NCBI GenBank assembly: GCA_965198235.1
Contig: OZ240248.1
Span: 2,080,001 to 2,144,000 of the forward strand
Direction: 5' to 3'
DNA length: 64,000 bases
Source of the DNA: Candidatus Poribacteria bacterium
GTDB lineage: Bacteria; Poribacteria; WGA-4E; WGA-3G
Part shown: piece after piece, positions 1-64,000 of the stretch
Layout of the letters: each line of letters starts with the position of its first letter
Numbering within the stretch: position 1 is the first letter of the stretch
Notes under the pieces: generated by a model
Seen by the model: only the letters and a program-made list of their open reading frames with translations
What the model was told of the DNA's origin: nothing
Databases searched by the model: none
Made by a program: the position numbers and the translations under genes

Positions 1-262
1 AGGGAATGAAAACGGTCTGACCGGTAGAGAGGGTTTGACGTTCCTCACCGAGGCACATTTCGCCTTCGCCTTCAACGATGAAGTAGATCTCTTCCTGTTC
101 GTGGTTGTGCCACGGCACTTGCCCACCGTTTGGCTCTAAGACGACGAACCCCATACAGAATTCACCTATCTGGATCGGGGATGCACCGCCGACGAGATTT
201 TTGGTCCGTCTACGGGCAGGATAGGTCCTACCTTCAATTTCATTTAGATCTGAGATTAGCAT
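1..262 (-). CDS. Cupin domain protein (3' end runs off window)
   Basis: Manual translation MLISDLNEIEGRTYPARRRTKNLVGG...GQVPWHNHEQEEIYFIVEGEGEM contains the cupin HxH...E motif; GAAAGGA SD upstream. Not in the ORF track. Confidence 0.85.
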   Translation of the reverse strand, partial: MLISDLNEIEGRTYPARRRTKNLVGGASPIQIGEFCMGFVVLEPNGGQVPWHNHEQEEIYFIVEGEGEMCLGEERQTLSTGQTVFIP

Positions 263-306
263 ATATGTTGTCCTTTCTAAAGAAACACGTCTTTTTTATG
301 GGAGCA

Positions 307-876
307 CTACTCAAAAAATTCTGCCACTTGACAAGAAAATCCTTCAACGACATTCTCACCGGTGAGGGTATCATTCCGGGTGAGCAGTGTGATGTCTACC
401 TCTGAACGATAGACTGTTACCGTCTTGGATAGAGGTTTAAGAACCCATACAAGTTGTGTGCCCGCCTCAAGGTAGGCAAACACTTTTTCCTCAACCCGGT
501 GCCACGCATCTGTTTGAGAAACCACCTCAACAGCGAGGTCTGGGGGGACAGGAGAGGCTTTACTACGATCGTCGGGTACATGTTCGTTTGAAAGAAGCGC
601 AATATCTGGCATCAGCACACGTTCACCAACCCGGAAACCTGTGTCTGGCATATAAACACGTCCTAATTGATTTTCACGCACGTACGAGTTTAAGAGCGAA
701 ATTAGGTTCATACTAATGTCGCCATGCTCTATTGACGTAGGTGGCACTCGGAATAATTCTCCTTTAACATATTCATACCCTTCTAAATCGCTTTCAAGGA
801 ATTCCTCCAACGTCATTGTAGCAATTTCAGGAGGGAGATTTTCTTGAGAAAATTGCTGAACATCTTGAGAATCCAT
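307..876 (-). CDS. Uma2 (DUF820) family endonuclease
   Basis: YEYVKGEL, PDIA, PPDLAVEVVS and YLEAGTQLVWV motifs. Confidence 0.9.
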   Translation of the reverse strand: MDSQDVQQFSQENLPPEIATMTLEEFLESDLEGYEYVKGELFRVPPTSIEHGDISMNLISLLNSYVRENQLGRVYMPDTGFRVGERVLMPDIALLSNEHVPDDRSKASPVPPDLAVEVVSQTDAWHRVEEKVFAYLEAGTQLVWVLKPLSKTVTVYRSEVDITLLTRNDTLTGENVVEGFSCQVAEFFE

Positions 877-996
877 GATTTATCCTCCTATGATGCCTCA
901 TCAAGCATATTTTTCTACGCTCTTTGAGATTTTACCACATGCTCGTATGGAATCCAATTGCTATCTCACCATCTTGAAGGCTGGGTCTATTTATTA

Positions 997-1203
997 TAGG
1001 ACTTACGCATTCTCTCTTAAAGTCCCCCTGATAAGGGGCGGGGAATGCCATACGGGGAATGCCATACGGAGAACCTTCATACCGTTGATTCGCATTCATA
1101 CCCGGGGAAGCCCACATGGGAACCTCATACCGTTGATTCTGATTCTTTAGGGGGTTAAATACAACGAAATATGCCCTTTTCTGTTCAATTTGCGTAAGTC
1201 CTG
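997..1203. mobile_element. MITE-like repeat with AGGACTTACGCA terminal inverted repeats, copy 1 (contains nested micro-insertions)
   Basis: AGGACTTACGCA...TGCGTAAGTCCT ends; homologous copy at 11248-11413. Confidence 0.8.
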
Positions 1204-1210
1204 TATTATA

Positions 1211-1243
1211 TAGGCGTGCGCGGCAACAAAGCGCGCACGCCTA
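1211..1243. terminator. GC-rich hairpin downstream of ppdK, possible terminator
   Basis: TAGGCGTGCGCG-loop-CGCGCACGCCTA inverted repeat. Confidence 0.5.
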
Positions 1244-1270
1244 TATAACAACGATACACTTTATCCTTCA

Positions 1271-3907
1271 CTAAGCCTCGTCTTCAATGACAGCCTGTGC
1301 TGCCGCAAGACGCGCAATCGGCACGCGGAACGGGGAACACGATACGTAATTGAACGCTAATCCGTGACAAAACTTCACAGAATTCGGTTCGCCGCCGTGC
1401 TCACCACAGATACCGACTTTCAGGTCGGGACGTGTCGCCCGCCCTTTTTCGGAACCGATTTGCAATAGGCTACCCACGCCATCTTGGTCGAGGACCTGGA
1501 ACGGATCGTATTCGAGCACACCGTTTCTGACGTAGTCATCAAGGAATTTCGCTGCGTCGTCACGACTCATCCCGAATGTTGTCTGGGTGAGATCGTTGGT
1601 GCCGTAGGAGAAGAATTCGGCTTCGGCGGCAATTTTATCAGCAGTGAGTGCGGCACGAGGCAATTCGATCATCGTGCCGATAAGATATTCAATGCGGGTA
1701 CCCAACTCACTAAAGACGGCTTCAGCGGTGTCCACGACGACTTTGCGCTGCAAGGATAATTCGTTGATGTGTCCAACGAGTGGGATCATGATCTCTGGCA
1801 ACACAGTAATGCCGCGTTTCGAGACATCAATAGCGGCTTCAAAGATTGCGCGGGCTTGCATTTCGGTTATCTCTGGATAGACGATACCGAGTCTACATCC
1901 ACGGTGCCCAAGCATCGGATTAAATTCGTGCAATTCTTCGACGCGCTCACGGAGTTTTTGCGGCTCAACGTTAATTCGCTCTGCAAGCTCAAGGATTTCG
2001 GTTTCACTTTTCGGTAAGAACTCGTGAAGCGGTGGATCGAGCGTTCGGATCGTAACCGGATAGCCAGCCATCGCTTCAAAGATTCCGATGAAGTCTGAAC
2101 GCTGGTACGGTAGGAGTTTTGCTAATGCTTGTTGGCGTTCTTCTGTCTCATCGGCGAGAATCATCTCACGGATGGCATCAATCCCCGCACCAAAGAACAT
2201 GTGCTCGGTGCGACAGAGTCCGATACCTTCTGCGCCAAATTGTCGGGCATTTTTCGCATCTTCGGGTGTATCTGCATTCGTGCGAACACCTAAGGACCGA
2301 ACCTCATCTGCCCATTCCATGAGCGTCCCGAATTGGCCACTCAATTCGGGTTGGATGAGTGCCACCTGTCCACTCAGAACATCGCCTGTGGATCCGTTGA
2401 GCGTGATGAAATCACCCTCGGCGTAGCGTTTCCCCTCTGCGTAAAATTCCAATGCATCTTCGTTGATAAACAGTGCCGAACAACCAGCGACACAGCATTT
2501 CCCCATGCCGCGTGCGACAACGGCAGCGTGACTTGTCATACCACCGCGGGCGGTGAGTATACCCTCAGCAGCATCCATACCGCCAATATCTTCGGGTGAT
2601 GTTTCAGTACGGACGAGAAGCACTTTCTCTCCGGCGGCCGCGAGTTCTTCGGCGCGAATCGCAGTGAAAACGACTTTACCGACAGCAGCACCCGGGGAGG
2701 CGGGTAAGCCTTGGGCGATAACTTCAACGTCTGCATTCGGATCAACACTCGGATGCAACAGCTGGTCAAGGTCGTTCGCGGGGACACGTGTCAAGGCGGT
2801 ATGCTTATCAATCAAGCCTTCCTCGACCATTTCAACGGCGATACGGACAGCGGCTTGACCCGTACGTTTGCCGTTACGGGTTTGAAGCATGTAGAGTTTG
2901 GAATTTTGAATCGTGAATTCCACGTCCTGCATATCGGTATAGTGCTTCTCAAGTCTCAAACCGATATCGACCAATTCATTATACGCATCGGGCAAGATGT
3001 TTCTCAATTCGGCGACTGGAAGGGGGGTGCGGATGCCAGCGACTACGTCTTCACCTTGCGCGTTAATGAGGAATTCGCCGTAAAATTGGTTTGCGCCGGT
3101 CGACGGATTACGAGTGAAAGCAACCCCTGATCCAGAGGTTCCGCCCATATTTCCAAATACCATTACTTGGACGTTAACAGCCGTGCGTCCGAGTTCTTCA
3201 GAAATGTCGTTGAGACGGCGGTAGGTAATCGCGCGCTGATTTCCAGAGGATTCAAAAACGGCATCCCGTGCCATGTCCAATTGCGTGCGGGGTTCATCAG
3301 GAAAATTGCTTCCTGTGTGCTGTTTGACGGCGTTCTTGAATTCATGGACGAGTGCCGCTAAATCGTCGGCTTCTAATTCGGTATCTAATGTAACACCTTT
3401 CGCCTTTTTCTTTTCTTCAAGTAGATGTTCAAACTCATCGTGATCGACATTAAGTACAACGTTTCCGAACATCTGGACGAAACGCCGGTATGAGTCGTAA
3501 GCAAAACGTTCGTTTTCTGATCTGGCGATAAGTCCTTTAACGGCATCATCATTTAAGCCGAGGTTGAGAATCGTGTCCATCATACCGGGCATTGAGACGG
3601 CGGCACCAGAACGGACAGAGAGCAAGAGTGGATTTTCGGTATCACCGAACTTTGCGCCGAGCGTGGCTTCTAATTTCGCAAGATTCTCATCAATCTGTGC
3701 CTTAAGTCCGGCGGGGTACTGTTTGTCATTTTCGTAGTATAATTTGCAAACCTCAGTGGAGATGGTGAAACCCGGTGGGACAGGTACGCCGAGATTACTC
3801 ATCTCTGCGAGATTCGCCCCTTTTCCGCCAAGCAACATTCGCATTGTGGCGTTACCTTCGCTTTCACCGCCTCCAAAGAAGTAAACATACTTTGGTTGTG
3901 GCATCAA
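1271..3907 (-). CDS. ppdK: Pyruvate, phosphate dikinase
   Basis: LGGKGANLAEM, GGMTSHAAVVARG (phospho-His), GLCRTEHMF and GTNDLTQ motifs; 878 aa. Confidence 0.98.
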   Translation of the reverse strand: MMPQPKYVYFFGGGESEGNATMRMLLGGKGANLAEMSNLGVPVPPGFTISTEVCKLYYENDKQYPAGLKAQIDENLAKLEATLGAKFGDTENPLLLSVRSGAAVSMPGMMDTILNLGLNDDAVKGLIARSENERFAYDSYRRFVQMFGNVVLNVDHDEFEHLLEEKKKAKGVTLDTELEADDLAALVHEFKNAVKQHTGSNFPDEPRTQLDMARDAVFESSGNQRAITYRRLNDISEELGRTAVNVQVMVFGNMGGTSGSGVAFTRNPSTGANQFYGEFLINAQGEDVVAGIRTPLPVAELRNILPDAYNELVDIGLRLEKHYTDMQDVEFTIQNSKLYMLQTRNGKRTGQAAVRIAVEMVEEGLIDKHTALTRVPANDLDQLLHPSVDPNADVEVIAQGLPASPGAAVGKVVFTAIRAEELAAAGEKVLLVRTETSPEDIGGMDAAEGILTARGGMTSHAAVVARGMGKCCVAGCSALFINEDALEFYAEGKRYAEGDFITLNGSTGDVLSGQVALIQPELSGQFGTLMEWADEVRSLGVRTNADTPEDAKNARQFGAEGIGLCRTEHMFFGAGIDAIREMILADETEERQQALAKLLPYQRSDFIGIFEAMAGYPVTIRTLDPPLHEFLPKSETEILELAERINVEPQKLRERVEELHEFNPMLGHRGCRLGIVYPEITEMQARAIFEAAIDVSKRGITVLPEIMIPLVGHINELSLQRKVVVDTAEAVFSELGTRIEYLIGTMIELPRAALTADKIAAEAEFFSYGTNDLTQTTFGMSRDDAAKFLDDYVRNGVLEYDPFQVLDQDGVGSLLQIGSEKGRATRPDLKVGICGEHGGEPNSVKFCHGLAFNYVSCSPFRVPIARLAAAQAVIEDEA

Positions 3908-3923
3908 AAGCCTCCTGTTATTG

Positions 3924-4032
3924 GCTATCGGCCATCAGCAGTCAGCAGTCAGTAGGCTTTTGTGACAGTTGCAATATTTGTTAATACCACAAACATCTCT
4001 TTACCGATAGCCGATAGCCGACAGTCGATAGC
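3924..4032. repeat. Short 7-mer tandem repeats in inverted arrangement
   Basis: (CAGCAGT)n-like run on the left and (CGATAGC)n-like run on the right; similar run near 29127-29158. Confidence 0.55.
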
Positions 4033-4035
4033 TAT

Positions 4036-5394
4036 TTAGATTGAATAAATTGTTCGACTTGCTTCGTCAAATTCGGGTTTAAAAGGATCAGTCGAAAGGT
4101 AAAGGATCTGGTACGGCTCATAAAGTTGAATGTAGCTCCAATTGACACCGCAGAGGACTTTTCCCTCGTTAACTTTCTTAATAAACTTGCCTCGGAATTT
4201 CGCTCGGGTCCGTTCAGGTGGAAAGTGCTCAGCATGGCGAATCTGCTCATCCGTGACAATTCGCTCAATCTCCGATCGCTTTTCAAGGGTGTAGTAGAGG
4301 CTTTCCGTCTGACGCACATTGTGGTATTTTAAATCTAAGTGTTTGACCTGCGGGGCATCCCATTCAAGTTCACGCTTTGTGAGGTAGGTCTGTAGCCACT
4401 TCCACTTAATGACCCAATCTAATTCTCTGTCCAACTGCATCGGATCGCTTTCCAAGCATGTAAGGACGTACTCCCAGCGTGCCATCACTTGGTTCGTGGT
4501 TGAATCGGATTCGGCTTGTTCAAGGTATCGCTTCGCGCATTCTAAATATTGCCACTGTAGTTCGACAGCGGTGAGCCGCTTCCCGTTTTGGAGTTCAATC
4601 GGGTGTGTACATGTAATATCGTCAGAAATATCACGGATAGCTTTGACCGGGTTGCGGAGCGCGAACCGCTGCTCAATAAAATTATCTTCAATCATGCGGA
4701 GAATAATACCGGTTGTACCCACCTTCAAAAAAGTCGAAAATTCGGACATATTGGAATCTCCGACGATAACATGTAGGCGCCTGTACTTCTCGCGATCGGC
4801 GTGGGGTTCATCGCGCGTGTTGATAATCCCGCGTGCCGTTGTTGTGCCGATGGAAATTTCCTCTCGGATGTGTTCGGCACGTTGCGAAATTGCGTAGTAA
4901 CCACGATGACTCGGTTTGATTTTTCCTGCACCTGCGAAAACCTGTCGGGTTACGAAAAACGGTATCAACTGCGACGCCAACTGACGGAAATCGACATGTC
5001 GTTCCATCAAATAGTTTTCGTGGCATCCGTATGTATTTCCGGGGGTATCCAAGTTATTTTTAAAGATAGAAATCTTTCCATAGAACCCGTCGTTGCGCAT
5101 ACGCCGTTCCGCAGTGCTGGCAAGCCGCATAATAATGCGTTCACCCGCTTTATCGTGAGCGACGAGTTCAGTGACATCATCGCATTCAGGGGTCGCGTAT
5201 TCCGGGTGGCATCCGATGTCTTGGTAAAACCTGGCACCGTTTTCAAGGAAGACATCGGGATACATTCTCCCAGCAACAATTTCACGGAAGAGATACATCA
5301 CGACGTTCTGAACAGTGAGTGTCTTTCTACGTGGGGCATCTGGGGTCCAGATGATTCCGAATTCAGTTTCTAATCCGTAAATTCTACGTTTCAT
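4036..5394 (-). CDS. pafA: Pup--protein ligase
   Basis: RRIYGLETEFG, FLENGARFYQDIGCHPEYATPEC, GCHENYL and RDEPHAD motifs; last gene of the Pup operon. Confidence 0.93.
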   Translation of the reverse strand: MKRRIYGLETEFGIIWTPDAPRRKTLTVQNVVMYLFREIVAGRMYPDVFLENGARFYQDIGCHPEYATPECDDVTELVAHDKAGERIIMRLASTAERRMRNDGFYGKISIFKNNLDTPGNTYGCHENYLMERHVDFRQLASQLIPFFVTRQVFAGAGKIKPSHRGYYAISQRAEHIREEISIGTTTARGIINTRDEPHADREKYRRLHVIVGDSNMSEFSTFLKVGTTGIILRMIEDNFIEQRFALRNPVKAIRDISDDITCTHPIELQNGKRLTAVELQWQYLECAKRYLEQAESDSTTNQVMARWEYVLTCLESDPMQLDRELDWVIKWKWLQTYLTKRELEWDAPQVKHLDLKYHNVRQTESLYYTLEKRSEIERIVTDEQIRHAEHFPPERTRAKFRGKFIKKVNEGKVLCGVNWSYIQLYEPYQILYLSTDPFKPEFDEASRTIYSI

Positions 5395-5620
5395 CTTTTT
5401 AACTATCTGCCTCTAAGTTGCTCTCCATTACATTTCGAGCAGGTTTCTGGTTAAGTCGCGACTCGGTTTAGGGATTTGTCCGTTTTTAATTTTTGGCATT
5501 TCCGATTCCCGCCTTCCTCTGTTAAAAAGAGAACGTAGCCCGTAATGAAATGGAGGGCGGGTCTACGGAGAGGTAGGGAAGGTTCCCTAACCCCCCTCAA
5601 CGAATCGCAAGGAACAATTA
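5395..5620. repeat. Composite intergenic repeat (ATAGTTAAAAA-ending family plus GTAGCCCGTAATGAAATGGAGGG family)
   Basis: Segments recur near 6335, 45990, 47020, 57792, 59928 and 63648. Confidence 0.7.
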
Positions 5621-6334
5621 AAGAAGCGTTGCCACTTCGTCGGTAGAGAGTCGGCGAAATTTTCGTCGTTCGGTGGTTTGTTCAAGACATGCCACTTCTA
5701 TCGTTTCTGCGGTGATTTCATAGTTATCTTCAGTATCTGCTTCAACGGTTCGAAAGGTTTCTGTTACCAACTGGAGTGCTGCTGACATCTCTAAACCATC
5801 TGTATAATGCTGCTCTAAAATTTCTGTGATCGTCGCGGCACGCCCGCCAATAACGGCGTATTTCTCCTCTTCTGAATAGATGCCATCAAATGCAATATGG
5901 TAAATCTGATTCCTCTGTGTGTCTGAATTCATTGAGGCATCGGTGGTTGCTACCTCACAGACAAGGAGTTCAATCTCCAAGGGTTTAGCGTCCCATGCTT
6001 GTGCGACTGCTCCCATGTGTTGCGAATAGAGATTCGTCAACCATTTTGCGGTGACATCTTCACGGTAGTAGCGAAAGCCTTTAATTTCGGATTCGCGAAT
6101 GCCAGCAACACGTAATGCTTCATATTCAGCGATTCTACCTGCGGCTGCGAGAGCAATCCTGTCATAAATTTCGGAAATCTTAAAGGTCGTTTTGCGTGGA
6201 TTCTCGGCAACCATCAGGAGTCCATCCCGGAATTCTAAGACGACAACCTCTTTCGCTTGTGTGATGCCGCGACGGACGAAATCCTCTTTATCCTGACGGA
6301 TTTGTTCCGGTGAAACATAATAAGGTGTGGACAT
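5618..6334 (-). CDS. prcA: 20S proteasome alpha subunit
   Basis: PYYVSPEQ N-terminus, KISEIYDRIA; operon context. Confidence 0.95.
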   Translation of the reverse strand: MSTPYYVSPEQIRQDKEDFVRRGITQAKEVVVLEFRDGLLMVAENPRKTTFKISEIYDRIALAAAGRIAEYEALRVAGIRESEIKGFRYYREDVTAKWLTNLYSQHMGAVAQAWDAKPLEIELLVCEVATTDASMNSDTQRNQIYHIAFDGIYSEEEKYAVIGGRAATITEILEQHYTDGLEMSAALQLVTETFRTVEADTEDNYEITAETIEVACLEQTTERRKFRRLSTDEVATLL

Positions 6335-6491
6335 GTTTTTTAAGCTATTAAACTCCTGGGCTACCTTCCACTTCGTTTCAGGCAGGTTTCTGATTAATTC
6401 GCAAGTGGGTCTGGGTATCGGTTGGCTATTCTATATACGATCAATTTACAATTAACTTTGATACTTATACGTCCCACGGTTGGATTGGACA

Positions 6492-7286
6492 CTATAAGCG
6501 CGATATGAGGTCCCGATATAGTTCTTCAACGGTAGGCTCAGGAATCTCGGCGACTCCTTCTTCAGTAATAGTATAAAGTGTTGGGAAGATTTTCCGGATG
6601 AGATCAGGACCGCCTGTTGCGATATCCTCATCGGCAGCGTCCCAGAGCGCTTCTGCGACAATCTCTAACGCGTCTTGACGAGTCATCTCTGGAGTGTACC
6701 GTTTTTTTAGGGTTGTACGGGCATCCTTACCACCGGAACCGATTGCGTAATAGTCGTCTTCCTCATAACGGCCACCAACAGCATCGTATTTGAAAATTCT
6801 ACCGCGTTGCCGTTTCAAGTCGTAACCGGCAAAGAGTGGCAAGACAATTAAGCCCTGCATGGCAAGCCCCAAGTTAGAGCGGACCAGGTGTGAGAGGAAA
6901 TTCGCTTGCCCTTCAAGACTGAGACTCATTCCTTCTGTTTTTTCATAGAATTCGACCTCAACTTGGAAGAGTTTTGCCATCTCAATACAGGGACCAGCGG
7001 CACCCGCAACAGCGATTGCCGAGTGCCGATCGACTGGATAGACTTTCTGAATTCGACGCTCGCCGACCTGATACCCTTCTGTTGCCTGCCGGTCGCCAGC
7101 CATAACGACACCCGCATTATAAGCAACCGCTAAAACCGTTGTGCCTTCGTAAGAACGCAATGACGACTCGGGTGTGTGGACACTTGAGACGGCATCAGAC
7201 GAATTGTGCGTCGCCAATAATTCGGGGTAGCGACGCTTGAGGATTTGGAAGAAGTCAGAAGTGCCATAATCATCGAGGTCAAGCAC
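6492..7286 (-). CDS. prcB: 20S proteasome beta subunit with propeptide
   Basis: EG|TTVLAV processing site with catalytic Thr; AGDRQAT and GSGG motifs. Confidence 0.95.
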   Translation of the reverse strand: MLDLDDYGTSDFFQILKRRYPELLATHNSSDAVSSVHTPESSLRSYEGTTVLAVAYNAGVVMAGDRQATEGYQVGERRIQKVYPVDRHSAIAVAGAAGPCIEMAKLFQVEVEFYEKTEGMSLSLEGQANFLSHLVRSNLGLAMQGLIVLPLFAGYDLKRQRGRIFKYDAVGGRYEEDDYYAIGSGGKDARTTLKKRYTPEMTRQDALEIVAEALWDAADEDIATGGPDLIRKIFPTLYTITEEGVAEIPEPTVEELYRDLISRL

Positions 7287-7288
7287 TC

Positions 7289-7486
7289 CTACTGCCCTCC
7301 TCGTTGGATATAGTTTTCGACAAATTCTTGTGAATCTTCTTCCAAGATTTCATCGATTTCGTCAAGGAGCGAGTCTAAGTCTTCGACGAACTCCTCGTCC
7401 ATTTCACTCGATTCGACATTCAGTTCAATCTCTTCGGTTTCATCGACAGGATGATTGACCTGTTCCTGTTGTTTTTCAGTCGACAT
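7289..7486 (-). CDS. pup: Prokaryotic ubiquitin-like protein Pup (C-terminal GGQ)
   Basis: 65 aa, acidic, DSLLDEIDEILEE...FVENYIQRGGQ; lies between dop and prcB. Confidence 0.95.
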   Translation of the reverse strand: MSTEKQQEQVNHPVDETEEIELNVESSEMDEEFVEDLDSLLDEIDEILEEDSQEFVENYIQRGGQ

Positions 7487-7727
7487 GGTTTTCTCCTTTT
7501 ATAGTTATCGGCTATCGGATGGAAGGGTGGGGATCCACGCTTCCGTCCTTCCCTTCTTCCATTCCAGTCTCTTTCTAACGCCTTCTGGTGAAAATAACGC
7601 AATTGTTTCCGACCCTGTTGAAATTCACCAAGAACCTGCTCATAATTTTGCTTCGCAGTGTCCCGCAAGCCTCTATAGGCTTGCGCAGAATGCTTTACAT
7701 TTGGAGAGCAGACCAGAGGCCCATAAT

Positions 7728-9233
7728 TTAAAAACCTCGGAGTTCTCTAATGAGTTCTTCTGCTGTACAGTTGTTCAGCAACTCGCCAACGATCTTTTGT
7801 GTGCCGAAGTGGGGCCGATCCATCATAATTTTATCAAAGCTTCTTCGATCTTTACCAATAAAAATCATTGAGTTCCAACTGGCACTATAGATGTGCTTTG
7901 GAAACTTCCGTAAACAGGTGCCGCGAAAATATGCACGGGTATCCACAGGCGGATAGTGCATCGCATGCACAATTTCTTCATGGCTGAGCAATCGTTTCAC
8001 ATGTCCGTTTTTCAGCAGTCTAATATAAAGTCCTTTATCCGGACGGATATCATGATACTGTAAGTCAAGCATCTGCACATGTGCGTCAGTCCATTGGTAT
8101 CCGTGTCGTTTGCGATAAGCCTCTATCAATTTCTTTTTAATGACCCAGTCGAGGTGTTGGCTGAGCCGCATCGGATCGATTTCTAAGTTATCAAGCACAT
8201 ATTGCCATTTTTCGAGGACATCTTCAACGATAGGTGTCCGCTCTTCGGCTGTGAGATGTTGTTGCGCGAGTTTGAGGTACGCGCGCTGTACTTGTATCGG
8301 GGTCCACTGCTCTCCGTCTGCGAGTTCTATCTGATTTTTGCACGAAAGGTCTCGGGAAATACTTTTTAGTGCCGCAACAGCATCCTTTAAACTGAATTGT
8401 TTGCCAACAACACCTTTCTCAATCAACTGAAGCACTATGGAAGTAATGCCAACTTTGAGATAGATGCTGAATTCAGACATGTTAGAGTCGCCGACAATGA
8501 CGTGCAAACGTCGATAGATTTTGTCATCAGCATGCGGTTCATCGCGCGTGTTAATCAAAGGGCGATTCACCATAGTGCTGAGGCCTACCTCCTTCTCAAA
8601 AAAATCGGCGCGTTGGGAAATCTGATAATCTGTTTCGTTACTTCCATTTTCTGCACCGACTTTGCCGCTACCTGTGATAATGATACGGGTAACGAGGAAG
8701 GGGGTCAACCCATCAACAATTGCATCAAACGGCACTTTGCGGGACATAAGATAGTTTTCATGGGAACCGTAACTGTGCCCTTTGTAATCGGTATTATTTT
8801 TATAGATGATAATCTCTTGGTTGTCAAGCAAAAGGCGTTCAGCTGTTACCCTGCTGACTTCCAATATTAATTCTCCCGCCTTTTCGTAGAGAAGCAGGTC
8901 GCGTGCATTGGCACATTCCGGCGTGCAATACTCCGGGTGAGCATGGTCTACGTAATAACGTCCCCCGTTTATCAGTATATCATTGACGACGCTATTTGTG
9001 TCTGCCTCGCTGATAGGTGTTTCCGCCTCTGCGAGAAACCCACGAGCGTCCATCAAAGGACTTTCCTGTTCGTAATCCCATGTGACGGAAGAAGTTGCAC
9101 TCGGAATATCACCCCTTGAAGTTTTATAGGCGTTCACTACCAAGGTGGAAGCGGCAACCGGATCTTGCTCGCGCGCATTTTTGACTGAGATACCATACTC
9201 AGTCTCTGTTCCCATTATTATTGGTATTTCCAT
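7728..9233 (-). CDS. dop: Pup deamidase/depupylase
   Basis: IMGTETEYGI, NGGRYYVDHAHPEYCTPE, NNTDYKGHSYGSHENYL. Confidence 0.93.
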   Translation of the reverse strand: MEIPIIMGTETEYGISVKNAREQDPVAASTLVVNAYKTSRGDIPSATSSVTWDYEQESPLMDARGFLAEAETPISEADTNSVVNDILINGGRYYVDHAHPEYCTPECANARDLLLYEKAGELILEVSRVTAERLLLDNQEIIIYKNNTDYKGHSYGSHENYLMSRKVPFDAIVDGLTPFLVTRIIITGSGKVGAENGSNETDYQISQRADFFEKEVGLSTMVNRPLINTRDEPHADDKIYRRLHVIVGDSNMSEFSIYLKVGITSIVLQLIEKGVVGKQFSLKDAVAALKSISRDLSCKNQIELADGEQWTPIQVQRAYLKLAQQHLTAEERTPIVEDVLEKWQYVLDNLEIDPMRLSQHLDWVIKKKLIEAYRKRHGYQWTDAHVQMLDLQYHDIRPDKGLYIRLLKNGHVKRLLSHEEIVHAMHYPPVDTRAYFRGTCLRKFPKHIYSASWNSMIFIGKDRRSFDKIMMDRPHFGTQKIVGELLNNCTAEELIRELRGF

Positions 9234-9254
9234 TTTTTTATAAACTGTCAGCCA

Positions 9255-11039
9255 TCAAAGGAATGTGCCACCCCGGGTCACTCGGACATTCTGTGTTTTC
9301 TCCTGTGTCGGTTCATTAATCAAGGCACGGATATTGACAATCTTTTCACCTTTCCTGCCCGAAATTTTTGCCCAATCGTCAGGATTTGTGGTATTCGGAA
9401 GATCCTCGTTTTCGTGGTATTCTTCCCGGATAGCTGCTGTGAGATCTTCCAGACACATCCCTTTGTCGGTTCCATCGGAGCCAATAAAACGTTTGATCGC
9501 CGTTTTCTTCGCACGTGAAACGATATTTTCGATCATTGCCCCACTGACAAAATCTTTAAAGAAGAGGGTTTCCCGCTCGCCGCGGGCGTAAGTCACCTCA
9601 ATGAACCGATTTTCATCCGTCGTTGCATACATTTCATTTGCAGCTTCTTCAATGAAGTACTTCGCGATAGCCTGAGTATTTCCCTCAAATTTCTGACAAA
9701 CGTTTTCAGAGAACGGAAGACCCGGAGTCAGATATATGCCGAAGATGTCCTTGGCACCCTCTAAATTGGGTCGGTCGATTCTGATTTTCACATCAAGCCT
9801 ACCGGGTCTTAAAACAGCAGGGTCAAGGAGATCTTGCCGGTTGCTTGCGCCAATGACAATGACATCTCGAAGGTTCTCAACGCCATCGATTTCGGAGAGG
9901 AACTGCGGCACAAGCGTTGATTCCATATCCGATGAGATTCCCATGCCTCTCGAGCGGAAGAGAGAGTCCATTTCATCGAAGAAGATGATAACAGGAAATC
10001 CTTCTCTCGATTTATCGCGCGCTTTTTGGAAGACTTCCCGGATTTTACGTTCAGTTTCACCAACATACTTATTTAGGAGTTCAGGTCCCTTGATGTTGAT
10101 GAAATAACCCCGAACCTCAGCTCTGCCGGTCTCTTTTCGGACACGTTCAGCGATGCTGCTCGCGACAGCTCGGGCTATGAGTGTCTTACCACAACCCGGC
10201 GGTCCATAGAGAAGGACTCCCTTGGGCGGCGAGAGATTGAATTCCTTGTACTCGTTTGGATAGAGATATGGCAACTCAATCGCATCGCGAATCGCTTCTA
10301 TCTGTGTATCAAGTCCACCGATGTCTGCGTAACCAATGTCCGGCACCTCTTCAAGTAGCAGATCTTCGATTTCCCGTTTCGGAAGTTTTTCCATGAGCAT
10401 ACTCGTCGTATGGTTGAGAAGGACGTGATCCCCAACTTTCAGCGTTTCCTCTTTGAGGGATTCGGCTATTCTGACAACCCGTTCTTCATCGGTACGGAGA
10501 CTCACGATGGCACGTTCGTCCGCAATGCGATCTTTGATTTTGACGATGTCCCCATGCTTTTCGGCAGTTTTAATATCAACGACGTTCATCCCGCTATTAA
10601 CAATAACCTCTTGTCCAACCGCAAGGTCTTTATCCCTGAGTGTCGGATCGAGATTGACACGCCATTTCCTGCCGCTGATGTCGATATCGACGGTGCCGTC
10701 TTCGTTTGAAGCGAGGAAGACTCCGTAATTATTGGGTGGTGCGCTAAGTTGGGCGACCTTTTCCTTGAGGATCTCCAGTTTCTCTTTCGCCTCTTGAAGC
10801 GTGCTCGTGAGTTTCTTATTGCGCCGATGTGCCGTCATCAACTCACGTTGCATTTCATAGAGTCGAGTTTCAAGGTCCTTGACATATACAGCACGTTGCT
10901 GTTGCCGCATGCTTTCAAGCTCGCCTTCGAGCATGTCAATGGTCCCTTGAAGTGTGCGAATTTGCTGTTGATACCAAACAGCATCGCAAGTCTCTTGTTC
11001 CTCAAAGGAATCCGTGGATTTTCCTCTTTTAATAGCCAT
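9255..11039 (-). CDS. arc: Proteasome-associated AAA ATPase (ARC/Mpa)
   Basis: Coiled coil, PPNNYG OB domain, GPPGCGKT, FFDEMD, EDLPNTTNPDDWAKISG; start placed at ATG 11039 (uncertain). Confidence 0.93.
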   Translation of the reverse strand: MAIKRGKSTDSFEEQETCDAVWYQQQIRTLQGTIDMLEGELESMRQQQRAVYVKDLETRLYEMQRELMTAHRRNKKLTSTLQEAKEKLEILKEKVAQLSAPPNNYGVFLASNEDGTVDIDISGRKWRVNLDPTLRDKDLAVGQEVIVNSGMNVVDIKTAEKHGDIVKIKDRIADERAIVSLRTDEERVVRIAESLKEETLKVGDHVLLNHTTSMLMEKLPKREIEDLLLEEVPDIGYADIGGLDTQIEAIRDAIELPYLYPNEYKEFNLSPPKGVLLYGPPGCGKTLIARAVASSIAERVRKETGRAEVRGYFINIKGPELLNKYVGETERKIREVFQKARDKSREGFPVIIFFDEMDSLFRSRGMGISSDMESTLVPQFLSEIDGVENLRDVIVIGASNRQDLLDPAVLRPGRLDVKIRIDRPNLEGAKDIFGIYLTPGLPFSENVCQKFEGNTQAIAKYFIEEAANEMYATTDENRFIEVTYARGERETLFFKDFVSGAMIENIVSRAKKTAIKRFIGSDGTDKGMCLEDLTAAIREEYHENEDLPNTTNPDDWAKISGRKGEKIVNIRALINEPTQEKTQNVRVTRGGTFL

Positions 11040-11154
11040 ACGTGAAGTTCTCACTTTCCAAAACGATTTTTCCAACCTCACCTGCAATGAGAATCAGGGA
11101 CGCGGATAATCGGATTCGGTCGAGTTCCAGATTCAAACCCAACACTTTTATTAG

Positions 11155-11183
11155 AGTATAGCATTTTGAAAAAATTGTGTCAA
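11155..11183 (-). promoter_or_regulatory. sigma70-type promoter of the Pup-proteasome operon
   Basis: TTGACA-17 nt-TATACT on the minus strand. Confidence 0.65.
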
Positions 11184-11247
11184 GAAAAAGTCTACCTTTT
11201 TCAGGACCATTTAGTTTTCGTTTTTTCTTTTGGTGTTTTTCACAGAT

Positions 11248-11413
11248 TAGGACTTACGCATTTCCTCTTAAAGTCCCCCTGATAAGGGGCGGGGAATGCC
11301 ATAAGGCATTCATACCGTTGATTCTTTAGGGGGTTAAATATAACGAAATACTCTCACTGGGAGGCATTTTCAGCAAAATATACCGTTTCTCTGTTCAATT
11401 TGCGTAAGTCCTG
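11248..11413. mobile_element. MITE-like repeat with AGGACTTACGCA TIRs, copy 2
   Basis: Same TIRs and internal sequence as 997-1203. Confidence 0.8.
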
Positions 11414-11530
11414 ATATTTTTATCTGCATCATATTCAGAGGATCCTGTATAGAAAGGCACAAGTGCCCCGCTATACAAGCAATGTATCATAAATGGATGC
11501 AAAGCGGAAAACCCGCAAACATTTTTCGTA

Positions 11531-12592
11531 TTATTTCGCGACTTCAACTGTGTCGTGGATATCACTTTCGTCTTCAGGAATTGCACCAGCACCAGCATCT
11601 GGAGACACACTGAGTGTTTCCCGTATCTTCGCCTCGATTTCCGTGGTAATGTCTGGGTTCTCTTCCAGATATTTCTTGGCATTGTTTCTACCCTGGCCAA
11701 TACGTTCGCCGTTGTAGGCAAACCAAGAACCGCTTTTCTGGATAAACTCATGCTCAACAGCAATATCCAAGAGATTTCCTTCTTTAGAGATGCCTTTCCC
11801 GAAAGTAACGTCGTATTCTGCCTCTTTGAAAGGAGGTGCCACTTTATTTTTCACCACTTTGACGCGTACGCCGCTACCAAGAATTTCATTGCCATCTTTG
11901 ATCTGGCTGCCGCGGCGGAGTTCTAACCGGACGGAAGCATGGAACTTGAGAGCGAGTCCGCCGGGTGTTGTATCTGGATTCCCGAACATGATCCCGATTT
12001 TTTGCCGGATCTGGTTTGTAAAGATAACACAGGTTTGGGATTTGTTCGTGACACCCGACAACTTCCGTAGTGCTTTCGACATTAAACGCGGCAACAAACC
12101 GACGTGTGCATCACCCATTTCACCCTCAATTTCGGCTTGGGGGGTCAAAGCGGCTACTGAGTCAATGACTACCAAGTCAATCGCGCCGCTGCGGATGAGC
12201 GTTTCGACGATTTCTAACGCTTGTTCGCCCGCGTCGGGTTGCGCTATTAACAAATTTTCCATGTTGACCCCGATATTTCGGGCGTAGGTGGTATCAAGGG
12301 CGTGCTCAACGTCAATGAATACAGCCGTACCTCCTAACTTTTGTGCTTCGGCGACAACATGGAGTGCCAAGGTGGTTTTTCCAGTGCCTTCATGTCCAAA
12401 GATTTCGATGATTCTACCGCGCGGGAGACCGCCTACACCGAGAGCAAGGTCGAGCGCGAGAGAACCGGTAGGAATCGCTTCGACGGGCACAATTTCGTTG
12501 TCCGCCAAGCGCATGATAGCCCCTTTACCGAATTCACGCTCTACTTGTGAAATCGCTTGGTCAATGGCTTTCTGTTTCTGTTCATCTTTCAT
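11531..12592 (-). CDS. recA: Recombinase RecA
   Basis: [22 protein letters not shown] and [12 protein letters not shown] motifs. Confidence 0.98.
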
Positions 12593-12652
12593 GTTTTAAC
12601 GTTCTCCTTACTATTGCACCTGCTATCAAAAATAGGTGCTTCGGGCATTGCA

Positions 12653-13234
12653 TTACGCCGAAAAATGACATAAGCTTAAAGGCGTATAGACTGCCCCATT
12701 TGGGTGAAGTTGGCTCTGCATGAGTACGATTTCGTTTACATGCATTGATCCACCATCAATTGTATCATATTTACGTAGAATATTCTTTAAAGGTTCAAGA
12801 TTCATTGCGGTTCTCAGCCGCGCGAGCGTAAGGTGTGGATGAAACCGATTATCTGTTGAGAAACCGAGAGGTGCCAATTCAAGGTTCACGGCTTTTGCGA
12901 GGCGTGACACGGTCGGCGCGCCCTGCTTTACACCCATCCAGATGACACGCGGACGAGCGAGATTGGGAAACGCACCGACACCGCCAAAGGCAATAGAAAA
13001 TGGCGGATGCGTATCTGTCACACGTTGAAGGGCTTCGCTCACGTCATTAATCGCTTCAGGACAGACATCGCCGAGGAACTTCAATGTCAGATGGAAATTT
13101 CCGGGCTTTGTCCACGAAGCCTTGTGAATCTGGGGCTGAAGGTGTGTTTGCACTGGCTTCAGCAATACCTGTATCGGTTCTGGGATCTCAACTGCTACGA
13201 AACAACGAATGACCGCGCCTTTGGCTGTGTCCAT
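12653..13234 (-). CDS. thpR: RNA 2',3'-cyclic phosphodiesterase (2H family)
   Basis: Two HLTL motifs, RCFVAV; upstream of recA. Confidence 0.9.
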   Translation of the reverse strand: MDTAKGAVIRCFVAVEIPEPIQVLLKPVQTHLQPQIHKASWTKPGNFHLTLKFLGDVCPEAINDVSEALQRVTDTHPPFSIAFGGVGAFPNLARPRVIWMGVKQGAPTVSRLAKAVNLELAPLGFSTDNRFHPHLTLARLRTAMNLEPLKNILRKYDTIDGGSMHVNEIVLMQSQLHPNGAVYTPLSLCHFSA

Positions 13235-13854
13235 TACGCACCTGCTTTTGGATCGTAACGGGTTGAATAAACCAGCGCAAATAAGGGTTTGCGATTGTTA
13301 ACGAGAAATTCCAGACCAGATCCGACTGTGAGTACTAACGGCACATACATCATGCAATAGATGGGACCTCGGCTTTGCACAATCAGTGCCGCGTTCAGGT
13401 TGTCTTGAAAGGCAAGTAAAGTTAACCCGACAATAATGACAATCAGTTGTGAGGTCATCTTGTATTTTCCCCACTGGTTTGCAGAGACAACCTGCCCGTA
13501 CTTTGCAATGAAAACAATTCGCAAGAGTGTAACGAGAACTTCGCGACCGATAATAACAAAAACCATCCATACCGGAATGAGCCCACTGTCAACGTGCGTA
13601 AATAAAACGAAACAGATTAGAGCGGCACCGATGAGTAGCTTGTCAGCGATCGGGTCCATGAATGTGCCGAAGCCAGTCACACCTTGCTTTCGGGCAATTT
13701 TACCATCAAAATGATCGGTCAGTGCTGCGACACCAAAAATAATGAGCGCAGCCCCCATCATATCCGCCTGAAAACAGTATATGAACGGGGGGATCAGGAA
13801 AAGCCGTAAAAGGGTTAGGAGATTTGCCAACCGCAAAAGGGTACCGAAATTCAT
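13234..13854 (-). CDS. pgsA: CDP-diacylglycerol--glycerol-3-phosphate 3-phosphatidyltransferase
   Basis: ANLLTLLR and the CDP-alcohol motif DHFDGKIARK...G.FMDPIADK. Confidence 0.88.
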   Translation of the reverse strand: MNFGTLLRLANLLTLLRLFLIPPFIYCFQADMMGAALIIFGVAALTDHFDGKIARKQGVTGFGTFMDPIADKLLIGAALICFVLFTHVDSGLIPVWMVFVIIGREVLVTLLRIVFIAKYGQVVSANQWGKYKMTSQLIVIIVGLTLLAFQDNLNAALIVQSRGPIYCMMYVPLVLTVGSGLEFLVNNRKPLFALVYSTRYDPKAGA

Positions 13855-13903
13855 AATGTGTTCTCGAAAGCATAGAAATTATCTCGTAATTAGAGATGCA
13901 TTC

Positions 13904-14641
13904 CTAATTTTCGGAGAGATCTATTACCTCGGCATCTTTGGGCACCACAAACTTGAAAAGATCCGGTGCGAGTTCCTTATCTCGTTCAATCTGTGTAAGC
14001 GTAACAATCACACTTTGACGCGTACCGTCTTCAAACTCGGTTGTGTAGCCAAATTGCACAGGAAGCCACTCACCGGATTTCACCCAGATTTGAAGTGTTT
14101 CCTTTGCGTTCGTGCTCACCATGTGAATTTTAGGGGTCAACTCAATTTGATGTACACCTTTTGGATTCGCAAATTCGTCAGGAATAAGAGCCATATCGTA
14201 GTTTTTCTCGACATCTTCAAGGGAGGCACCAATACCCGGCAACAGTTCCCGACGTTCTGGATTCGTCCACTTCATCTTATTGACTTGATTGAGTATGGGT
14301 GTATATGTCCAGCCGTATTCGCCGTCTAAAACAGTGAGTTGGACGACCTTTGACGCATCTTTCCTGTCGACATACTCCTTACGGAGCATATTCGGTTTTC
14401 CGAATATAAACCGTCCACGAGCGACACTTTTTTTATTCGCGAACAGCGTCGTCTCCTCAAAGTTTGCACTGAAATTATTAGATTTCTCGTACGCCGTTTT
14501 GAAATTCTGAAAAATTTCATCAACAGTTTGTGGATGTGCCTTGTTAGCAAATAGCACTGAGAGGAACATCACTATTAACAGTAAATTTTGAAGTCGCGCG
14601 AACTTTCCCGATATAGTGATCCAAGGGGTTCGTCGGATCAT
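13904..14641 (-). CDS. lolA: Outer-membrane lipoprotein carrier LolA family protein
   Basis: Signal peptide, FSANFEE, KPNMLR, DGEYGWTY, FKFVVPKDAEVID. Confidence 0.75.
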   Translation of the reverse strand: MIRRTPWITISGKFARLQNLLLIVMFLSVLFANKAHPQTVDEIFQNFKTAYEKSNNFSANFEETTLFANKKSVARGRFIFGKPNMLRKEYVDRKDASKVVQLTVLDGEYGWTYTPILNQVNKMKWTNPERRELLPGIGASLEDVEKNYDMALIPDEFANPKGVHQIELTPKIHMVSTNAKETLQIWVKSGEWLPVQFGYTTEFEDGTRQSVIVTLTQIERDKELAPDLFKFVVPKDAEVIDLSEN

Positions 14642-15006
14642 TATTCTCTCCTATTTTGCCAAATTACCGTTTGGAAAACTGATTGCTACTTCAATATTAT
14701 AGCATAATTTATTTGCGGCTGTCAACATTATTTATGTTGAAAATAGGCTATTTGGTTGTGAGTTATCAGAATCAGGATTTTCAGGCTTCTTCGATCTTTT
14801 CAGGATAATTATGGTAGATTTTACAATTACCCATACAGTAGAAAGGAGCAAGATTCCTTGTGGAAACACCCTGGCAAAAACACCTCGCCAACGGTGAGAA
14901 GGGGATAGGATGGTAGTCAGCTATCAGTAGAATGTGCTCTGTACTGAACACTAACAGTTGGTGATTTCCGATGATCCATTGATGTAGTGCCAATTATACA
15001 CCACTC

Positions 15007-15387
15007 TCAATTCGCTAAGCGCGTCCAATCCGTCAGGATAACCTCGATATCATCAGAGTCGTCCAAAGCGCACGTGACAAGACGCTCTAAGACTTCGGCG
15101 ACGAGTGGTTCTCGGAATATCGCCTGAAACCAATTGCCAAACGATTTAATCGCATCCGGGGATTCAGCGCACACCCAGAAAGCAACCCGACAGAAGTCGA
15201 GTCCTTCGTCTACCCATTTCTCAGAGATCCAGACATCTTGTGGGAAACCGTGAAAGATTGGCAAGAGATCCGCTATTAAGACGGGTAGTTCTTCATTGAG
15301 ATAGGAAATCTCTGGAAGTATGTCAAAATGGACAGCGTATTTATGGGCATGAGAGGAGCGTTCGCGTTCTTCGTTTTGTGTTTGCAT
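15007..15387 (-). CDS. Hypothetical protein
   Basis: 126-aa ORF with protein-like composition; no motif recognised. Confidence 0.55.
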   Translation of the reverse strand: MQTQNEERERSSHAHKYAVHFDILPEISYLNEELPVLIADLLPIFHGFPQDVWISEKWVDEGLDFCRVAFWVCAESPDAIKSFGNWFQAIFREPLVAEVLERLVTCALDDSDDIEVILTDWTRLAN

Positions 15388-15636
15388 AAGTGGTTTCGTA
15401 GACTTTAAATGGACAAAATGATTTTCTGTATGGTATATTATAACACATGACGTATTGATATGCGCTCAAGACTTGAAGACTTGCGGAAGCGTCTATCATA
15501 AAGGGGACGTAATACCATTTCTGGTTAATATATCTCCTAATTGTAGCATAGGAAACCGTTAGCCTGTGCCGTATCGCGCCACATTGCATAAAACCGGTAA
15601 TGAAACATGAATTTTTAGAAATGGTATAATATATCT

Positions 15637-18600
15637 ATGGCAGACACTGAACAAATAACATATCTTAAAAATGAACTGGAGAAACGGATTCTGATCCTCG
15701 ATGGTGCGATGGGATCCCTATTGCAGACCTATCGACTCACGGAAGCGGATTTTCGAGGTGAACAGTTTGCCGATCATCCGTGTGAACTCAAAGGCTACAA
15801 CGATCTGCTCTCCATAACACAACCACATATTGTAAAAGAAATACACGCAAATTACTGCAGTGCTGGCGCGGATATCATCGAAACGAATACCTTTACCAGT
15901 ACGTCTGTGTCGATGGCAGACTACCAACTCCAAGACATCGCATATCAGGTAAACTATGCGGCTGCGCGCATCGCACGCGAGGTGGCGGATAAATGGACAT
16001 CACCCGACAAACCGCGCTTCGTCGCGGGGAGTATGGGACCTACCAACCGCAGCTGCTCGATTTCGCCGAATGTGAACGACCCAGGCTATCGGAACATTAC
16101 CTTTGCCCAACTCGTTTCTGCCTACACGACGCAAGCGGAAGGGTTAATTGACGGTGGTGCGGATCTCCTTCTCGTCGAAACCGTCATGGACACCCTTAAC
16201 TGTAAGGCGGCACTCTTTGCCATACAAACCCTCGCTGAAGCACGAGGTATTGACATTCCCCTTATCGTCTCCTCTGACAGGAGTGGCGGGGGCGGCAGAA
16301 ACCTCTCCGGACAAACAGTCGAAGCCTTCTGGAACTCGGTTCGGCATGCGAATCTGCTTGCTGCCGGATTGAACTGTGGCTTCGGGGCACAACAGATTCG
16401 TCCGTATCTCGCCGAAATGGCTAAAATAACGGATATACCCGTTATCTGTTATCCGAACGCTGGACTCCCCAATGAACTCGGTCAATATACCCAGACACCA
16501 GCCGAAATGGGAGAGTGGATGCACGAGTTCGCGCAAAACGGATTCGTCAATATCGTCGGCGGATGTTGTGGGAGTCAACCTGAACACATCGAAATGATTG
16601 CCAAAGTCGCTGCTGAATACCTACCGCGGCAACCAGTACCACAAAAACGTGCCTGCCGTCTAAGTGGCTTAGAGGCGTTTAACATCACGCCGGATTCTCT
16701 CTTTGTTAACGTTGGCGAACGGACAAACGTAACAGGATCCCGCCGATTCGCAACGCTCATTAAAAACGAGGATTATGAGACCGCTTTAGAGGTTGCCAGA
16801 GATCAAGTCGAAAACGGTGCACAACTTATTGACATTAATATGGACGCAGGCATGTTAGATGCCAAAACCGCGATCGTCAAGTTTCTCAATCTCATCGCGG
16901 CGGAACCCGACATTAGTCGCGTGCCCATTATGCTGGATTCCAGTCGATGGGAGGTTATAGAAGCAGGCTTGGCGTGCGTTCAGGGAAAAGGAGTCGTTAA
17001 CTCAATCAGTTTGAAAGAGGGCAAGGAAGATTTCTTAGCGAAAGCACGGTTGATTCGACAGTACGGTGCCGCAGTTATCGTCATGGCGTTTGACGAAGAG
17101 GGGCAGGCGGATACCTACCAACGGAAAGTGGAGATCTGTCGTCGGGCGTATCAACTCTTGACGAAACAGGTCGGGTTCCCACCGGAGGACATCATTTTCG
17201 ATCCGAATATCTTCGCTGTCGCGACCGGTATTGAGGAACACAACGAATACGCGAAGGCGTTTATTAAGGCGTGTACGCAGATTAAAGCCATGTGTCCGCA
17301 TGCCTTAGTGAGCGGGGGTGTTAGCAATATCTCCTTTGCTTTCCGCGGCAACGATAGGGTGCGCGAGGCGATGCACGCCGCGTTTCTCTACCACGCCATC
17401 AATGCTGGTATGGACATGGGCATTGTCAACGCTGGACAACTCGCGGTTTATGACGATCTGCCGAAACCGCTCTTAGAAGCCGTGGAGGATGTCCTGTTCA
17501 ATCGCCGAGAAGATGCAACCGACCGACTCGTTAATCTCGCGGATACGCTGAAAGGTCCGGGGAAAAAGAAGCGTGTAAATAGGGAGTGGCGGAAACTACC
17601 GGTTGAAGAGCGTCTACGGCACGCACTTGTCGAAGGGATTCTCGAATACATTGAAGCCGATACAGAGGAAGCACGGCTCAATTACGAACGTCCTATACAC
17701 GTAATCGAGGGACCTCTGATGGACGGTATGAACCGCGTGGGTGAACTCTTCGGAGATGGTAAGATGTTCCTGCCGCAAGTCGTCAAAAGCGCGCGGGTCA
17801 TGAAAAAGGCGGTTGCGCACCTCACCCCCTATATTGAAAAGGAGCAGGCGGAAGGTGCCCTCCAATCCAGGGGCAGGATTGTGATGGCAACGGTGAAGGG
17901 TGATGTTCACGACATCGGTAAGAATATCGTGGGTGTTGTGCTTGGGTGCAACAATTACGAAGTCATTGATCTCGGTGTGATGGTGCCTGCCGAAGACATT
18001 CTGGAAACCGCACGGAAAGAGAACGCCGATATTATCGGATTGAGTGGACTCATCACACCATCGTTGGATGAGATGGTGCACGTCGCTGAGGAGATGGAAC
18101 GTGAAGGCTTCCGCACCCCACTTCTCATCGGTGGTGCGACGACTTCAAAGGTGCATACCGCCGTTCAAATTGAACCCGCTTATAGTGGTTCAACAATTCA
18201 CGTCAGGGATGCCTCTCGAAGTGTTGGCGTTGTCAGCGATCTGATGAGTGATGAAAGACAACAGACCTTTACCGAGCAGACCCGTGAGGAATACGCTGAG
18301 ATCCGCGAACGTCGAGCGAAGAATCGGCAACGGGCGAACCTATTATCATTTGCTGTCGCACAGGAGCGGAGATCCACACTGGATTGGCGAAATTACCAAC
18401 CCTCCATGCCGGACATGATAGGCACCAGAGTCTTTGAAGACTATCCGTTAGCGGAACTCGTTGACTATATCGACTGGAGTCCTTTCTTCACGACTTGGGG
18501 ACTCCGCGGTAAATATCCGAATATACTGGGGAACCCAGAAGTCGGCGAGGAAGCGCGTAAACTCCTTAAGGATGCTGAAACGCTCCTTCGTATTATCGTT

Positions 18601-19311
18601 GAAGAGAAAAAATTTCAGGCACGCGCTGTCGTCGGGCTTTTCCCTGCCAACGGTGTTGGTGAAGATACTGAAATTTACGCCGACGAAACGCGGGCAGAAG
18701 TGATCGCCACCTTGCACCACCTACGTCAACAGACGGAACAACCGTTTACCAGACCGAACCTCAGCCTCGGTGATTTCATCGCTCCGAAAACAACAGGGGT
18801 CCCGGATTATATCGGGGCATTTGCTGTGACAACGGGTATCGGTGTCTCCGAATTCTGTGCTGAGTTTGAGCAGAAACAGGACGATTACAACAGCATTATG
18901 GCAAAGGCGTTAGCAGACCGACTGGCGGAAGCTTTCGCGGAGCGGATGCATCAGCACGTCCGCGCGGCACTTTGGGGTTATACTGTTGATGAGACGTTGG
19001 ATACTGAAGCCCTGATTGCCGAAAAATATCGCGGGATTCGTCCAGCACCGGGATACCCCGCATGTCCCGATCATAACCAGAAACGGGTGTTGTTTGAACT
19101 CCTGAGTGTTACAGAGAACACGGGTATCTCTCTCACCGAGAGTCTGGCGATGTCCCCAGCGGCATCTGTGAGTGGATGGTATTATTCACATCCAGAGGCA
19201 CGGTATTTCAGCATCAGTAGAATCGGGGAGGACCAGGTCTCGGATTACGCGGAACGTACCGGTATGGACATCGAAACGGCGAGGCGTTGGCTGAAGCCCT
19301 TGCTTACATAA
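15637..19311 (+). CDS. metH: Cobalamin-dependent methionine synthase
   Basis: [31 protein letters not shown] (B12 binding) and [12 protein letters not shown]; 1224 aa. Confidence 0.98.
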
Positions 19312-19359
19312 AGCCGCCGCAATCCCAAACGGAATGGGCGCGCTGACACCGGTGATTAC

Positions 19360-19413
19360 AACCTTCACTGCATCCTTCCCTCCAATTTCAAAATGGATGA
19401 CTGGATTGCCTAT
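19360..19413 (-). pseudogene. N-terminal remnant of a VOC/glyoxalase gene
   Basis: ATA-GNPVIHFEIGGKDAVK after GAAAGG; resembles the MGNPVVHFEI starts of VOC proteins. Confidence 0.4.
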
Positions 19414-19604
19414 TGTAATTTGCGCCTTTCTCTAAATTAGATTTATTATGTAAAGTAATTATATAATAAGTTTCGCCAAGTGGCAAATTAAATTTTCTAC
19501 ATTTTTGGATTTTGCTTGATCTTCAAGAAAAGTTTCATTATAATTGAGGTAAGGAGCTGAAAAGAACTTTTTGAAAAAATAGCCTGATACCTAAAGGAAA
19601 AGAC

Positions 19605-20495
19605 ATGCAAACATCTCACAAATATCTGGATCCGGTCGCACTTTCTCGAATTGGGGGCATGGAGCTTGTCGCAAGACTCGTCGTTGAGGGGTTCGTCACT
19701 GGGTTGCACAAAAGTCCGTACCAAGGGTTCAGCGTAGAATTCGCGGAGCACCGACAGTATATGCCCGGCGATGAAATTCGCTATATCGACTGGAAAGTCT
19801 ACGGGAAATCCGATCGGTATTACGTCAAAAAGTTTGAAGAGGAGACGAACCTGCGCGCTTATGTCCTCCTCGATACGAGTGCGTCGATGGGCTATAAACA
19901 CGCAGAGGAGGGATTGACGAAGTTTGAATATGGCTGTTATCTCGCGGCGACGCTTACCTACCTCATGCTGAAGCAGCGCGATTCTGTCGGTTTAGCACTC
20001 TTCGACACGGATATTACACAATACATTCCACCGAGGGGAGCCGCAACGCATCTGCGAGCGATTATGTCCGCTTTGGAGAGTGCTACCCCCGGTCAGGAGA
20101 CCGAGTTGAGCAGTCTCTTCCACGAACTCGCCAAACGGATTGTGAGACGCGGTTTAGTTATTGTCATCTCTGATCTACTTGACGAACCCTCGGAGGTCAT
20201 CTCTGCCCTGAAGCACCTCCGTCATCAGAAACATGAAGTCATCGTTTTCCACCTGCTCGATCCTGCCGAACTTACCTTCCCGTATACCGGTTCTGTCGTC
20301 TTTCGGGACATGGAAACCGGACAGACGCTTTCAACGCAGGCGGACACACTGAAAGCGGATTATCTTAAAAACTTGAACCAGTTCATCCAGAGCTACCGTC
20401 GCGGGTGTGGTGCGAGCCAGATCGATTACGTTCAAATGGACACCGCCACGCCGTTTGACTATGCGCTGTCTGAATACTTGTCCCGCCGAAAATAG
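19605..20495 (+). CDS. DUF58 (MoxR-associated, vWA-like) protein
   Basis: EFAEHRQYMPGDEIRYIDWK, LLDTSASM, ISDLLD. Confidence 0.92.
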   Translation: MQTSHKYLDPVALSRIGGMELVARLVVEGFVTGLHKSPYQGFSVEFAEHRQYMPGDEIRYIDWKVYGKSDRYYVKKFEEETNLRAYVLLDTSASMGYKHAEEGLTKFEYGCYLAATLTYLMLKQRDSVGLALFDTDITQYIPPRGAATHLRAIMSALESATPGQETELSSLFHELAKRIVRRGLVIVISDLLDEPSEVISALKHLRHQKHEVIVFHLLDPAELTFPYTGSVVFRDMETGQTLSTQADTLKADYLKNLNQFIQSYRRGCGASQIDYVQMDTATPFDYALSEYLSRRK

Positions 20496-20551
20496 ACCTC
20501 GCGCCCATAACGCTTATGCATCAGTCTTGCCCTGCATTGGCGATAGCGTCT

Positions 20552-20780
20552 CTACTGAGATACAGAGATATGTTTGATGACAACAAGCGTTAAATCATCA
20601 TACTGTTCTGCCTCTTCAACAAATCTATTAACGTCTTCAACGATGTGTTGGATCACTTCCTCAGCGGTGCATTCGTTTGGCATTTGGGAAGCCAATTCTA
20701 TTAAACGTTCAGTACCGTACATCTCTTCGTCAGCGTTGAGGGCTTCAATTAGACCGTCAGAATGGAAGATAACAGATTTG
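20552..20780 (-). pseudogene. C-terminal fragment of a PP2C/SpoIIE phosphatase
   Basis: HSDGLIEA...YGTERL...QYDDLTLVVIK; N-terminal part absent. Confidence 0.75.
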
Positions 20781-20901
20781 AGAAACAAAGTCAAGAAGAA
20801 TCAAACGCATTGACCCCTTAAACGAACTATGATAGAATGGAAAACATCAACAACGCAGGCAGGCGAACATAGGGCAATCAAGCGTGAGAAAGGAGCAAAC
20901 G

Positions 20902-22053
20902 ATGAAAACATATCGGATCGGAATTTTAGGATGTAGAGGACGCGGAACATCAGCAGCACGGGCATATTATGCGCATCCACGGACGGAGATTGTCGGACTC
21001 TGTGATCTGGTTGAAGAACGTCTCGACACTCTGGGCGAGGAAGTCAATGTCACCGCGCGGTTCACCGATTTAGATGAGATGATTCGGCAAATCCAACCCG
21101 ACATTGTGGCGATTCCCACCGGCACGGAATTTCACTACGATCTGTGCATGCGCGTGCTGGAACATGGTGTCAACATTGAGGTGGAAAAGCCGATGTGTGT
21201 GGATCTCGTACAAGCGGATGCCGTTATCGCTAAAGCGAAGGAAAAAGGCGTGCAGGTCGCGGTACACCACCAAGGCAGAGTCGGTGCGCCTATGCAGTCG
21301 ATCTCACATGCCTTTGATGCCGGAAAGATCGGTGAGTTGCGCTACATGTACGGCAGTGGAAAAGGCTACTACGGCGGCTACGGCTTGATGAACATCGGCA
21401 CACACATGCTCAACAACATGCTCCACTTCGGGAAGAGATGTCAAAGTATTGTAGCACACCTGACGACGGGCGGGAAACCGATTATGCCTACAGATGTCGT
21501 CCCATCGCCGAGCGGTATGGGGACAATCGCAGGGGAATATATCTCGGCAACGTTGCAGTATGAAGGTCACGTCACTGGAACTCTACTCCAACATAGGTTT
21601 GACAAAATGGATACCAACGGGTATACTATGGAGCTTTACGGCACTGAAGGAAGGCTCTTCTGGGGACTCGGTGGCGCATGGTGGCTACCGACACCACACT
21701 ATGTCCCTGACGGCACACACGACCAGTGGGAAGCGTTGGAACTTATCTATCCTGAACACTACGATCCCGAAAGTAGTGCCGCAGAAGCGGATTACTGGTT
21801 TGTGGAGGACTATGTCAATGCTTTAGATGAAGGGAGAGCACATACGTGCAGCGGCACGGAGGGACGACATATCATTGAAATGATGATGGGCATCTTTGAG
21901 TCGGCGGCGGACGGCACACGCGTTGACCTCCCGCAACCCGACCGGCGGCATCCGTTGTTACGGTGGCGTGAGGAAGCCGGGTTGGATTCACCTGCAGAGA
22001 TGCCGAGAGCGTATTGGGACTGGCTAACATTGGAATCCGAACGGATTAGTTAG
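20902..22053 (+). CDS. Gfo/Idh/MocA oxidoreductase
   Basis: IGILGCRGRG, VEKPM; AAGGAG SD before ATG 20902. Confidence 0.9.
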   Translation: MKTYRIGILGCRGRGTSAARAYYAHPRTEIVGLCDLVEERLDTLGEEVNVTARFTDLDEMIRQIQPDIVAIPTGTEFHYDLCMRVLEHGVNIEVEKPMCVDLVQADAVIAKAKEKGVQVAVHHQGRVGAPMQSISHAFDAGKIGELRYMYGSGKGYYGGYGLMNIGTHMLNNMLHFGKRCQSIVAHLTTGGKPIMPTDVVPSPSGMGTIAGEYISATLQYEGHVTGTLLQHRFDKMDTNGYTMELYGTEGRLFWGLGGAWWLPTPHYVPDGTHDQWEALELIYPEHYDPESSAAEADYWFVEDYVNALDEGRAHTCSGTEGRHIIEMMMGIFESAADGTRVDLPQPDRRHPLLRWREEAGLDSPAEMPRAYWDWLTLESERIS

Positions 22054-22290
22054 TCTGTAGTTAACCTTTAACGGTAGGTGCGGTTTCCTTGGGGAAACAC
22101 CCAAGCAAAAACACCGCACCGAATTCAACCAAGTAGTTTCGGGACGTGCTGACTTGCTATAAATAGCACTACTACAAGCACATCTGTTCGTAGTAGGGAG
22201 CCCCTTCATCGCCGGTCGCCGATCCAGATTACTCACTCTATTTTCTCAACCTCATTCAACCGCATCGGATCCAAATTATAAGGGATACAC

Positions 22291-23250
22291 CTACATTATC
22301 TCCGCGATGATTGTGTTTGTCTGCAATCCCGACTCACCAGTACACCGGATCGGTTCACCCGTCTTGAGGTGATTGATAAAGTCTTCTACAAGCCCCGTGT
22401 GCGTGTGCGGAAACGGGGTTTGGTCCATTGCAATCTGCTCATCCGATTTTTCCAACGTCAGATTCCCGCTATTCAGCGGCGAACACCTTAAAACCCCTTC
22501 TGTGCCGTAGACCTCAACATCGTCGATTGAGACACCGACGTTCCAATTGATGTTCGCAACGGCATGCGCGCCACTCTCGAAGCGGAGCGTAAACGCAGTG
22601 GAATCATCGACCTCAATATCCAGATGCACGGTCTCCGCGTAGCCTTGGACAGATTCAACCTCTCCCATCAGATACTGAAGGAGCGAGATACGGTGGCTAC
22701 CGAGATCCATCAGGACACCGCCACCACTGATTTTGGGATCCACCCGCCAACTATGCAGATCGTGCCGATTCGGATCATAGAAACCGGTGTGATTGACCCG
22801 CGCCAGTACCACATCACCGATAGCACCCTCATCCATCAACGCCTTCATCTTCACGATATTTGGATAGAAATTGCGGTAATAGGCGAGCATCAAGGTAACA
22901 CCCGCGTCGTGGCAGGCATCCACCATCCGCTGACACTCTTCAACCGTCATCGCCATCGGTTTTTCGCAGAGGATGTGCTTACCGGCTTCTGCCACACGGA
23001 GCGTATGTTCGCAGTGAAGATATGGGTGCGTTGCGATGTAGATCGCATTGAGTTCGTCATCTGCCAGAAGTGCGTCTATATCGGTATAGAATCGTTTCGC
23101 ACCGTGTCTCTCGGCGAAGGATTCCGCTTTGGCGCGGTCCCGCCGCATCACAGCGATGAGTTCCGAATCACCGACGCTGTAAAGGGGCGGTCCGCCCTTA
23201 TATTCAGCGACATCGCCACAACCGAGTATTCCCCATCTCAGTGTTGCCAT
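22291..23250 (-). CDS. Gfo/Idh/MocA oxidoreductase
   Basis: WGILGCG, CEKPMA, GGGVLMDLGSH. Confidence 0.92.
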   Translation of the reverse strand: MATLRWGILGCGDVAEYKGGPPLYSVGDSELIAVMRRDRAKAESFAERHGAKRFYTDIDALLADDELNAIYIATHPYLHCEHTLRVAEAGKHILCEKPMAMTVEECQRMVDACHDAGVTLMLAYYRNFYPNIVKMKALMDEGAIGDVVLARVNHTGFYDPNRHDLHSWRVDPKISGGGVLMDLGSHRISLLQYLMGEVESVQGYAETVHLDIEVDDSTAFTLRFESGAHAVANINWNVGVSIDDVEVYGTEGVLRCSPLNSGNLTLEKSDEQIAMDQTPFPHTHTGLVEDFINHLKTGEPIRCTGESGLQTNTIIAEIM

Positions 23251-23335
23251 GAAATCTGTTCCTCATCGTTAGTGAAAGGTAGCCGCTGAAAGCGGCCTGT
23301 AAACACCCGCTACGATACCTCAAAAGCAGTGCAGG

Positions 23336-23794
23336 TTAGCGCGAGTCGTTGCCGTTCGTAGTTACGATTATGCCTAAAGTTTGCCAAAATGCCTCAAGGC
23401 TCGGTGTCTGTAGTGCCTCACGGCGTAACTGTCTGAGACGTTGCACGTCGTTAACGTACTCAAGCGTTGATGCCACCGCTTGCAAGTTGCGTGCATTGAA
23501 ACGAACCTCCAGATTTTCAAGAATACCCTCAATAAGACTCTCTCGTGTTCCGCGTTCAATGCCTTGTTCAATGCCTTGTTCAATGCCTTGTTCAATGCCT
23601 TTCTGCAGGAAATGTTGGATAACTGATGATTCTTGCATGATCGTCTCCATTATCGTTTCACGAATGGTTGGATAATCAAATACTAATCCGCCCAAAATCG
23701 CTAAATCTGCCAAATAATCCGCCTTTGCTATGTCATCCTGTGGTACAGAGTCGGCGGCTTCAACGCATTGCCGGATCCACTCCTCCGGTTCCAT
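23336..23794 (-). pseudogene. C-terminal fragment of an Rpn/PD-(D/E)XK transposase-like protein with GIEQ repeats
   Basis: MQESSVIQ...GIEQGIEQGIEQGIERG (12-bp tandem repeat at about 23555-23600); nuclease N-terminus absent. Confidence 0.65.
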
Positions 23795-23903
23795 AAAGTG
23801 AATTGTTAAAGTCTAACACACATTGACTGTGAGTGTCAAACAATTTTGGCTGTGTATCGCGGAATTATCATGAAAGGGAAAAACCGAATGGGACTGTTCG
23901 TTT

Positions 23904-24131
23904 TCAGAAGTGTTTTGAACGTCTGGCTCGGACCCTAAAGTTGCGTTCGCCCTTGTAACCGAGTATCTGCAGGACTTCGTCCCACAATTCCTTTTCAGCC
24001 CAGCGGTGGATATTGCGTTCGGTTGTGTTGAGTTTCGTCGCGATTTCTTTTGCGTCGCGGGTATGTGTCGCAAAAAGACCTGCTGCAACGGTGATGCGGA
24101 TGTCTGTTTCGACTTTACTACGTTTGGGCAT
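23904..24131 (-). CDS. Small HTH DNA-binding protein
   Basis: AKEIATKLNTTERNIHRWA resembles a helix-turn-helix. Confidence 0.6.
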   Translation of the reverse strand: MPKRSKVETDIRITVAAGLFATHTRDAKEIATKLNTTERNIHRWAEKELWDEVLQILGYKGERNFRVRARRSKHF

Positions 24132-24472
24132 AGATTATTTCCAATCTTGAAAGTGTAGAATGTATCCTGAGACCGTTAATATTAAAGGTGAGTTCAATAT
24201 CAGGAATAGGCATGTGTCAAAAGGAGAACCCCTTGATTTTTGCTGTCCGCTATAAAAGGATTTTTTATGAAAGTTTTCCTTAAAAATGTTACACTGGTGT
24301 AACATTTAGTGTACAGTGAATATCGGCGGAAAACCCAGTGAATATCAGGGGCCATAGGCTTTTCTTTTTTGGTTTTCCGCGGTGAAAAAAATAATTTAGC
24401 GGAAAGTGTAACATTTTGGATGTTGTGAATCTCACAAAGGTAAAATTTTATCCTTATTCCCAGTATAGTATA

Positions 24473-24501
24473 ATTATATCATGTTTTCGCGCGGGTGTCA
24501 A
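24473..24501 (-). promoter_or_regulatory. Consensus sigma70 promoter pointing away from tnpB element 1
   Basis: TTGACA-17 nt-TATAAT on the minus strand. Confidence 0.65.
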
Positions 24502-24601
24502 TTTCTTTTACGATGTTCACGGACTTTCATCCCAATCCTTCAGGTTTGGGATGAAAGTCCGCCCTCGTGAATAAGACCGAGGCGTTGTTTAAAAAATAAG
24601 C

Positions 24602-24630
24602 GTGACTTTGCTATTAAAATGTGTTATAAT
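24602..24630 (+). promoter_or_regulatory. tnpB E1 promoter
   Basis: GTGACT-17-TATAAT with extended TG; same layout in E2. Confidence 0.7.
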
Positions 24631-24634
24631 TAAT

Positions 24635-24718
24635 GTATCACGTTGGCAGACATTCATAGCATAATCGCAAGGTTATGTGTCTGCCTACCCACTCTGAAGG
24701 GGTTAAAAAGCGCGATAC
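24635..24718 (+). ncRNA. Structured 5' leader RNA of tnpB (E1)
   Basis: Nested stems, a GCAA tetraloop and a possible pseudoknot; conserved with compensatory changes in E2. Confidence 0.65.
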
Positions 24719-24728
24719 GTGAACTCCA

Positions 24729-25838
24729 GTGAAAACAGAGAGATATGAGTTATATCACCAGTCACATACGATCGTTATCGGCAATCTGTTAGCCGATATG
24801 CACCAAGTGCATGTCCACCTCCTAACGTTGCAGCGAAGGTATTTCCGTATCTACGGTAAATATGCGTCTTTTGAACGGATATGCAAACATATCACGAAGT
24901 TAAAACAACGGACAAAACCGCATTGGAAACAACTTCCAAGTCAAGCGATCCAAGACGTTGCGAAGCGTATTGATTTAGGATACCAGCGTTTCTTTGATAA
25001 TATCGAAGATCGTCAGTCTGGTAAAACGACACGACGAGTGGGTAAACCGCATATCAAACCGCAGCATAAATACACCTCTATAACATTGAAACAAGCGGGC
25101 TATAAGATTGAAGGCAATCGTATCTATATCGGCTGTCTAAAAAAGTCGTTCACCTTTTGGAAACACCGTGACTTTACTGGCACGGTCAAGAGAGTCACAA
25201 TCAAACGTGATAATGTCGGTGCTTATTATTTAACAATCGTCTGTGAGGATTCTGAACCTACTGAAGCCCTCCGACTGACAGGTAATGTAGCAGGGGCGGA
25301 CTTCGGTATGAAGACGTTTTTGACCCTTTCAGACGGTATCAAGATAGAATCCCCCGAGTTCTATAAGCAAAGCCTGAATGAAATCCGTTCAGCAAATAAA
25401 GCACTCTCACGAAAGCAATATCTCTCTAATGGTTGGTATCGTGCGAAACGCCACCTCGCACGTGTCTATAAGAAGATCGGCAATAGAAGGCGAGACTGGT
25501 TCTTCAAGTTGGCCCTGCGTCTTCTGCGAAAGTATGATACGCTTGCGATTGAAACCCTGAACCTTGATGGCATGAAACGCCTGTGGGGTCGGAAAGTCTC
25601 TGATCTCGCCTTCGGTGAGTTTGCTCTCATACTTCAGTGGATATGTGCGAAATACGGTAAAACATTGGCAAAAGCAGGACAGTGGCAACCGACGACAAAA
25701 GCCTGTAACGTCTGTGAGCATAAGAATGAGACGCTCACACTTGCGGACAGAGACTGGACATGTCCGAAATGCAGCACCTCTCACGATAGAGATATAAATG
25801 CTGCGAAAAACATTTTGCGGGTAGGGGTAGCGGTCTAA
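24729..25838 (+). CDS. tnpB: RNA-guided endonuclease TnpB
   Basis: RuvC I ADFGMK, RuvC II IETLNL, zinc finger CNVC/CPKC, RuvC III HDRDINAAKNI. Confidence 0.95.
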   Translation: MKTERYELYHQSHTIVIGNLLADMHQVHVHLLTLQRRYFRIYGKYASFERICKHITKLKQRTKPHWKQLPSQAIQDVAKRIDLGYQRFFDNIEDRQSGKTTRRVGKPHIKPQHKYTSITLKQAGYKIEGNRIYIGCLKKSFTFWKHRDFTGTVKRVTIKRDNVGAYYLTIVCEDSEPTEALRLTGNVAGADFGMKTFLTLSDGIKIESPEFYKQSLNEIRSANKALSRKQYLSNGWYRAKRHLARVYKKIGNRRRDWFFKLALRLLRKYDTLAIETLNLDGMKRLWGRKVSDLAFGEFALILQWICAKYGKTLAKAGQWQPTTKACNVCEHKNETLTLADRDWTCPKCSTSHDRDINAAKNILRVGVAV

Positions 25839-25990
25839 CGAGACCATAAAACCGATCTGATTCGGAATAAATCCCCGCAGGTGGAGCGACAATAAGACGT
25901 TTGACCCTTTGGGAAAAACGCAGTTGCTATGAAACCGAAGCCCAACCCTTTAGGTTTGGGTGCTATCACAATCAGAAACTCGGTTTCGAG
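25815..25990 (+). ncRNA. Putative omegaRNA of E1 (scaffold to 25969, guide AATCAGAAACTCGGTTTC...)
   Basis: Overlaps the tnpB 3' end and right end, as established for TnpB elements; boundaries approximate. Confidence 0.55.
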
Positions 25991-26287
25991 ACAGATCTCC
26001 TCATCCCGGAAGAAGATCCATTTTTTGGGATCGTGAGTCGTGATGATGTCCGGATTCTGCTCAAACATATCACCGAGGATGTCCATCCAGTTCCAAACCA
26101 CACCCGACACGAGTGGGCGAGATGGGACGCTTTCATACTGGTTTCTGATCCTGACGCGTTGTTTGCTGAGTTCCAGTCCCGTGGCTTAGAGTTCCACGAA
26201 ACCCTCGCAGACACCGACGACGGTCTCCGTGCTTTTGAACTCAAGGACCATGATGGGTATGTTTTGTGTTTTGGGAAACCGCTTTGA
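25970..26287 (+). pseudogene. VOC/glyoxalase-bleomycin resistance gene lacking its N-terminus
   Basis: NQKLGFETD...GLRAFELKDHDGYVLCFG starts exactly at the E1 right end. Confidence 0.8.
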
Positions 26288-26461
26288 ACGGAGAATCGTC
26301 TGAATCAGGATTTACGAGATTTTAAGATTGCCAGGATAAGCGCGGCACGCTGCATTGAAATCCTACGCCACACCTCGCCTTGTAAAAATGTAAAGGATAC
26401 AAAATTAGAATTCATCTGTTATTTCTTTTTAAGCTAAATCTAATAAGCGGCGGCAACATTG

Positions 26462-26701
26462 TTAAGAAGCTCCGGCACGGTGAGACGGTACATCAATAAC
26501 AATTTCGTTTTGAAGCGCGCGTACGGCGTAGGCGAGTACCGCCCGAATGCTTTTCTCACTTAGATCCGGGTAATCTGCAATGATCTCCTGATTTGACATA
26601 CCGCTTGCTAATAATCCCAATATATGTTCAACACTCAGACGAGTGCCTTCAACAACTGGCTTTCCACCAAGGATTTCTGGATCCGCAATAATTCTAACCA
26701 C
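26462..26701 (-). CDS. DUF433 domain protein (putative antitoxin)
   Basis: RIIADPEILGGKPVVEGTRLSV...DYPDL; GTG start after GAGAGG. Confidence 0.88.
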   Translation of the reverse strand: MVRIIADPEILGGKPVVEGTRLSVEHILGLLASGMSNQEIIADYPDLSEKSIRAVLAYAVRALQNEIVIDVPSHRAGAS

Positions 26702-26874
26702 AATTTTTACCTCTCTATTGGAAAATACGTTAACCTTATCTAACCTTCCGAGACTAAAACCCAATCCTTTAGGTTTGGGATACAGTCTGTCCCTTGTGAA
26801 TGAGACCGTGGGTCTCTGTTGAAAAAAGACTTTCGGAAAGCACCCCACACAGTGACTGTGTCGGGTGACTTTCC

Positions 26875-26903
26875 GTGACTTTTAGCCAAAAATGTGGTAT
26901 AAT
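26875..26903 (+). promoter_or_regulatory. tnpB E2 promoter
   Basis: GTGACT-17-TATAAT with extended TG. Confidence 0.7.
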
Positions 26904-26910
26904 TAAGAGT

Positions 26911-26990
26911 ATCACAGTGGCAGACAGTTCAAGCGTAATCGCAAGGTTACGTGTCTGCCTACCCACTTGAACGGGGTAAAACTCTGTGAT
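26911..26990 (+). ncRNA. Structured 5' leader RNA of tnpB (E2)
   Basis: Homologue of 24635-24718 with covarying stems. Confidence 0.65.
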
Positions 26991-27002
26991 CTGTGAGATA
27001 CC

Positions 27003-28217
27003 CTGCGAAACACAAAACACAAACTTTTCAAGGATAAGACGTTGCGTCACCTGCACGACGAGTGCAATATCTCTGGCGTTGTCAAGAATCACTTCCTTGC
27101 GCTGTCTATGCGATATTACCGCCGCTATGGGAAAGGCGTGTCGTATTCCAAAATGTCGAAGCATTTGACGAAACTGAAGCGTCTTGAAAAATACCAGCAT
27201 TGGAATATTCCCTACTCATGGGCGTTGCAAAATGTTCTCAAGCGTCTGGAAACCCAGAGTTTCAAAGAAATAAAAACGCTCGGTAGAGGTCACCCGAAAT
27301 TCAAGTCCTGTCAGAAACACAAAGGGATGACGTTTCGCGGTGAACAGGTCAAAATAGAAAAAGTGCTGGACGCGCAAAAACACGAGAGGAACCACCCGAC
27401 GTATAAAATCCGACTCAACGGTCGTTGGTATCGGTTTGCTCTGCACCGTGAAATCAAAGGCATCATCATTGAAGTTCATGTAACGAGGGACGCACTCGGA
27501 GATATGTATATCACCCTGACAGAAGACTATACCGAAATTAAAATTGAACCCAAGACGGGTCAAGCTGAAGGGTTTGATTTTGGTATTAAAGACTTCTTGA
27601 TCGGCAGTGATGGTCATAGATATATGTCTCCGATGTTCTACAAACAGAATGCTGAAAAGTTGGCGACAGCACAAAAGGCGTATTCTCGCAAGGTCAAAGG
27701 TTCTCAGAATCTCGAACGCGAACGCAAGAACGTTGCACGTATCCATAAGAAGGCTGCGAATCAGAGAGCAGACCACCATTGGAAACTTGCGATAGAACTT
27801 TGTCGTCAGTTTGACATCCTGTTCTTTGAAGATTTGAACCTTCGCGGCATGAAAGCACTCTTTGGCAAACAGGTATCTGACCTTGGTTTTGGTGAGTTCT
27901 ATCAGAAACTCAAACACCAGAGTCACAAGCGTATCCGCTCTGTGCTGAAAATCAATCGGTGGTCTCCCACCACAAAGTGCTGTTGTGTGTGTGGAGATAA
28001 AAATGAAAATCTCACGCTATCAGATCGTCACTGGACGTGTCCAAGTTGTCATACACACCTGGACCGCGACGAGAACGCTGCTATGAACATTCTTAAGGAA
28101 GGGATAGCTTCCTTTGGGTTAGGAGTTGTAAGACCTATTGTTTTGTTTAACAAGATCGTAGGCACCTCCGTTGAATCTAACCATCCGATTCTGAATTCCA
28201 CAAATGCTTCTGCTTAA
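27003..28217 (+). CDS. tnpB: RNA-guided endonuclease TnpB (probable CTG start at 27003; ORF track starts at TTG 27042)
   Basis: GFDFGIK, FFEDLNL, CCVC/CPSC and DRDENAAMNI all intact. Confidence 0.95.
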   Translation: MRNTKHKLFKDKTLRHLHDECNISGVVKNHFLALSMRYYRRYGKGVSYSKMSKHLTKLKRLEKYQHWNIPYSWALQNVLKRLETQSFKEIKTLGRGHPKFKSCQKHKGMTFRGEQVKIEKVLDAQKHERNHPTYKIRLNGRWYRFALHREIKGIIIEVHVTRDALGDMYITLTEDYTEIKIEPKTGQAEGFDFGIKDFLIGSDGHRYMSPMFYKQNAEKLATAQKAYSRKVKGSQNLERERKNVARIHKKAANQRADHHWKLAIELCRQFDILFFEDLNLRGMKALFGKQVSDLGFGEFYQKLKHQSHKRIRSVLKINRWSPTTKCCCVCGDKNENLTLSDRHWTCPSCHTHLDRDENAAMNILKEGIASFGLGVVRPIVLFNKIVGTSVESNHPILNSTNASA

Positions 28218-28277
28218 TGATTGCAGAAGCCCAAGTCTTTAGACTTGGGTCTATCACAAGCCACTGTGCGGCACTTT
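28098..28277 (+). ncRNA. Putative omegaRNA of E2 (guide AAGCCACTGTGCGGCAC...)
   Basis: GGGATAGC...GTAAGAC-hairpin...GTTGA...right-end hairpin; boundaries approximate. Confidence 0.55.
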
Positions 28278-28428
28278 CTGGGTAAGGTATCGCATCAATA
28301 AATTCTTGGGCGAAAGGTTGTGTCGATGCAAGTAACGCACGCTTTGGGAGACCGTGTGTTAAGACGGGTGGTCCAAAAGGCATGAACGTTGACAATATAT
28401 TCTGTGGCGTTTGCATTCCAGTTGACAT
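28258..28428 (-). pseudogene. Small ORF interrupted by E2 (continues at 26739-26707); possibly a degenerate antitoxin
   Basis: Frame is restored when E2 is removed; lies right after the HigB fragment. Confidence 0.4.
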
Positions 28429-28434
28429 TGTTTG

Positions 28435-28536
28435 TTACCTTTGTTCCATCAATTCAAGCCAACGGAAAAGTCCTGATCTGGAGGTTGGATGTCTTTGGGC
28501 AAATTCAGTGAGTTTTTGTTCTGCAATAATTTGCAT
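28435..28536 (-). pseudogene. Truncated HigB-like toxin (33 aa)
   Basis: MQIIAEQKLTEFAQRHPTSRSGLFRWLELMEQR* resembles HigB N-termini. Confidence 0.65.
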
Positions 28537-29163
28537 CAATAAGTTGTCTCAAATTGGAAAATGACGACCCAGCTGAACTTGAACGTTCCGATAGGAATGT
28601 TATCGTGTACGACCCTAAGATTCCACTTTCTGTCCTGTTAGGTACGGTGAAATTATACACTGACTCGCAACGGATTGCAAGAGAAAAGGAGTGTCAAGGA
28701 ACCAATCCTAAAAGATAAGAGCATTTAGTTTCAAAAATACCGATACTATAAGTTAAATATAATTTCACATTCGTTTTTTCACGGAGAAGGGGTATGTTGA
28801 ATCCTGGGAACCCACGGCCCACCTACGACGATAAAAACCTCCGTGAAGCCTCCGTGAAAATCAGAGTATTCCTACCTTACGAATTCTAACAAACGCCGAT
28901 ACAAACGTAACAACAATTAGAGTAGATTTTAGAATGACTTCGGCACGGTAAAGAAGCGAGGTGTTTTTGATAGGGGGACTTCGCTTGGGATTTTGATTGG
29001 GTATTTCTGCGGATTTCCGATAGGTGTCAATTTTATAAAAAACTGCATCGTAGGTTGGGTTGAACGGGGACTACCAAACCGATGCCGATTCACTGAAAAA
29101 TCGCCTCGTTTCCATACTCGCGTCCCGACTGACTGCCGACTGCTGATTGCTGACGGCTTATAA

Positions 29164-29222
29164 CACATCTCCGCTTGAAAACTTACCCAAAGCACAGTAT
29201 AATAGACGCAAACTTGTGCTGA
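29164..29222 (+). promoter_or_regulatory. Promoter segment duplicated at 31197-31255
   Basis: TTGAAA-17-TATAAT; near-identical 59-nt copy with TTGCAA-17-TATAAT. Confidence 0.75.
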
Positions 29223-29256
29223 CGGACTATTCCACAGCACATCAGCAGGAGCGGGA

Positions 29257-31194
29257 ATGGCTAACGGAAACGGGAAACCCAACAAGGTTAAACAACTTGT
29301 CAAACCGCATATTCTACTGATTGGGCTGGTACTCGTCGCTTTTAATAGCTACTGGTGCCTGATGGGGACAGAAGTGTGGCACTCTACGCAGTTGACGATC
29401 GCCTCACTGTTCTTCAATGCGGTTTTCACCCTCTTCGTCTTCGTACTTGCCAATCTATTGCTACAGCGATTCCTGCCGCGTCTGGCGATGTCACAAGCCG
29501 ACTTGCAAACCATCTATGTGATGGTCGTGATGGTATCAACCATCAGCGGGCATACCATGATGGGGTACCTTATCCCCGTCCTCACGCATACATTTCAGTT
29601 CGCAACCCCCGAAAATGAGTGGCTATCGCTCTTTGGAAACAATATCCCCAGTTGGATCGCAATCAAAAGCCCACGTATCTTAGACGGGTTCTACAACGGC
29701 GATTCTACCCTCTACATCTCTGCTACGCTAAACGCATGGATCCCGCCGGTGCTTGCTTGGTCGAGTTTCGTTATCGCGCTCTGGCTGACGTTATTAGCGG
29801 TAACGATCTTTCTCCGAAAACAGTGGACGGAAAATGAACGGTTGAACTATCCGATCGTCCAACTCCCGTTGGCATTGACGAGTAACCCAAAACGCTTTTT
29901 TACTTCGCCGTGGATGTGGCTCGGTTTTGCACTTGCGGGGAGTGCAGAATTGCTAAATGGGCTAAGTTTCCTGTTTCCAGAAATCCCCTCCCTACCTATC
30001 AGAAACAGAACGCTTGGACAATTCAGTTCAAAGCCGTGGAGTGCGATGGGACCCATTCGTATCTCCTTCTATCCATTTAGCATCGGGTTGATGTTCTTCA
30101 CGCCGCTGGATCTCTCGTTTTCGTGCTGGTTTTTCTGGTTACTGACCCGTGTTCAGATGATAGTGACAGATATGCTCGGCGCACGCGATATCTATAGGTT
30201 TGAACAGCAGACGGGTGCTTGGATTGCGTTTGGATGCATCCCGTTATGGATGGGACGACGGCACTATGGACGTATTATCCGTAAAGTTTTCGGAATCGCA
30301 CAACGCCGCGGCGAACCACCACCTGACGATTCTGGAGAACCGATGCGCTATCGGACTGCAGCGGGCCTGTTCGCCGTAGGGTTGATGTGCCTTTTCTTCT
30401 TCTGTTTTCAAATGGGGATGACCTTCTGGGCAATCGGACTCTTTTTTTTCTTCTACTTTCCAATGATTATCGGCATCACCCGTGTTCGCGCCGAAATTGG
30501 ACCGCCACTTCATCAACTCATCCTTGTCGATCCAGGAAGGACGATGGTCCTGGCGTTAGGCACACGCCGACTCGGTGCCGCCAATCTGACAGGCTTGACG
30601 TTCCTCTATCCCTTTGTTCGCTGTTTCCGGGCGCATCCGACGCCGAGTGAATTGGAGGCGTTCCGTCTGGCAGAACGGAGCCAAATCGGGTATCGACAAC
30701 TGCTCATCGGGATGATCTTGGCGATTGTGTTCGGTATCCTGATAACGTTCTGGGCGTACCTGCACGTCCTCTACGATATGGGAGCAGGCAGCAAAGCACG
30801 CGGCTGGATTATCTATATGGGGTGGGAAACATTTAACCGCTTGCAAACATGGCTTGTCAGTCCGCGAGAGACGGGCGGACCGGAACTCGGCGTTATCGGC
30901 AGCAGCTTCCTGTTTACGATATTCCTGATGATTATGAAGATCCGGTTTCTCTGGTGGCCGTTACACCCTGGCGGTTATGTGTTAGTCAGTGGCACCGGGA
31001 TGGGAAGATTATGGTTTACAATCTTCCTGAGTTGGTTAGCGAAGGCAATCGTGTTAAAGATTGGCGGTGTGAAACTTTACCGACAAGCCGTGCCGTTCTT
31101 TTTGGGGCTAATCTTAGGGGACTACACGCTCGGGTGTGTCTGGAGCCTCATCGGACTGGTGCTGGAAATACCGACCTATATTGTGTGGCATTGA
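29257..31194 (+). CDS. Polytopic membrane protein (DUF6785/DUF6784-type, OPT-like putative transporter), paralogue 1
   Basis: RKQWTENERLNYPIVQLP, WWPLHPGGY, PFFLGLILGD; many TM segments. Confidence 0.8.
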   Translation: MANGNGKPNKVKQLVKPHILLIGLVLVAFNSYWCLMGTEVWHSTQLTIASLFFNAVFTLFVFVLANLLLQRFLPRLAMSQADLQTIYVMVVMVSTISGHTMMGYLIPVLTHTFQFATPENEWLSLFGNNIPSWIAIKSPRILDGFYNGDSTLYISATLNAWIPPVLAWSSFVIALWLTLLAVTIFLRKQWTENERLNYPIVQLPLALTSNPKRFFTSPWMWLGFALAGSAELLNGLSFLFPEIPSLPIRNRTLGQFSSKPWSAMGPIRISFYPFSIGLMFFTPLDLSFSCWFFWLLTRVQMIVTDMLGARDIYRFEQQTGAWIAFGCIPLWMGRRHYGRIIRKVFGIAQRRGEPPPDDSGEPMRYRTAAGLFAVGLMCLFFFCFQMGMTFWAIGLFFFFYFPMIIGITRVRAEIGPPLHQLILVDPGRTMVLALGTRRLGAANLTGLTFLYPFVRCFRAHPTPSELEAFRLAERSQIGYRQLLIGMILAIVFGILITFWAYLHVLYDMGAGSKARGWIIYMGWETFNRLQTWLVSPRETGGPELGVIGSSFLFTIFLMIMKIRFLWWPLHPGGYVLVSGTGMGRLWFTIFLSWLAKAIVLKIGGVKLYRQAVPFFLGLILGDYTLGCVWSLIGLVLEIPTYIVWH

Positions 31195-31267
31195 GGCACA
31201 TCTCCGCTTGCAAACTTACCCAAAACACAGTATAATAGACGGAAACTTGTGCTGAGGTGCTACTCAA

Positions 31268-32002
31268 TTGAGCGACGTTCCCAAAACACATCCCCGATAC
31301 CTTTCATTGACATTACGAGATACCATCGTTGCAGGCGTAGAACAAGGGATTACCTCTGTCCACGGCTTGATCGCGCACGGACGTGGCGAGGCTTTCGATT
31401 ACCTCATCGGGGAAGCGACACAACCGTTCGCAACGGAGGCGATCCACGCTGCCGCGGCGATGCTCCACCTTGCCGAACACCCTGTCATCTCCGTCAACGG
31501 GAATGTGGCAGCGTTGGCACCTGAAAGACTCATCGAACTGGGAAAAGTCCTGAACGCACCTTTAGAAGTGAACATCTTTCATACAGAAACAGGACGGGAA
31601 CAAAAAATCCGAGAGTATCTACTGAAGCACGGCGCGCCGGACGTGCTGATGCCTACAACCGAGGCACAACTCTCCTATATCGACTCCAATCGGAAGTTCG
31701 TGCATCCAGAGGGCATTTTTAAAGCGGATGTCGTCTTCGTGCCACTTGAGGACGGCGACCGATGCGAAGCACTTCGGAAGATGGGCAAAGCGGTCGTGAC
31801 CGTCGATCTGAACCCGATGTCGCGCACCGCGAAACAAGCAAGTATCACAATCGTGGATAACGTCGTGCGAGCATTACCTCTGTTATGCGAAGAGATTCGG
31901 AACCTCAACGATCCCACAGCACAGGACACTCTGAAAAGATATAGCAACGAAGCGGTGTTACAGGAAGCGTTACGGCACATCAGCGGGAGCGGGAATGACT
32001 AA
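31268..32002 (+). CDS. Archaeal-type phosphopantothenate synthetase (COG1701)
   Basis: HPRYLSL, GLIAHGRGEAFDYLIGE, ISVNGN, VPLEDGDR, DLNPMSRT. Confidence 0.93.
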   Translation: MSDVPKTHPRYLSLTLRDTIVAGVEQGITSVHGLIAHGRGEAFDYLIGEATQPFATEAIHAAAAMLHLAEHPVISVNGNVAALAPERLIELGKVLNAPLEVNIFHTETGREQKIREYLLKHGAPDVLMPTTEAQLSYIDSNRKFVHPEGIFKADVVFVPLEDGDRCEALRKMGKAVVTVDLNPMSRTAKQASITIVDNVVRALPLLCEEIRNLNDPTAQDTLKRYSNEAVLQEALRHISGSGND

Positions 32003-33920
32003 CGGAAATGGAAAAATCAACCTCGTCAAACCGCACATTCTGCTGATTGGGTTGGTGCTCGTTGCTTTTAATAGTTACTGGTGCCTGATGGGGACAGAGG
32101 TGTGGCACTCTACGCAGTTGACGATCGCTTCTCTGTTCTTCAATGCGGTTTTTACCCTCCTCATCTTCGTGCTTGTCAATCTACTGTTCCAACGGTTCCT
32201 GCCTCGTCTGGCAATGTCGGAAGCGGATTTGCAAACCATCTACGTGATGGTGGTGATGCTGACGACTATCAGCGGACATACGATGATGGGCTATCTGATC
32301 CCCGTCCTCGCACACGCCTTTCAGTTCGCAACACCAGAGAACGAATGGATTCCACTTTTTGGGCATCACGTCCCGACGTGGATCGCCATCAAAAGTCCAC
32401 GCATCTTGGACGGGTTCTACGAGGGAGATTCCACACTCTACACCTCTGGCACTTTAGACGCATGGGTACCACCGGTGCTTGCTTGGTCGAGTTTCGTCAT
32501 CGCGCTTTGGCTAACGTTATTGGCAGTGACGGTCTTTCTTCGGAAACAGTGGACCGAAAATGAACGCCTGAACTATCCGATCGTCCAACTCCCGTTGGCA
32601 CTGACGAGCAACCCGAAACGATTCTTTACTTCCCCGTGGATGTGGCTCGGCTTCGCACTCGCAGGGAGTGCGGAATTGCTGAACGGCTTAAACTATCTGT
32701 TTCCCGATATACCTGCCCTACCGATTAAAGGCAAAACGATCGGGCAATTCAGCTCAAAGCCGTGGAGTGCGATGGGACCGATTCACATCTCCTTCTACCC
32801 GTTTAGTATCGGTTTGATGTTCTTTACGCCGTTAGACCTCTCATTTTCCTGTTGGTTTTTCTGGCTTTTCAGTCGCATTCAATTGATTGTAACGGACGCG
32901 TTCGGGGCACGGAATATCTACCATCTCGAACAACAGACGGGTGCTTGGATAGCGTTCGGATGTATCCCACTGTGGATAGGACGGCGACACTACGGACGCA
33001 TTCTTCGGAAGGTCTTCGGTATTGCACAACGCCGTGGTGAGCCACCACCTGACGATTCTCGTGAACCGATGCGCTATCGGACTGCGGCGGGGCTGTTCAC
33101 CGTCGGGATACTGTTTCTCTTCTTCTTCTGTAATCAGATGGGTATGACCTTCTGGGCAATTGGGCTCTTTTTTCTCTTCTACTTCCCACTGGTTATCGGC
33201 ATCACGCGTATCCGTGCTGAAATTGGACCACCGTTGCATCAACTCATCTTTGTTGATCCGGGAAGGACGATGGTCCTGGCGTTAGGCACACGCCGACTCG
33301 GGGCAGCCAACCTGACGGGCTTGACGTTCCTCTATCCGTTTGTTCGCTGTTTCCGGGCACATCCGACACCGAGTGAATTGGAGGCGTTCCGCTTGGCAGA
33401 ACGGAGCCAAATCGGGTATCGGCAACTGCTTATCGGGATGATCTTGGCGATTGTGTTCGGTATCCTGATAACGTTCTGGGCGTACCTGCACGTCCTCTAC
33501 GATATGGGAGCAGGCAGCAAAGCACGTGGCTGGATTGTCTATATGGGGTGGGAAACGTTCAACCGCCTGCAGACGTGGCTTGTCAGTCCACGGGAGACGA
33601 GTGTGCCGGAACTCGGTGTTATCAGCGGTAGTTTCCTGTTTACGATATTCCTGATGATTATGAAGATCCGATTCCTGTGGTGGCCCCTGCATCCGGGCGG
33701 CTATGTCCTCGTGAGTGGCACGGGAATGGGCGGTTTGTGGTTTCCGATCTTCCTCAGCTGGTTGGCGAAAGCGACTGTGTTGAAGATTGGCGGCGTGAAA
33801 CTTTACCGACAGGCGGTGCCGTTCTTTTTAGGATTAATCTTGGGAGATTATACACTTGGGTGCGTGTGGAGCTTGATCGGATTGGTACTGGAGATGCCGA
33901 CCTACATTGTGTGGCATTGA
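31995..33920 (+). CDS. Polytopic membrane protein (DUF6785/DUF6784-type), paralogue 2
   Basis: Highly similar to 29257-31194. Confidence 0.8.
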   Translation: MTNGNGKINLVKPHILLIGLVLVAFNSYWCLMGTEVWHSTQLTIASLFFNAVFTLLIFVLVNLLFQRFLPRLAMSEADLQTIYVMVVMLTTISGHTMMGYLIPVLAHAFQFATPENEWIPLFGHHVPTWIAIKSPRILDGFYEGDSTLYTSGTLDAWVPPVLAWSSFVIALWLTLLAVTVFLRKQWTENERLNYPIVQLPLALTSNPKRFFTSPWMWLGFALAGSAELLNGLNYLFPDIPALPIKGKTIGQFSSKPWSAMGPIHISFYPFSIGLMFFTPLDLSFSCWFFWLFSRIQLIVTDAFGARNIYHLEQQTGAWIAFGCIPLWIGRRHYGRILRKVFGIAQRRGEPPPDDSREPMRYRTAAGLFTVGILFLFFFCNQMGMTFWAIGLFFLFYFPLVIGITRIRAEIGPPLHQLIFVDPGRTMVLALGTRRLGAANLTGLTFLYPFVRCFRAHPTPSELEAFRLAERSQIGYRQLLIGMILAIVFGILITFWAYLHVLYDMGAGSKARGWIVYMGWETFNRLQTWLVSPRETSVPELGVISGSFLFTIFLMIMKIRFLWWPLHPGGYVLVSGTGMGGLWFPIFLSWLAKATVLKIGGVKLYRQAVPFFLGLILGDYTLGCVWSLIGLVLEMPTYIVWH

Positions 33921-33988
33921 GGTAAAACCTGCTTGACACTCAGCACAAATTTATGCTAAAATTCAGAAAACGAAGGAGGGAGTAAAAA

Positions 33989-34402
33989 ATGGAACATACA
34001 ACCCGAATTGAACTCGAAAATCTAAAAGATCTGTATTTGGCAGAAGCAGGCGTTATCAGCTCCGAGGATGGGCGGCGACTCACCATCAATGATGCCCTCG
34101 TTGATACCGGGGCAACGGAACTCTGTTTACCCAAATCATTCATTGAGCAACTCGGACTCGCTCCGCTCCGAAAAATCCGGGCGCAGACCGCGAATGGCAC
34201 CATAGAACGCACCGTTTACTCAGAGGTGAAATATACCGTCTTAGAACGAAGCCACTCTATTCAGGTAACAGACCTCCCTGAGGACGCTCCCGTCCTTGTT
34301 GGACACATGATCTTGGAAGCCCTTGATCTCTGTGTTGACATGAAAAAGGGATTGATTCATAATCCAGCACACGGTGGGGCATGGATGATAAAAATCCTCT
34401 AA
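33989..34402 (+). CDS. Clan AA (retroviral-like) aspartyl protease
   Basis: ALVDTGATELCLP, TANG, VLVGHMILE. Confidence 0.85.
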   Translation: MEHTTRIELENLKDLYLAEAGVISSEDGRRLTINDALVDTGATELCLPKSFIEQLGLAPLRKIRAQTANGTIERTVYSEVKYTVLERSHSIQVTDLPEDAPVLVGHMILEALDLCVDMKKGLIHNPAHGGAWMIKIL

Positions 34403-34447
34403 CGGCGTGCAAATACTGCGAGAAACTTTATTTAACCAATACCGCCT

Positions 34448-35590
34448 ATGAAGACTACCCATAATATTCTTTTCCAAGATGCACGAGATTTGAAAGAAAT
34501 TCCTTCAGAAAGCGTTGATCTGGTCGTTACCTCTCCGCCGTACCCTATGATTAGCATGTGGGATGAAATGTTTAGTCATCAGAATCCAGAAATTCAGGAT
34601 GCGTTAGCACGCGGTGATGGTAAACGGGCTTATGCGCTGATGCACGAGATTCTCGATTCTGTATGGAGTGAAGTATTCAGAGTTTTAAAGGATGGTAGAT
34701 TTGCTTGCATCAATATCGGTGATGCGACAAGGAAGGTCCGAGATGATTTTTGTTTGTATCCAAACCACGCGAGAATCTTGAATCACCTCTTAAGTATTGG
34801 GTTTTCAGCGCTACCCGATATCCTCTGGCGAAAACAGGCGAATACTCCGAATAAATTTATGGGGTCAGGCATGCTGCCTGCGGGTGCTTATGTGACGCTG
34901 GAACATGAATACATTCTGATAGTCAGGAAAGGCTCCAAAAGGGAATTTAGAACAGAGGACGAAAAAGAGAACAGACGCGAAAGTGCTCTGTTTTGGGAAG
35001 AGAGGAATATCTGGTATTCGGATGTTTGGACGAATATCAAGGGAACAGATCAGAGACTCCCGAAGGCGATGTCGCGATTGAGAAGTGCAGCATTTCCATT
35101 TGATTTGGCTTATCGACTGATTAATATGTATTCTGTGAAAGGTGATGTGATACTTGATCCGTTTTTGGGTACAGGAACCACGACCGCAGCTGCGATGACA
35201 TCAGGGCGCAACAGTATCGGGGTTGAAATTGACGAGAGTTTTCAACATGTTATATGTCCGGTTACACACCATATTGTCGATTTTTCAAACGATTATTTGT
35301 CCAACAGGTTGCTGAGACACGCTGAGTTTGTCAAGAACCGGATCCAAAACTCGGGAGCGTTAAAATATACAAATAAGTCTTACGGCTGTCCGGTGGTAAC
35401 GAGCCAAGAGCAGTTTATTTTGTTGAATGCCTTAAAATCGGTTCAAGCATGCGGAGATAATATCTTTGAGGTCATGTATTCAACGGAACCGCAAACTTGG
35501 GATGTGGAGCAACCCTCGGAATCCGTGGTCAGGAATAAAATGAAGGCTCACGCAAAACCTTTTCAACTCAGTATGTTGAAGGCACAGTGA
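34448..35590 (+). CDS. DNA methyltransferase, beta class (likely N4-cytosine)
   Basis: LVVTSPPY precedes LDPFLGTGTT. Confidence 0.9.
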   Translation: MKTTHNILFQDARDLKEIPSESVDLVVTSPPYPMISMWDEMFSHQNPEIQDALARGDGKRAYALMHEILDSVWSEVFRVLKDGRFACINIGDATRKVRDDFCLYPNHARILNHLLSIGFSALPDILWRKQANTPNKFMGSGMLPAGAYVTLEHEYILIVRKGSKREFRTEDEKENRRESALFWEERNIWYSDVWTNIKGTDQRLPKAMSRLRSAAFPFDLAYRLINMYSVKGDVILDPFLGTGTTTAAAMTSGRNSIGVEIDESFQHVICPVTHHIVDFSNDYLSNRLLRHAEFVKNRIQNSGALKYTNKSYGCPVVTSQEQFILLNALKSVQACGDNIFEVMYSTEPQTWDVEQPSESVVRNKMKAHAKPFQLSMLKAQ

Positions 35591-35615
35591 CTTCATATTG
35601 TACAAAGGGCTATGT

Positions 35616-36197
35616 ATGCAAATTAAATTAAAAAATGCTGAGATTCAGGAGTATGTGAACGCTCCTGCGTCTGACTTTCCCAAGTACACGACCCAATTAA
35701 TGAATATCGCAAATCAAAATTCTCAGGCTACGCGACCGAGGCACGTTGGACAATTAAGCGAACTGATTCAGGAATTTCCGGGACAAACTTTTGAAGAATG
35801 GGTTACATGGTATCAAGAACAATATCCCGATGCAATTGATGAGGCGACAGATCGAATAATCTCAATGATAGAAAACTTCAACAAAGCTATCGGCAAAATT
35901 GACCGAACCTTGGTTAAATCATGGGTAGAGGATCTTATTCTGGTCAAAACGTTCGCGGGACTTAAGTTTCAGGAGGCAATCCTGAAAAAGTTGGCGGAAA
36001 TAAGAGGCTGTGACTACCGTTTGGCAGAACCTCATGAAGAATCCCAAGGTATAGATGGGTTTGTAGGCGAAGAAGCGTATTCTATCAAGCCCAGCACCTA
36101 TGATTCAATGCCAACTTTAGCGGAATCTATAGAAGTGAAGATGATTGTTTACGAAAAAAAGGCGGATGGTGTAGTGTTTGAAATGCCGGAAGAGTAG
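35616..36197 (+). CDS. MjaI-family type II restriction endonuclease
   Basis: FPKYTTQLMN.ANQNSQATRP..VGQLSELIQEF and ESQGIDGF...SIKP; adjacent to the MTase. Confidence 0.82.
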   Translation: MQIKLKNAEIQEYVNAPASDFPKYTTQLMNIANQNSQATRPRHVGQLSELIQEFPGQTFEEWVTWYQEQYPDAIDEATDRIISMIENFNKAIGKIDRTLVKSWVEDLILVKTFAGLKFQEAILKKLAEIRGCDYRLAEPHEESQGIDGFVGEEAYSIKPSTYDSMPTLAESIEVKMIVYEKKADGVVFEMPEE

Positions 36198-36447
36198 GGG
36201 CACATCCATCTGTGGATCTTGTCGATACAAGAGTCTGTAGATTAGGTTGGACAGAATGAAAAAGACAGCTCTAAAGGAGATGCAAGAATGGCTCACGTTT
36301 GGAGAAAAAAATATAAAAGCCGCAATAGAATCCTGGATAAATTCTACACGAAACAGGAAGTAGTCAAAAGGTGTTTAGATGAAGTGAATAAATTACCTTA
36401 CCTATATGATTGCGTGATAGAACCGTCTGCGGGGGATGCTGCTTTTT

Positions 36448-36862
36448 GTGATAGACCCCACCCTAAAGGGCGAGGCTTCCGCGATTTCTGCGGAAGCTTT
36501 CATGCGATCAACGACCGCTGCTTTCTCTGAAAGACTTATGCAGCCTACTGCAACAGACGCTACCCCGACTGCGACACAAAAGTGTCCTTACGAAAAGTTT
36601 GTAATGCGTCATGTCTCGCAACAATCGTGTTGGGCCTTGAGTCCGCTATCCACGAAAAACGCATGTCGAGCTGCGATTTATTGATAGATGACCGTTTTCA
36701 GAGCTTTACACTATAGGAACGCTATCAAGAGCTTCGCAACTACAGCCTCTATAGCAACCTTACACTCTGAAATTATTATAGCAGATTCAACAACTTGTGT
36801 CAAGAAAAAACAGCGTCTACATCTCCAAGCTAAAGCATGGAGTTTTGACGCTGAAAAGGTTG
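36448..36862 (-). mobile_element. 415-bp non-autonomous IS200/IS605 element E3 (promoter plus omegaRNA-like region, no tnpB/tnpA)
   Basis: Minus strand reads TTAT|CAACC...AAAA-CTCCATGCTTTAGCTTGGAG ... GAAG-CCTCGCCCTTTAGGGTGGGG-TCTATCAC|. Confidence 0.9.
36775..36803 (-). promoter_or_regulatory. Perfect sigma70 promoter inside E3
   Basis: TTGACA-17-TATAAT. Confidence 0.8.
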
Positions 36863-37510
36863 ATAAAAATATCGAACATGACACCAAAATAGGAATTGAT
36901 ATTGATCCGCGACATGATGAGATTATCAAAGATGACTGGTTCAATTACAATATTAGTGAAATGTATGAGCGCGTATTGGTTATAGGGAATCCGCCGTTTG
37001 GTCAATATCAGAAGCTATCTTCAAAATTTATATCCCATGCCCTCTCATTTCGTAATGTCCAAACAATTGCTTTTATTTTGCCAGATGTTTATAGGAAACA
37101 TACACGGCAAAAAATATTGCCATATCATTGGAGAATAGTCTCCATTACTGAATTAGGAAGGAATTGTTTTACATTAGAAGGGAGGGAATATCATGTGCCT
37201 GCAAGTTTCTTCATTTTTGATAAATCAGAAGGAAAAGATTTAAGAGTTAATCCTAATGCCTACACAGAAACGAATGATTTTAGATTCTCCAATAAAGATG
37301 ATTTTGACATATTTGTATTTGGTGCTTCTCCAAGAAGAATTACAAAAACTCCGACACCAAACAATCGAGGATACTTCCTTAAGTCAAAAATTCCAGTAGA
37401 AGAGTTAATGTCTAAAATCAAAGCAGTTGATTGGAATGGATATTCTTGTGCAAATGGCGGTGTATATTGGCTAACAAAATTTGAATTTTTGGAACAATAT
37501 ATAAAATGCC

Positions 37511-37744
37511 ATGAACCCAATAGAACTAACAGTCTCCGATGATGGGGCGACGACATTTGTTTTAACACATGCAGAAATGATGTTAGAAATGGATAAGCTT
37601 AAAGCCTCTCCCGCACATGGAACTCGAAAAGCTTTAGAAGATAATAAAACTATAGAATATATGATGACTGTAAAAAGGGGTTCCGCGGATTGGGATAGAT
37701 GGATTAGCAACTATCGCAAAGAGGATGATATTTTTCAATTGTGA
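37511..37744 (+). CDS. Hypothetical protein
   Basis: 77-aa ORF overlapping the MTase 3' end; may be a gene remnant. Confidence 0.4.
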   Translation: MNPIELTVSDDGATTFVLTHAEMMLEMDKLKASPAHGTRKALEDNKTIEYMMTVKRGSADWDRWISNYRKEDDIFQL

Positions 37745-37854
37745 AACAGAATGAAAGAAAAAGATCGAAGTATTATGAACATTTTGACCGCGTTTTTCTA
37801 TTCTCACTGCGAAGCAATGTCGCCCCGCTGGGGCTGCGGAAAGAGTCCCTGTCT

Positions 37855-39663
37855 CTACAAATCTCCTTTCTCCTGTCCCTTATACTGCAGTTGATACAAC
37901 CGATAATAGATACCGCCCTGTTGCAATAACTCGTTGTGTGTGCCGGTCTCCCGGATCTCGCCGCGATGCATCACGATAATCTTGTCCGCATTTCGGATCG
38001 TCGAAAGTCGGTGCGCAATGACAACGGAAGTCCGATTTTCCATCAAACGACTCAAAGCATCCTCAATCAGGAGTTCGGTCTCGGTGTCAACGCTTGAGGT
38101 CGCTTCGTCAAGGATGAGGATACTCGGATCGGAGGCTAACGCACGCGCAAAGGCGACCAACTGCTTCTGTCCAACAGATAACCCACCACCATCCTCTTTA
38201 ATCTCTGTGCTGTAAATGTCAGGCATCTTCTGAACGAATCGGTCTAAATGGACATCTTGCGCTGCGCGCTTCACGTGCTCCGACGAGACTGACGGATTGC
38301 CTAAACTAATGTTCCGTTCAATTGAATCGGAAAAGAGGAAGATGTTTTGTTGCACGATGCTGATCGCTTCCCGCAGCGCCTCGACGTTCATCTCTTGAAT
38401 ATCCACACCGTCAATCAAGATTTGTCCCTTATTAATCTCATAGAATCGGCAAAGCAGATTGATGATAGAAGTTTTCCCTGACCCAGTATGCCCCACGAGT
38501 GCAACCTTTTCACCCGGTTTCACCTTGAATGAGACATCCCGCAGAACATAGTCATCGTCGTTGTAGGCGAACCAGACGTTTCGGAATTCAATCTCGCCTT
38601 TCAGATGATCCACGCCGGTTTTAGGAGTGGTAGAAACGATAGTCGGTTGCGTATCAAGCAGTTGGAAAATACGCTCGGAAGATGCCATCGCGTTTTGGAA
38701 GATGGTATATTTTTCGCTGAGTTCGCGGATGGGCCAGAAGAGACGTTCGGCGTAACGGATGAATGCTAACAACACGCCGAAACTCAGCGCGTCTTGCACA
38801 ACCTGGCCACCACCGTGCCAGATAATCACGGCTATTGCAAGAGAAGCCGTCACTTCAATCAGCGGGTGAAAAATTGAGAAATAGAAGATGCTTCGGAGGT
38901 TAGCAGTGAGGTATCTCCGGTTGCGCTCGTTAAAGCGGAGATGGCTCCGCCGCTCTTGTGCGAAAAGCTTCATCGTCGTCATACCGACGATGTTCTCTTG
39001 CAAAAAAGCATTGATTCGCGCAAGCTGCTTACGTTGTTCCCGAAACGCACGGCGCGAATAAATCTGGTAGACAAGCGTCGCACCGAAGATGATTGGAGTC
39101 ACGGTGAACGTCACGAGTGCGAGCCTCCAGTTATAAAGTAGCATTGCCACCATGATCCCCAAAATCTGGAGCAGGTTCGCGAAGACAGTAATCACACCAG
39201 AGGCAAAGAGTTCGTTGAGGACCTGAACATCTCCCATAACGCGGGTCATCAGTCTGCCAACCGGATTTTTATCAAAAAATTGAACGTCCAAGCGTTGCAA
39301 ATGTGAAAAGAGCGTTTGTCGCAGATCGTGCATCACATGTTGCCCAATCATTTGCATACGATACTCTTCAAAGTAGCTAAATGCGAACTCACCAATCAAT
39401 GCCAATACGTAAAAAATCGCGATCGTAATTAATCCGTCTAATATGCCGGGAGTAATGTGTTCGTCAATACCACGCTGCAGTAGGTACGGTCCGACTAAGC
39501 GTGAGAGTGTATTCCCCACCATGAGAAATCCAATGATGAGCAGCTGGAGTTTGTAAGGTTTGAGATACGAAAGAAGTCGTCTCATCAATACCCTGTCATA
39601 GACTTTCCCGAGGTCTTGCTCCTCATCGCTATATTCGTATAGTTCGCCGCCCATGCCGAACAT
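37855..39663 (-). CDS. ABC exporter ATP-binding/permease subunit (MdlB-like)
   Basis: TMD plus GHTGSGKT, LSVGQKQ, LDEATS. Confidence 0.95.
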   Translation of the reverse strand: MFGMGGELYEYSDEEQDLGKVYDRVLMRRLLSYLKPYKLQLLIIGFLMVGNTLSRLVGPYLLQRGIDEHITPGILDGLITIAIFYVLALIGEFAFSYFEEYRMQMIGQHVMHDLRQTLFSHLQRLDVQFFDKNPVGRLMTRVMGDVQVLNELFASGVITVFANLLQILGIMVAMLLYNWRLALVTFTVTPIIFGATLVYQIYSRRAFREQRKQLARINAFLQENIVGMTTMKLFAQERRSHLRFNERNRRYLTANLRSIFYFSIFHPLIEVTASLAIAVIIWHGGGQVVQDALSFGVLLAFIRYAERLFWPIRELSEKYTIFQNAMASSERIFQLLDTQPTIVSTTPKTGVDHLKGEIEFRNVWFAYNDDDYVLRDVSFKVKPGEKVALVGHTGSGKTSIINLLCRFYEINKGQILIDGVDIQEMNVEALREAISIVQQNIFLFSDSIERNISLGNPSVSSEHVKRAAQDVHLDRFVQKMPDIYSTEIKEDGGGLSVGQKQLVAFARALASDPSILILDEATSSVDTETELLIEDALSRLMENRTSVVIAHRLSTIRNADKIIVMHRGEIRETGTHNELLQQGGIYYRLYQLQYKGQEKGDL

Positions 39664-39788
39664 AGGTGGATTCCTCCTTTTTAAAATTCTTCACGTTAAA
39701 ATTCTTCACGCCTAAACTAAGGTAGGTGCGGTTTGCAACCGCACTGGACTTATAGTGGCTCAGCAATTATAAGTTGTATTAGACTGCC

Positions 39789-41552
39789 TTAAAGTTCCTC
39801 AAGTTCCTCTTGCAAGAGTTGTGTTTCGTAGATGCCGGCGTAAATCCCGTTGTGTTCAAGCAGTTGTTCGTGTGTGCCTGTTTCAACAATGCTACCGTCA
39901 TTGAGAACGATAATGTGGTCGGCGTTTTTGACGGTAGAGATCCGATGCGAAATGAGGATAGTCGTGCGATCCTTCATAATTTCGTCGAGTCGGGTGAGAA
40001 TGGTATCCTCGGTCTGGGTATCCACGTTCGCGAAGGCATCGTCGAGGATAAGAATTTTGGGTTTGATGATAATTGCGCGTGCGAGTGCGCTCCGTTGCCG
40101 CTGGCCACCTGAGATCGTTATGCCACGTTCACCGAGGAAGGTTTCCAGTCCGTTAGGGAATTCCTCAATCTGTGCGAGGATATCTGCGGTATGTGCTGCA
40201 TCTTTCACTTCTTCATCATCTGCCGTTTCAAGACCGTAGGTAATGTTATTCCGCAGATAGTCTGAGAAAAGAAACGGTTCTTGCTCCACGAATCCGATAT
40301 TGGAGCGGAGGACGTTTAGCGGTATGTCCTGAAGGTCTACCCCGTCGATAAAGATAGTGCCACGTTCTGCTTGACGAATACGCGGAATGAGGTTGACGAG
40401 CGTGGATTTCCCGGACCCCGTCCCGCCGACGATAGCGAGGGTCATGCCACGCTCAATTTTGAGGTTGACGTTTTTGAGCACAGGCGTTCCGTCCGGGTAA
40501 TCAAAATTCAGGTTTCTAAACTCAATCTCGCCATCAATGTTTCTAATCCCCCATTTCACCTGTTCGTCGTCGAAGATTTCTGGCTTTTCATTAAGGATTG
40601 CTTGAATCCGATCCATAGACGCTGCACCACGTTCAAAGGTGTTGACGATGAAACCGAGGGTGATCATCGGACGGACGAGCATCGCGAGATAGGCACTGAA
40701 CGCCACAAAATCACCGAGTGTAATCTTCTGTTCAATGACATGGAGCCCTCCCATCCAAAGCAGAACAACACCGCCAATACCCGGTAGAAAGCGGAAAAGC
40801 GGAAAGAAGAAAGTCATCAATCGGATTTGTCGGTGGTTGCGATTGACAAACTCTTGGTTCAACTCCTGGAAGTGCTCAATTTCATCCGCCTCAAGTGTGT
40901 ACGCTTTTACAACGCGGACACCAGACAAATTCTCCTGTACCTTGGTATTCAGCGTTGAGAATGCCTCTTGGATACCCTCGTAGTGGGCGTGTAACCGCTT
41001 TCCGAGGGAGCGAATTAAGACGGCAAGGATTGGATAGGGCAGTAAGGCAACAACCGTTAGGGTTGCATCAATGTGCAGCATGATGGCAAGCGCGAACCCG
41101 AAGAACACTATAGCATCCGCTGTATACATCACAGCACTGCTCAGTACCATTCTGATGGCGTTTAAGTCGCTGGTTGCGCGTGTCATCAGATCGCCGGTGC
41201 GGACGTTATCGTAATAGGCGGCGGAGAGTTTTTGGAGATGGAGAAAGAAGTCAGCGCGAAGGTGAAATTCCATCTGCCGAGCGACCCCTTGGATGGTGCG
41301 TCGTTGGATGAAGCGCAGGATACCTGCAAAGAGCGCGACCCCAAAAATGAGTAGCGAGAAAAAGAGGATCCGTCCCGGAGATACCGTAAAGTCTGGGTCT
41401 CTGAAAGCGCGTTCTAATTCATCAAAAACCGATTGGAGAATCTTTGGACTGATTAGAAGTATCCCATTCGTCACAACCACAAGGCAGAAGCTGAATATGA
41501 TGGCGTATCGATACCGAATGACATACTTCTTGAGACCTAATAAACTGCGAAT
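39789..41552 (-). CDS. ABC exporter ATP-binding/permease subunit (MdlA-like); probable ATT start at 41552
   Basis: GGTGSGKS, ISGGQRQR, degenerate LDDAFA Walker B typical of heterodimeric exporters. Confidence 0.93.
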   Translation of the reverse strand: MRSLLGLKKYVIRYRYAIIFSFCLVVVTNGILLISPKILQSVFDELERAFRDPDFTVSPGRILFFSLLIFGVALFAGILRFIQRRTIQGVARQMEFHLRADFFLHLQKLSAAYYDNVRTGDLMTRATSDLNAIRMVLSSAVMYTADAIVFFGFALAIMLHIDATLTVVALLPYPILAVLIRSLGKRLHAHYEGIQEAFSTLNTKVQENLSGVRVVKAYTLEADEIEHFQELNQEFVNRNHRQIRLMTFFFPLFRFLPGIGGVVLLWMGGLHVIEQKITLGDFVAFSAYLAMLVRPMITLGFIVNTFERGAASMDRIQAILNEKPEIFDDEQVKWGIRNIDGEIEFRNLNFDYPDGTPVLKNVNLKIERGMTLAIVGGTGSGKSTLVNLIPRIRQAERGTIFIDGVDLQDIPLNVLRSNIGFVEQEPFLFSDYLRNNITYGLETADDEEVKDAAHTADILAQIEEFPNGLETFLGERGITISGGQRQRSALARAIIIKPKILILDDAFANVDTQTEDTILTRLDEIMKDRTTILISHRISTVKNADHIIVLNDGSIVETGTHEQLLEHNGIYAGIYETQLLQEELEEL

Positions 41553-41679
41553 GGTGGAACTCCTTTGTGGCGAGTGAGTCTTGCCACGTGGTGTTATGTT
41601 AAGAGGGCTTTTATATTTTGACGTAAATCTTGGCTATCAGTATTAATCAAGTTTTCGGTAATACTAAGAATCCTCTTCC

Positions 41680-41748
41680 TGTAGGAGCGAGCTGCGCTCG
41701 CGACTGATTACGGAAGCCTTTTCCTGTAGGAGCGAGTTGTGCTCGCGA
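41680..41748 (+). repeat. Two GTAG-type REP-like palindromes
   Basis: GTAGGAGCGAGCTGCGCTCGCGA and GTAGGAGCGAGTTGTGCTCGCGA; related inverted copy near 54732-54754. Confidence 0.7.
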
Positions 41749-41874
41749 CGCCTCAGGAACACGTAAAAGTGCCTCCAAGGATGTGCATAAGTGAACCATT
41801 ATCTGCTTATAGTGTAGTAAAATCCACCTATGCAACCGTTATGGCGCACCCAGAACTATCATCAAGGAGTGAAT

Positions 41875-43926
41875 ATGAAACAAAATCGAAAACCTGCCCC
41901 CTTTCATGTCGTGCAGGGTGACACCGAAGGAACTACATGGTCACTACCTGATGGGGCAGTGGCTCGGCTGGGGAAAGGGGAACACAAAACTCCTGGAGGC
42001 GACGTGAAACTTTCTCTCGATGGCACGTATTTCGCGACTGCAACCAGCATTGGGCTCTGGTGGTATGATGTGTCCTCTATGTCTCCTATCGCATTGTGGG
42101 AAACAGAACGAGGCGGGATTAACGCTATTGATTTCTCACCCGATGGCAAGAACATTTCTATTGCTAATTGGGACGGTATCCTTAAAGTGATGGACGTTCA
42201 GAGCGGTGAGACTATCACTCAGATAGACAAGGAAGATAGATACGTACATATTGGCTTCTCACCCGACAGCAGCAAGTGGGTTGTCGCCGATATGAGCGGT
42301 ATCATTCAAGTTCTAGATACTAAAACCGGTCAGTGCATTGCGCAGATGGATCGAAGGGCACACGAATTTCAATCAAATGACGTTTCCCAACTTGAATTTT
42401 CACCTAACGGACAATACATCGCAGGGGCAGTAGAAAACGAACATTATCGTGAGGGTAAGGTTATGAATCCTGACACAGGAGGAAGGCAAACTTACATCTG
42501 GAGTACAGAGACGGGCGTGCCATTAATCAAATTCGCGGGCAGAAATTTCGCTTTTTCCGCAGATAGTCGACTGCTGGCGTGCGCCACACCTGACGAAACA
42601 GCGAATGATGCCAATAGCGTTCCTCACTTTATTTCAGTATATGATGTGACGAAGGGCGAGCGCATCGCTTACTTCACTGGACACAGTAGTTGGGTACACA
42701 CCGTCACTTTTTCACCATGCGGTCAGTTTCTCGCGTCATGTGACACAGATAAAATCCTATGCGTGTGGGATTTGTCAAAGCGAACGCTGAAAGAGACTTA
42801 CACGGACTGCGGCACTCCATTTTACACTCAGGATGGCGTGCTACTTACCGTCAGGTCTCATCCTGGAAGTATCGAAGTAAAAAATGTAGAACGCGGTGGA
42901 AAACTACAGACAATTGAGCGTCAATTCGGGAGTATTGGTCATAAATGGTTTTCAAAATGCCCGCAGTTGGCTATCGCTCACACACTTTCCGAAAAACGGA
43001 TGAAAGGAGAGCCACAAACATTCTCAACACTTCGTGAACCAACAACTTTCCCGGATCCGGTGCTGTTTCTACCGGATGGACAAACACTTGCGAGCAGAAG
43101 TGATGCCAGAGGTGTTGTGTTATGGGATGTTAAACGTAAGCAGGCACAGGAAACATTACTGAAGGATACGCGTATCACCTCTTTTACTGTTTTGCCGTGT
43201 GGAAACATTCTCGCTGCCTATATCCAAGACAACGTTCGTGTATGGGATGCTGAGAACCCTGAGAAACCCATTGCTGAATTCACCGAACAGGCACGATTAG
43301 TCTGGCATATAGCATTCGCACCAACAGACGATCGACTTGCGGTTGGAAGTAGAGAAGGCACAATCTATCTATACGATTTTAAACGTAATGAGAAGTTGAA
43401 ACCTCTCATAGGACACACAGATTTCATCTGGTCAGTGTCCTTCTCACCAGATGGCAAACGACTGGCAAGTGGTTCAAGCGACAAAACCGCTCGTCTGTGG
43501 GATGTGGCATCTGGCGAAGAGATCGCAACGTTCCCCTTGGATGAACCTCGTACACTTATGGAGATAGCATTTTCGCCGTGTGGCAGCGTGATTGCTGGTG
43601 GAATGTTCGGAGAGCTCCGGTTGTGGTGTGCCGAAACCCTGACAACGCTTTTTGCGATACCGCAGCCACAGACACAAAAGCCTTACGCTCTGGCATTTTC
43701 ACCGTGTGGACGTTATCTCGCATCGGGCACATGGTGGAAGATAGGCATGGAGAAAATGGCAATTAGATTATGGGAAGTAGCAAACGGTGAAAATATCGCT
43801 ACCTTCTGGGGCCATCCGACAGACATTCAGTCGCTTGCTTTTTCACCGGACGGTGAACTTCTGGCAAGTGGCGGTTTTGATCGTACTGTCCTCCTTTGGG
43901 ATGTGAAGCCTTTTTTAGGGTATTAA
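41875..43926 (+). CDS. WD40 repeat protein
   Basis: Multiple GH...FSPDG...LASGS.D..W repeats; LPDGAVARLGKG N-terminal motif. Confidence 0.92.
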   Translation: MKQNRKPAPFHVVQGDTEGTTWSLPDGAVARLGKGEHKTPGGDVKLSLDGTYFATATSIGLWWYDVSSMSPIALWETERGGINAIDFSPDGKNISIANWDGILKVMDVQSGETITQIDKEDRYVHIGFSPDSSKWVVADMSGIIQVLDTKTGQCIAQMDRRAHEFQSNDVSQLEFSPNGQYIAGAVENEHYREGKVMNPDTGGRQTYIWSTETGVPLIKFAGRNFAFSADSRLLACATPDETANDANSVPHFISVYDVTKGERIAYFTGHSSWVHTVTFSPCGQFLASCDTDKILCVWDLSKRTLKETYTDCGTPFYTQDGVLLTVRSHPGSIEVKNVERGGKLQTIERQFGSIGHKWFSKCPQLAIAHTLSEKRMKGEPQTFSTLREPTTFPDPVLFLPDGQTLASRSDARGVVLWDVKRKQAQETLLKDTRITSFTVLPCGNILAAYIQDNVRVWDAENPEKPIAEFTEQARLVWHIAFAPTDDRLAVGSREGTIYLYDFKRNEKLKPLIGHTDFIWSVSFSPDGKRLASGSSDKTARLWDVASGEEIATFPLDEPRTLMEIAFSPCGSVIAGGMFGELRLWCAETLTTLFAIPQPQTQKPYALAFSPCGRYLASGTWWKIGMEKMAIRLWEVANGENIATFWGHPTDIQSLAFSPDGELLASGGFDRTVLLWDVKPFLGY

Positions 43927-43964
43927 GGCTCATGTATCATGAATTCAAGGTAAGGGACTCGAAA

Positions 43965-44208
43965 CGTAGGTTGGGTTGAACGAAATAAGAAGAATGATGC
44001 CGACAGCAGAACACACCTCAAACGTCATACCTCGTCCTATGCCACCACGGCAGCAGTGAAACCCAACTTCATACCACGGGATTCTCGGAACCGTCATAGT
44101 GAAGCGTTGGGTTTCACTTGGTATCTCTACGATAAAGACTATATGGTTCACACATCGGTTGTCTCTACCTGTTAGTCTTTCGATCTTGTCCGTTCAACCC
44201 AACCTACG
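43965..44208. repeat. REP-doublet/MITE with 18-bp inverted ends CGTAGGTTGGGTTGAACG
   Basis: Perfect terminal IR plus internal IR AGTGAAACCCAAC/GTTGGGTTTCACT; half copies near 29049 and 63934. Confidence 0.8.
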
Positions 44209-44397
44209 ATGCTATGATGCAACTTTTTCTTAAATTGATACCTATGGTGCGTTTACAAACTGCATCTACTGGGTCTCGCTAACTACTGACCGTCGATTGC
44301 TAAGTACTGAGTGCCTCTGGGAAAAAATATATTGACAGTATTGTTTTCTGCAATGTATGATATGCAAAACGGACTCTATCATAGGAGGAAAACAAAT

Positions 44398-45861
44398 TTG
44401 GCGGCAGATATTGGACTCATCGGATTAGCAGTGATGGGTGAAAACCTCGCACTGAATATGGAGAGCAAAGGGTTTGAGGTAGCAGTCTTCAACCGTACCG
44501 TTTCACGGGTAGACGCTTTCATGACAGGTGTTGCAAATGGAAAAAACATCACTGGGGCGCATTCCGTTCCAGAACTCATTGGAAAACTAAACAGCCCCCG
44601 CAAAATTATCTTGATGGTGAAAGCGGGCGAACCCGTCGATGCGTTTATAGGGCAATTGGTCCCGCATCTTTCAAAGGGCGACCTCATTATTGACGGCGGA
44701 AACTCCAATTTCAACGACACTGTCCGTCGACATGCGGAGTTGGCTGAGCAGGACATTCTGTTTATCGGGACAGGTATCTCCGGTGGCGAAGAGGGCGCGC
44801 TCAAAGGACCGGCGATGATGCCGGGAGGTTCAGCCGAGGCTTATTCCCTCGTGGAGCCGATCTTTACGAAGATTGCGGCGCAGGTGGAAGGCACACCGTG
44901 CTGCTCCTACATCGGACCGGATGGCGCGGGGCATTATGTCAAAATGGTGCATAACGGCATCGAATACGGCGATATGCAGCTGATATGTGAAGCCTACTCT
45001 CTGATGAAAGGCATCTTGGGAATGGACGCCGACGAGATGCACGAGGTCTTCAGCGAATGGAATCGTGGTGAACTGAATTCTTACCTCATCGAAATTACGG
45101 CTGACATCTTCACACAACTCGATAAGAGTGGCACGCCTTTCGTTGATGTCGTACTGGACCAAGCAGGGCAGAAAGGCACCGGCAAATGGACGAGTATCTC
45201 GGCACTGGATCTCGGTATCTCTGCGCCGACGATCGCGGAGGCGGTTTTTGCGCGGTGCATCTCTGCCGTTAAAAGCGAACGTGTTGCAGCAGAACAGGTT
45301 ATCCAAGGACCCGCTGGCACCTATCAAGGCGACCGGGCCGAGGCACTAAAAGCGATTCATGATGCGCTTTACGCCGCGAAAATCTGCTCTTACGCCCAAG
45401 GCTTTGCCTTAATGCGAGAGGCAAGCGAAGAGTTCGGATGGGATTTGGATCTCGGCATGATTAGTTTAGGCTGGCGCGGCGGATGTATCATTCGGGCGAA
45501 ATTCCTGCATCGGATCGCAGAGGCGTTTGAGCGCAATCCTGCGCTACCGAACCTAATGCTTGATTCCTACTTCCGGGATGTGCTTGAAACCGCCCAACCG
45601 AATTGGCGAAGTGTTATCGGCACAGCCACGCAACTCGGTGTTCCTATCCCGGCATTCAGTTCCGCTTTAGCCTATTTCGATAGTTACCGCAGTGGCAGAC
45701 TTTCCGCGAATCTGATTCAGGCGATGCGCGACTATTTCGGTGCACACACCTACCATAAACTTGATGCAGATGGAAACACAGTTCTCGGAAAAGATGGGGA
45801 ACCGACGGTGTTCCATACGGAATGGATGCTGGAAGGTCGCCCGGAAGTCATTGTTGATTAG
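44398..45861 (+). CDS. gnd: 6-phosphogluconate dehydrogenase, NADP-dependent, decarboxylating
   Basis: IGLIGLAVMGENLALN, VKMVHNGIEYGDMQ; TTG start after AGGAGG. Confidence 0.97.
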   Translation: MAADIGLIGLAVMGENLALNMESKGFEVAVFNRTVSRVDAFMTGVANGKNITGAHSVPELIGKLNSPRKIILMVKAGEPVDAFIGQLVPHLSKGDLIIDGGNSNFNDTVRRHAELAEQDILFIGTGISGGEEGALKGPAMMPGGSAEAYSLVEPIFTKIAAQVEGTPCCSYIGPDGAGHYVKMVHNGIEYGDMQLICEAYSLMKGILGMDADEMHEVFSEWNRGELNSYLIEITADIFTQLDKSGTPFVDVVLDQAGQKGTGKWTSISALDLGISAPTIAEAVFARCISAVKSERVAAEQVIQGPAGTYQGDRAEALKAIHDALYAAKICSYAQGFALMREASEEFGWDLDLGMISLGWRGGCIIRAKFLHRIAEAFERNPALPNLMLDSYFRDVLETAQPNWRSVIGTATQLGVPIPAFSSALAYFDSYRSGRLSANLIQAMRDYFGAHTYHKLDADGNTVLGKDGEPTVFHTEWMLEGRPEVIVD

Positions 45862-46100
45862 ATTTTAAAATATTGGGTTTCTGACCTGCGTTCCAAGTGT
45901 AAAGCAAAGACAAATTATGCCATTTAAGGAAACCTAATTTCATTACGCGCAGGTTTTCGGTTATTCTGTAGGGCTTTTTAAAATCGGACCCGTAGCCCGT
46001 AATGAAATGGAGGGGTTTTTGCTTGGGTATTTCTTCAGATTTAAGAATGGCACGTCAAAATCTTGACGCACGTCGTTCTTCCGCAAGGTAAAATTAAAAA

Positions 46101-46997
46101 ATGGATCACGGATCACAACAGGTATTACACGATTTTGAACCGCAACACGAGTTTTTCGTTGGAATTGATTCGGACGGTTGTGTTTTCAATAGCATGGAGG
46201 TCAAACACAACGACTGTTTCAGTGTGAACCTCGTCAAACATTTCGGCTTAGCATCTATTTCACGACAGGTACATCAGGCATGGGATTTCGTCAACCTCTA
46301 CTCAAAAACGCGAGGCACAAACCGGTTTAAGGCGATCCTGTTGGTGTGCGATTTCTTACGCGAAATGCCACTCGTGCAAAAGATGGGAGTTGCGGTGCCA
46401 GAACTGGCTCACCTGCGAGAATGGTCGGAAACGGAGACGAAACTCGGTAATCCCGCGCTACAATCCGCAATCGACAATGCAACTGGAGAACGACTTGACG
46501 AATTGAGCCAAGTGATGGAGTGGAGTCTCGGTGTGAACGAAAGTGTCGCAGAGATTGTCTACAACCTCCCGCCGTTTCCTGGGGTGCGTGAGACACTGCA
46601 ACGGCTTCAGGGCAAATCGGATGTCATCGTTGTCTCCGCTACGCCGGATGAGGCACTCATACGGGAATGGGCTGAACACGAAATAGACACCTACGTCGCG
46701 CTGATTGCCGGACAGGAGATGGGGACAAAGACGGAACATCTCACGATAACGGCGAAAGACAGGTACCCCGAAAACCACGTCTTAATGCTCGGTGATTCAC
46801 CCGGCGACCTGAAAGCGGCAAGAGATGTGGGGGCACTGTTCTTCCCCGTCAATCCCGGTTCCGAGGACACATCGTGGCAGCTGTTCCTTGACGAGGCGAT
46901 GGGTAAATTCTTCGATGGACAATACGCAGGTGCTTATGAAGACGCGTTGATTGACAAATTTCAGGAATTGTTGCCAGAAACACCACCGTGGGGGTGA
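46101..46997 (+). CDS. HAD-superfamily hydrolase
   Basis: GIDSDGCVF, VVSAT, MLGDSPGD. Confidence 0.88.
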   Translation: MDHGSQQVLHDFEPQHEFFVGIDSDGCVFNSMEVKHNDCFSVNLVKHFGLASISRQVHQAWDFVNLYSKTRGTNRFKAILLVCDFLREMPLVQKMGVAVPELAHLREWSETETKLGNPALQSAIDNATGERLDELSQVMEWSLGVNESVAEIVYNLPPFPGVRETLQRLQGKSDVIVVSATPDEALIREWAEHEIDTYVALIAGQEMGTKTEHLTITAKDRYPENHVLMLGDSPGDLKAARDVGALFFPVNPGSEDTSWQLFLDEAMGKFFDGQYAGAYEDALIDKFQELLPETPPWG

Positions 46998-47112
46998 AGG
47001 TTTCTTAATTATTTACACACCCCGTAGCCCATAACGAAGTGGAGGGCGGATCTACGGGAAAGGACGTGAACTCTCCAACTTACTTGATCGAACCGCAAGG
47101 AAAAATTAAAAT

Positions 47113-48063
47113 ATGAAAATTCTACTTCAAGGACGTGTTGAAGGTGAGCTACTCCAGAGATTGGAAAGCATCGTCGGCGACGAGCATACCTTTGTAACCC
47201 CAGGTTCACGCGAGGAGCTTATCGAAGAAGGCAAAAATGCTGAAGTCTTCTACGGCTACTGTAGCGAGGACCTTTTCCCGCACCTACCGAATATCAAATG
47301 GATTCAATCTTCCAGCGCAGGCATGGACCGACACATGTATCCTGCCATCCGTGAGAGCGATGTTATTTTGACGAACGCTGCGGGCTTATACGCGACGCAC
47401 GTCGCGGACCAAGCGTTTGCACTGTTGCTCGGTTTGGCACGCGGTATCCATGAATCCATTCGGAATCAGGACAAACACCAATGGGGCGGTAACAGGAAAA
47501 TGCCGATGATCGAAATTGATGGGTTCAAGATCGGTATCGTCGGCATGGGTGGTATCGGGATGCAGATGGCAAAGCGCGCAAAAGGCTTTGATATGTACGT
47601 TATGGCTGTCGATGCCTACCGCACCGATAAACCCGATAACGTTGATGAACTCATGCCGATGGATCAGCTTTCAAATATGATGAGTCAAGTGGATGTTGTG
47701 ATGATTGCGTGTCCGTTGACCGAGGAGACACGTGGACTCATCAATAAGGACAACCTATCCGTGATGCAACCGACAGCGTTCTTTATCAACGTCGCCCGTG
47801 GTCCGATTGTCAATGAGCCGGATCTGATTGAGATTCTACGCGCTGGTACAATTGCGGCGGTAGGTTTGGATGTCACCGAGATCGAACCGCTCCCTGCAGA
47901 CAGTCCGTTGTGGGATTTTGACAATATTATTATTTCGCCACATTCGGCGGGAGGTTCACAGCGCCGTATGCACCGTATTACTTCATTCTTCTTGGATAAC
48001 TTGGAACGGTATCTGAAGGGCGAAGAACTGAAGAATGTTGTGAACAAACAACTCGGTTTCTAA
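47113..48063 (+). CDS. D-2-hydroxyacid dehydrogenase
   Basis: GIVGMGGIG, INVARG, LDVTEIEPLP, ISPHSAG. Confidence 0.93.
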   Translation: MKILLQGRVEGELLQRLESIVGDEHTFVTPGSREELIEEGKNAEVFYGYCSEDLFPHLPNIKWIQSSSAGMDRHMYPAIRESDVILTNAAGLYATHVADQAFALLLGLARGIHESIRNQDKHQWGGNRKMPMIEIDGFKIGIVGMGGIGMQMAKRAKGFDMYVMAVDAYRTDKPDNVDELMPMDQLSNMMSQVDVVMIACPLTEETRGLINKDNLSVMQPTAFFINVARGPIVNEPDLIEILRAGTIAAVGLDVTEIEPLPADSPLWDFDNIIISPHSAGGSQRRMHRITSFFLDNLERYLKGEELKNVVNKQLGF

Positions 48064-48083
48064 CAAGGATATCTAATTTCTCC

Positions 48084-48118
48084 AATGCCTCGATCTCGCG
48101 ATCGGGGCATTATTTTTT
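48084..48118 (+). terminator. Intrinsic terminator
   Basis: AATGCCTCGATC-TCGC-GATCGGGGCATT followed by a T tract. Confidence 0.7.
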
Positions 48119-48122
48119 AGCC

Positions 48123-48325
48123 ATGATTGAATACGAAGGTTATATCGGAGTCATTGATTTTGACCCGGAAATAGACCTGTTTCACGGAACAGTGATTAAT
48201 ACGCAGGACGTGATCACATTTACGGGGCATCTGTAACTGAACTTTGGGAGGAGATGCAAAAGTCGCTTGAGGTCTACTTTGAAGTTTGTGAGGAACAAGG
48301 AAAAGTGCCAGATAAACCTTTCTCA
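48123..48325 (+). pseudogene. Frameshifted HicB-family antitoxin
   Basis: MIEYEGYIGVIDFDPEIDLFHGTVINTQDVITF / GASVTEL / EVCEEQGKVPDKPFS across shifting frames. Confidence 0.75.
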
Positions 48326-48433
48326 GACATATTTTCCTCTTGATTCTTCTCTCCAAATGTCGTATTATTTTAAGAACGGGTTGTGAGGACGTTTATCGAT
48401 TTTTCCAATACATAAAGCAACGGAGAAGAATCA

Positions 48434-48619
48434 ATGGATATGTTAGCTGAAAGATTAGACGCTAAATTACGCGAATGGGAACCGAATATTGCGGTGACAG
48501 CCCGGGAACGAATTTCGGAAATCATTGATCTCGCAGACCAAGATGCGTTGGATATAATGCGATCGCGTGCTGTAGAATAGGAAGTTTTGGATCTACTTGA
48601 TGAACCCATATCCCGGTGA
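48434..48619 (+). pseudogene. Putative antitoxin with internal TAG (48578-48580)
   Basis: MDMLAERLDAKLREW...RSRAVE*EVLDLLDEPISR*; overlaps the start of the toxin fragment. Confidence 0.6.
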
Positions 48620-48705
48620 AATTTGGTTAGCGGACCTTGGTTTAGCTGCGAAAGCACGACTTATTCTCGTGGTATCTCGTTACGACCCAGATCCATCACG
48701 AGCTA
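48600..48705 (+). pseudogene. N-terminal fragment of a PemK/MazF toxin
   Basis: MNPYPGEIWLADLGLAAKARLILVVSRYDPDP; similarity ends after this. Confidence 0.7.
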
Positions 48706-48741
48706 TGATGCTGAAACACAAACCATGCAGAAGGAACACAG

Positions 48742-50340
48742 ATGAGAAGGTTCAGTACGCAGGGCCCCGTGAACCCCGACCAACATTATGTTGTCCCCCG
48801 CACTGCGGAGCTCGCCGAGTTCATCAAGCGCGTTAAAGAGGGGCGCTATATCGTCATCTTCGCACCCCGGCAAACAGGCAAGACGACTTTTTTCTACGCC
48901 GCCATGGACATCCTTACCGCCGAGGAGCCGACTTACGTCCCTACCCACTTAGATTTTGAGGCATATAAAAACCTCACCCCTTCCGATTTTTACAGCAATC
49001 TCACCGAAGACATTCGCGAGGAAATCGAGAATCTTTACCAAAAACGTGGAGAAGTGCCCCCCGAGGCGTTAAGGCATTTTTTAGAGAACACAACCCTGAC
49101 CGACAATGTGTCAATGCTCAGAGGTTTCAGGGCATTGGCGCGGGTGTTGGAAAATCAGCGGGTTATCGTCTTTATTGATGAGTTTGATGGCATTCCCCCG
49201 GGGGTCGTGAGTGATTTTCTGTATGCACTCCGCCGCATCTACATATCCAGGACCTCCCCCCGATGTCCCTACAGCCTCGGCATTGTTGGTGTCAAGAGCA
49301 TCGCGCAACTCAACTACGATCAGTCTGTCTCTCCGTTCAACATCCACGACGATTTTGCTTTGCCCAATTTTACGCTTACCCAGGTGCAAGAACTCCTTGG
49401 TCAATACACTGTCGAGGTTGGGCAAACCTTCGCTCAGGAAGTCATTGAATCTATCCACAAACAGACGGGGGGACAACCCTTCCTCGTCAATCGATTCGCA
49501 CAGATTCTCACCGAGGAGATGGACATTCCGAAAACCGAAACGATTACGATGCCACACTTTTCAGAGGCACACATACAACTTTTGGACGAACGGAACACCA
49601 ACTTGACGCATCTCACAACCAATATCTGTCGAAACCCTCGTTTTGAAAATCTCCTAATGCGTATCATGTTTGGTGATGAAGGTATCCCTTTCAACCTACG
49701 CAATGAACTTATCAATGAACTCGCAACATATGGGGTAATCGCAAAAGATTCTGACAGGAAGTGTAAGATTGTCAACCCAATTTATCTGTACTGTATCCTA
49801 CAGACGTTCAAGCCGATAGTCAACGGATTGGAGCGCGACTACTTCCCCAAGGACACGGATGGATTTCAGTACCTCACATCCACTGGGCAAATTCAGATGG
49901 AACGGCTCATGGATAACTTCTGTGAGTTTATTGCCCGCGCTGGATTTAGGATCCTACAAGTCCCCGAAACACCGCAAGAATTCATCGGACAGCACCTGCT
50001 CTTTGCCTACCTTAGTCAGTTTGTCACCAGCGTGAACGGGGCAATGTACATGGAAGTCCCAACCGGGCGGGGCAGGATGGATCTGCTCCTCCTTCACAAC
50101 CAGCGAAAATACATCGTTGAAACAAAGATTTGGCGAAGCGAGCGGCTCTATACTGAAGGGAAACAGCAACTCGCCGCATATCTGTCAGCAGAAGGCGTAG
50201 CGGAGGGCTACTATATCGTGTTCGATCATCGCGAGGTGCCAGAACCGCGCACAGAGATGGAGACGATAGATGGATTAACAATTCGGAGCTACGTTATTCC
50301 TGTGGTGCAAGAACGTCCTTCAAGGAGCAGTTTTAGGTAG
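48742..50340 (+). CDS. AAA-like ATPase with C-terminal PD-(D/E)XK-like nuclease domain
   Basis: APRQTGKTT, FIDEFD, TGGQPFLV; GRGRMDL...IVETK...QLAAYL. Confidence 0.85.
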   Translation: MRRFSTQGPVNPDQHYVVPRTAELAEFIKRVKEGRYIVIFAPRQTGKTTFFYAAMDILTAEEPTYVPTHLDFEAYKNLTPSDFYSNLTEDIREEIENLYQKRGEVPPEALRHFLENTTLTDNVSMLRGFRALARVLENQRVIVFIDEFDGIPPGVVSDFLYALRRIYISRTSPRCPYSLGIVGVKSIAQLNYDQSVSPFNIHDDFALPNFTLTQVQELLGQYTVEVGQTFAQEVIESIHKQTGGQPFLVNRFAQILTEEMDIPKTETITMPHFSEAHIQLLDERNTNLTHLTTNICRNPRFENLLMRIMFGDEGIPFNLRNELINELATYGVIAKDSDRKCKIVNPIYLYCILQTFKPIVNGLERDYFPKDTDGFQYLTSTGQIQMERLMDNFCEFIARAGFRILQVPETPQEFIGQHLLFAYLSQFVTSVNGAMYMEVPTGRGRMDLLLLHNQRKYIVETKIWRSERLYTEGKQQLAAYLSAEGVAEGYYIVFDHREVPEPRTEMETIDGLTIRSYVIPVVQERPSRSSFR

Positions 50341-50486
50341 GTGCCCCTCCCTGGCAGATCTCTAACTTTTTGCCTTAAATTTGGGAGTCGAGTTACCAAA
50401 ACCAACAAGTGAATTTTCGTCATTCTCCCCAGAAAAATGCCGATAATAATTGCCAATAGCAATTTTACCAAGAGGGGAATTAACCA

Positions 50487-51326
50487 ATGAAAATCTTCGC
50501 CTTAGTGATAATAGGCATTGTGTTTATTCCCGTTGTCGTCTATGCGCCAGTGGTTGTGCCCGAAGGTAAAGAGACTGTCCTTGAAGACATGGTGCTGATT
50601 CCCGGAGGCGAATTTGAGATGGGAAGCAGCAACACACCTTCCGAACAACCAGTCCATATCGTCCACGTAGACGCGTTCTATATGGATCAGCATGAGGTCA
50701 CCAATGCTGAATACAAGGCGTTCGTCCTTGCTAATCCTAAGTGGCAAAAAGAGCATATTGGTGCGAGGTTCCATGAAGGGACTTATTTAGAGGATTGGAT
50801 TGGTAATGACTTTCCGAACGGTAAAGGAGGCCATCCCGTTACATGGGTAAGTTGGCAGGCAGCAATGGCTTACGCAACGTGGGCAGGCAAACGGCTGCCG
50901 ACAGAGACAGAGTGGGAACGCGCAGCGCGCGGTGGATTGGCAAATCAAAGTTACCCATGGGGCGATTCAATTGATGCAAGTAAGGCAAACTACAACGGAA
51001 ATGTCGGAGATACCACTGCCATCGGTACCTATCCTGCTAACGATTACGGTCTCTACGATATGGCGGGCAACGTTTCGGAGTGGTGCCTTGATGCCTACCA
51101 GAGCGATTTTTATAGCTATTCCCCGTATCGGAATCCAATCGCAGGCGCAACCCGTATTCGAGACATGATAAGTGATTTCAGAGACGTTGAAACCTCGCGC
51201 GTATTACGTGGTGGCTCTCTGTTCACTGAGCGTCAAAGCGTGGCAGTTTCGACTCGCGCTGAATCTCCGCCGCGGTATGCAGACTTCGATCTCGGTTTCC
51301 GTTGTGTAAAGGACATTAAACCTTAA
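50487..51326 (+). CDS. Formylglycine-generating enzyme (SUMF1) family protein, exported
   Basis: FEMGS, EVTNAEY, RLPTETEWERAARGG, NDYGLYDMAGNVSEW, GFRC. Confidence 0.92.
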   Translation: MKIFALVIIGIVFIPVVVYAPVVVPEGKETVLEDMVLIPGGEFEMGSSNTPSEQPVHIVHVDAFYMDQHEVTNAEYKAFVLANPKWQKEHIGARFHEGTYLEDWIGNDFPNGKGGHPVTWVSWQAAMAYATWAGKRLPTETEWERAARGGLANQSYPWGDSIDASKANYNGNVGDTTAIGTYPANDYGLYDMAGNVSEWCLDAYQSDFYSYSPYRNPIAGATRIRDMISDFRDVETSRVLRGGSLFTERQSVAVSTRAESPPRYADFDLGFRCVKDIKP

Positions 51327-51402
51327 ATCCTCGATTGAATCGGAAAAAGATGGCGAAGTTTGGAAACCTCACCACGTAAAACGGAAAAGAGGACTGTCCA
51401 CA

Positions 51403-52214
51403 TCAAACGGTAGTTTGCCTCTGCCCATCATCAGGTTCAATCCGCACAGCACAGAACTTCAATTCCGGTTGCTTAGAGACAGTATCAAACGCAGGATTTG
51501 TCACATAATTGGCATTGGTCTCGGCGTGGAAGAGGTCGCCCCAATGGAACGGCGTGAAGAGTAAACCTTGCCGAATCGTCTCTGTGACACGCGCACGTGC
51601 ATAGCACCGTCCTCGTCGTCCGACGAGATACACCCATTCACCGTCTTGAACATCGTTCTCTACCGCATCATCAGGATGGATTTCCACGAAAGGTTCCGGG
51701 TCTTTGCGGACAAGCTGCGGCACCTTGCCCGTCCGGGTACGGGTATGCCACTGGCTCTCAATCCGTCCTGTCGTTAAACCGAGCGGGAATTCTTCATCTG
51801 TATCTTCATCAGGTGGTTTATAGACGGGCGTATGGAATTGTGCCTTCTCGGACTCAGTGAAAAACTTCTTGCGCGTGTACCGACGGGGTGTCCCAGGGTG
51901 CCGCGGGTAAGGACAGGGCCAGCGAAGTGAGGTCTTCGCGAGCCGTTCATTCGTCATTCCCATCTGATCACACGGTGTCCCTGCTGCCAGAAGCCGATAT
52001 TCATCCCATACCTCTTCAGGTGTATGGAAATCAAAATTCCGCTTGAATCCCATCGCTCTCGCAACCTGCGTGAATATCCACCAATCCGGCATCGCTTCAC
52101 CGGGGGGTGTGAGGAACTGATCACTTCGGACGACAAGCCGTTCGCTGTTCGTCATTGTGCCTTGCTTTTCACCCCACTGCGCGGCAGGAAGTATCACATC
52201 CGCGTATTCCGACG
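51403..52214 (-). pseudogene. C-terminal fragment of assimilatory nitrate reductase (NasA/NarB)
   Basis: YADVILPAAQWGEKQGTMTNSER, LTTGR...WHTRTRTG, SKQPELKFCAV; N-terminal part missing. Confidence 0.85.
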
Positions 52215-52822
52215 TTAAACTTCCGCGGAATATCGGTAAATTCCTTATTGCCGACAAAGAGTTTTGTGAATTCCCTGCCGACGTGCGAAGCATCAAAGAG
52301 CTCATTGGGTGTTAATCCCGCAACGGGGCACCCGATCACACCACGAATGTTGTCGAAGCCTGTTTGGAGTGAACCTAAACCGACCTCTTCGAGTCGATTC
52401 CAGATATGTTGGACATTCTCAATTGCGAAACCTCGAAGTTGAATCTGCTGACGCGTCGTGAGATCGACGAACCCTGGTCCGTGTGATTCACTGATTTCAG
52501 CAATGGCGCGGAACTGCTCTGAATTGCTAAAACCACTTGACATACGGAGACGCATCATAAATGCACCGGGGGTTTGCTTTCGGAAGAAAACACCTACCCA
52601 CTTAAGCCGATCACGTTCGTTCGGAGGAATAGATTCCCAACCGTCCCGAATATAGTTTGGAATGTCATTGATGACCTCAAGCCCGTTTTTCTCTTGCTTT
52701 AAGGCTTCCGCAGCGTTTATCTTGGACTTTGATTTTTTGGAGGTCTCCTTTGCGCTTTTCAAACTCGGTGCTGAACGCACACCTCGGCTTGCGGGAATAG
52801 TTTTCTTTTTTGATTGGTTCAC
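52204..52822 (-). pseudogene. N-terminal fragment of ferredoxin-nitrite reductase (NirA)
   Basis: LKWVGVF, FMMRLR, DLTTRQQIQLR, DNIRGVIGCPVAG, PRKFNVGI, then an abrupt end. Confidence 0.85.
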
Positions 52823-52884
52823 CTTTGGATCTCCTTCAGAAACAGGTGGTTTTCAAACTGGCGCATCTTTCGATACATAGACAC

Positions 52885-52960
52885 AAAAAAAGGCATCCAT
52901 CAGCGAGCATAGGGCTCAGCCGAATGGACACCTGTGTCCAGACCCAAATTGCGCCATCAA
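52885..52960 (-). promoter_or_regulatory. ANTAR (NasT/NasR-type) dual-hairpin antitermination leader with terminator
   Basis: TTG-ATGGCG-CAA and GAC-ACAGGT-GTC hexaloops with A1/G4; the second overlaps terminator AGGTGTCCAT...ATGGATGCC-T tract. Confidence 0.75.
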
Positions 52961-53089
52961 GGCACAATTTGTCTTGCTTTACATTCCACCTTTGGTTAGG
53001 TTTTATCGTTATTCATCACAGTAGTGCGGAACATATCAATTGTATTCTGAGAAAATAGAGATTTCCGATGTGCACATCTCGTTCACCTT

Positions 53090-53105
53090 AGCAAAAACCT
53101 TGCCA
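53090..53105 (-). promoter_or_regulatory. sigma54 (-24/-12) promoter
   Basis: TGGCAAGGTTTTTGCT versus consensus TGGCAC-N5-TTGCW; upstream of nitrogen-assimilation genes. Confidence 0.75.
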
Positions 53106-53300
53106 AAAGTATAAATTGCTGATTTCTTTAGGGTTCATAAGGCTTCTACAAAACAGAAACCCCACGAAAAGTCCGTGGGGTGTGAATTTTTGCTTATTTT
53201 TTTAGCAGAATGCCAGCGTTTTTTCCTGTTTTTTGGGCAACACAGGTTTCTATTCTGAATGGGTTCATTTCATAATATAAGTCTGTTCCAATACTTAAGG

Positions 53301-53966
53301 CTATGCAGCACGCTGCACGGCGTAAATACAAACTTGAAAGGTTTGTCCATCCAATGCGACAGGGTAGGTGATCTTTTGATAGACGAAGCCGGTGTCAATG
53401 AGTAGTTTGAAAAAACCGGTCGCGTTGCTACGATTCGGTTCGGAAAAGAGGGCAACACCGTTGTGGGTGAGATGCTCCTGAAGTAAAGTCGCAATCGGTG
53501 TCCAATGGGGCTCTTCGTAAATGACATCGGCGGCGAGGATATATGGAAATTTGCGATTGAAGCAGGGAGTGTTCCAATCCATCTGGACGAAATCCGCACG
53601 TTGGCTCACACCGTTTTGCTCCGCGTTGTGGTGTGCGAAGCGGAGTGCCTCTTGTTCTGCGTCCGTGAAAACCACGCGCCCACCCATCTGACAGGCGACA
53701 ATTCCTGTCAGTCCGAATCCACATCCGATTTCTAAGATGTGCGCATCTTTTAGGCGCGCGCCCATTTTCTCTATATGTCGGGCGAGACCGATCGAAGACT
53801 CCCAGAGATAAGTCCAGTATGGGAGATAAAGCTTACCCTCACTGTCCTCTCGGCTGAGTTGTTCAAGAAACCAATCGGGTTCTTCTACGATTGTGAGTTG
53901 GACCCGACCGGTTTTCAATTTGATGATGGTACTCGTTAGCGGATAGTCTCGCAATTGGATTTTCAC
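53301..53966 (-). CDS. SAM-dependent methyltransferase (family 16/METTL21-like)
   Basis: PYWTYLWESS, LEIGCGFGL, LAADVIYE. Confidence 0.88.
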   Translation of the reverse strand: MKIQLRDYPLTSTIIKLKTGRVQLTIVEEPDWFLEQLSREDSEGKLYLPYWTYLWESSIGLARHIEKMGARLKDAHILEIGCGFGLTGIVACQMGGRVVFTDAEQEALRFAHHNAEQNGVSQRADFVQMDWNTPCFNRKFPYILAADVIYEEPHWTPIATLLQEHLTHNGVALFSEPNRSNATGFFKLLIDTGFVYQKITYPVALDGQTFQVCIYAVQRAA

Positions 53967-54069
53967 ACGCTGAAATTACGGTTCGAGGAGGTATTTGAGG
54001 GAAATTTGTTCTTGTGGTTTATGCTTTGTTCTGTTTCTCATTCGTGTAACCAGTTGATTCTCCGAAGTC

Positions 54070-54660
54070 CTAATCAGGAAATGTGACGCGTTCGTAGATT
54101 TCCTGCAAAGGCAATTCGCATTGGATGGAAGTGAGTGGCAGACTTTCCTCAAGTTCTTGGAATTCGGTGAAAATCCAATGTTTTTCTTGGCGGCGATAGT
54201 GCTCCACACAAACCTCGTCTTGGGCGACGAGGAGGTATTCCTGCAATGATGGGAGTTGTCGATAGTGCGCGAATTTTTCGCCTCGGTCATAAGTTTTGGT
54301 TGAGGGTGAGAGAACTTCTACCACAAGGATGGGGTTAAGGAGTGTATCGAAGACATCATCTTCAAAGCGGGGTTCTTCACAAACGACAACGACATCTGGA
54401 TAGAAGTAGGATGTTGTAGTAGGCGTGCTCACGCGCATCTCGTTCGCGTAGGTTTCGCATCTGCTTCCTCTTAACAGGTTGCGGAACTCACCAGATATAT
54501 TACCTGTAATGAGATTATCCGCTCGGCTCGCGCCAGACATCGCTATCAACTCACCGTTTAAGTATTCATGCCTGATTATTTCTGAGTCTGGAGGTGCTTT
54601 GCGCTCAAAAGCGATGTATTCCTCGGGTGTGAGACGTGTTTGTGCTGCAGAAGCTGCCAT
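54070..54660 (-). CDS. Uma2 (DUF820) family endonuclease
   Basis: HEYLNGELIAMSG, YPDVVVVC, VEVLSPST, DRGEKF. Confidence 0.92.
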   Translation of the reverse strand: MAASAAQTRLTPEEYIAFERKAPPDSEIIRHEYLNGELIAMSGASRADNLITGNISGEFRNLLRGSRCETYANEMRVSTPTTTSYFYPDVVVVCEEPRFEDDVFDTLLNPILVVEVLSPSTKTYDRGEKFAHYRQLPSLQEYLLVAQDEVCVEHYRRQEKHWIFTEFQELEESLPLTSIQCELPLQEIYERVTFPD

Positions 54661-54816
54661 GATTCCCTCCGGTAAGTTGCTGATTATTCGTATTATAGCG
54701 TAACTCCAAGAGGATGTCAAGGAGGTGAGTGTCGCGATCGGGAGTTCGCTCCTATAGCGATAGGACCTTGAACGAAAGCCTCTTTCCAGTAACGAGTGCT
54801 GACACGCGTGTGGAGC

Positions 54817-55851
54817 TTAAGAGATACTGCCACTAAAAAGTTTGGCGATTTCGTCCGTCTCAAAAACAGGTAGCGGTTGTTGTGTGCCGGTGGTATCTTC
54901 CAACCATAATCCGTGATCGGGTGGCAAAAACTTTCCGATAATGTCGGCGTTGATACCAGCCGTGCCGAGTGCTCGGCGGATTGTTTCGCCTTTTTCGGGC
55001 TCCGATGCGATTAACATGGCACCAGATGAAATGATACCGAGCGGATTGAGCCCAAACATATCACACAACGTCCGTGTTATGTCTCCATACAATACGGGTG
55101 AGCCTAAAAGTTTATCCGAATAGACGGTCACCCCTAACTCGGCGGCGGTTGCCAACTCATAGACGGCAGTTGTGACACCGCCTTCTGTGACATCGTGCAT
55201 AGCATGGACACCACCTGTAGCGGTTGCAATTTGCGCGTCCTGTAGTACAGAAATTCCGGGATGCGTGAGATAGTTCTTCGCCTGCTCCAAGAATTGGGCA
55301 TCGCACTTTTCACGCAATTGCTCTTCACACTCGCGCGCGATGATTGCTGTTGCTTCAATACCGAGTCCTTTTGTGAGAATTAGGACATCCCCTACACGGG
55401 CATCCGCTGAAGTGAACAGGGCATTTTTATGGGTGACCCCCATCATCTGTCCTATGACGACGGGTTGTGTCACAGCAGGTGTAACTTCGGTATGTCCACC
55501 ACAGAGCGTGATGTCGAACGCCGTACATGCCTGTGTGATTTGTGCCATGATGTCGCGAACCATTGCAGAGGTCGTTGCGTCTTCGGGTAGCAATAGGGTA
55601 ACGAGCAACCATTTCGGCACAGCCCCCATCGCGGCGATGTCATTGCTATTGACGCATACCACGTACCACCCAATATCTTCAGTCGCAAAGGTAATCGGGT
55701 CGCTGGTTGCAACGAGGTAGTTGTCCCCTAACTTGATGACTGCGGCATCTTCACCGAGTTGTGGACCGACAATCACGCTTGTATTTCTATCGCGTGTGGG
55801 TAGAAGTTCTTTTAAAAAATCGTGTTTTAGTTTCCCGATAGGCAGGTTCAT
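54817..55851 (-). CDS. AIR synthase-related (HypE-like) protein
   Basis: GEDAAV, SDPITF, NDIAAMGA, GGHTE, MHDVTEGG. Confidence 0.88.
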   Translation of the reverse strand: MNLPIGKLKHDFLKELLPTRDRNTSVIVGPQLGEDAAVIKLGDNYLVATSDPITFATEDIGWYVVCVNSNDIAAMGAVPKWLLVTLLLPEDATTSAMVRDIMAQITQACTAFDITLCGGHTEVTPAVTQPVVIGQMMGVTHKNALFTSADARVGDVLILTKGLGIEATAIIARECEEQLREKCDAQFLEQAKNYLTHPGISVLQDAQIATATGGVHAMHDVTEGGVTTAVYELATAAELGVTVYSDKLLGSPVLYGDITRTLCDMFGLNPLGIISSGAMLIASEPEKGETIRRALGTAGINADIIGKFLPPDHGLWLEDTTGTQQPLPVFETDEIAKLFSGSIS

Positions 55852-55862
55852 GTGTTTCGCTC

Positions 55863-57791
55863 TCAGATAAAAATTTTGTAGGTGCGCAAACCGAATGAGG
55901 GTCCAATAATTGCCCAGATGCTACCGATGACATAATCGCCTAAGATTAGCCCTAAAAAGAGCGGTGCGACCTGACGATGCAACCGTAACCCGCCGTGCCG
56001 TAAAATCATCAACTTTAGGAACCACGCCACGAAGAAGGCGAACCAGAAGTAATCCATCGCAAAGCTGATCGCGAGTGCGTAGCCCGCCGGATGAAAGGGC
56101 CACCATAAGAAATGCATTCGCATATACATCATCACGAACGTCAGGAGCGCGCCGATACCCATGAAACCGATGCCGGTCACATTCGGTTCGGTTGGATTAT
56201 GTAACCACCGCTGGAGCCGACTGAACGATTCTCTGCCGACCCATCCCTTGAAACCGCCTGCTTTCGCAACCGCACCGTTCCGGAAGGTGATGTCAAGATT
56301 TGCCCAAAATGTTACCAGAATGCCGACGATAATCGCGATCAGCATCGCCACCCATAAACGTCGGTTACCCATTCCCGTTGATTCTGCGAGTTTAAACGCC
56401 TCAATCTGATTCGGCATGGGGTGGTTGCGGTAACCGCGATTGAACCAGTAGAAAAGCGACATGATGGTGAGACTGCTTGTGTCAAACTGGCGAGTGCCGC
56501 CGACTGTCGCCAACATGTCGTGCGGATTGACGTAGTAAATCTCATGAGGTGTACCGAGTTCCGCTCGGACACGGGTGATTGCAAAGGAGAGCAGGAAATA
56601 GACACCAAAGAAAATACCCGCAACCCATAAGGACATCCCTGCTATAGAGGAAAATATGCCGAGCGCGACAAGCGATCCGAGTATCCCCAGGAAAGCGGCA
56701 CGGTACGGCATCGGTTCGTCCGAATCATCGAGGTGCGATTTGAATCCAAGCACCTTTTTCAGGACCTCAGTCAAGTGACGCCGCGTGACCCAGATGGCAA
56801 GTAGGAAGAGTGCAATCCACGCGCCATACGCCTGTTCGTTAAGGGCGGGAAAATAGCGCGTGCCGAGTGCCGCCCCGATGACGAATTCCGCTAAGCGAAC
56901 GACAAAGAAAAACCAGCACGAAAACGAGAGATCCAGCGGGAGAAAAAACGCCAATCCCACTGCGAAAGGATAAACGGAGATACGGGTGCCACGTATAACG
57001 TTCCAGGGACGGTCGGTGAAGATGTTTTGGAAGACAGCTGTCCGTTTAATGTAGGGGATTTCTGGAAACTGTGGGAAGAGGTAGTGAACCCCGTTAATCA
57101 CACCGATGAAGACGGCGATGCTGAATCCAATCCACATCATCCGATTTTTGAGGAGACTGATGCCACCATCTTCCGAGAGCCGCAGCGGGAGTTGGATAAT
57201 CGGATACGCCAACTTTTCCTGCTCTGCCCACCGTTTCCGGACGAGCGTGTTGATGCAGAGCATCATAAACATCATAATGAGGAAAAAGAGCCCCCAGAAC
57301 AGCAACGGCTTTGTCCAAACTGTATAGTTATGGCTTGTATAGAAGGTGGCTTCTCCCTCGTAAAACCCCTGTAAACTTTGCGCGTCAGAGATAGTGAGCC
57401 ACGCCGGTAGATACCGAAAAAAGAGCGTCTGCCACTCGTTCTCTTCAGTCGCAAATCGGAACGGGTGGGCGATACTGCCGAACATATTTTGCATCGTGTC
57501 GTGTCCCGCGAACGTGCAGGAGATCGCGACCATAATATAGATCGCGAGCAGTTCCCCCTGCTGTAGCATCTGTCGCGGGGCGATACGTTTCAACACGCAG
57601 TTGGCAACAACACAGACGAACATGATGAAAACAGGTTGGATAAATAACGGGAGACACGAACCGTCGAGGGAATAATACTTCACCTCGACAAGCGTCATCC
57701 AATAGACATTGACTGGGATGAGTAGAACACCTAAGAGAAGCGAGCGTCCTGTAATGCGTGATGATGGGATTGAAGTTTCACGATCTTTCAT
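55863..57791 (-). CDS. Polytopic membrane protein (DUF6785/DUF6784-type), distant paralogue 3
   Basis: RKRWAEQEKLAYPIIQLP, WWPFHPAGY, FLGLILGD. Confidence 0.8.
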   Translation of the reverse strand: MKDRETSIPSSRITGRSLLLGVLLIPVNVYWMTLVEVKYYSLDGSCLPLFIQPVFIMFVCVVANCVLKRIAPRQMLQQGELLAIYIMVAISCTFAGHDTMQNMFGSIAHPFRFATEENEWQTLFFRYLPAWLTISDAQSLQGFYEGEATFYTSHNYTVWTKPLLFWGLFFLIMMFMMLCINTLVRKRWAEQEKLAYPIIQLPLRLSEDGGISLLKNRMMWIGFSIAVFIGVINGVHYLFPQFPEIPYIKRTAVFQNIFTDRPWNVIRGTRISVYPFAVGLAFFLPLDLSFSCWFFFVVRLAEFVIGAALGTRYFPALNEQAYGAWIALFLLAIWVTRRHLTEVLKKVLGFKSHLDDSDEPMPYRAAFLGILGSLVALGIFSSIAGMSLWVAGIFFGVYFLLSFAITRVRAELGTPHEIYYVNPHDMLATVGGTRQFDTSSLTIMSLFYWFNRGYRNHPMPNQIEAFKLAESTGMGNRRLWVAMLIAIIVGILVTFWANLDITFRNGAVAKAGGFKGWVGRESFSRLQRWLHNPTEPNVTGIGFMGIGALLTFVMMYMRMHFLWWPFHPAGYALAISFAMDYFWFAFFVAWFLKLMILRHGGLRLHRQVAPLFLGLILGDYVIGSIWAIIGPSFGLRTYKIFI

Positions 57792-58060
57792 AGTTTTAAC
57801 TATGGGCTCCTGGGCATCGTTTTTTAACTATTAACTCTGGGCATCGTTCCACTTTGTTTCACGAGGGTGTCTGGTGAAGTCAGAAACCTTTGAGCACCTG
57901 GAGCGGGTTGGAATTGACCGAAAACCACTGCGAAACGAAATTATGCCTTAAATGGCATAATTTTGCTTCGCTTTACATTTGGAGCAGTTTAACCATCAAC
58001 TCGACTCCGTTATAAATGTTAAAGCACGAGTTGATGGTTAACAGATTCCCATAGTTTAAA
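57792..58060. repeat. Composite intergenic repeat
   Basis: Modules shared with about 7600-7730, 45880-45950, 59928-60260 and 63648-63700; IR TAACCATCAACTCG/CGAGTTGATGGTTA. Confidence 0.7.
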
Positions 58061-59927
58061 AAAAGCGGTAGGCTTTAACGATTTCTGAGATGACACTGGC
58101 TCTGTTCTTCCAATTCATGCGAGCAGGAGGGATCAGGTAAATACCGTCGATTGCGGATTCATCTTGATTACGGATTTCCTGAACCAATTCTAAGCTCAGT
58201 CGCATACCGAGTTCATGTCCGGCGGTGTCTCCAAGGTCACGGAATTTGTCAACAATAAACTGCGGGATGTAAAGCCCCAAATTGTCGCGTAGATAGGATG
58301 CGCTTCGGAAACTTGTAAGTGGTAGGATACCGTAGAGAATCTTTATATCGAGATGTTCCGTTGCCTGCTGAGCACGTACGATATCCTCATAGGTCCAGAC
58401 CGGTTGTGTGTAAGCAAACTTCGCGCCCTGTGCCACTTTATTTCTGAGATGTTTGACGTGCGGCTGCAAATTCTCTGCAATCGTGAAGCCGCCGCCGTAA
58501 TAGAAGCCGCAGGGTTCACCGATCGACGAGCCATCAGCGAGTTCCCCTTGATTGAGTCGGTTGATGAGTTCCATCAATTGAACCGCACCACGAACGTCCG
58601 GCACGAGACTGGCGGTCTCATAAGGTCCAGCTTTCGGATGGTCGCCGGATAAGGCGACAATGCCTCGGATCCCCAATGCCTCCGCCTCCAGCAAATGTGA
58701 TTGCATACTGATGAGATTACGGGATCGGGTTGTCCAATGGATAAGCGTCGGAATCTGGGTCGCCTGCTGGAGCTGATATGCTGTGGCGATAGCCCCGATG
58801 TTCACTGCGGCACCAGAATTGTCGGTTACATCAAATAGGTCTGCACCGATTGCAGCGAGGTTTTTTGCTTCTTTCAACATTGCTCGCAATTGCGGAAAAG
58901 TATTGGCGCGCATCTCTACACTTACAATGCGCTCACGCGTTTCAAATACTTGCTGGACAGGATTATCGGTTGGTGTTTTGGACGTTGACGTAATCTTTGG
59001 AAGAACGAAGATACGTTGCTCCCGTTGGACAGGTTCACGTTCTGCGATGGCCTGCCGAATTTTTGCCGTATATGTGGGTGTTGTGCCGCAACAGCCGCCA
59101 ATCATGTTCGCGCCGAGTTCGACTAACTTTCCAACGTAGTCGCTAAATACCTCAGCCTCGACTGTGTAGGAGACAGCAATTTCACCCTGTTCTACTCTCG
59201 GATTACCAGCATTCGGTTGCACCACAATAGGGGCTTTGATGACAGGAGCAAGCAACTCCATCGCCTCAACGAGATCATGTGGTCCTCTGCAATTGATGCC
59301 GACTGCATGCGCGCCGAGTTGTTCTAACGCTTGGGCAAAGACGCGCACATCTAATCCAGAGCCTACAGTTCCGCCTGATACGCCACTGATTTCAACGACG
59401 ACAGGTATACCGTAGGTGAGTGCTTGCTTTGTAGAGATTTCTGCCTGTTTGGGAGAGACAAAGGTTTCGAGTACAAGAAGGTCAACCCCTTCATCGACGA
59501 GTGCGTCCATCTGCTCTTTGAAAAGCCGTCGGATTGTCTTGGTGGACGGAATAGGGGTATCTAAGGTTTGGAACGGGATTTGACCGACGGAGCCAGCAAC
59601 ATAGCATGTTTCCTGTGCCGCCGCTCGTGCCAGGGACACGCCTGTTCTGTTAATTTCTTCAACCTGTTCAGCCAAGCCGTGGACCGCCAATGCTTCTCTG
59701 TTTGCTTGGTAGGTATTCGTTTGAATAACATCGGCACCCGCGTCGATGTAGGCGCGATGAATCGCTGCAACTTTCTCGGCATGCTCTGTAGAAATATTGC
59801 AGGCATCGACACACTGTAAATATGAGGGAATCCGTTTGCGGAGTTCGGTTCCGATAGCACCGTCGCACACCAAGATCTGATGTGCGAGAGCTTCCATGAA
59901 GTTGTCTTTTCTTGAATGAGTTGCCAT
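58056..59927 (-). CDS. Bifunctional homocysteine S-methyltransferase / methylenetetrahydrofolate reductase (YitJ-like)
   Basis: CDGAIGT, GINC, IGGCCGTTP, then MTHFR-like DVTDN, LSGDHP, YTQPV; start at ATG 59927 (upstream extension is repeat sequence). Confidence 0.88.
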   Translation of the reverse strand: MATHSRKDNFMEALAHQILVCDGAIGTELRKRIPSYLQCVDACNISTEHAEKVAAIHRAYIDAGADVIQTNTYQANREALAVHGLAEQVEEINRTGVSLARAAAQETCYVAGSVGQIPFQTLDTPIPSTKTIRRLFKEQMDALVDEGVDLLVLETFVSPKQAEISTKQALTYGIPVVVEISGVSGGTVGSGLDVRVFAQALEQLGAHAVGINCRGPHDLVEAMELLAPVIKAPIVVQPNAGNPRVEQGEIAVSYTVEAEVFSDYVGKLVELGANMIGGCCGTTPTYTAKIRQAIAEREPVQREQRIFVLPKITSTSKTPTDNPVQQVFETRERIVSVEMRANTFPQLRAMLKEAKNLAAIGADLFDVTDNSGAAVNIGAIATAYQLQQATQIPTLIHWTTRSRNLISMQSHLLEAEALGIRGIVALSGDHPKAGPYETASLVPDVRGAVQLMELINRLNQGELADGSSIGEPCGFYYGGGFTIAENLQPHVKHLRNKVAQGAKFAYTQPVWTYEDIVRAQQATEHLDIKILYGILPLTSFRSASYLRDNLGLYIPQFIVDKFRDLGDTAGHELGMRLSLELVQEIRNQDESAIDGIYLIPPARMNWKNRASVISEIVKAYRFF

Positions 59928-60262
59928 TTTTCTAACTATTAAATCTGGTCTGCCCTCCACTTCGTTTCGGGTAGGTTTCTGGTTAAGTCCTAGCGGTTCT
60001 GGGTTATGAAAGGTTTTTAAATTATTAAATCTGAGTGAACCCAACCCAGTGTGAACTGCACCAAAAACCATCGTGAAACGAAATTAGGTTTCCTTAAATG
60101 GCATAATTTTGCTTCGCAGTGTCCCGCAGGTTTCCTATAGGAAACCTGCGCAGAATGCTTTACATTTGGAACGATGCCCAGATGCTAATAGTTAAAAAAG
60201 CGAAGTAGAGGGGTTTTTGCTTGGGTGTTTCTTTGCTCAGAGGCCCATAGTTAGAAAACCGA
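59928..60262. repeat. Composite intergenic repeat
   Basis: Same modules as 57792-58060 and about 7600-7730. Confidence 0.7.
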
Positions 60263-60279
60263 TGTTGATGAGATAGGTT

Positions 60280-61896
60280 CTACTTAATTATTTCTCCCGC
60301 ACTTTCAGTTGGGATATAATAATAACCGAAGATGATGCACATCTCATCTTCAGACGTGAGTCCGAAAATGAGGGGTTCATTCGTGTCGTAGTTGTTATGG
60401 GTACACTGGAACTTGATTGTATCGTCTGCATCTAAGCGGAGGATTGGATTAAAGAGGTCAATGGGTGCGTCGTCATAAGCAATACTCCGGTGCAGCAAAT
60501 CGCTTGTGGATCCCTGAAAAATTTCAAACAATTCTCCGTGCCGATGCATGTGGGATGTCAGCAAAAAGACGTTCAACGCTGTTCCCGAATCGTGCCCTCG
60601 GCGATCCAACTCATCTTCAACGTACCACGTCATTTTGGCGACGCGCGTTGCTCCGGGCGGGACGTTAATAGATCTGTTAGAAACGAAAATTTCAACAGCC
60701 TCGTACTGAACTTCCTCCTCCGGAATCGTATAGATATTGACGTAAGTTTCACCGATTAACGTTTCGTCACCAAGCAGATTGATGTAGTGGGAATTCAGGT
60801 CGTAAATGGTATCACCGGGGAGTCGTAACCCTACACCCTCCGGGAACTGGAAGAGGGTATCATCGGTTTGTGTTCCGACGACGAAAAGTCTGTCACCCCC
60901 GAAAACACCGAATACCGGATCTGGGTCATCTGTGTCAAGTTCGCGGAAAGTCTCTTCAGGATTAACGGCAATATCAGGTACAATCCCGTTATTCAAAAGC
61001 CCTTTTGACAAACCTGCTTCGGTAAATCGATATAGGATGAAGTGATGGCTACCAGCAGGATAGAAAATCTCTACTCTGTTAATAAAGATGTCTCCCTCTA
61101 CTGGATTGTTATTTTCATCGAGGATTGGGGTGGCATAATAAACTTCGCGTTCAGTGCCGGGTTCGATTTTGAACGGCGGCAAATGGAGTTGATAGCCTTC
61201 ACCGATGGGTGGTCGGGGAGGCGGTTCAAACTTTTCATCGGGGTCGCGTAAGACACCGAGGTCCCCGATACCTGCTATTTTGCCGGTCCGTGGCGCGCCT
61301 GCGGCGATCCATATCCGAATGGCATCTATTTTGCCGTTGTGGAGTACACCACCACCGAACGGCATCCGCGCGCCCTGTTCCGCTGCTGTCGGTCCCATCA
61401 GTTTCGTCAAAAGGAAACTATTCTCCGGGTTTCCCGGATCAACAAGCTTCATCCCTGCTGCTGCCGCCGCAGGGTTCTGTGGCTCACGTCCGACCAAATT
61501 TTCGTAAGAGAGTCCATAGGTGAGATTCAAATTGCGAGCATTTGCGGGAGTAGCATGGCAGACGCTGTTCGCACAACTTTTATCAAAGATGTACTCCTGA
61601 ATGTCGTGATACGCTGTGTTTTCATCCGGGGCAGTTTGTCCAAAACTGTTGCTCACGCGAACGAGGTCTAAGACATTGACGATCCCGTCGCGATTGACAT
61701 CAGGATCCCGTTCCGCATTGCGATCCCTGGGTTGACCGAAGGAAGCAGCGACAAGCACCAAGTCTTGGATGTTCACTACACCATCTTTATTAACGTCTTC
61801 CAATAGGGTAGGGAGATTGCTGTGTCCAAACACTAAGAAGGACACGCCGCCTACCAGTAAGGCAATGAGTATGGAATAAACCATTCTTTTTAACAT
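60280..61896 (-). CDS. Exported protein: dockerin-like repeats, cytochrome c-like segment and copper type II monooxygenase-like domain
   Basis: DVNKDGVVNIQDL/DVNRDGIVNVLDL; CANSVCH...RMP; SHHFILY, SHMHRHG, DEMC. Confidence 0.7.
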   Translation of the reverse strand: MLKRMVYSILIALLVGGVSFLVFGHSNLPTLLEDVNKDGVVNIQDLVLVAASFGQPRDRNAERDPDVNRDGIVNVLDLVRVSNSFGQTAPDENTAYHDIQEYIFDKSCANSVCHATPANARNLNLTYGLSYENLVGREPQNPAAAAAGMKLVDPGNPENSFLLTKLMGPTAAEQGARMPFGGGVLHNGKIDAIRIWIAAGAPRTGKIAGIGDLGVLRDPDEKFEPPPRPPIGEGYQLHLPPFKIEPGTEREVYYATPILDENNNPVEGDIFINRVEIFYPAGSHHFILYRFTEAGLSKGLLNNGIVPDIAVNPEETFRELDTDDPDPVFGVFGGDRLFVVGTQTDDTLFQFPEGVGLRLPGDTIYDLNSHYINLLGDETLIGETYVNIYTIPEEEVQYEAVEIFVSNRSINVPPGATRVAKMTWYVEDELDRRGHDSGTALNVFLLTSHMHRHGELFEIFQGSTSDLLHRSIAYDDAPIDLFNPILRLDADDTIKFQCTHNNYDTNEPLIFGLTSEDEMCIIFGYYYIPTESAGEIIK

Positions 61897-61926
61897 AATT
61901 AAAATTTAACCTCCAGACATTAGATG

Positions 61927-62649
61927 TTAACGCAGTTCATTCTGCGTCGCATTTTTAAAAAGTTCGGTTTCTGAAATAAAACGATATTTTAAGAGTGTCC
62001 ATGCGGCAAAAAATCCATCCGACCAGAATCGGAGTTTCTTGCCCTCCTTTTTCGTGCGCGGGAAATAGGAGACCGGGACCTCATAGATGCGATAACCCGC
62101 ACGCAAAATCTTTGCTGTGACCTCCGGGCAGAATTCAAATCCCTCACACGTTAAATCTAAACGTGCTATCAGTTCTGTTGAGAAGGCTTTGTAGCCTGTC
62201 GATTCATCGGTAATTCGGCATCCGTAAAGGAGGTTTGTGTAGGTAGCGAGAATGCGATTCGCTATGAAGTTATGAAGACTGGCGTTCCCGCGTCCACGGA
62301 GAAACCTGGACCCGTAGACAACTTGAACGTTCTCCTTTTCAAGCGGTTTCACAAGTTCAGTGAGATCCGCTGGATCCAATTCCATGTCTGCATCTTGAAT
62401 AACGACCACCTCTCCCTTCACATGTGGAAGTCCGCTCCGAATTGCGAAACCCTTGCCTCTGTTCTCTTGGCAATGCACGACAGTCAATTCATAAGTCGCA
62501 CGCAACTCCTCAAGCACCTTGTGGGTTCCATCGGTGGAGCCGTCGTTGACAACAATGATCTGTTTCTCAATTGGTAGGGCACGTAGTGCCTCCAGCACCT
62601 GTCCGATTGTCTGCTCTTCGTTAAAGGCAGGAATGATTACAGATACCAA
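61927..62649 (-). CDS. Glycosyltransferase family 2 (DPM-like)
   Basis: SVIIPAFNEE, VNDGSTDGT, NRGKG, IQDADME, VYGSRF. Confidence 0.93.
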   Translation of the reverse strand: MVSVIIPAFNEEQTIGQVLEALRALPIEKQIIVVNDGSTDGTHKVLEELRATYELTVVHCQENRGKGFAIRSGLPHVKGEVVVIQDADMELDPADLTELVKPLEKENVQVVYGSRFLRGRGNASLHNFIANRILATYTNLLYGCRITDESTGYKAFSTELIARLDLTCEGFEFCPEVTAKILRAGYRIYEVPVSYFPRTKKEGKKLRFWSDGFFAAWTLLKYRFISETELFKNATQNELR

Positions 62650-62855
62650 TTTTTAAATTTTCCTTGCGGTTCGGTGAGATGGGTGTTTTTGCTTGGGTGT
62701 TTCCTCAAGAGGTTTCAAGTGCCTCTCCATATACCCGCAGTCAACGTTGTTGCCTGCTGCGTTTTTTGTCCGAAAATTGTAGCACGCAACAAAGGCGCGT
62801 GCGGAACCGACAAGAAAACCTTTTTACGAGATGCCTCGACCGTGTGCAAACTAAA

Positions 62856-63647
62856 TTAGAGAAGTGACTTCACTAGGCCGCCGTCTACCTGAATTGTAGT
62901 CCCGGTGATGTAACTTGCGCGTTCCGATGCGAGAAATACGACTAAAGTCGCAAATTCATCGGGGTCGCCGATTCTACCGAGCGGGATATCCGCAGTCATA
63001 TTTGCGAGTGCCTCATCAAACGTGATGCCACCCTCTCCTGCGCGGACGGTCGCGAGCTGCTGGATGCGATCAGTAAAAATAATACCGGGGCAGACGTTGT
63101 TGACGAGGATTTTGTCTGGTGCTAACTCCGTCGCGAGGGTCTTCGCGAATCCAATCACGCCTGTCCGTGCCATATTGGATAGCATAAGTCCATCGACAGG
63201 CTGTTTGACAGAGACAGAAGTAAGGTTGATGATCCGTCCGCCGCCGCGTGCCCGCATCGTTGGGACAACAGCGCGGCAGAGGTTTATCGTGCTCATCAGG
63301 TTCAATTGGACAGCGTCTTGATAGTCCTGTGCTGCCAAGTCATCAAACCGTCCGGCTCTGGGTCCACCGGCGTTGCTAACCAAAATATCGATACCACCGA
63401 AGTGTCCAATTGCTGTCCTAATGAGATTTTCAACCTGTTCCGGTTGACTGACATTGGTCGGTACCGCTAAAACTTCAGTGCCGGTCTGGTTGCGAATGTC
63501 GTCTGCTGTTGCTTCCAGAATCTCTCTATCTCTTGCGCAGATCGTGACCTTCGCTCCCTCGTGTGCTAAACCGAGGGCAATAGCGCGCCCAAGCCCTTTG
63601 CTTGAGGCACCTACAACTGCAATTTTATCCGTGAGTCCGAGATTCAT
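62856..63647 (-). CDS. Short-chain dehydrogenase/reductase
   Basis: GASSKGLG, SNAGGP, YITGTTIQVDGG; start at ATG 63647. Confidence 0.93.
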   Translation of the reverse strand: MNLGLTDKIAVVGASSKGLGRAIALGLAHEGAKVTICARDREILEATADDIRNQTGTEVLAVPTNVSQPEQVENLIRTAIGHFGGIDILVSNAGGPRAGRFDDLAAQDYQDAVQLNLMSTINLCRAVVPTMRARGGGRIINLTSVSVKQPVDGLMLSNMARTGVIGFAKTLATELAPDKILVNNVCPGIIFTDRIQQLATVRAGEGGITFDEALANMTADIPLGRIGDPDEFATLVVFLASERASYITGTTIQVDGGLVKSLL

Positions 63648-64000
63648 TTTTTTAACTATGGGCTCCTGGGCATCGGTGTCTGGTGAATCGCGAGGCAACT
63701 GAGGATATGTGCGGTCTTAATGTTTTTCTCTCTGCTTCGCCTTTGACTCATTTCCATAATTTTACGAGTCACCGCCCACAACGCCCTACGTCCTTTCAAA
63801 AAACGGGATTGACTTTACGAGGTTAAGTATAACACTCTGACAATGCAATGTCAAGCGCAATTTCTGTCGTCCCGAAAACGGTAGGTGCGGTTTCATGAAG
63901 ATTAAGGATTTAATCGGGGAATGTTGTGAGCCTGTAGGTTGGGTTGAACGGAGACAGAAAACGGACGTTCCCTGTATTGGTCTTTTGCCGGATAATTTGG

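Follow-up and report, generated by a model that had tools for sequence, protein, structure and literature searches.

Two tnpB elements with similar 5' leaders

The window, that is, the whole 64,000-nt stretch of Candidatus Poribacteria DNA that was analysed, contains two IS200/IS605 elements, E1 and E2, in which a promoter and a short folded leader precede tnpB (Table 1). The two leaders are 87% identical over 88 nt, and the TnpB proteins are 40% identical (144/356). A 31-nt core common to both elements occurs twice in the window, with 0.00 occurrences expected. The type of hairpin seen at the E1 LE was also found upstream of other leader copies, and copy comparison suggests that E2 begins at 26741, after TTATC.

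A preliminary description had drawn attention to this motif, and its statements on the sequence were all correct in position. The helices and kissing pairs that it had reported are present in both copies, but pairing in E1 is incomplete: P1 and the pseudoknot each contain a single mismatch. It had also set the motif apart from the omegaRNA, and rightly so. OmegaRNAs derive from the 3' end of tnpB and the RE, with the guide taken from flanking DNA; by analogy with this established TnpB biology, the 3' untranslated end of E1 is the expected omegaRNA region. The leader is not the TnpB omegaRNA: it lies directly downstream of the promoter, between it and the start codon, wholly inside the element.

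Table 1. Features of E1 and E2 in the window
Feature	Position	Strand	Evidence or remark
E1 LE subterminal hairpin, IS200/IS605-type element	24521..24560	+	perfect inverted repeat
E1 promoter: GTGACT, 17-nt spacer, TG-extended TATAAT	24602..24630	+	promoter scan, 10/12 matches with TG
E1 -10 box TATAAT	24625-24630	+	promoter scan
E1 leader core	24635..24718	+	covariance-model R1 match at 97.4 bits
E1 P1 5' strand GTATCACGTT	24635-24644	+	pairs with 3' strand at 24710-24718
E1 P2, GGCAGACA with TGTCTGCC	24645-24652 with 24678-24685	+	
E1 pseudoknot, bulge TTCATAG with loop CTCTGAA	24653-24659 with 24692-24698	+	6/7 positions paired
E1 P3 hairpin CATAATC-GCAA-GGTTATG	24660-24677	+	
E1 P4, CCC with GGGG run	24688-24690 with 24699-24702	+	
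E1 P1 3' strand GCGCGATAC	24710-24718	+	
E1 second copy of P1 3' strand	24718..24728	+	CGTGAAC at 24718-24724, then TCCA to start codon
E1 tnpB, 369 aa	24729..25838	+	ORF, GTG start at 24729; Pfam OrfB_IS605 and Cas12f1-like_TNB
E1 3' untranslated end with RE hairpin	25839..25969	+	element end ...TATCAC at 25969; expected omegaRNA region
E2 LE hairpin	26760..26779	+	
E2 promoter: GTGACT, 17-nt spacer, TG-extended TATAAT	26875..26903	+	promoter scan
E2 leader core	26910..26990	+	covariance-model R1 match at 96.2 bits
E2 P2	26919-26926 with 26952-26959	+	
E2 pseudoknot, bulge GTTCAAG with loop CTTGAAC	26927-26933 with 26966-26972	+	7/7 paired
E2 P3	26934-26951	+	
E2 P1 3' strand	26984-26990	+	
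E2 second P1 copy	26991..27005	+	CTGTGAG, then ATACC, then CTG in start-codon place
E2 tnpB, ORF from first listed start	27042..28217	+	homology to intact copies from 27003
E2 3' end with RE hairpin	28218..28257	+	element end ...TATCAC at 28257

A three-way junction backed by compensatory changes

The leader is predicted to fold into a three-way junction consisting of a closing stem P1, a P2/P3 arm with a 7-nt bulge, and a hairpin P4, whose loop pairs with the P2/P3 bulge over 7 bp to give a pseudoknot. Compensatory changes back every helix of this predicted fold. The larger alignment bears out the covariation proposed from E1 and E2: in 29 leaders representing four sequence types, 29 of 33 pairs were altered on both sides, and 95.9% of cells were paired as opposed to 64.7% in shuffles, none of 500 of which reached this level. 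Both sides were altered in 6/8 pairs of P2 and 3/3 of P4, neither helix being part of the model used to build the alignment, and in 7/7 pairs of the loop-bulge helix, with 98.5% of its cells paired. Among 19 distinct copies from the host's own genome, 97.1% of cells were paired compared with 84.8% in shuffles (0/500 reach it) and 25-43% in slid controls; here, 6/7 pairs of the loop-bulge helix were altered on both sides. A reversed-sequence control of a structure-only scan (34 matches) was left out as invalid, since reversal retains hairpins.

The strands of the pseudoknot are highly variable, with 63 distinct bulge strands among 166 leaders. In 104 distinct type-1 copies, carrying 39 different bulge 7-mers, the bulge pairs with the loop of the same copy at 7/7 positions in 97 cases, at 6/7 in 4, and at no more than four in 3. 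This covariation of the crossing pairs argues for a kissing/H-type pseudoknot.

G.U cells outnumber A.C cells (51 versus 16), indicating that the sense strand folds, and the covarying, pseudoknotted structure of the preliminary description is real. IS200/IS605 elements move as top-strand single-stranded DNA, which has the same sequence as the mRNA, so the corresponding G.T bias fits a DNA structure serving transposition equally well and cannot separate the two. We nevertheless consider such a DNA structure extremely improbable, because the fold is phased to promoter and start codon, lies 75-115 nt inside the LE hairpin (copy comparison), and is missing from tnpA-tnpB elements that have the same kind of end hairpins.

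Within type 1, P2 is near-invariant (120/131), and the junction bases UA, A74, and UUAAAGA are conserved. The junction strands of the four types vary in length and sequence (UUAAAGA, CAU, none, and UAUAAA), and a comparison of the types found no unpaired base common to all of them.

A leader family in Poribacteria

The leaders of E1 and E2 are members of a large RNA family in sponge-symbiont Poribacteria. BLAST retrieved 22 leader copies from the host's own genome and a covariance model retrieved 25. With a broader model, matches were obtained in 108/151 genomes of a phylum sample (identified as Poribacteria by record titles), about 1,370 in all and falling into the four sequence types, and in 0/151 genomes of another phylum. 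Throughout the collections and the two phylum samples searched, the leader was found only in Poribacteria, in two families of the phylum sample. Type 2 leaders, from another bacterial family, have wholly different P1 and P2 sequences and keep the strand duplication described below and the CCC-AUG arrangement.

The collections were scanned by sequence pattern, which is blind to sequence-divergent relatives of the leader. Such a scan of genome contigs gave at least 108 stretches, and 78 of the 80 listed were Poribacteria records; the other 2, from Pseudomonas and Chloroflexota, had zero model matches and were dismissed as chance. The pattern scan of viral contigs yielded 0 leader matches, and metagenome contigs scanned with a pattern excluding type 1 yielded 2 stretches, neither matching the model.

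The preliminary description could not assign the motif to a named family, and a cmscan search against Rfam agrees with it. No family in Rfam 15 matched the leader between 24000 and 29000 of the window at E values up to 10; the families at issue were IS605-orfB-I/II, HEARO, and the ribozymes twister, hammerhead, pistol, hatchet, and HDV-like. The whole window gave nothing at the gathering score in Rfam 15. No leader was matched in 20 further loci at E values up to 0.1, where the matches were tRNA, tmRNA, and one sub-threshold Plastid-ycf2 on a tRNA, and five mini-element loci had no matches at E values up to 1. A 2017 list of 224 candidate RNAs reportedly includes a motif named 'Poribacteria-1', which may be the leader RNA or another RNA; if it is in Rfam, the leader is unmatched by it. 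The main text of PMC5737381 mentions neither Poribacteria nor IS605, and literature searches on TnpB and Poribacteria at the level of abstracts gave no description of a 5' tnpB leader fold.

Promoter, start codon, and a duplicated P1 strand

A strong promoter lies inside the element left end, and the fold begins at the transcription start predicted for it; in all types the fold is close to the promoter. A -10 hexamer (at least 5/6 matches) ends 14-15 nt upstream of P2 in 82/103 copies, with a -35 hexamer (at least 5/6) 16-18 nt further upstream in 76/103. In 82/103 copies only 3-4 nt separate the -10 box from the P1 5' strand, which places the predicted +1 within P1. A consensus scan called no minus-strand promoter within the E1 or E2 leader, the nearest being outside.

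On the other side of the fold, the start codon follows the GGGG run at 25 nt in 78/103 copies and at 24-28 nt in 97/103. A Shine-Dalgarno (SD) core at -20 to -5 was found in 0/97 type-1 leaders, as against 51% of crude host starts and a 14% background, and CC occupies positions -2 and -1 in 69/97 leaders compared with 4% of host starts. In coding elements, the start codon lies about 11 nt past P1, and these 11 nt consist of a second copy of the P1 3' strand and a pyrimidine-rich 'YCC'. The P1 3' strand is tandemly duplicated: 129/131 type-1 and 15/15 type-2 leaders have two or more stretches complementary to the 5' strand, spaced by 7 nt in 120 cases and by 8 nt in 13. Among the functions that the preliminary description had listed, translational control or initiation fits this arrangement best, given the fixed start-codon distance, the lack of an SD core, and the duplicated strand.

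The 5' strand can form at least 7/8 pairs with the first copy (P1a) in 61/78 copies and with the second (P1b) in 57/78, and P1b has a mean of 6.92 pairs compared with 5.98 +/- 0.09 with shuffled partners. As expected of an expression platform, the two predicted registers are mutually exclusive pairings that covary with the 5' strand. Forcing the J4/1-copy-1 region to stay single-stranded raised the minimum free energy by 1.1-7.7 kcal/mol in 10 of the 22 own-genome copies folded, in 3 of which the unconstrained fold was already on copy 2. The P1b helix would join the mRNA 5' end to the second copy at -12 to -5, where type-3 leaders have a real SD: in four of them the second copy is missing and GGAG, GAGGA, or AAGGA is found in its place. 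A pairing of YCC with the G run of P4 is weakly supported, the -3 base after GGGG-U (A 48, U 11, C 6, G 1) being compatible with it and non-discriminating.

Purine-class riboswitches combine a three-way junction, a closing P1 with a competing 3' strand, and a loop-loop contact. The architecture of the leader is reminiscent of these and other junction riboswitches in its closing P1 and its loop-loop contact, and in the opposition of the P1 3' strand to an alternative pairing. A small molecule or ion bound by the junction might therefore be thought to stabilise P1a, with the duplicated strand as expression platform, and both the position of the two registers next to the start codon and the conserved type-1 junction bases would suit this reading. 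We regard it as quite improbable, because the junction strands differ between types without a single shared unpaired base, no metabolic gene is linked with the leader, and Rfam gave no match. The tertiary contact differs as well: in the leader, a Watson-Crick helix of 7 bp links a hairpin loop to an internal bulge.

The tandem repeat could also be a cleavage or docking site of a self-cleaving ribozyme, which would process the 5' end or cut the leader off the mRNA, and a compact pseudoknotted fold in a mobile element might invite this idea, which the preliminary description had entertained. The absence of conserved nucleotides outside the helices across the four types speaks against a generic catalytic core; no ribozyme family matched at E values up to 10, and the predicted transcription start is already at the 5' edge. 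We hold a ribozyme to be very improbable.

The leader in the context of its elements

The carriers of the leader are tnpA-less IS200/IS605 elements, which in their coding form are TnpB-only. Three tnpA-tnpB elements in the host's own genome lack the fold; in the two inspected in detail, the start of tnpB either overlaps the tnpA stop or lies directly next to it. The elements without the leader include some of the same TnpB subfamily. The type-1 leader precedes 8 TnpB clusters that share just 26-54% identity, and type-4 leaders are combined with two different types of omegaRNA and RE (by inspection), so that leader and omegaRNA types are uncoupled.

These combinations weaken another proposal of the preliminary description, a TnpB-bound autoregulatory site, in which TnpB, alone or with its omegaRNA, would bind the fold and repress its own translation. 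Autogenous control by mRNA structures is common, the fold abuts the start codon, and its GNRA loop and conserved P2 might offer protein contacts. However, divergent TnpBs share one leader type, leaders show no sequence resemblance to the omegaRNA ends of their own elements by eye, and the fold is kept in elements without an ORF. Such an operator seems to us about as doubtful as a riboswitch.

Type-4 leaders have no TnpB within 1.5 kb in 17/17 loci. They belong to mini-elements of about 0.5 kb, which run from LE and promoter through the leader and a second structured domain, X, to an omegaRNA-like 3' end and RE. The helices of these leaders still show compensatory changes. Given the retention of a leader variant in these ORF-less elements, the leader is more than a device for tnpB translation. 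It might be an autonomous RNA module of the TnpB/omegaRNA system that acts on the transcript or ribonucleoprotein, for example by aiding the making or loading of the omegaRNA that shares its transcript, or, once released as a small and stable RNA, in trans. The strong promoter and high copy number would suit such a module. On the other hand, it has no conserved single-stranded seed, as the exposed second copy varies between copies; tnpA-tnpB elements whose TnpB is of the same subfamily do without it; its type is uncoupled from that of the omegaRNA; and a free-standing RNA would have no need of the fixed AUG spacing seen in coding elements. An autonomous module is therefore unlikely in our judgement. 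Pairing partners of P1 and of the variable 7-mers were sought by eye in the element ends, the target site, and the omegaRNA; one candidate, the E1 bulge with a GCTATGAA stretch in the E1 omegaRNA region, was rejected because it is not kept in other copies.

Phage HK022 put and Bacillus EAR RNA are processive antitermination elements that modify RNA polymerase, and a leader of this kind could let transcription reach the omegaRNA at the far end of the element. It would be found, as the leader is, near the promoter whatever the type, in elements with no SD or no ORF, and not where tnpA is translated first. Its restriction to Poribacteria in the material searched is what a host-polymerase-specific element might show, and in type-4 elements a helix and a U-rich tract separate the leader from the omegaRNA part. 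Folding of type-4 transcripts revealed no clear terminator/antiterminator logic. The argument, with put and EAR as possible parallels, is purely positional, and it leaves the fixed AUG spacing and the duplicated strand unexplained; moreover, different P2 and junction sequences occur together in one genome. We see a slim chance for antitermination.

A proposed capping and gating leader

From the sequence comparisons, we give roughly an even chance to the reading that the RNA is a 5' leader acting in cis, which caps the transcript and, through two P1 registers, gates the translation of tnpB; the operator, riboswitch, and ribozyme readings are less likely. The compact fold would pair the 5'-terminal nucleotides and so might protect a transcript that is translated poorly or not at all against 5'-end-dependent decay; the whole transcript, including the distal omegaRNA, could then be made and kept. 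In 5'-terminal mRNA stabilisers of the ompA/aprE type, the helix includes the first transcribed nucleotides and leaves no 5' overhang. The host genome encodes RNase J and RNase E/G.

The 5' strand would pair with either copy of its partner strand. In register P1a, the 11 nt before the AUG would be single-stranded and a ribosome could load, while in register P1b, possibly extended by pairing of YCC with the P4 G run, positions -12 to -5 would be buried and the ribosome excluded. The balance between P1a and P1b might then set a low, tunable yield of TnpB per transcript, with folding kinetics, a host factor, or temperature as candidates for shifting it. Since type 4 keeps the fold without TnpB, control of translation cannot be its whole function, and we lean on a second, presumed role in transcript stability to cover the ORF-less loci. 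A simple 5' hairpin would suffice for protection, so the capping and gating reading leaves the elaborate pseudoknot unexplained, as it does the constancy of P2 within type 1. Both registers lie within the region covered by the 30S subunit, which means that P1a is not necessarily a true ON state. It is tempting to think of an IRES-like device, in which the folded domain would recruit and position the 30S subunit on the SD-less start codon, with the P1b helix standing in for the SD-anti-SD duplex, but this appears improbable.

Structured leaders bound by their own protein products, SD-less or pseudoknotted, are known from E. coli rpsA and T4 gene 32. Like these, the leader puts a fold that might govern ribosome loading a few nucleotides before an SD-less start codon; it differs in showing no sign of a protein partner and in its duplicated P1 strand, for which we know of no counterpart.

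A closer relative by element is the IS200 tnpA 5'UTR, from the same IS superfamily and likewise a structured RNA at the 5' end of the element transcript. In PMC4513863, its structure is reported to hide the SD and repress translation 20- to 50-fold, with lower-stem mutations raising the toeprint 20-fold and expression 50-fold, and a 5' tnpA piece is described as able to persist as an sRNA (bioRxiv 10.1101/2024.06.26.600842). The IS200 structure (Salmonella/E. coli) is a plain stem-loop over a real SD before tnpA, accompanied by the antisense RNA art200, whereas the leader is a three-way junction with a 7-bp pseudoknot before tnpB, in which the segment to be sequestered is a copy of the P1 strand and not an SD. 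No relation by sequence or covariance model to the IS200 5'UTR was found. The omegaRNA or reRNA, including the sotRNAs of IS1341-type tnpB (PMC4615843) and Rfam IS605-orfB-I (RF03065; named in PMC11701678), shares with the leader the elements, the transcript, and a non-coding structure; the leader differs by its position at the 5' end inside the LE and by having no flank-derived part. New here are the P1 duplication, the SD-less start at a fixed distance, the SD variant, the ORF-less variant, and the absence from tnpA-tnpB elements.

Cas12 descends from TnpB, which is itself a compact nuclease for genome editing. To our knowledge, the balance in TnpB elements between one omegaRNA and many possible proteins per transcript is poorly understood, and the leader provides a large, natural, and richly covarying RNA family in which this balance could be set. 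Its design is unusual in that the place of a Shine-Dalgarno sequence is taken by the duplicate of a self-complementary strand. Derivatives without tnpA, and even those without an ORF, have a promoter-plus-leader cassette of their own, which bears on the persistence of non-autonomous TnpB and omegaRNA elements. Should the leader turn out to promote SD-independent initiation, bacterial translation would gain a new principle; should its role be confined to stabilising or repressing, the leader would add a new and elaborate case to the transposase leaders already known as a class.

Four metatranscriptome runs contain 39-56% of the words of window positions 24300-28700, and their contigs cover both elements; starts, ends, strand, and level are not readable from contigs, which may also stem from carried-over DNA. 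The contig ends at 24664 and 25969 are repeat boundaries. A twin copy of E2 elsewhere in the genome has ATG where E2 has CTG, and position 27003, in the start-codon place of E2, is A in all contigs of four RNA-library runs.

A shared, covarying leader at the 5' end of tnpB-only elements

E1 and E2, the two divergent tnpB elements of the window, both carry ORFs matching Pfam OrfB_IS605 plus Cas12f1-like_TNB, and their right-end (RE) hairpins terminate in TATCAC. All pairings listed for the two leader RNAs in the preliminary description were found in place; E1 deviates by a single mismatch in each of two helices, the outer stem and the loop-bulge pairing. A shared 31-nt core occurs twice in the window (0.00 occurrences expected). 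The motifs are 87% identical over 88 nt, and the TnpB proteins 40% identical (144/356).

Coordinates of the features discussed (window positions unless prefixed; G000, genome of the window; L011, L013 and L022, loci; LE, left end)
Feature	Position	Strand	Remarks
E1, tnpB-only IS200/IS605-type element	about 24510-25969	+	LE hairpin, promoter, leader, tnpB, RE hairpin
E1 promoter, sigma-70-like, TG-extended -10 box	24602-24630	+	promoter scan
E1 leader	24635-24718		type 1
E2, tnpB-only IS200/IS605-type element	26741-28257	+	LE hairpin, promoter, leader, tnpB, RE hairpin
E2 promoter, sigma-70-like, TG-extended -10 box	26875-26903	+	promoter scan
E2 leader	26910-26990		type 1
Palindromic insertion in E2, 44 nt	26832-26875		splits promoter -35 region, re-forms GTGACT hexamer
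CTG codon in E2	27003-27005		ATG start codon in twin copy
Perfect 12/12 sigma-70 promoter with TG	24501-24473	-	TTGACA, 17-nt spacer, TATAAT
ORF with partial glyoxalase-family match	25901-26287	+	E1 right end runs into ORF
DUF433 ORF	26462-26848	-	overlaps E2 left end
ORF-less type-4 mini-element L180	G000:C1 about 3783540-3784050		own genome, outside window
ORF-less type-4 mini-element L181	G000:C1 about 858000-858450		own genome, outside window
ORF-less type-4 mini-element L182	G000:C1 about 537300-537450		own genome, outside window
tnpB, 403-aa subfamily, leaderless	G000:C1 about 4994960
tnpB of different family, 413 aa	G000:C1 about 161100		unrelated leader
tRNA/tmRNA-adjacent leader loci	L011:98-171; L013:14-87 and 2003-2076; L022:2837-3095

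From 5' to 3', the leader consists of the 5' strand of P1 (a), the 5' strand of P2 (8 nt), a 7-nt bulge, the P3 hairpin (7 bp, in most cases with a GCAA loop), the 3' strand of P2, 1-2 unpaired nucleotides, P4 (3-4 bp), a junction strand, and the 3' strand of P1 (a'1), and the 7-nt loop of P4 pairs with the P2/P3 bulge. The covarying, pseudoknotted RNA proposed earlier is borne out by alignment. Paired cells amount to 97.1% in a MAFFT alignment of 19 own-genome copies (84.8% in shuffles; 25-43% in slid controls) and to 95.9% in an alignment of the four sequence types of leader (64.7% in shuffles; 32-43% in slid controls), levels reached by 0/500 shuffles each, although these shuffle statistics overstate independence because copies within and between genomes are kin. 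In the four-type alignment, both sides have changed in 29/33 pairs; the counts for P1 (8/8), the pseudoknot (7/7), and P3 (5/7) are biased towards structure since these helices were in the model used for fitting, whereas P2 (6/8) and P4 (3/3) were left out of it and their covariation support is thus independent.

The fold draws independent support from how many distinct compensated variants there are and from the occurrence of four sequence types. Within the retrieved loci and the own genome, the 104 distinct type-1 copies counted by regex had 39 different bulge 7-mers, the bulge pairing 7/7 with its own loop in 97 copies, and a structure-only scan yielded 63 distinct bulge strands in 166 distinct hits (3-4 apparently false). 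Compensated P2 variants from the latter scan include GGCAAGCA/TGCTTGCC, GGCAGATA/TATCTGCC, GGCAGGCA/TGCCTGCC, AACCAGCA/TGCTGGTT, GTGGGAGA/TCTCCCAC, GGTAGAGA/TCTCTACC, and GGACAAYG/TGTTGTCC. G.U cells outnumber A.C cells by 51 to 16 (20 to 4 in the MAFFT alignment), which identifies the sense strand as the folding strand. RNAfold returned the same nested helices in 6/7 own-genome copies folded; P1 was broken by its own mismatch in c01 (E1) and was shorter at the 5' end in copies c04 and c13.

Distribution within Poribacteria

BLAST with the E1 motif recovered 22 copies in the own genome, and a covariance model built from 19 distinct own-genome copies (R1) gave 25 matches there. In a draw of 60 relatives, R1 matched 36/36 genomes of the same genus (1-49 matches each) and 1/24 genomes from other families of the order. 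A broader model built on 29 leaders of the four types (R2) matched 108/151 genomes of a phylum sample, the window's own genome included, with about 1,370 matches in total when only 28 candidates were scored per genome. With the own genome excluded, R2 matched 89/99 genomes of family f1, 18/26 of family f3 (all in genus g6, 18/20), and 0/25 of seven other families; the genus counts within f1 were 56/56 for g1, 31/38 for g9, 1/2 for g10, 1/1 for g11, and 0/2 for g12. No match was obtained in 151 genomes of another phylum (seed record titled Chloroflexota MAG). Scanning one genome of each GTDB species for a sequence pattern gave at least 108 stretches; among the 80 listed, 78 were in Candidatus or uncultured Poribacteria records and the other two had no covariance-model match. 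The pattern scan of viral contigs found none. Across the searched collections and the two phylum samples, the leader RNA was found only in Poribacteria, where it occurs in two of the nine families sampled; coverage outside this phylum consisted of sequence-pattern scans or, for one other phylum, the model.

Promoter phasing and a duplicated P1 strand

A -10 hexamer (at least 5/6) ends 14-15 nt before P2, i.e., 3-4 nt before the 5' strand of P1, in 82/103 copies, and the -35 hexamer (at least 5/6) lies 16-18 nt further upstream in 76/103. From the phasing of the -10 box, the transcript is predicted to begin within P1. The start codon (ATG in 92, GTG in 7, TTG in 4 copies) follows the GGGG run by 25 nt in 78/103 copies and by 24-28 nt in 97/103. 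A Shine-Dalgarno (SD) core at -20 to -5 was present in 0/97 type-1 leaders; 51% of 2,251 crudely called host gene starts have one (background, 14%). CC at -2,-1 was found in 69/97 leaders versus 4% of host starts.

In the 11 nt separating P1 from the start codon, the first residues repeat the 3' strand of P1 (copy 2, a'2). Two or more stretches complementary to the 5' strand were detected in 129/131 type-1 leaders (spacing of 7 nt in 120) and in 15/15 type-2 leaders (8 nt in 13). The 5' strand pairs at least 7/8 with copy 1 in 61/78 copies and with copy 2 in 57/78, copy-2 pairing averaging 6.92 pairs versus 5.98 +/- 0.09 for shuffled partners. Where the copies differ at position 6, the mismatch falls in copy 1 in 15 cases and in copy 2 in 13. 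Holding the J4/1-copy-1 region unpaired changed the minimum free energy by +1.1-7.7 kcal/mol in 10/22 own-genome copies folded; 3 of the 10 already used copy 2 when folded without the constraint. P1 shows three-way covariation, and its two registers, P1a (a with a'1) and P1b (a with a'2), have near-equal energies.

Type-2 leaders, found in genus g6 of another family, have entirely different P1 and P2 sequences but keep the strand duplication (e.g., GAAAGACA GAAAGACA) as well as CCC or UCC ahead of the AUG. In type 3 (P2, GGTAGAGA; one copy in the own genome, R1 score 44 bits with filters off, and several in genus g9), the second copy is absent and is replaced in 4/6 true cases by GGAG, GAGGA, or AAGGA, with the AUG 10-11 nt after P1. 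That the fold recruits the ribosome, the P1b helix replacing the SD-anti-SD duplex, seems unlikely to us.

ORF-less elements and a proposed role of the leader

Type 4 shares the architecture, and its P2, pseudoknot, P3, and P4 are all richly compensated. The structure-only scan found 3 copies in the own genome, and BLAST at E up to 0.001 found matches in 20/41 genomes of the genus, G000 included, some of the weakest spanning only the 3' flank of the query. It resides in elements of ~0.5 kb, in which LE, promoter, and leader are followed by an extra hairpin, where a'2 pairs with a sense copy of a lying downstream, and then by a second domain (X), a U-rich tract, and an omegaRNA-like 3' end before the RE; tblastn for TnpB within 1.5 kb matched at 0/17 type-4 loci. 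Domain X covaries (closing helix GGUAGCAG/CUGCUACC or GGGCAG/CUGCCC; inner hairpin GGUGAAAUCC); it had no match in Rfam and no similarity to tnpB coding DNA. These ORF-less elements, together with the IS200 5'tnpA sRNA precedent (bioRxiv 10.1101/2024.06.26.600842), leave some room for a functional RNA that stands by itself or aids omegaRNA biogenesis, which we consider rather unlikely all the same.

The 63 full-length TnpBs behind type-1 leaders form 8 clusters at 60% identity, with 26-54% identity between clusters, and by inspection two different omegaRNA and RE types accompany type-4 leaders. Because leader type is thus uncoupled from TnpB and omegaRNA lineage, the TnpB-bound autoregulatory site envisaged in the preliminary description, i.e., a TnpB operator, is improbable. 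The junctions are conserved within type 1, which leaves some chance to the ribozyme also considered there and to a riboswitch; however, no unpaired nucleotide is common to the four types and the junction strands range in length between 0 and 7 nt, which makes a riboswitch as improbable as the operator and a ribozyme very unlikely. Antitermination of the put/EAR type fits the positions, and nothing more, and we regard it as decidedly unlikely.

In the own genome, the TnpB TNB domain has 35 matches and the Y1 transposase 6. The leader is absent from all three own-genome tnpB genes following a tnpA; the tnpA 5'UTR at 119838, a short one, has an SD-like AAAGG, and the other two upstream regions contain no such fold either. 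Its absence from tnpA-bearing elements and its phasing to promoter and AUG leave a role as single-stranded DNA hardly credible. At the two tnpA/tnpB junctions read, the tnpB start overlaps the tnpA stop (ATGA) or abuts it (TAAATG), and coupling to tnpA seems to be how tnpB is translated in autonomous elements. In tnpA-less derivatives, the SD-less AUG of tnpB would be left on its own. What the four types share is a compact fold beginning at the +1 predicted for a strong promoter, and the elements carrying it have lost tnpA. For these reasons we read the leader as a cis-acting post-transcriptional module, giving about even chances to its combining 5' cap-like protection with a two-register P1 switch.

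In the first role, pairing of the first nucleotides would form a cap-like structure that protects transcripts with little translation (or, in type 4, with none) against 5'-end-dependent decay, allowing the distal omegaRNA to be produced. Observed on this point are the position of the fold, its presence in ORF-less elements, and two RNases encoded by the host, RNase J (a 505-bit match that exceeds the cut-off) and RNase E/G (347 bits). In the second role, P1a would leave the 11 nt before the AUG free, and P1b would bury -12 to -5, the site of the type-3 SD. By analogy with IS200, the register might affect ribosome loading: there, a 5'UTR stem hiding the SD decreases the toeprint signal 20-fold and expression 50-fold (PMC4513863). 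Where each transcript can supply only a single omegaRNA, it would be fitting for the protein yield per transcript to be low and tunable.

Relation to known RNAs

No Rfam 15 family matches the leader. The omegaRNA, which carries the flank-derived guide, is encoded at the opposite end of the element, in agreement with the separateness from it claimed before. Nearest in mode of working may be the translational leaders of IS200-type transposase mRNAs, from which the tnpB leader differs in architecture and in being without SD and, as far as the promoter scan shows, without antisense RNA. No published description of a 5' tnpB leader fold was found among listings and abstracts. A "Poribacteria-1" motif is reportedly contained in the supplements of a candidate-RNA motif paper, and the leader may already be catalogued as an orphan motif. 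The main text of PMC5737381 does not mention this motif. The leader would belong with the cis-acting leaders of IS transposase messages, with an extra life in ORF-less elements.

Additional observations

Instead of the ATG start codon of its twin copy elsewhere in the genome, E2 carries CTG, so the E2 tnpB start codon has probably been lost with the leader still intact; position 27003 is A in all contigs of four RNA-library runs. The palindromic insertion in the E2 promoter is absent from the twin, and in one RNA-library contig 26831 runs straight on to 26876; copies c03, c13, and c21 have longer palindromic insertions at the same place. The minus-strand promoter just beyond the E1 left end is directed away from E1. 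E1 and E2 may have inserted into or beside the glyoxalase-family and DUF433 ORFs. Elsewhere in the genome, one tnpB-only copy (403-aa subfamily) has no promoter-leader cassette at all, and the unrelated leader of the 413-aa tnpB has a normal SD. Three own-genome leader elements have tRNA genes or the tmRNA gene as neighbors, at distances of up to about 1.5 kb.

Follow-up and report, generated by a model that had tools for sequence, protein, structure and literature searches.

A gene-less IS200/IS605-type element of Candidatus Poribacteria carries an omegaRNA, a pseudoknotted leader and a homolog of a hairpin found inside the tnpB reading frame

A gene-less element of 415 bp with IS200/IS605-type ends was located on the minus strand (36862-36448) of the window, the 64,000-nucleotide stretch of DNA that was analysed. 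The new finding is a hairpin directly before RuvC-I in the tnpB reading frame, a homologous copy of which lies beside a pseudoknotted leader in this element. Gene-less elements of the IS200/IS605 type whose omegaRNAs are used in trans are already known from the available text of 10.1101/2023.03.14.532601, PMC10691335 and PMC3119063. A description of a RuvC-I-adjacent tnpB hairpin or of this leader was not found in literature listings or in the available text of 2026 reviews, the search covering openly accessible papers. The element is probably a selfish non-autonomous IS200/IS605 element, a PATE with an omegaRNA, for which both TnpA and TnpB would be supplied in trans. Its hairpin may serve TnpB as a recognition or loading signal. 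The determined features were the following:

36863-36866, minus strand: target motif TTAT, transposon-adjacent, in host DNA (methyltransferase codons); the junction was fixed by the empty alleles of 11 relatives.
36813-36862, minus strand: left end with DNA guide 36846-36843 and subterminal hairpin 36842-36823.
36775-36803, minus strand: sigma-70-type promoter, 12/12 consensus positions, 17-nt spacer.
36670-36772, minus strand: leader domain 1 with outer stem 36772-36696, a conserved internal loop and two pseudoknots, supported by covariation; no Rfam match.
36604-36664, minus strand: domain 2, stem 36664-36659/36609-36604 carrying the bulged hairpin 36654-36626; register of the window copy set by eye.
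36573-36594, minus strand: conserved linker just 5' of the omegaRNA, resembling tnpB codons in a by-eye comparison.
36448-36572, minus strand: omegaRNA scaffold, which finishes with the right-end hairpin 36476-36455 and includes the right DNA guide (36479-36476) and the cleavage tetramer (36451-36448).
36428-36447, minus strand: predicted guide, identical with flanking host DNA and matching the donor joint.
36288-36447, plus strand: 5' part of a type II DNA methyltransferase gene split by the element; its motif I has the change Gly51>Ala.
36863-37542, plus strand: remainder (3' part) of the methyltransferase gene; a deletion of about 420 bp at 37529 takes the place of the final codons.
37529-37744, plus strand: C-terminal remnant (about 70 of about 196 aa) of a gene located downstream of the methyltransferase in relatives.
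26740-28257, plus strand: E2, a tnpB-only element that has its target motif and right end in common with the mini-element; its family is the presumed cognate one.
27546-27575, plus strand: hairpin inside the E2 tnpB frame, in the codons directly before RuvC-I; homolog of domain 2 of the mini-element.

The initial annotation had described a protein-free 415-bp element with a TTAT target and named ends, and this was confirmed, including the end tetranucleotide. The perfect promoter that it proposed was also verified, as the only perfect one of the four sites obtained in a promoter scan (shuffle mean 2.2); a -10-like hexamer was read by eye at the promoter position in the related elements that were parsed. 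Several properties correspond to those of PATEs. Subterminal palindromes were present at both ends and terminal inverted repeats were absent. The insertion lay 3' of a constant tetranucleotide, no target duplication was present, and the end guides matched the cleavage motifs. No transposase or TnpB gene was carried, the length being too short to code for one. The pairing of end guides with cleavage motifs is the rule in IS200/IS605 elements.

A BLASTN search of the genome revealed a second copy at C1:3503221-3503635, which was 414/415 identical, had unrelated flanks and was preceded by TTAT, and a third copy at C1:4641661-4642065 with 78% identity, together with partial relatives. The element was thus not unique, a point that had been listed for checking. 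Both additional copies were situated outside ORFs, and the genome contained at least four mini-elements and two remnants. Since the near-identical copy sits at an unrelated site, the comparison strongly supports that the element is mobile and has moved recently.

In a DNA search, 80 of 101 genomes of the same family were matched at E<=0.001, many of them at the ends only. From 70 loci and five genome windows 55 complete elements (358-476 bp) were parsed, some of which are the same insertion in sister genomes; six further candidates were dropped due to the absence of the target motif at the expected place. TTAT was present in 54/55 parsed elements, a partly circular count as the boundaries were set on the motif and the six elements without it were dropped. 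The left DNA guide was an identical tetramer in 51/55, and the right guide tracked the end tetramer in 39/43 and 10/11 elements of the two main end types. The family was multi-copy and polymorphic. A covariance model of the interior matched 52/99 genomes of the same family and 0/51 genomes of other families of the phylum; although it was trained on one leader class, the other class was also detected in this genome. A second interior model had matches in 37/112 genomes. An exact pattern gave 25 matches in GTDB, all in Ca. Poribacteria and 21 of them with the right end within 300 nt. The interior RNA was followed by an omegaRNA in 30/30 model-matched loci, as read by eye and with several of the loci being training sequences, and at least three scaffold types were distinguished.

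The interior RNA in front of the omegaRNA is about 170 nt long and comprises the doubly pseudoknotted leader and the hairpin. In domain 1 the inner segments of the internal loop pair with the 3' tail, the two pseudoknots being formed by 36740-36734 with 36676-36670 and by 36728-36718 with 36696-36681. The cognate halves gave -7.7 and -12.5 kcal/mol versus -5.1 and -8.5 kcal/mol for swapped halves. In the alignment of class B leaders 95% of the cells were paired (slid controls 32-47%) with two-sided changes in 21/44 pairs, and in that of class A 92% were paired with two-sided changes in 8/43 pairs; both structures were derived from the very alignments scored, a procedure that favours them. Folding of the interior as a single sequence gave a stability not above that of shuffles (z -0.37). 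Rfam scans of the interior from the window and 12 related loci gave no match to a riboswitch, ribozyme, IS605-orfB motif or any other family. A 'Poribacteria-1' motif is not mentioned in the main text of PMC5737381, the supplement of which could bear on the leader. The leader, which covaries well and lacks a catalogued counterpart, is a doubly pseudoknotted RNA suitable for structural studies, and its role is most likely the protection of an untranslated RNA. Behind the conserved linker a small, variable hairpin (36587-36573, minus strand) is located.

Two earlier assignments in this region had to be revised. The stem-closed leader exists as a stem, which is merely the outer stem of the larger pseudoknotted domain. 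The letters of the supposed vestigial tnpB start are present, but they form the 3' strand of the stem in domain 2 and pair with 36664-36659; the string of ATG plus three codons occurred in 2/24 aligned rows (alignment A1), and in L002 a compensatory change was found in its stem. Judged from the sequence, the real tnpB remnants of the element are the mid-gene hairpin and the 3' end. A reading of domain 2 as a double T-loop, which would be T-box- or L1-stalk-like, was dropped, as the mutual information (MI) analysis showed pairing of the 'bulges' with one another in distant TnpBs.

Additional forms of the interior RNA were observed. A third, shorter leader class with the same domain 2 hairpin and omegaRNA was present at C1:1567380-1567677 (plus strand) and in L025, L026, L065 and L066; in the former copy the promoter was present and the left end was not visible. 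The element at C1:~2377110-2377440 (minus strand) had both ends; its interior contained a sequence resembling part of domain 1 on the opposite strand, and an omegaRNA could not be recognised in it. In L016, L017, L018, L108 and L256 the interior RNA, or else only domain 1, occurred with its own promoter and without transposon ends or an omegaRNA. These end-less copies occupy one syntenic site in several genomes, and those of L016, L017, L018 and L108 are situated upstream of what we take to be a DUF368-like membrane-protein gene. They are possibly a donor or a domesticated copy.

The hairpin of domain 2 connects the mini-elements with tnpB genes. In the ORF-less elements it (helix 10) was paired in 100% of the cells with two-sided changes in 3/3 pairs. 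Model R1 gave no leader homolog in 30 full-length tnpB loci (it also missed the stand-alone copies L016-L018 and L108), and its weak matches (E about 0.5) inside two tnpB genes fell on the codons before the RuvC-I aspartate. With nucleotide HMMs of the interior, tnpB loci were matched only at non-significant E values, and a domain-2-only match in G071 fell outside any tnpB gene. Among 32 distinct E2-family genes, the synonymous constraint in the hairpin window was 0.76 compared with a mean of 0.37 and was exceeded only in the omegaRNA overlap. The third bases of a Thr and an Ala codon paired in 32/32 genes with five pair types (shuffle mean 21, maximum 28; 0/20000 shuffles). When the filter was loosened, five of the 1128 control column pairs also passed, four of them via one G-rich column and one within the omegaRNA. 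The relatedness of the sequences means that the covariation and pair counts overstate independence.

The same hairpin was recovered from distant proteins. In 53 distinct distant TnpB segments, a set that excludes the close Poribacteria-like loci L175-182, L184 and L230, the top four MI-APC pairs were those of this hairpin, with 72-92% pairing even across amino-acid changes, and the covariation extended to TnpBs only 36-42% identical to the query. A further 62 TnpB segments from phage contigs and six plasmids were bimodal: 29 had 5-7 of the 7 pairs, 33 had 1-3 and none had 4. The hairpin was present in a Geoalkalibacter gene and absent from Bacillus, E. coli and Fusobacterium genes. As many TnpBs lack it (33/62), the compared sequences indicate that the hairpin is clade-specific and does not simply follow from the protein motif. 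Synonymous constraint in E2-family tnpB had secondary peaks at codons ~191-200 (0.62-0.67) and ~265-283 (0.55-0.57). The latter surround the RuvC-II glutamate (window ~27820-27870), which is where the available text of PMC10278001 puts the inhibitory mRNA region of AmaTnpB.

In three element types, the hairpin had the form seen in the presumed cognate TnpB family. The type of the 3' bulge of domain 2 followed the end type in 11/11 and 37/43 mini-elements, as in the matching tnpB families. The mini-element C1:2520604-2520987 had 18/20 nt in common with the hairpin of the tnpB at C1:2531875, the omegaRNA of which resembles that of the mini-element. The window copy, its twin and L002 had a divergent form, in which the geometry and 5/6 of the E2 loop bases were kept, as judged by eye. 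The hairpin parser left 3/55 rows unparsed, all of the window-copy subtype, and the homology of the window-copy hairpin is based on alignment and the by-eye register.

These relations can be read in different ways. The element could be an ordinary PATE with an omegaRNA, where the hairpin has a function in the full-length message only, for instance in a translational pause or stability, and is an inherited spacer in the mini-elements. PATEs arise through internal deletion (PMC3119063, in its available text), the closing stem is freely remodelled with a divergent window copy, and descent alone explains the family matching. However, the hairpin and the omegaRNA are about 500 nt apart in the gene and yet adjacent in three element types that share leader classes, and the hairpin retains compensatory changes within the ORF-less elements; this explanation is considered unlikely, though it is the strongest of the competing ones. 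It is clearly less probable still that the hairpin acts in single-stranded DNA, as a signal that the top strand, once excised, would give to TnpA, to TnpB or for the priming of replication, in both full-length and mini-elements. The motif does occur in both classes, and the G-U/G-T pairs show top-strand structure only, the top strand being the transcript and the excised strand alike. Against a DNA role, the hairpin is missing in many TnpB elements (33/62), it follows the TnpB/omegaRNA family and not the left-end type, and in the mini-elements it lies within a transcribed pseudoknotted RNA.

The omegaRNA-like block proposed in the initial annotation was supported by covariation, as 89.7% of the cells were paired with two-sided changes in 14/33 pairs and 0/500 shuffles reached the covariation score. 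The fold ends at the right end with a 3' pseudoknot. The relative L030 matched Rfam HgcC with E 0.0011, below the gathering score, and the sole Rfam match of the window copy was sot0042 with E 0.07.

The need for TnpA and TnpB in trans, suggested earlier, agrees with the gene content: the element has no genes, and the genome contains TnpA genes with matching ends as well as E2-family tnpBs that could serve as helpers. In total 35 TnpB-domain matches and six Y1 matches, three of the latter beside tnpB, were detected in the genome. Two TnpA-bearing elements share the target motif and the left guide. The right end of the element is shared by 12 full-length E2-family genes, with a clear TTAT in 10/12, and the E2-family proteins keep RuvC D/E/D. 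E1 and E2 had both been named as partners; the ends and the scaffold fit the E2 family, whereas E1 differs from the element in target motif and scaffold. The E2 family is therefore presumed to be the best candidate TnpB partner by ends and scaffold. The omegaRNA of the element lacks a hairpin found in that of E2, and no tnpB with the same scaffold as the element was found among the 35 genome matches or 30 family loci. The start codon of E2 is CTG where a 99% paralog has ATG.

Between promoter and start codon, full-length tnpB elements have a pseudoknotted 5' leader of another kind (24635-24720 and 26909-26999, plus strand). It matched 25 places in the genome, relatives had two or more additional variants, and an Rfam scan of these leaders gave no match. 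In E2 a hairpin insertion of about 48 bp was observed in the -35 region, also in the copy C1:2575491 (window 26828-26880; altered start codon 27003-27005, plus strand).

In the preferred reading of a PATE using helpers in trans, a Y1 TnpA encoded elsewhere would excise the element and insert it 3' of TTAT, and the promoter would yield an RNA of about 330 nt, composed of leader, hairpin and omegaRNA and running past the right end so that the flank becomes the guide. These two steps together are regarded as very likely. An E2-family TnpB would then load the omegaRNA in trans and cut the donor joint after excision, resulting in the element being copied back, which is likely although less so. The element itself would be a collapsed tnpB transcript that kept two RNA signals of its cognate message, the mid-gene hairpin and the omegaRNA. 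The structure of the hairpin was determined as described above; its role as a family-specific site recognised by TnpB for loading or 5' processing is proposed tentatively, with somewhat less than even confidence. A more general proposal is equally tentative: TnpBs of the broad clade may recognise a family-specific hairpin in their own coding sequence, making their natural RNA partner bipartite, and the gene-less parasites may hijack the nuclease by joining a protective pseudoknotted cap to a cognate hairpin and a cognate omegaRNA, exchanging hairpin and omegaRNA together to change the helper family. Whole-gene covariation with 20 usable genes gave no long-range contact between hairpin and omegaRNA. 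A wider question is how a gene-less guide RNA competes for a TnpB that normally matures the guide from its own message, and the retained hairpin is a 30-base, directly testable handle on it. If the hairpin is a recognition or processing signal, codon-optimised TnpB editors of the clade lose it unknowingly, and its addition to the guide cassette could change TnpB loading.

The evidence for RNA consists of contig depths from two metatranscriptome runs of one study. The depth over the element was 334-1011 compared with 8-9 in the flanks in run X1, and 106-226 compared with 3-5.5 in run X4. The element was thus about 35-fold deeper than its flanks in the RNA-library contigs, which show neither strand nor transcript ends. 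In runs X2 and X3, with the library type not on record, the element was at most about 2-fold over the flank depth, and the contigs reached 36844-36846. Copy-specific RNA contigs extended beyond the right end by 51 and 39 nt, and the high-depth RNA contigs listed ended at 36724 and 36759, short of the promoter. The element is apparently transcribed through the omegaRNA into the flank, for which these depths are support, not proof. RNA-library contigs of the third-copy type and of the short-leader type were also present (loose ends 36595 and 36482), and other mini-elements seem to be transcribed as well.

The high depth would also suit an RNA acting mainly as a decoy, which sequesters or inhibits TnpB and damps cleavage by the many full-length elements. 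According to the available text of PMC10278001, a region of AmaTnpB mRNA inhibits cleavage, as shown in one ortholog, and a pairing of this region with the omegaRNA is proposed. As here, a portion of tnpB coding mRNA appears as RNA in a TnpB-omegaRNA context, its action being shown there and proposed here. However, that region adjoins RuvC-II and not RuvC-I, whereas the present hairpin covaries before RuvC-I, is conserved in a broad clade and is kept in gene-less elements. Moreover, the 3' pseudoknot of the omegaRNA and the ends are intact, as for an active guide, and a decoy as the main role is judged to be very improbable.

With the PATE-like minimal IS200/IS605 elements carrying an omegaRNA (Meers et al., bioRxiv 10.1101/2023.03.14.532601; PATEs defined in PMC3119063), the element shares the lack of genes, the subterminal palindromes, the insertion without target duplication and an omegaRNA that would need TnpB in trans; relative to the available text of these sources, its own consensus promoter, the doubly pseudoknotted leader of about 100 nt and the mid-gene tnpB hairpin are found here only. 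Stand-alone omegaRNAs of OMEGA systems, for which function in trans has been reported (summarised in the available text of PMC10691335), are likewise mobilised and effector-less in genomes with effector loci; in contrast, the scaffold here is of the TnpB type and is preceded by two conserved structured domains. IStrons (bioRxiv 10.1101/2023.11.20.567912, as far as its available text goes) are also IS605-type elements with an extra structured RNA upstream of the omegaRNA. Here, however, the Rfam scans of the window and 12 related loci gave no group I intron match in the element, and the identity as an IStron was ruled out on this ground together with the antisense insertion and the internal promoter. 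Because the insertion is antisense to the gene and the RNA start is internal, IStron-like repair by splicing would be excluded.

The interruption of the methyltransferase is in itself ordinary. Excision in silico resulted in an ORF of 279 aa, which aligned without gaps to 11/11 intact relatives with 90-93% identity. An intact relative with 92% identity matched PADLOC MTase_II with E 5e-31, and together with motifs I and IV this profile match identifies a type II DNA methyltransferase; a Pfam search of the protein gave no match. Five residues of the restored protein were found in none of the 11 relatives. Among them is the Ala at position 51 in motif I, where 11/11 relatives have Gly, and this change is also a mismatch at guide position 9 to all 11 empty alleles. 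The deletion of about 420 bp removed the last codons of the methyltransferase and about 127 codons of the downstream partner gene. The partner is putatively a restriction endonuclease; a family profile search with it gave no match. The initial annotation had stated that excision rebuilds an intact methyltransferase, and this holds for the frame and not for the enzyme, considering Gly51>Ala and the deleted C-terminus. It had also stated that the guide targets exactly the restored allele. The match to the donor joint was confirmed, but such a match is automatic for any insertion of this type; in a genome search beside TTAT, no targets of the predicted guide with >=8 nt were found except the donor joint.

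A reversible off/on switch of the methyltransferase, as had been suggested, would draw on the restored frame and on co-occurring strains with empty alleles. It is contradicted by the altered motif I with four other private substitutions, by the deleted C-terminus and partner gene, and by the location of the other two copies outside ORFs. Furthermore, most of the about 50 close orthologs listed had an unbroken frame of 271-321 codons, and the insertion was absent from 11/11 orthologs inspected. The proposed check for an excised junction gave no same-strain junction in the contigs of four runs, contigs being known to drop rare variants, and the sole empty junction in these runs belonged to another, ~96%-identical strain. 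A switch is thus scarcely credible. Since motif I is altered and the tail and the partner gene are deleted, the methyltransferase fits better as a landing site where insertion is tolerated, as part of a restriction-modification pair that has decayed.

Upstream of the interrupted gene, at 34448-36197 (plus strand), an N4/N6 methyltransferase and an MjaI-like endonuclease with open frames were located. The neighbours of the interrupted gene vary among the relatives, like a variable defence cassette. At 37767-37839 the contigs of three runs skipped 71 bases of a palindromic intergenic repeat, which is a small polymorphic repeat.
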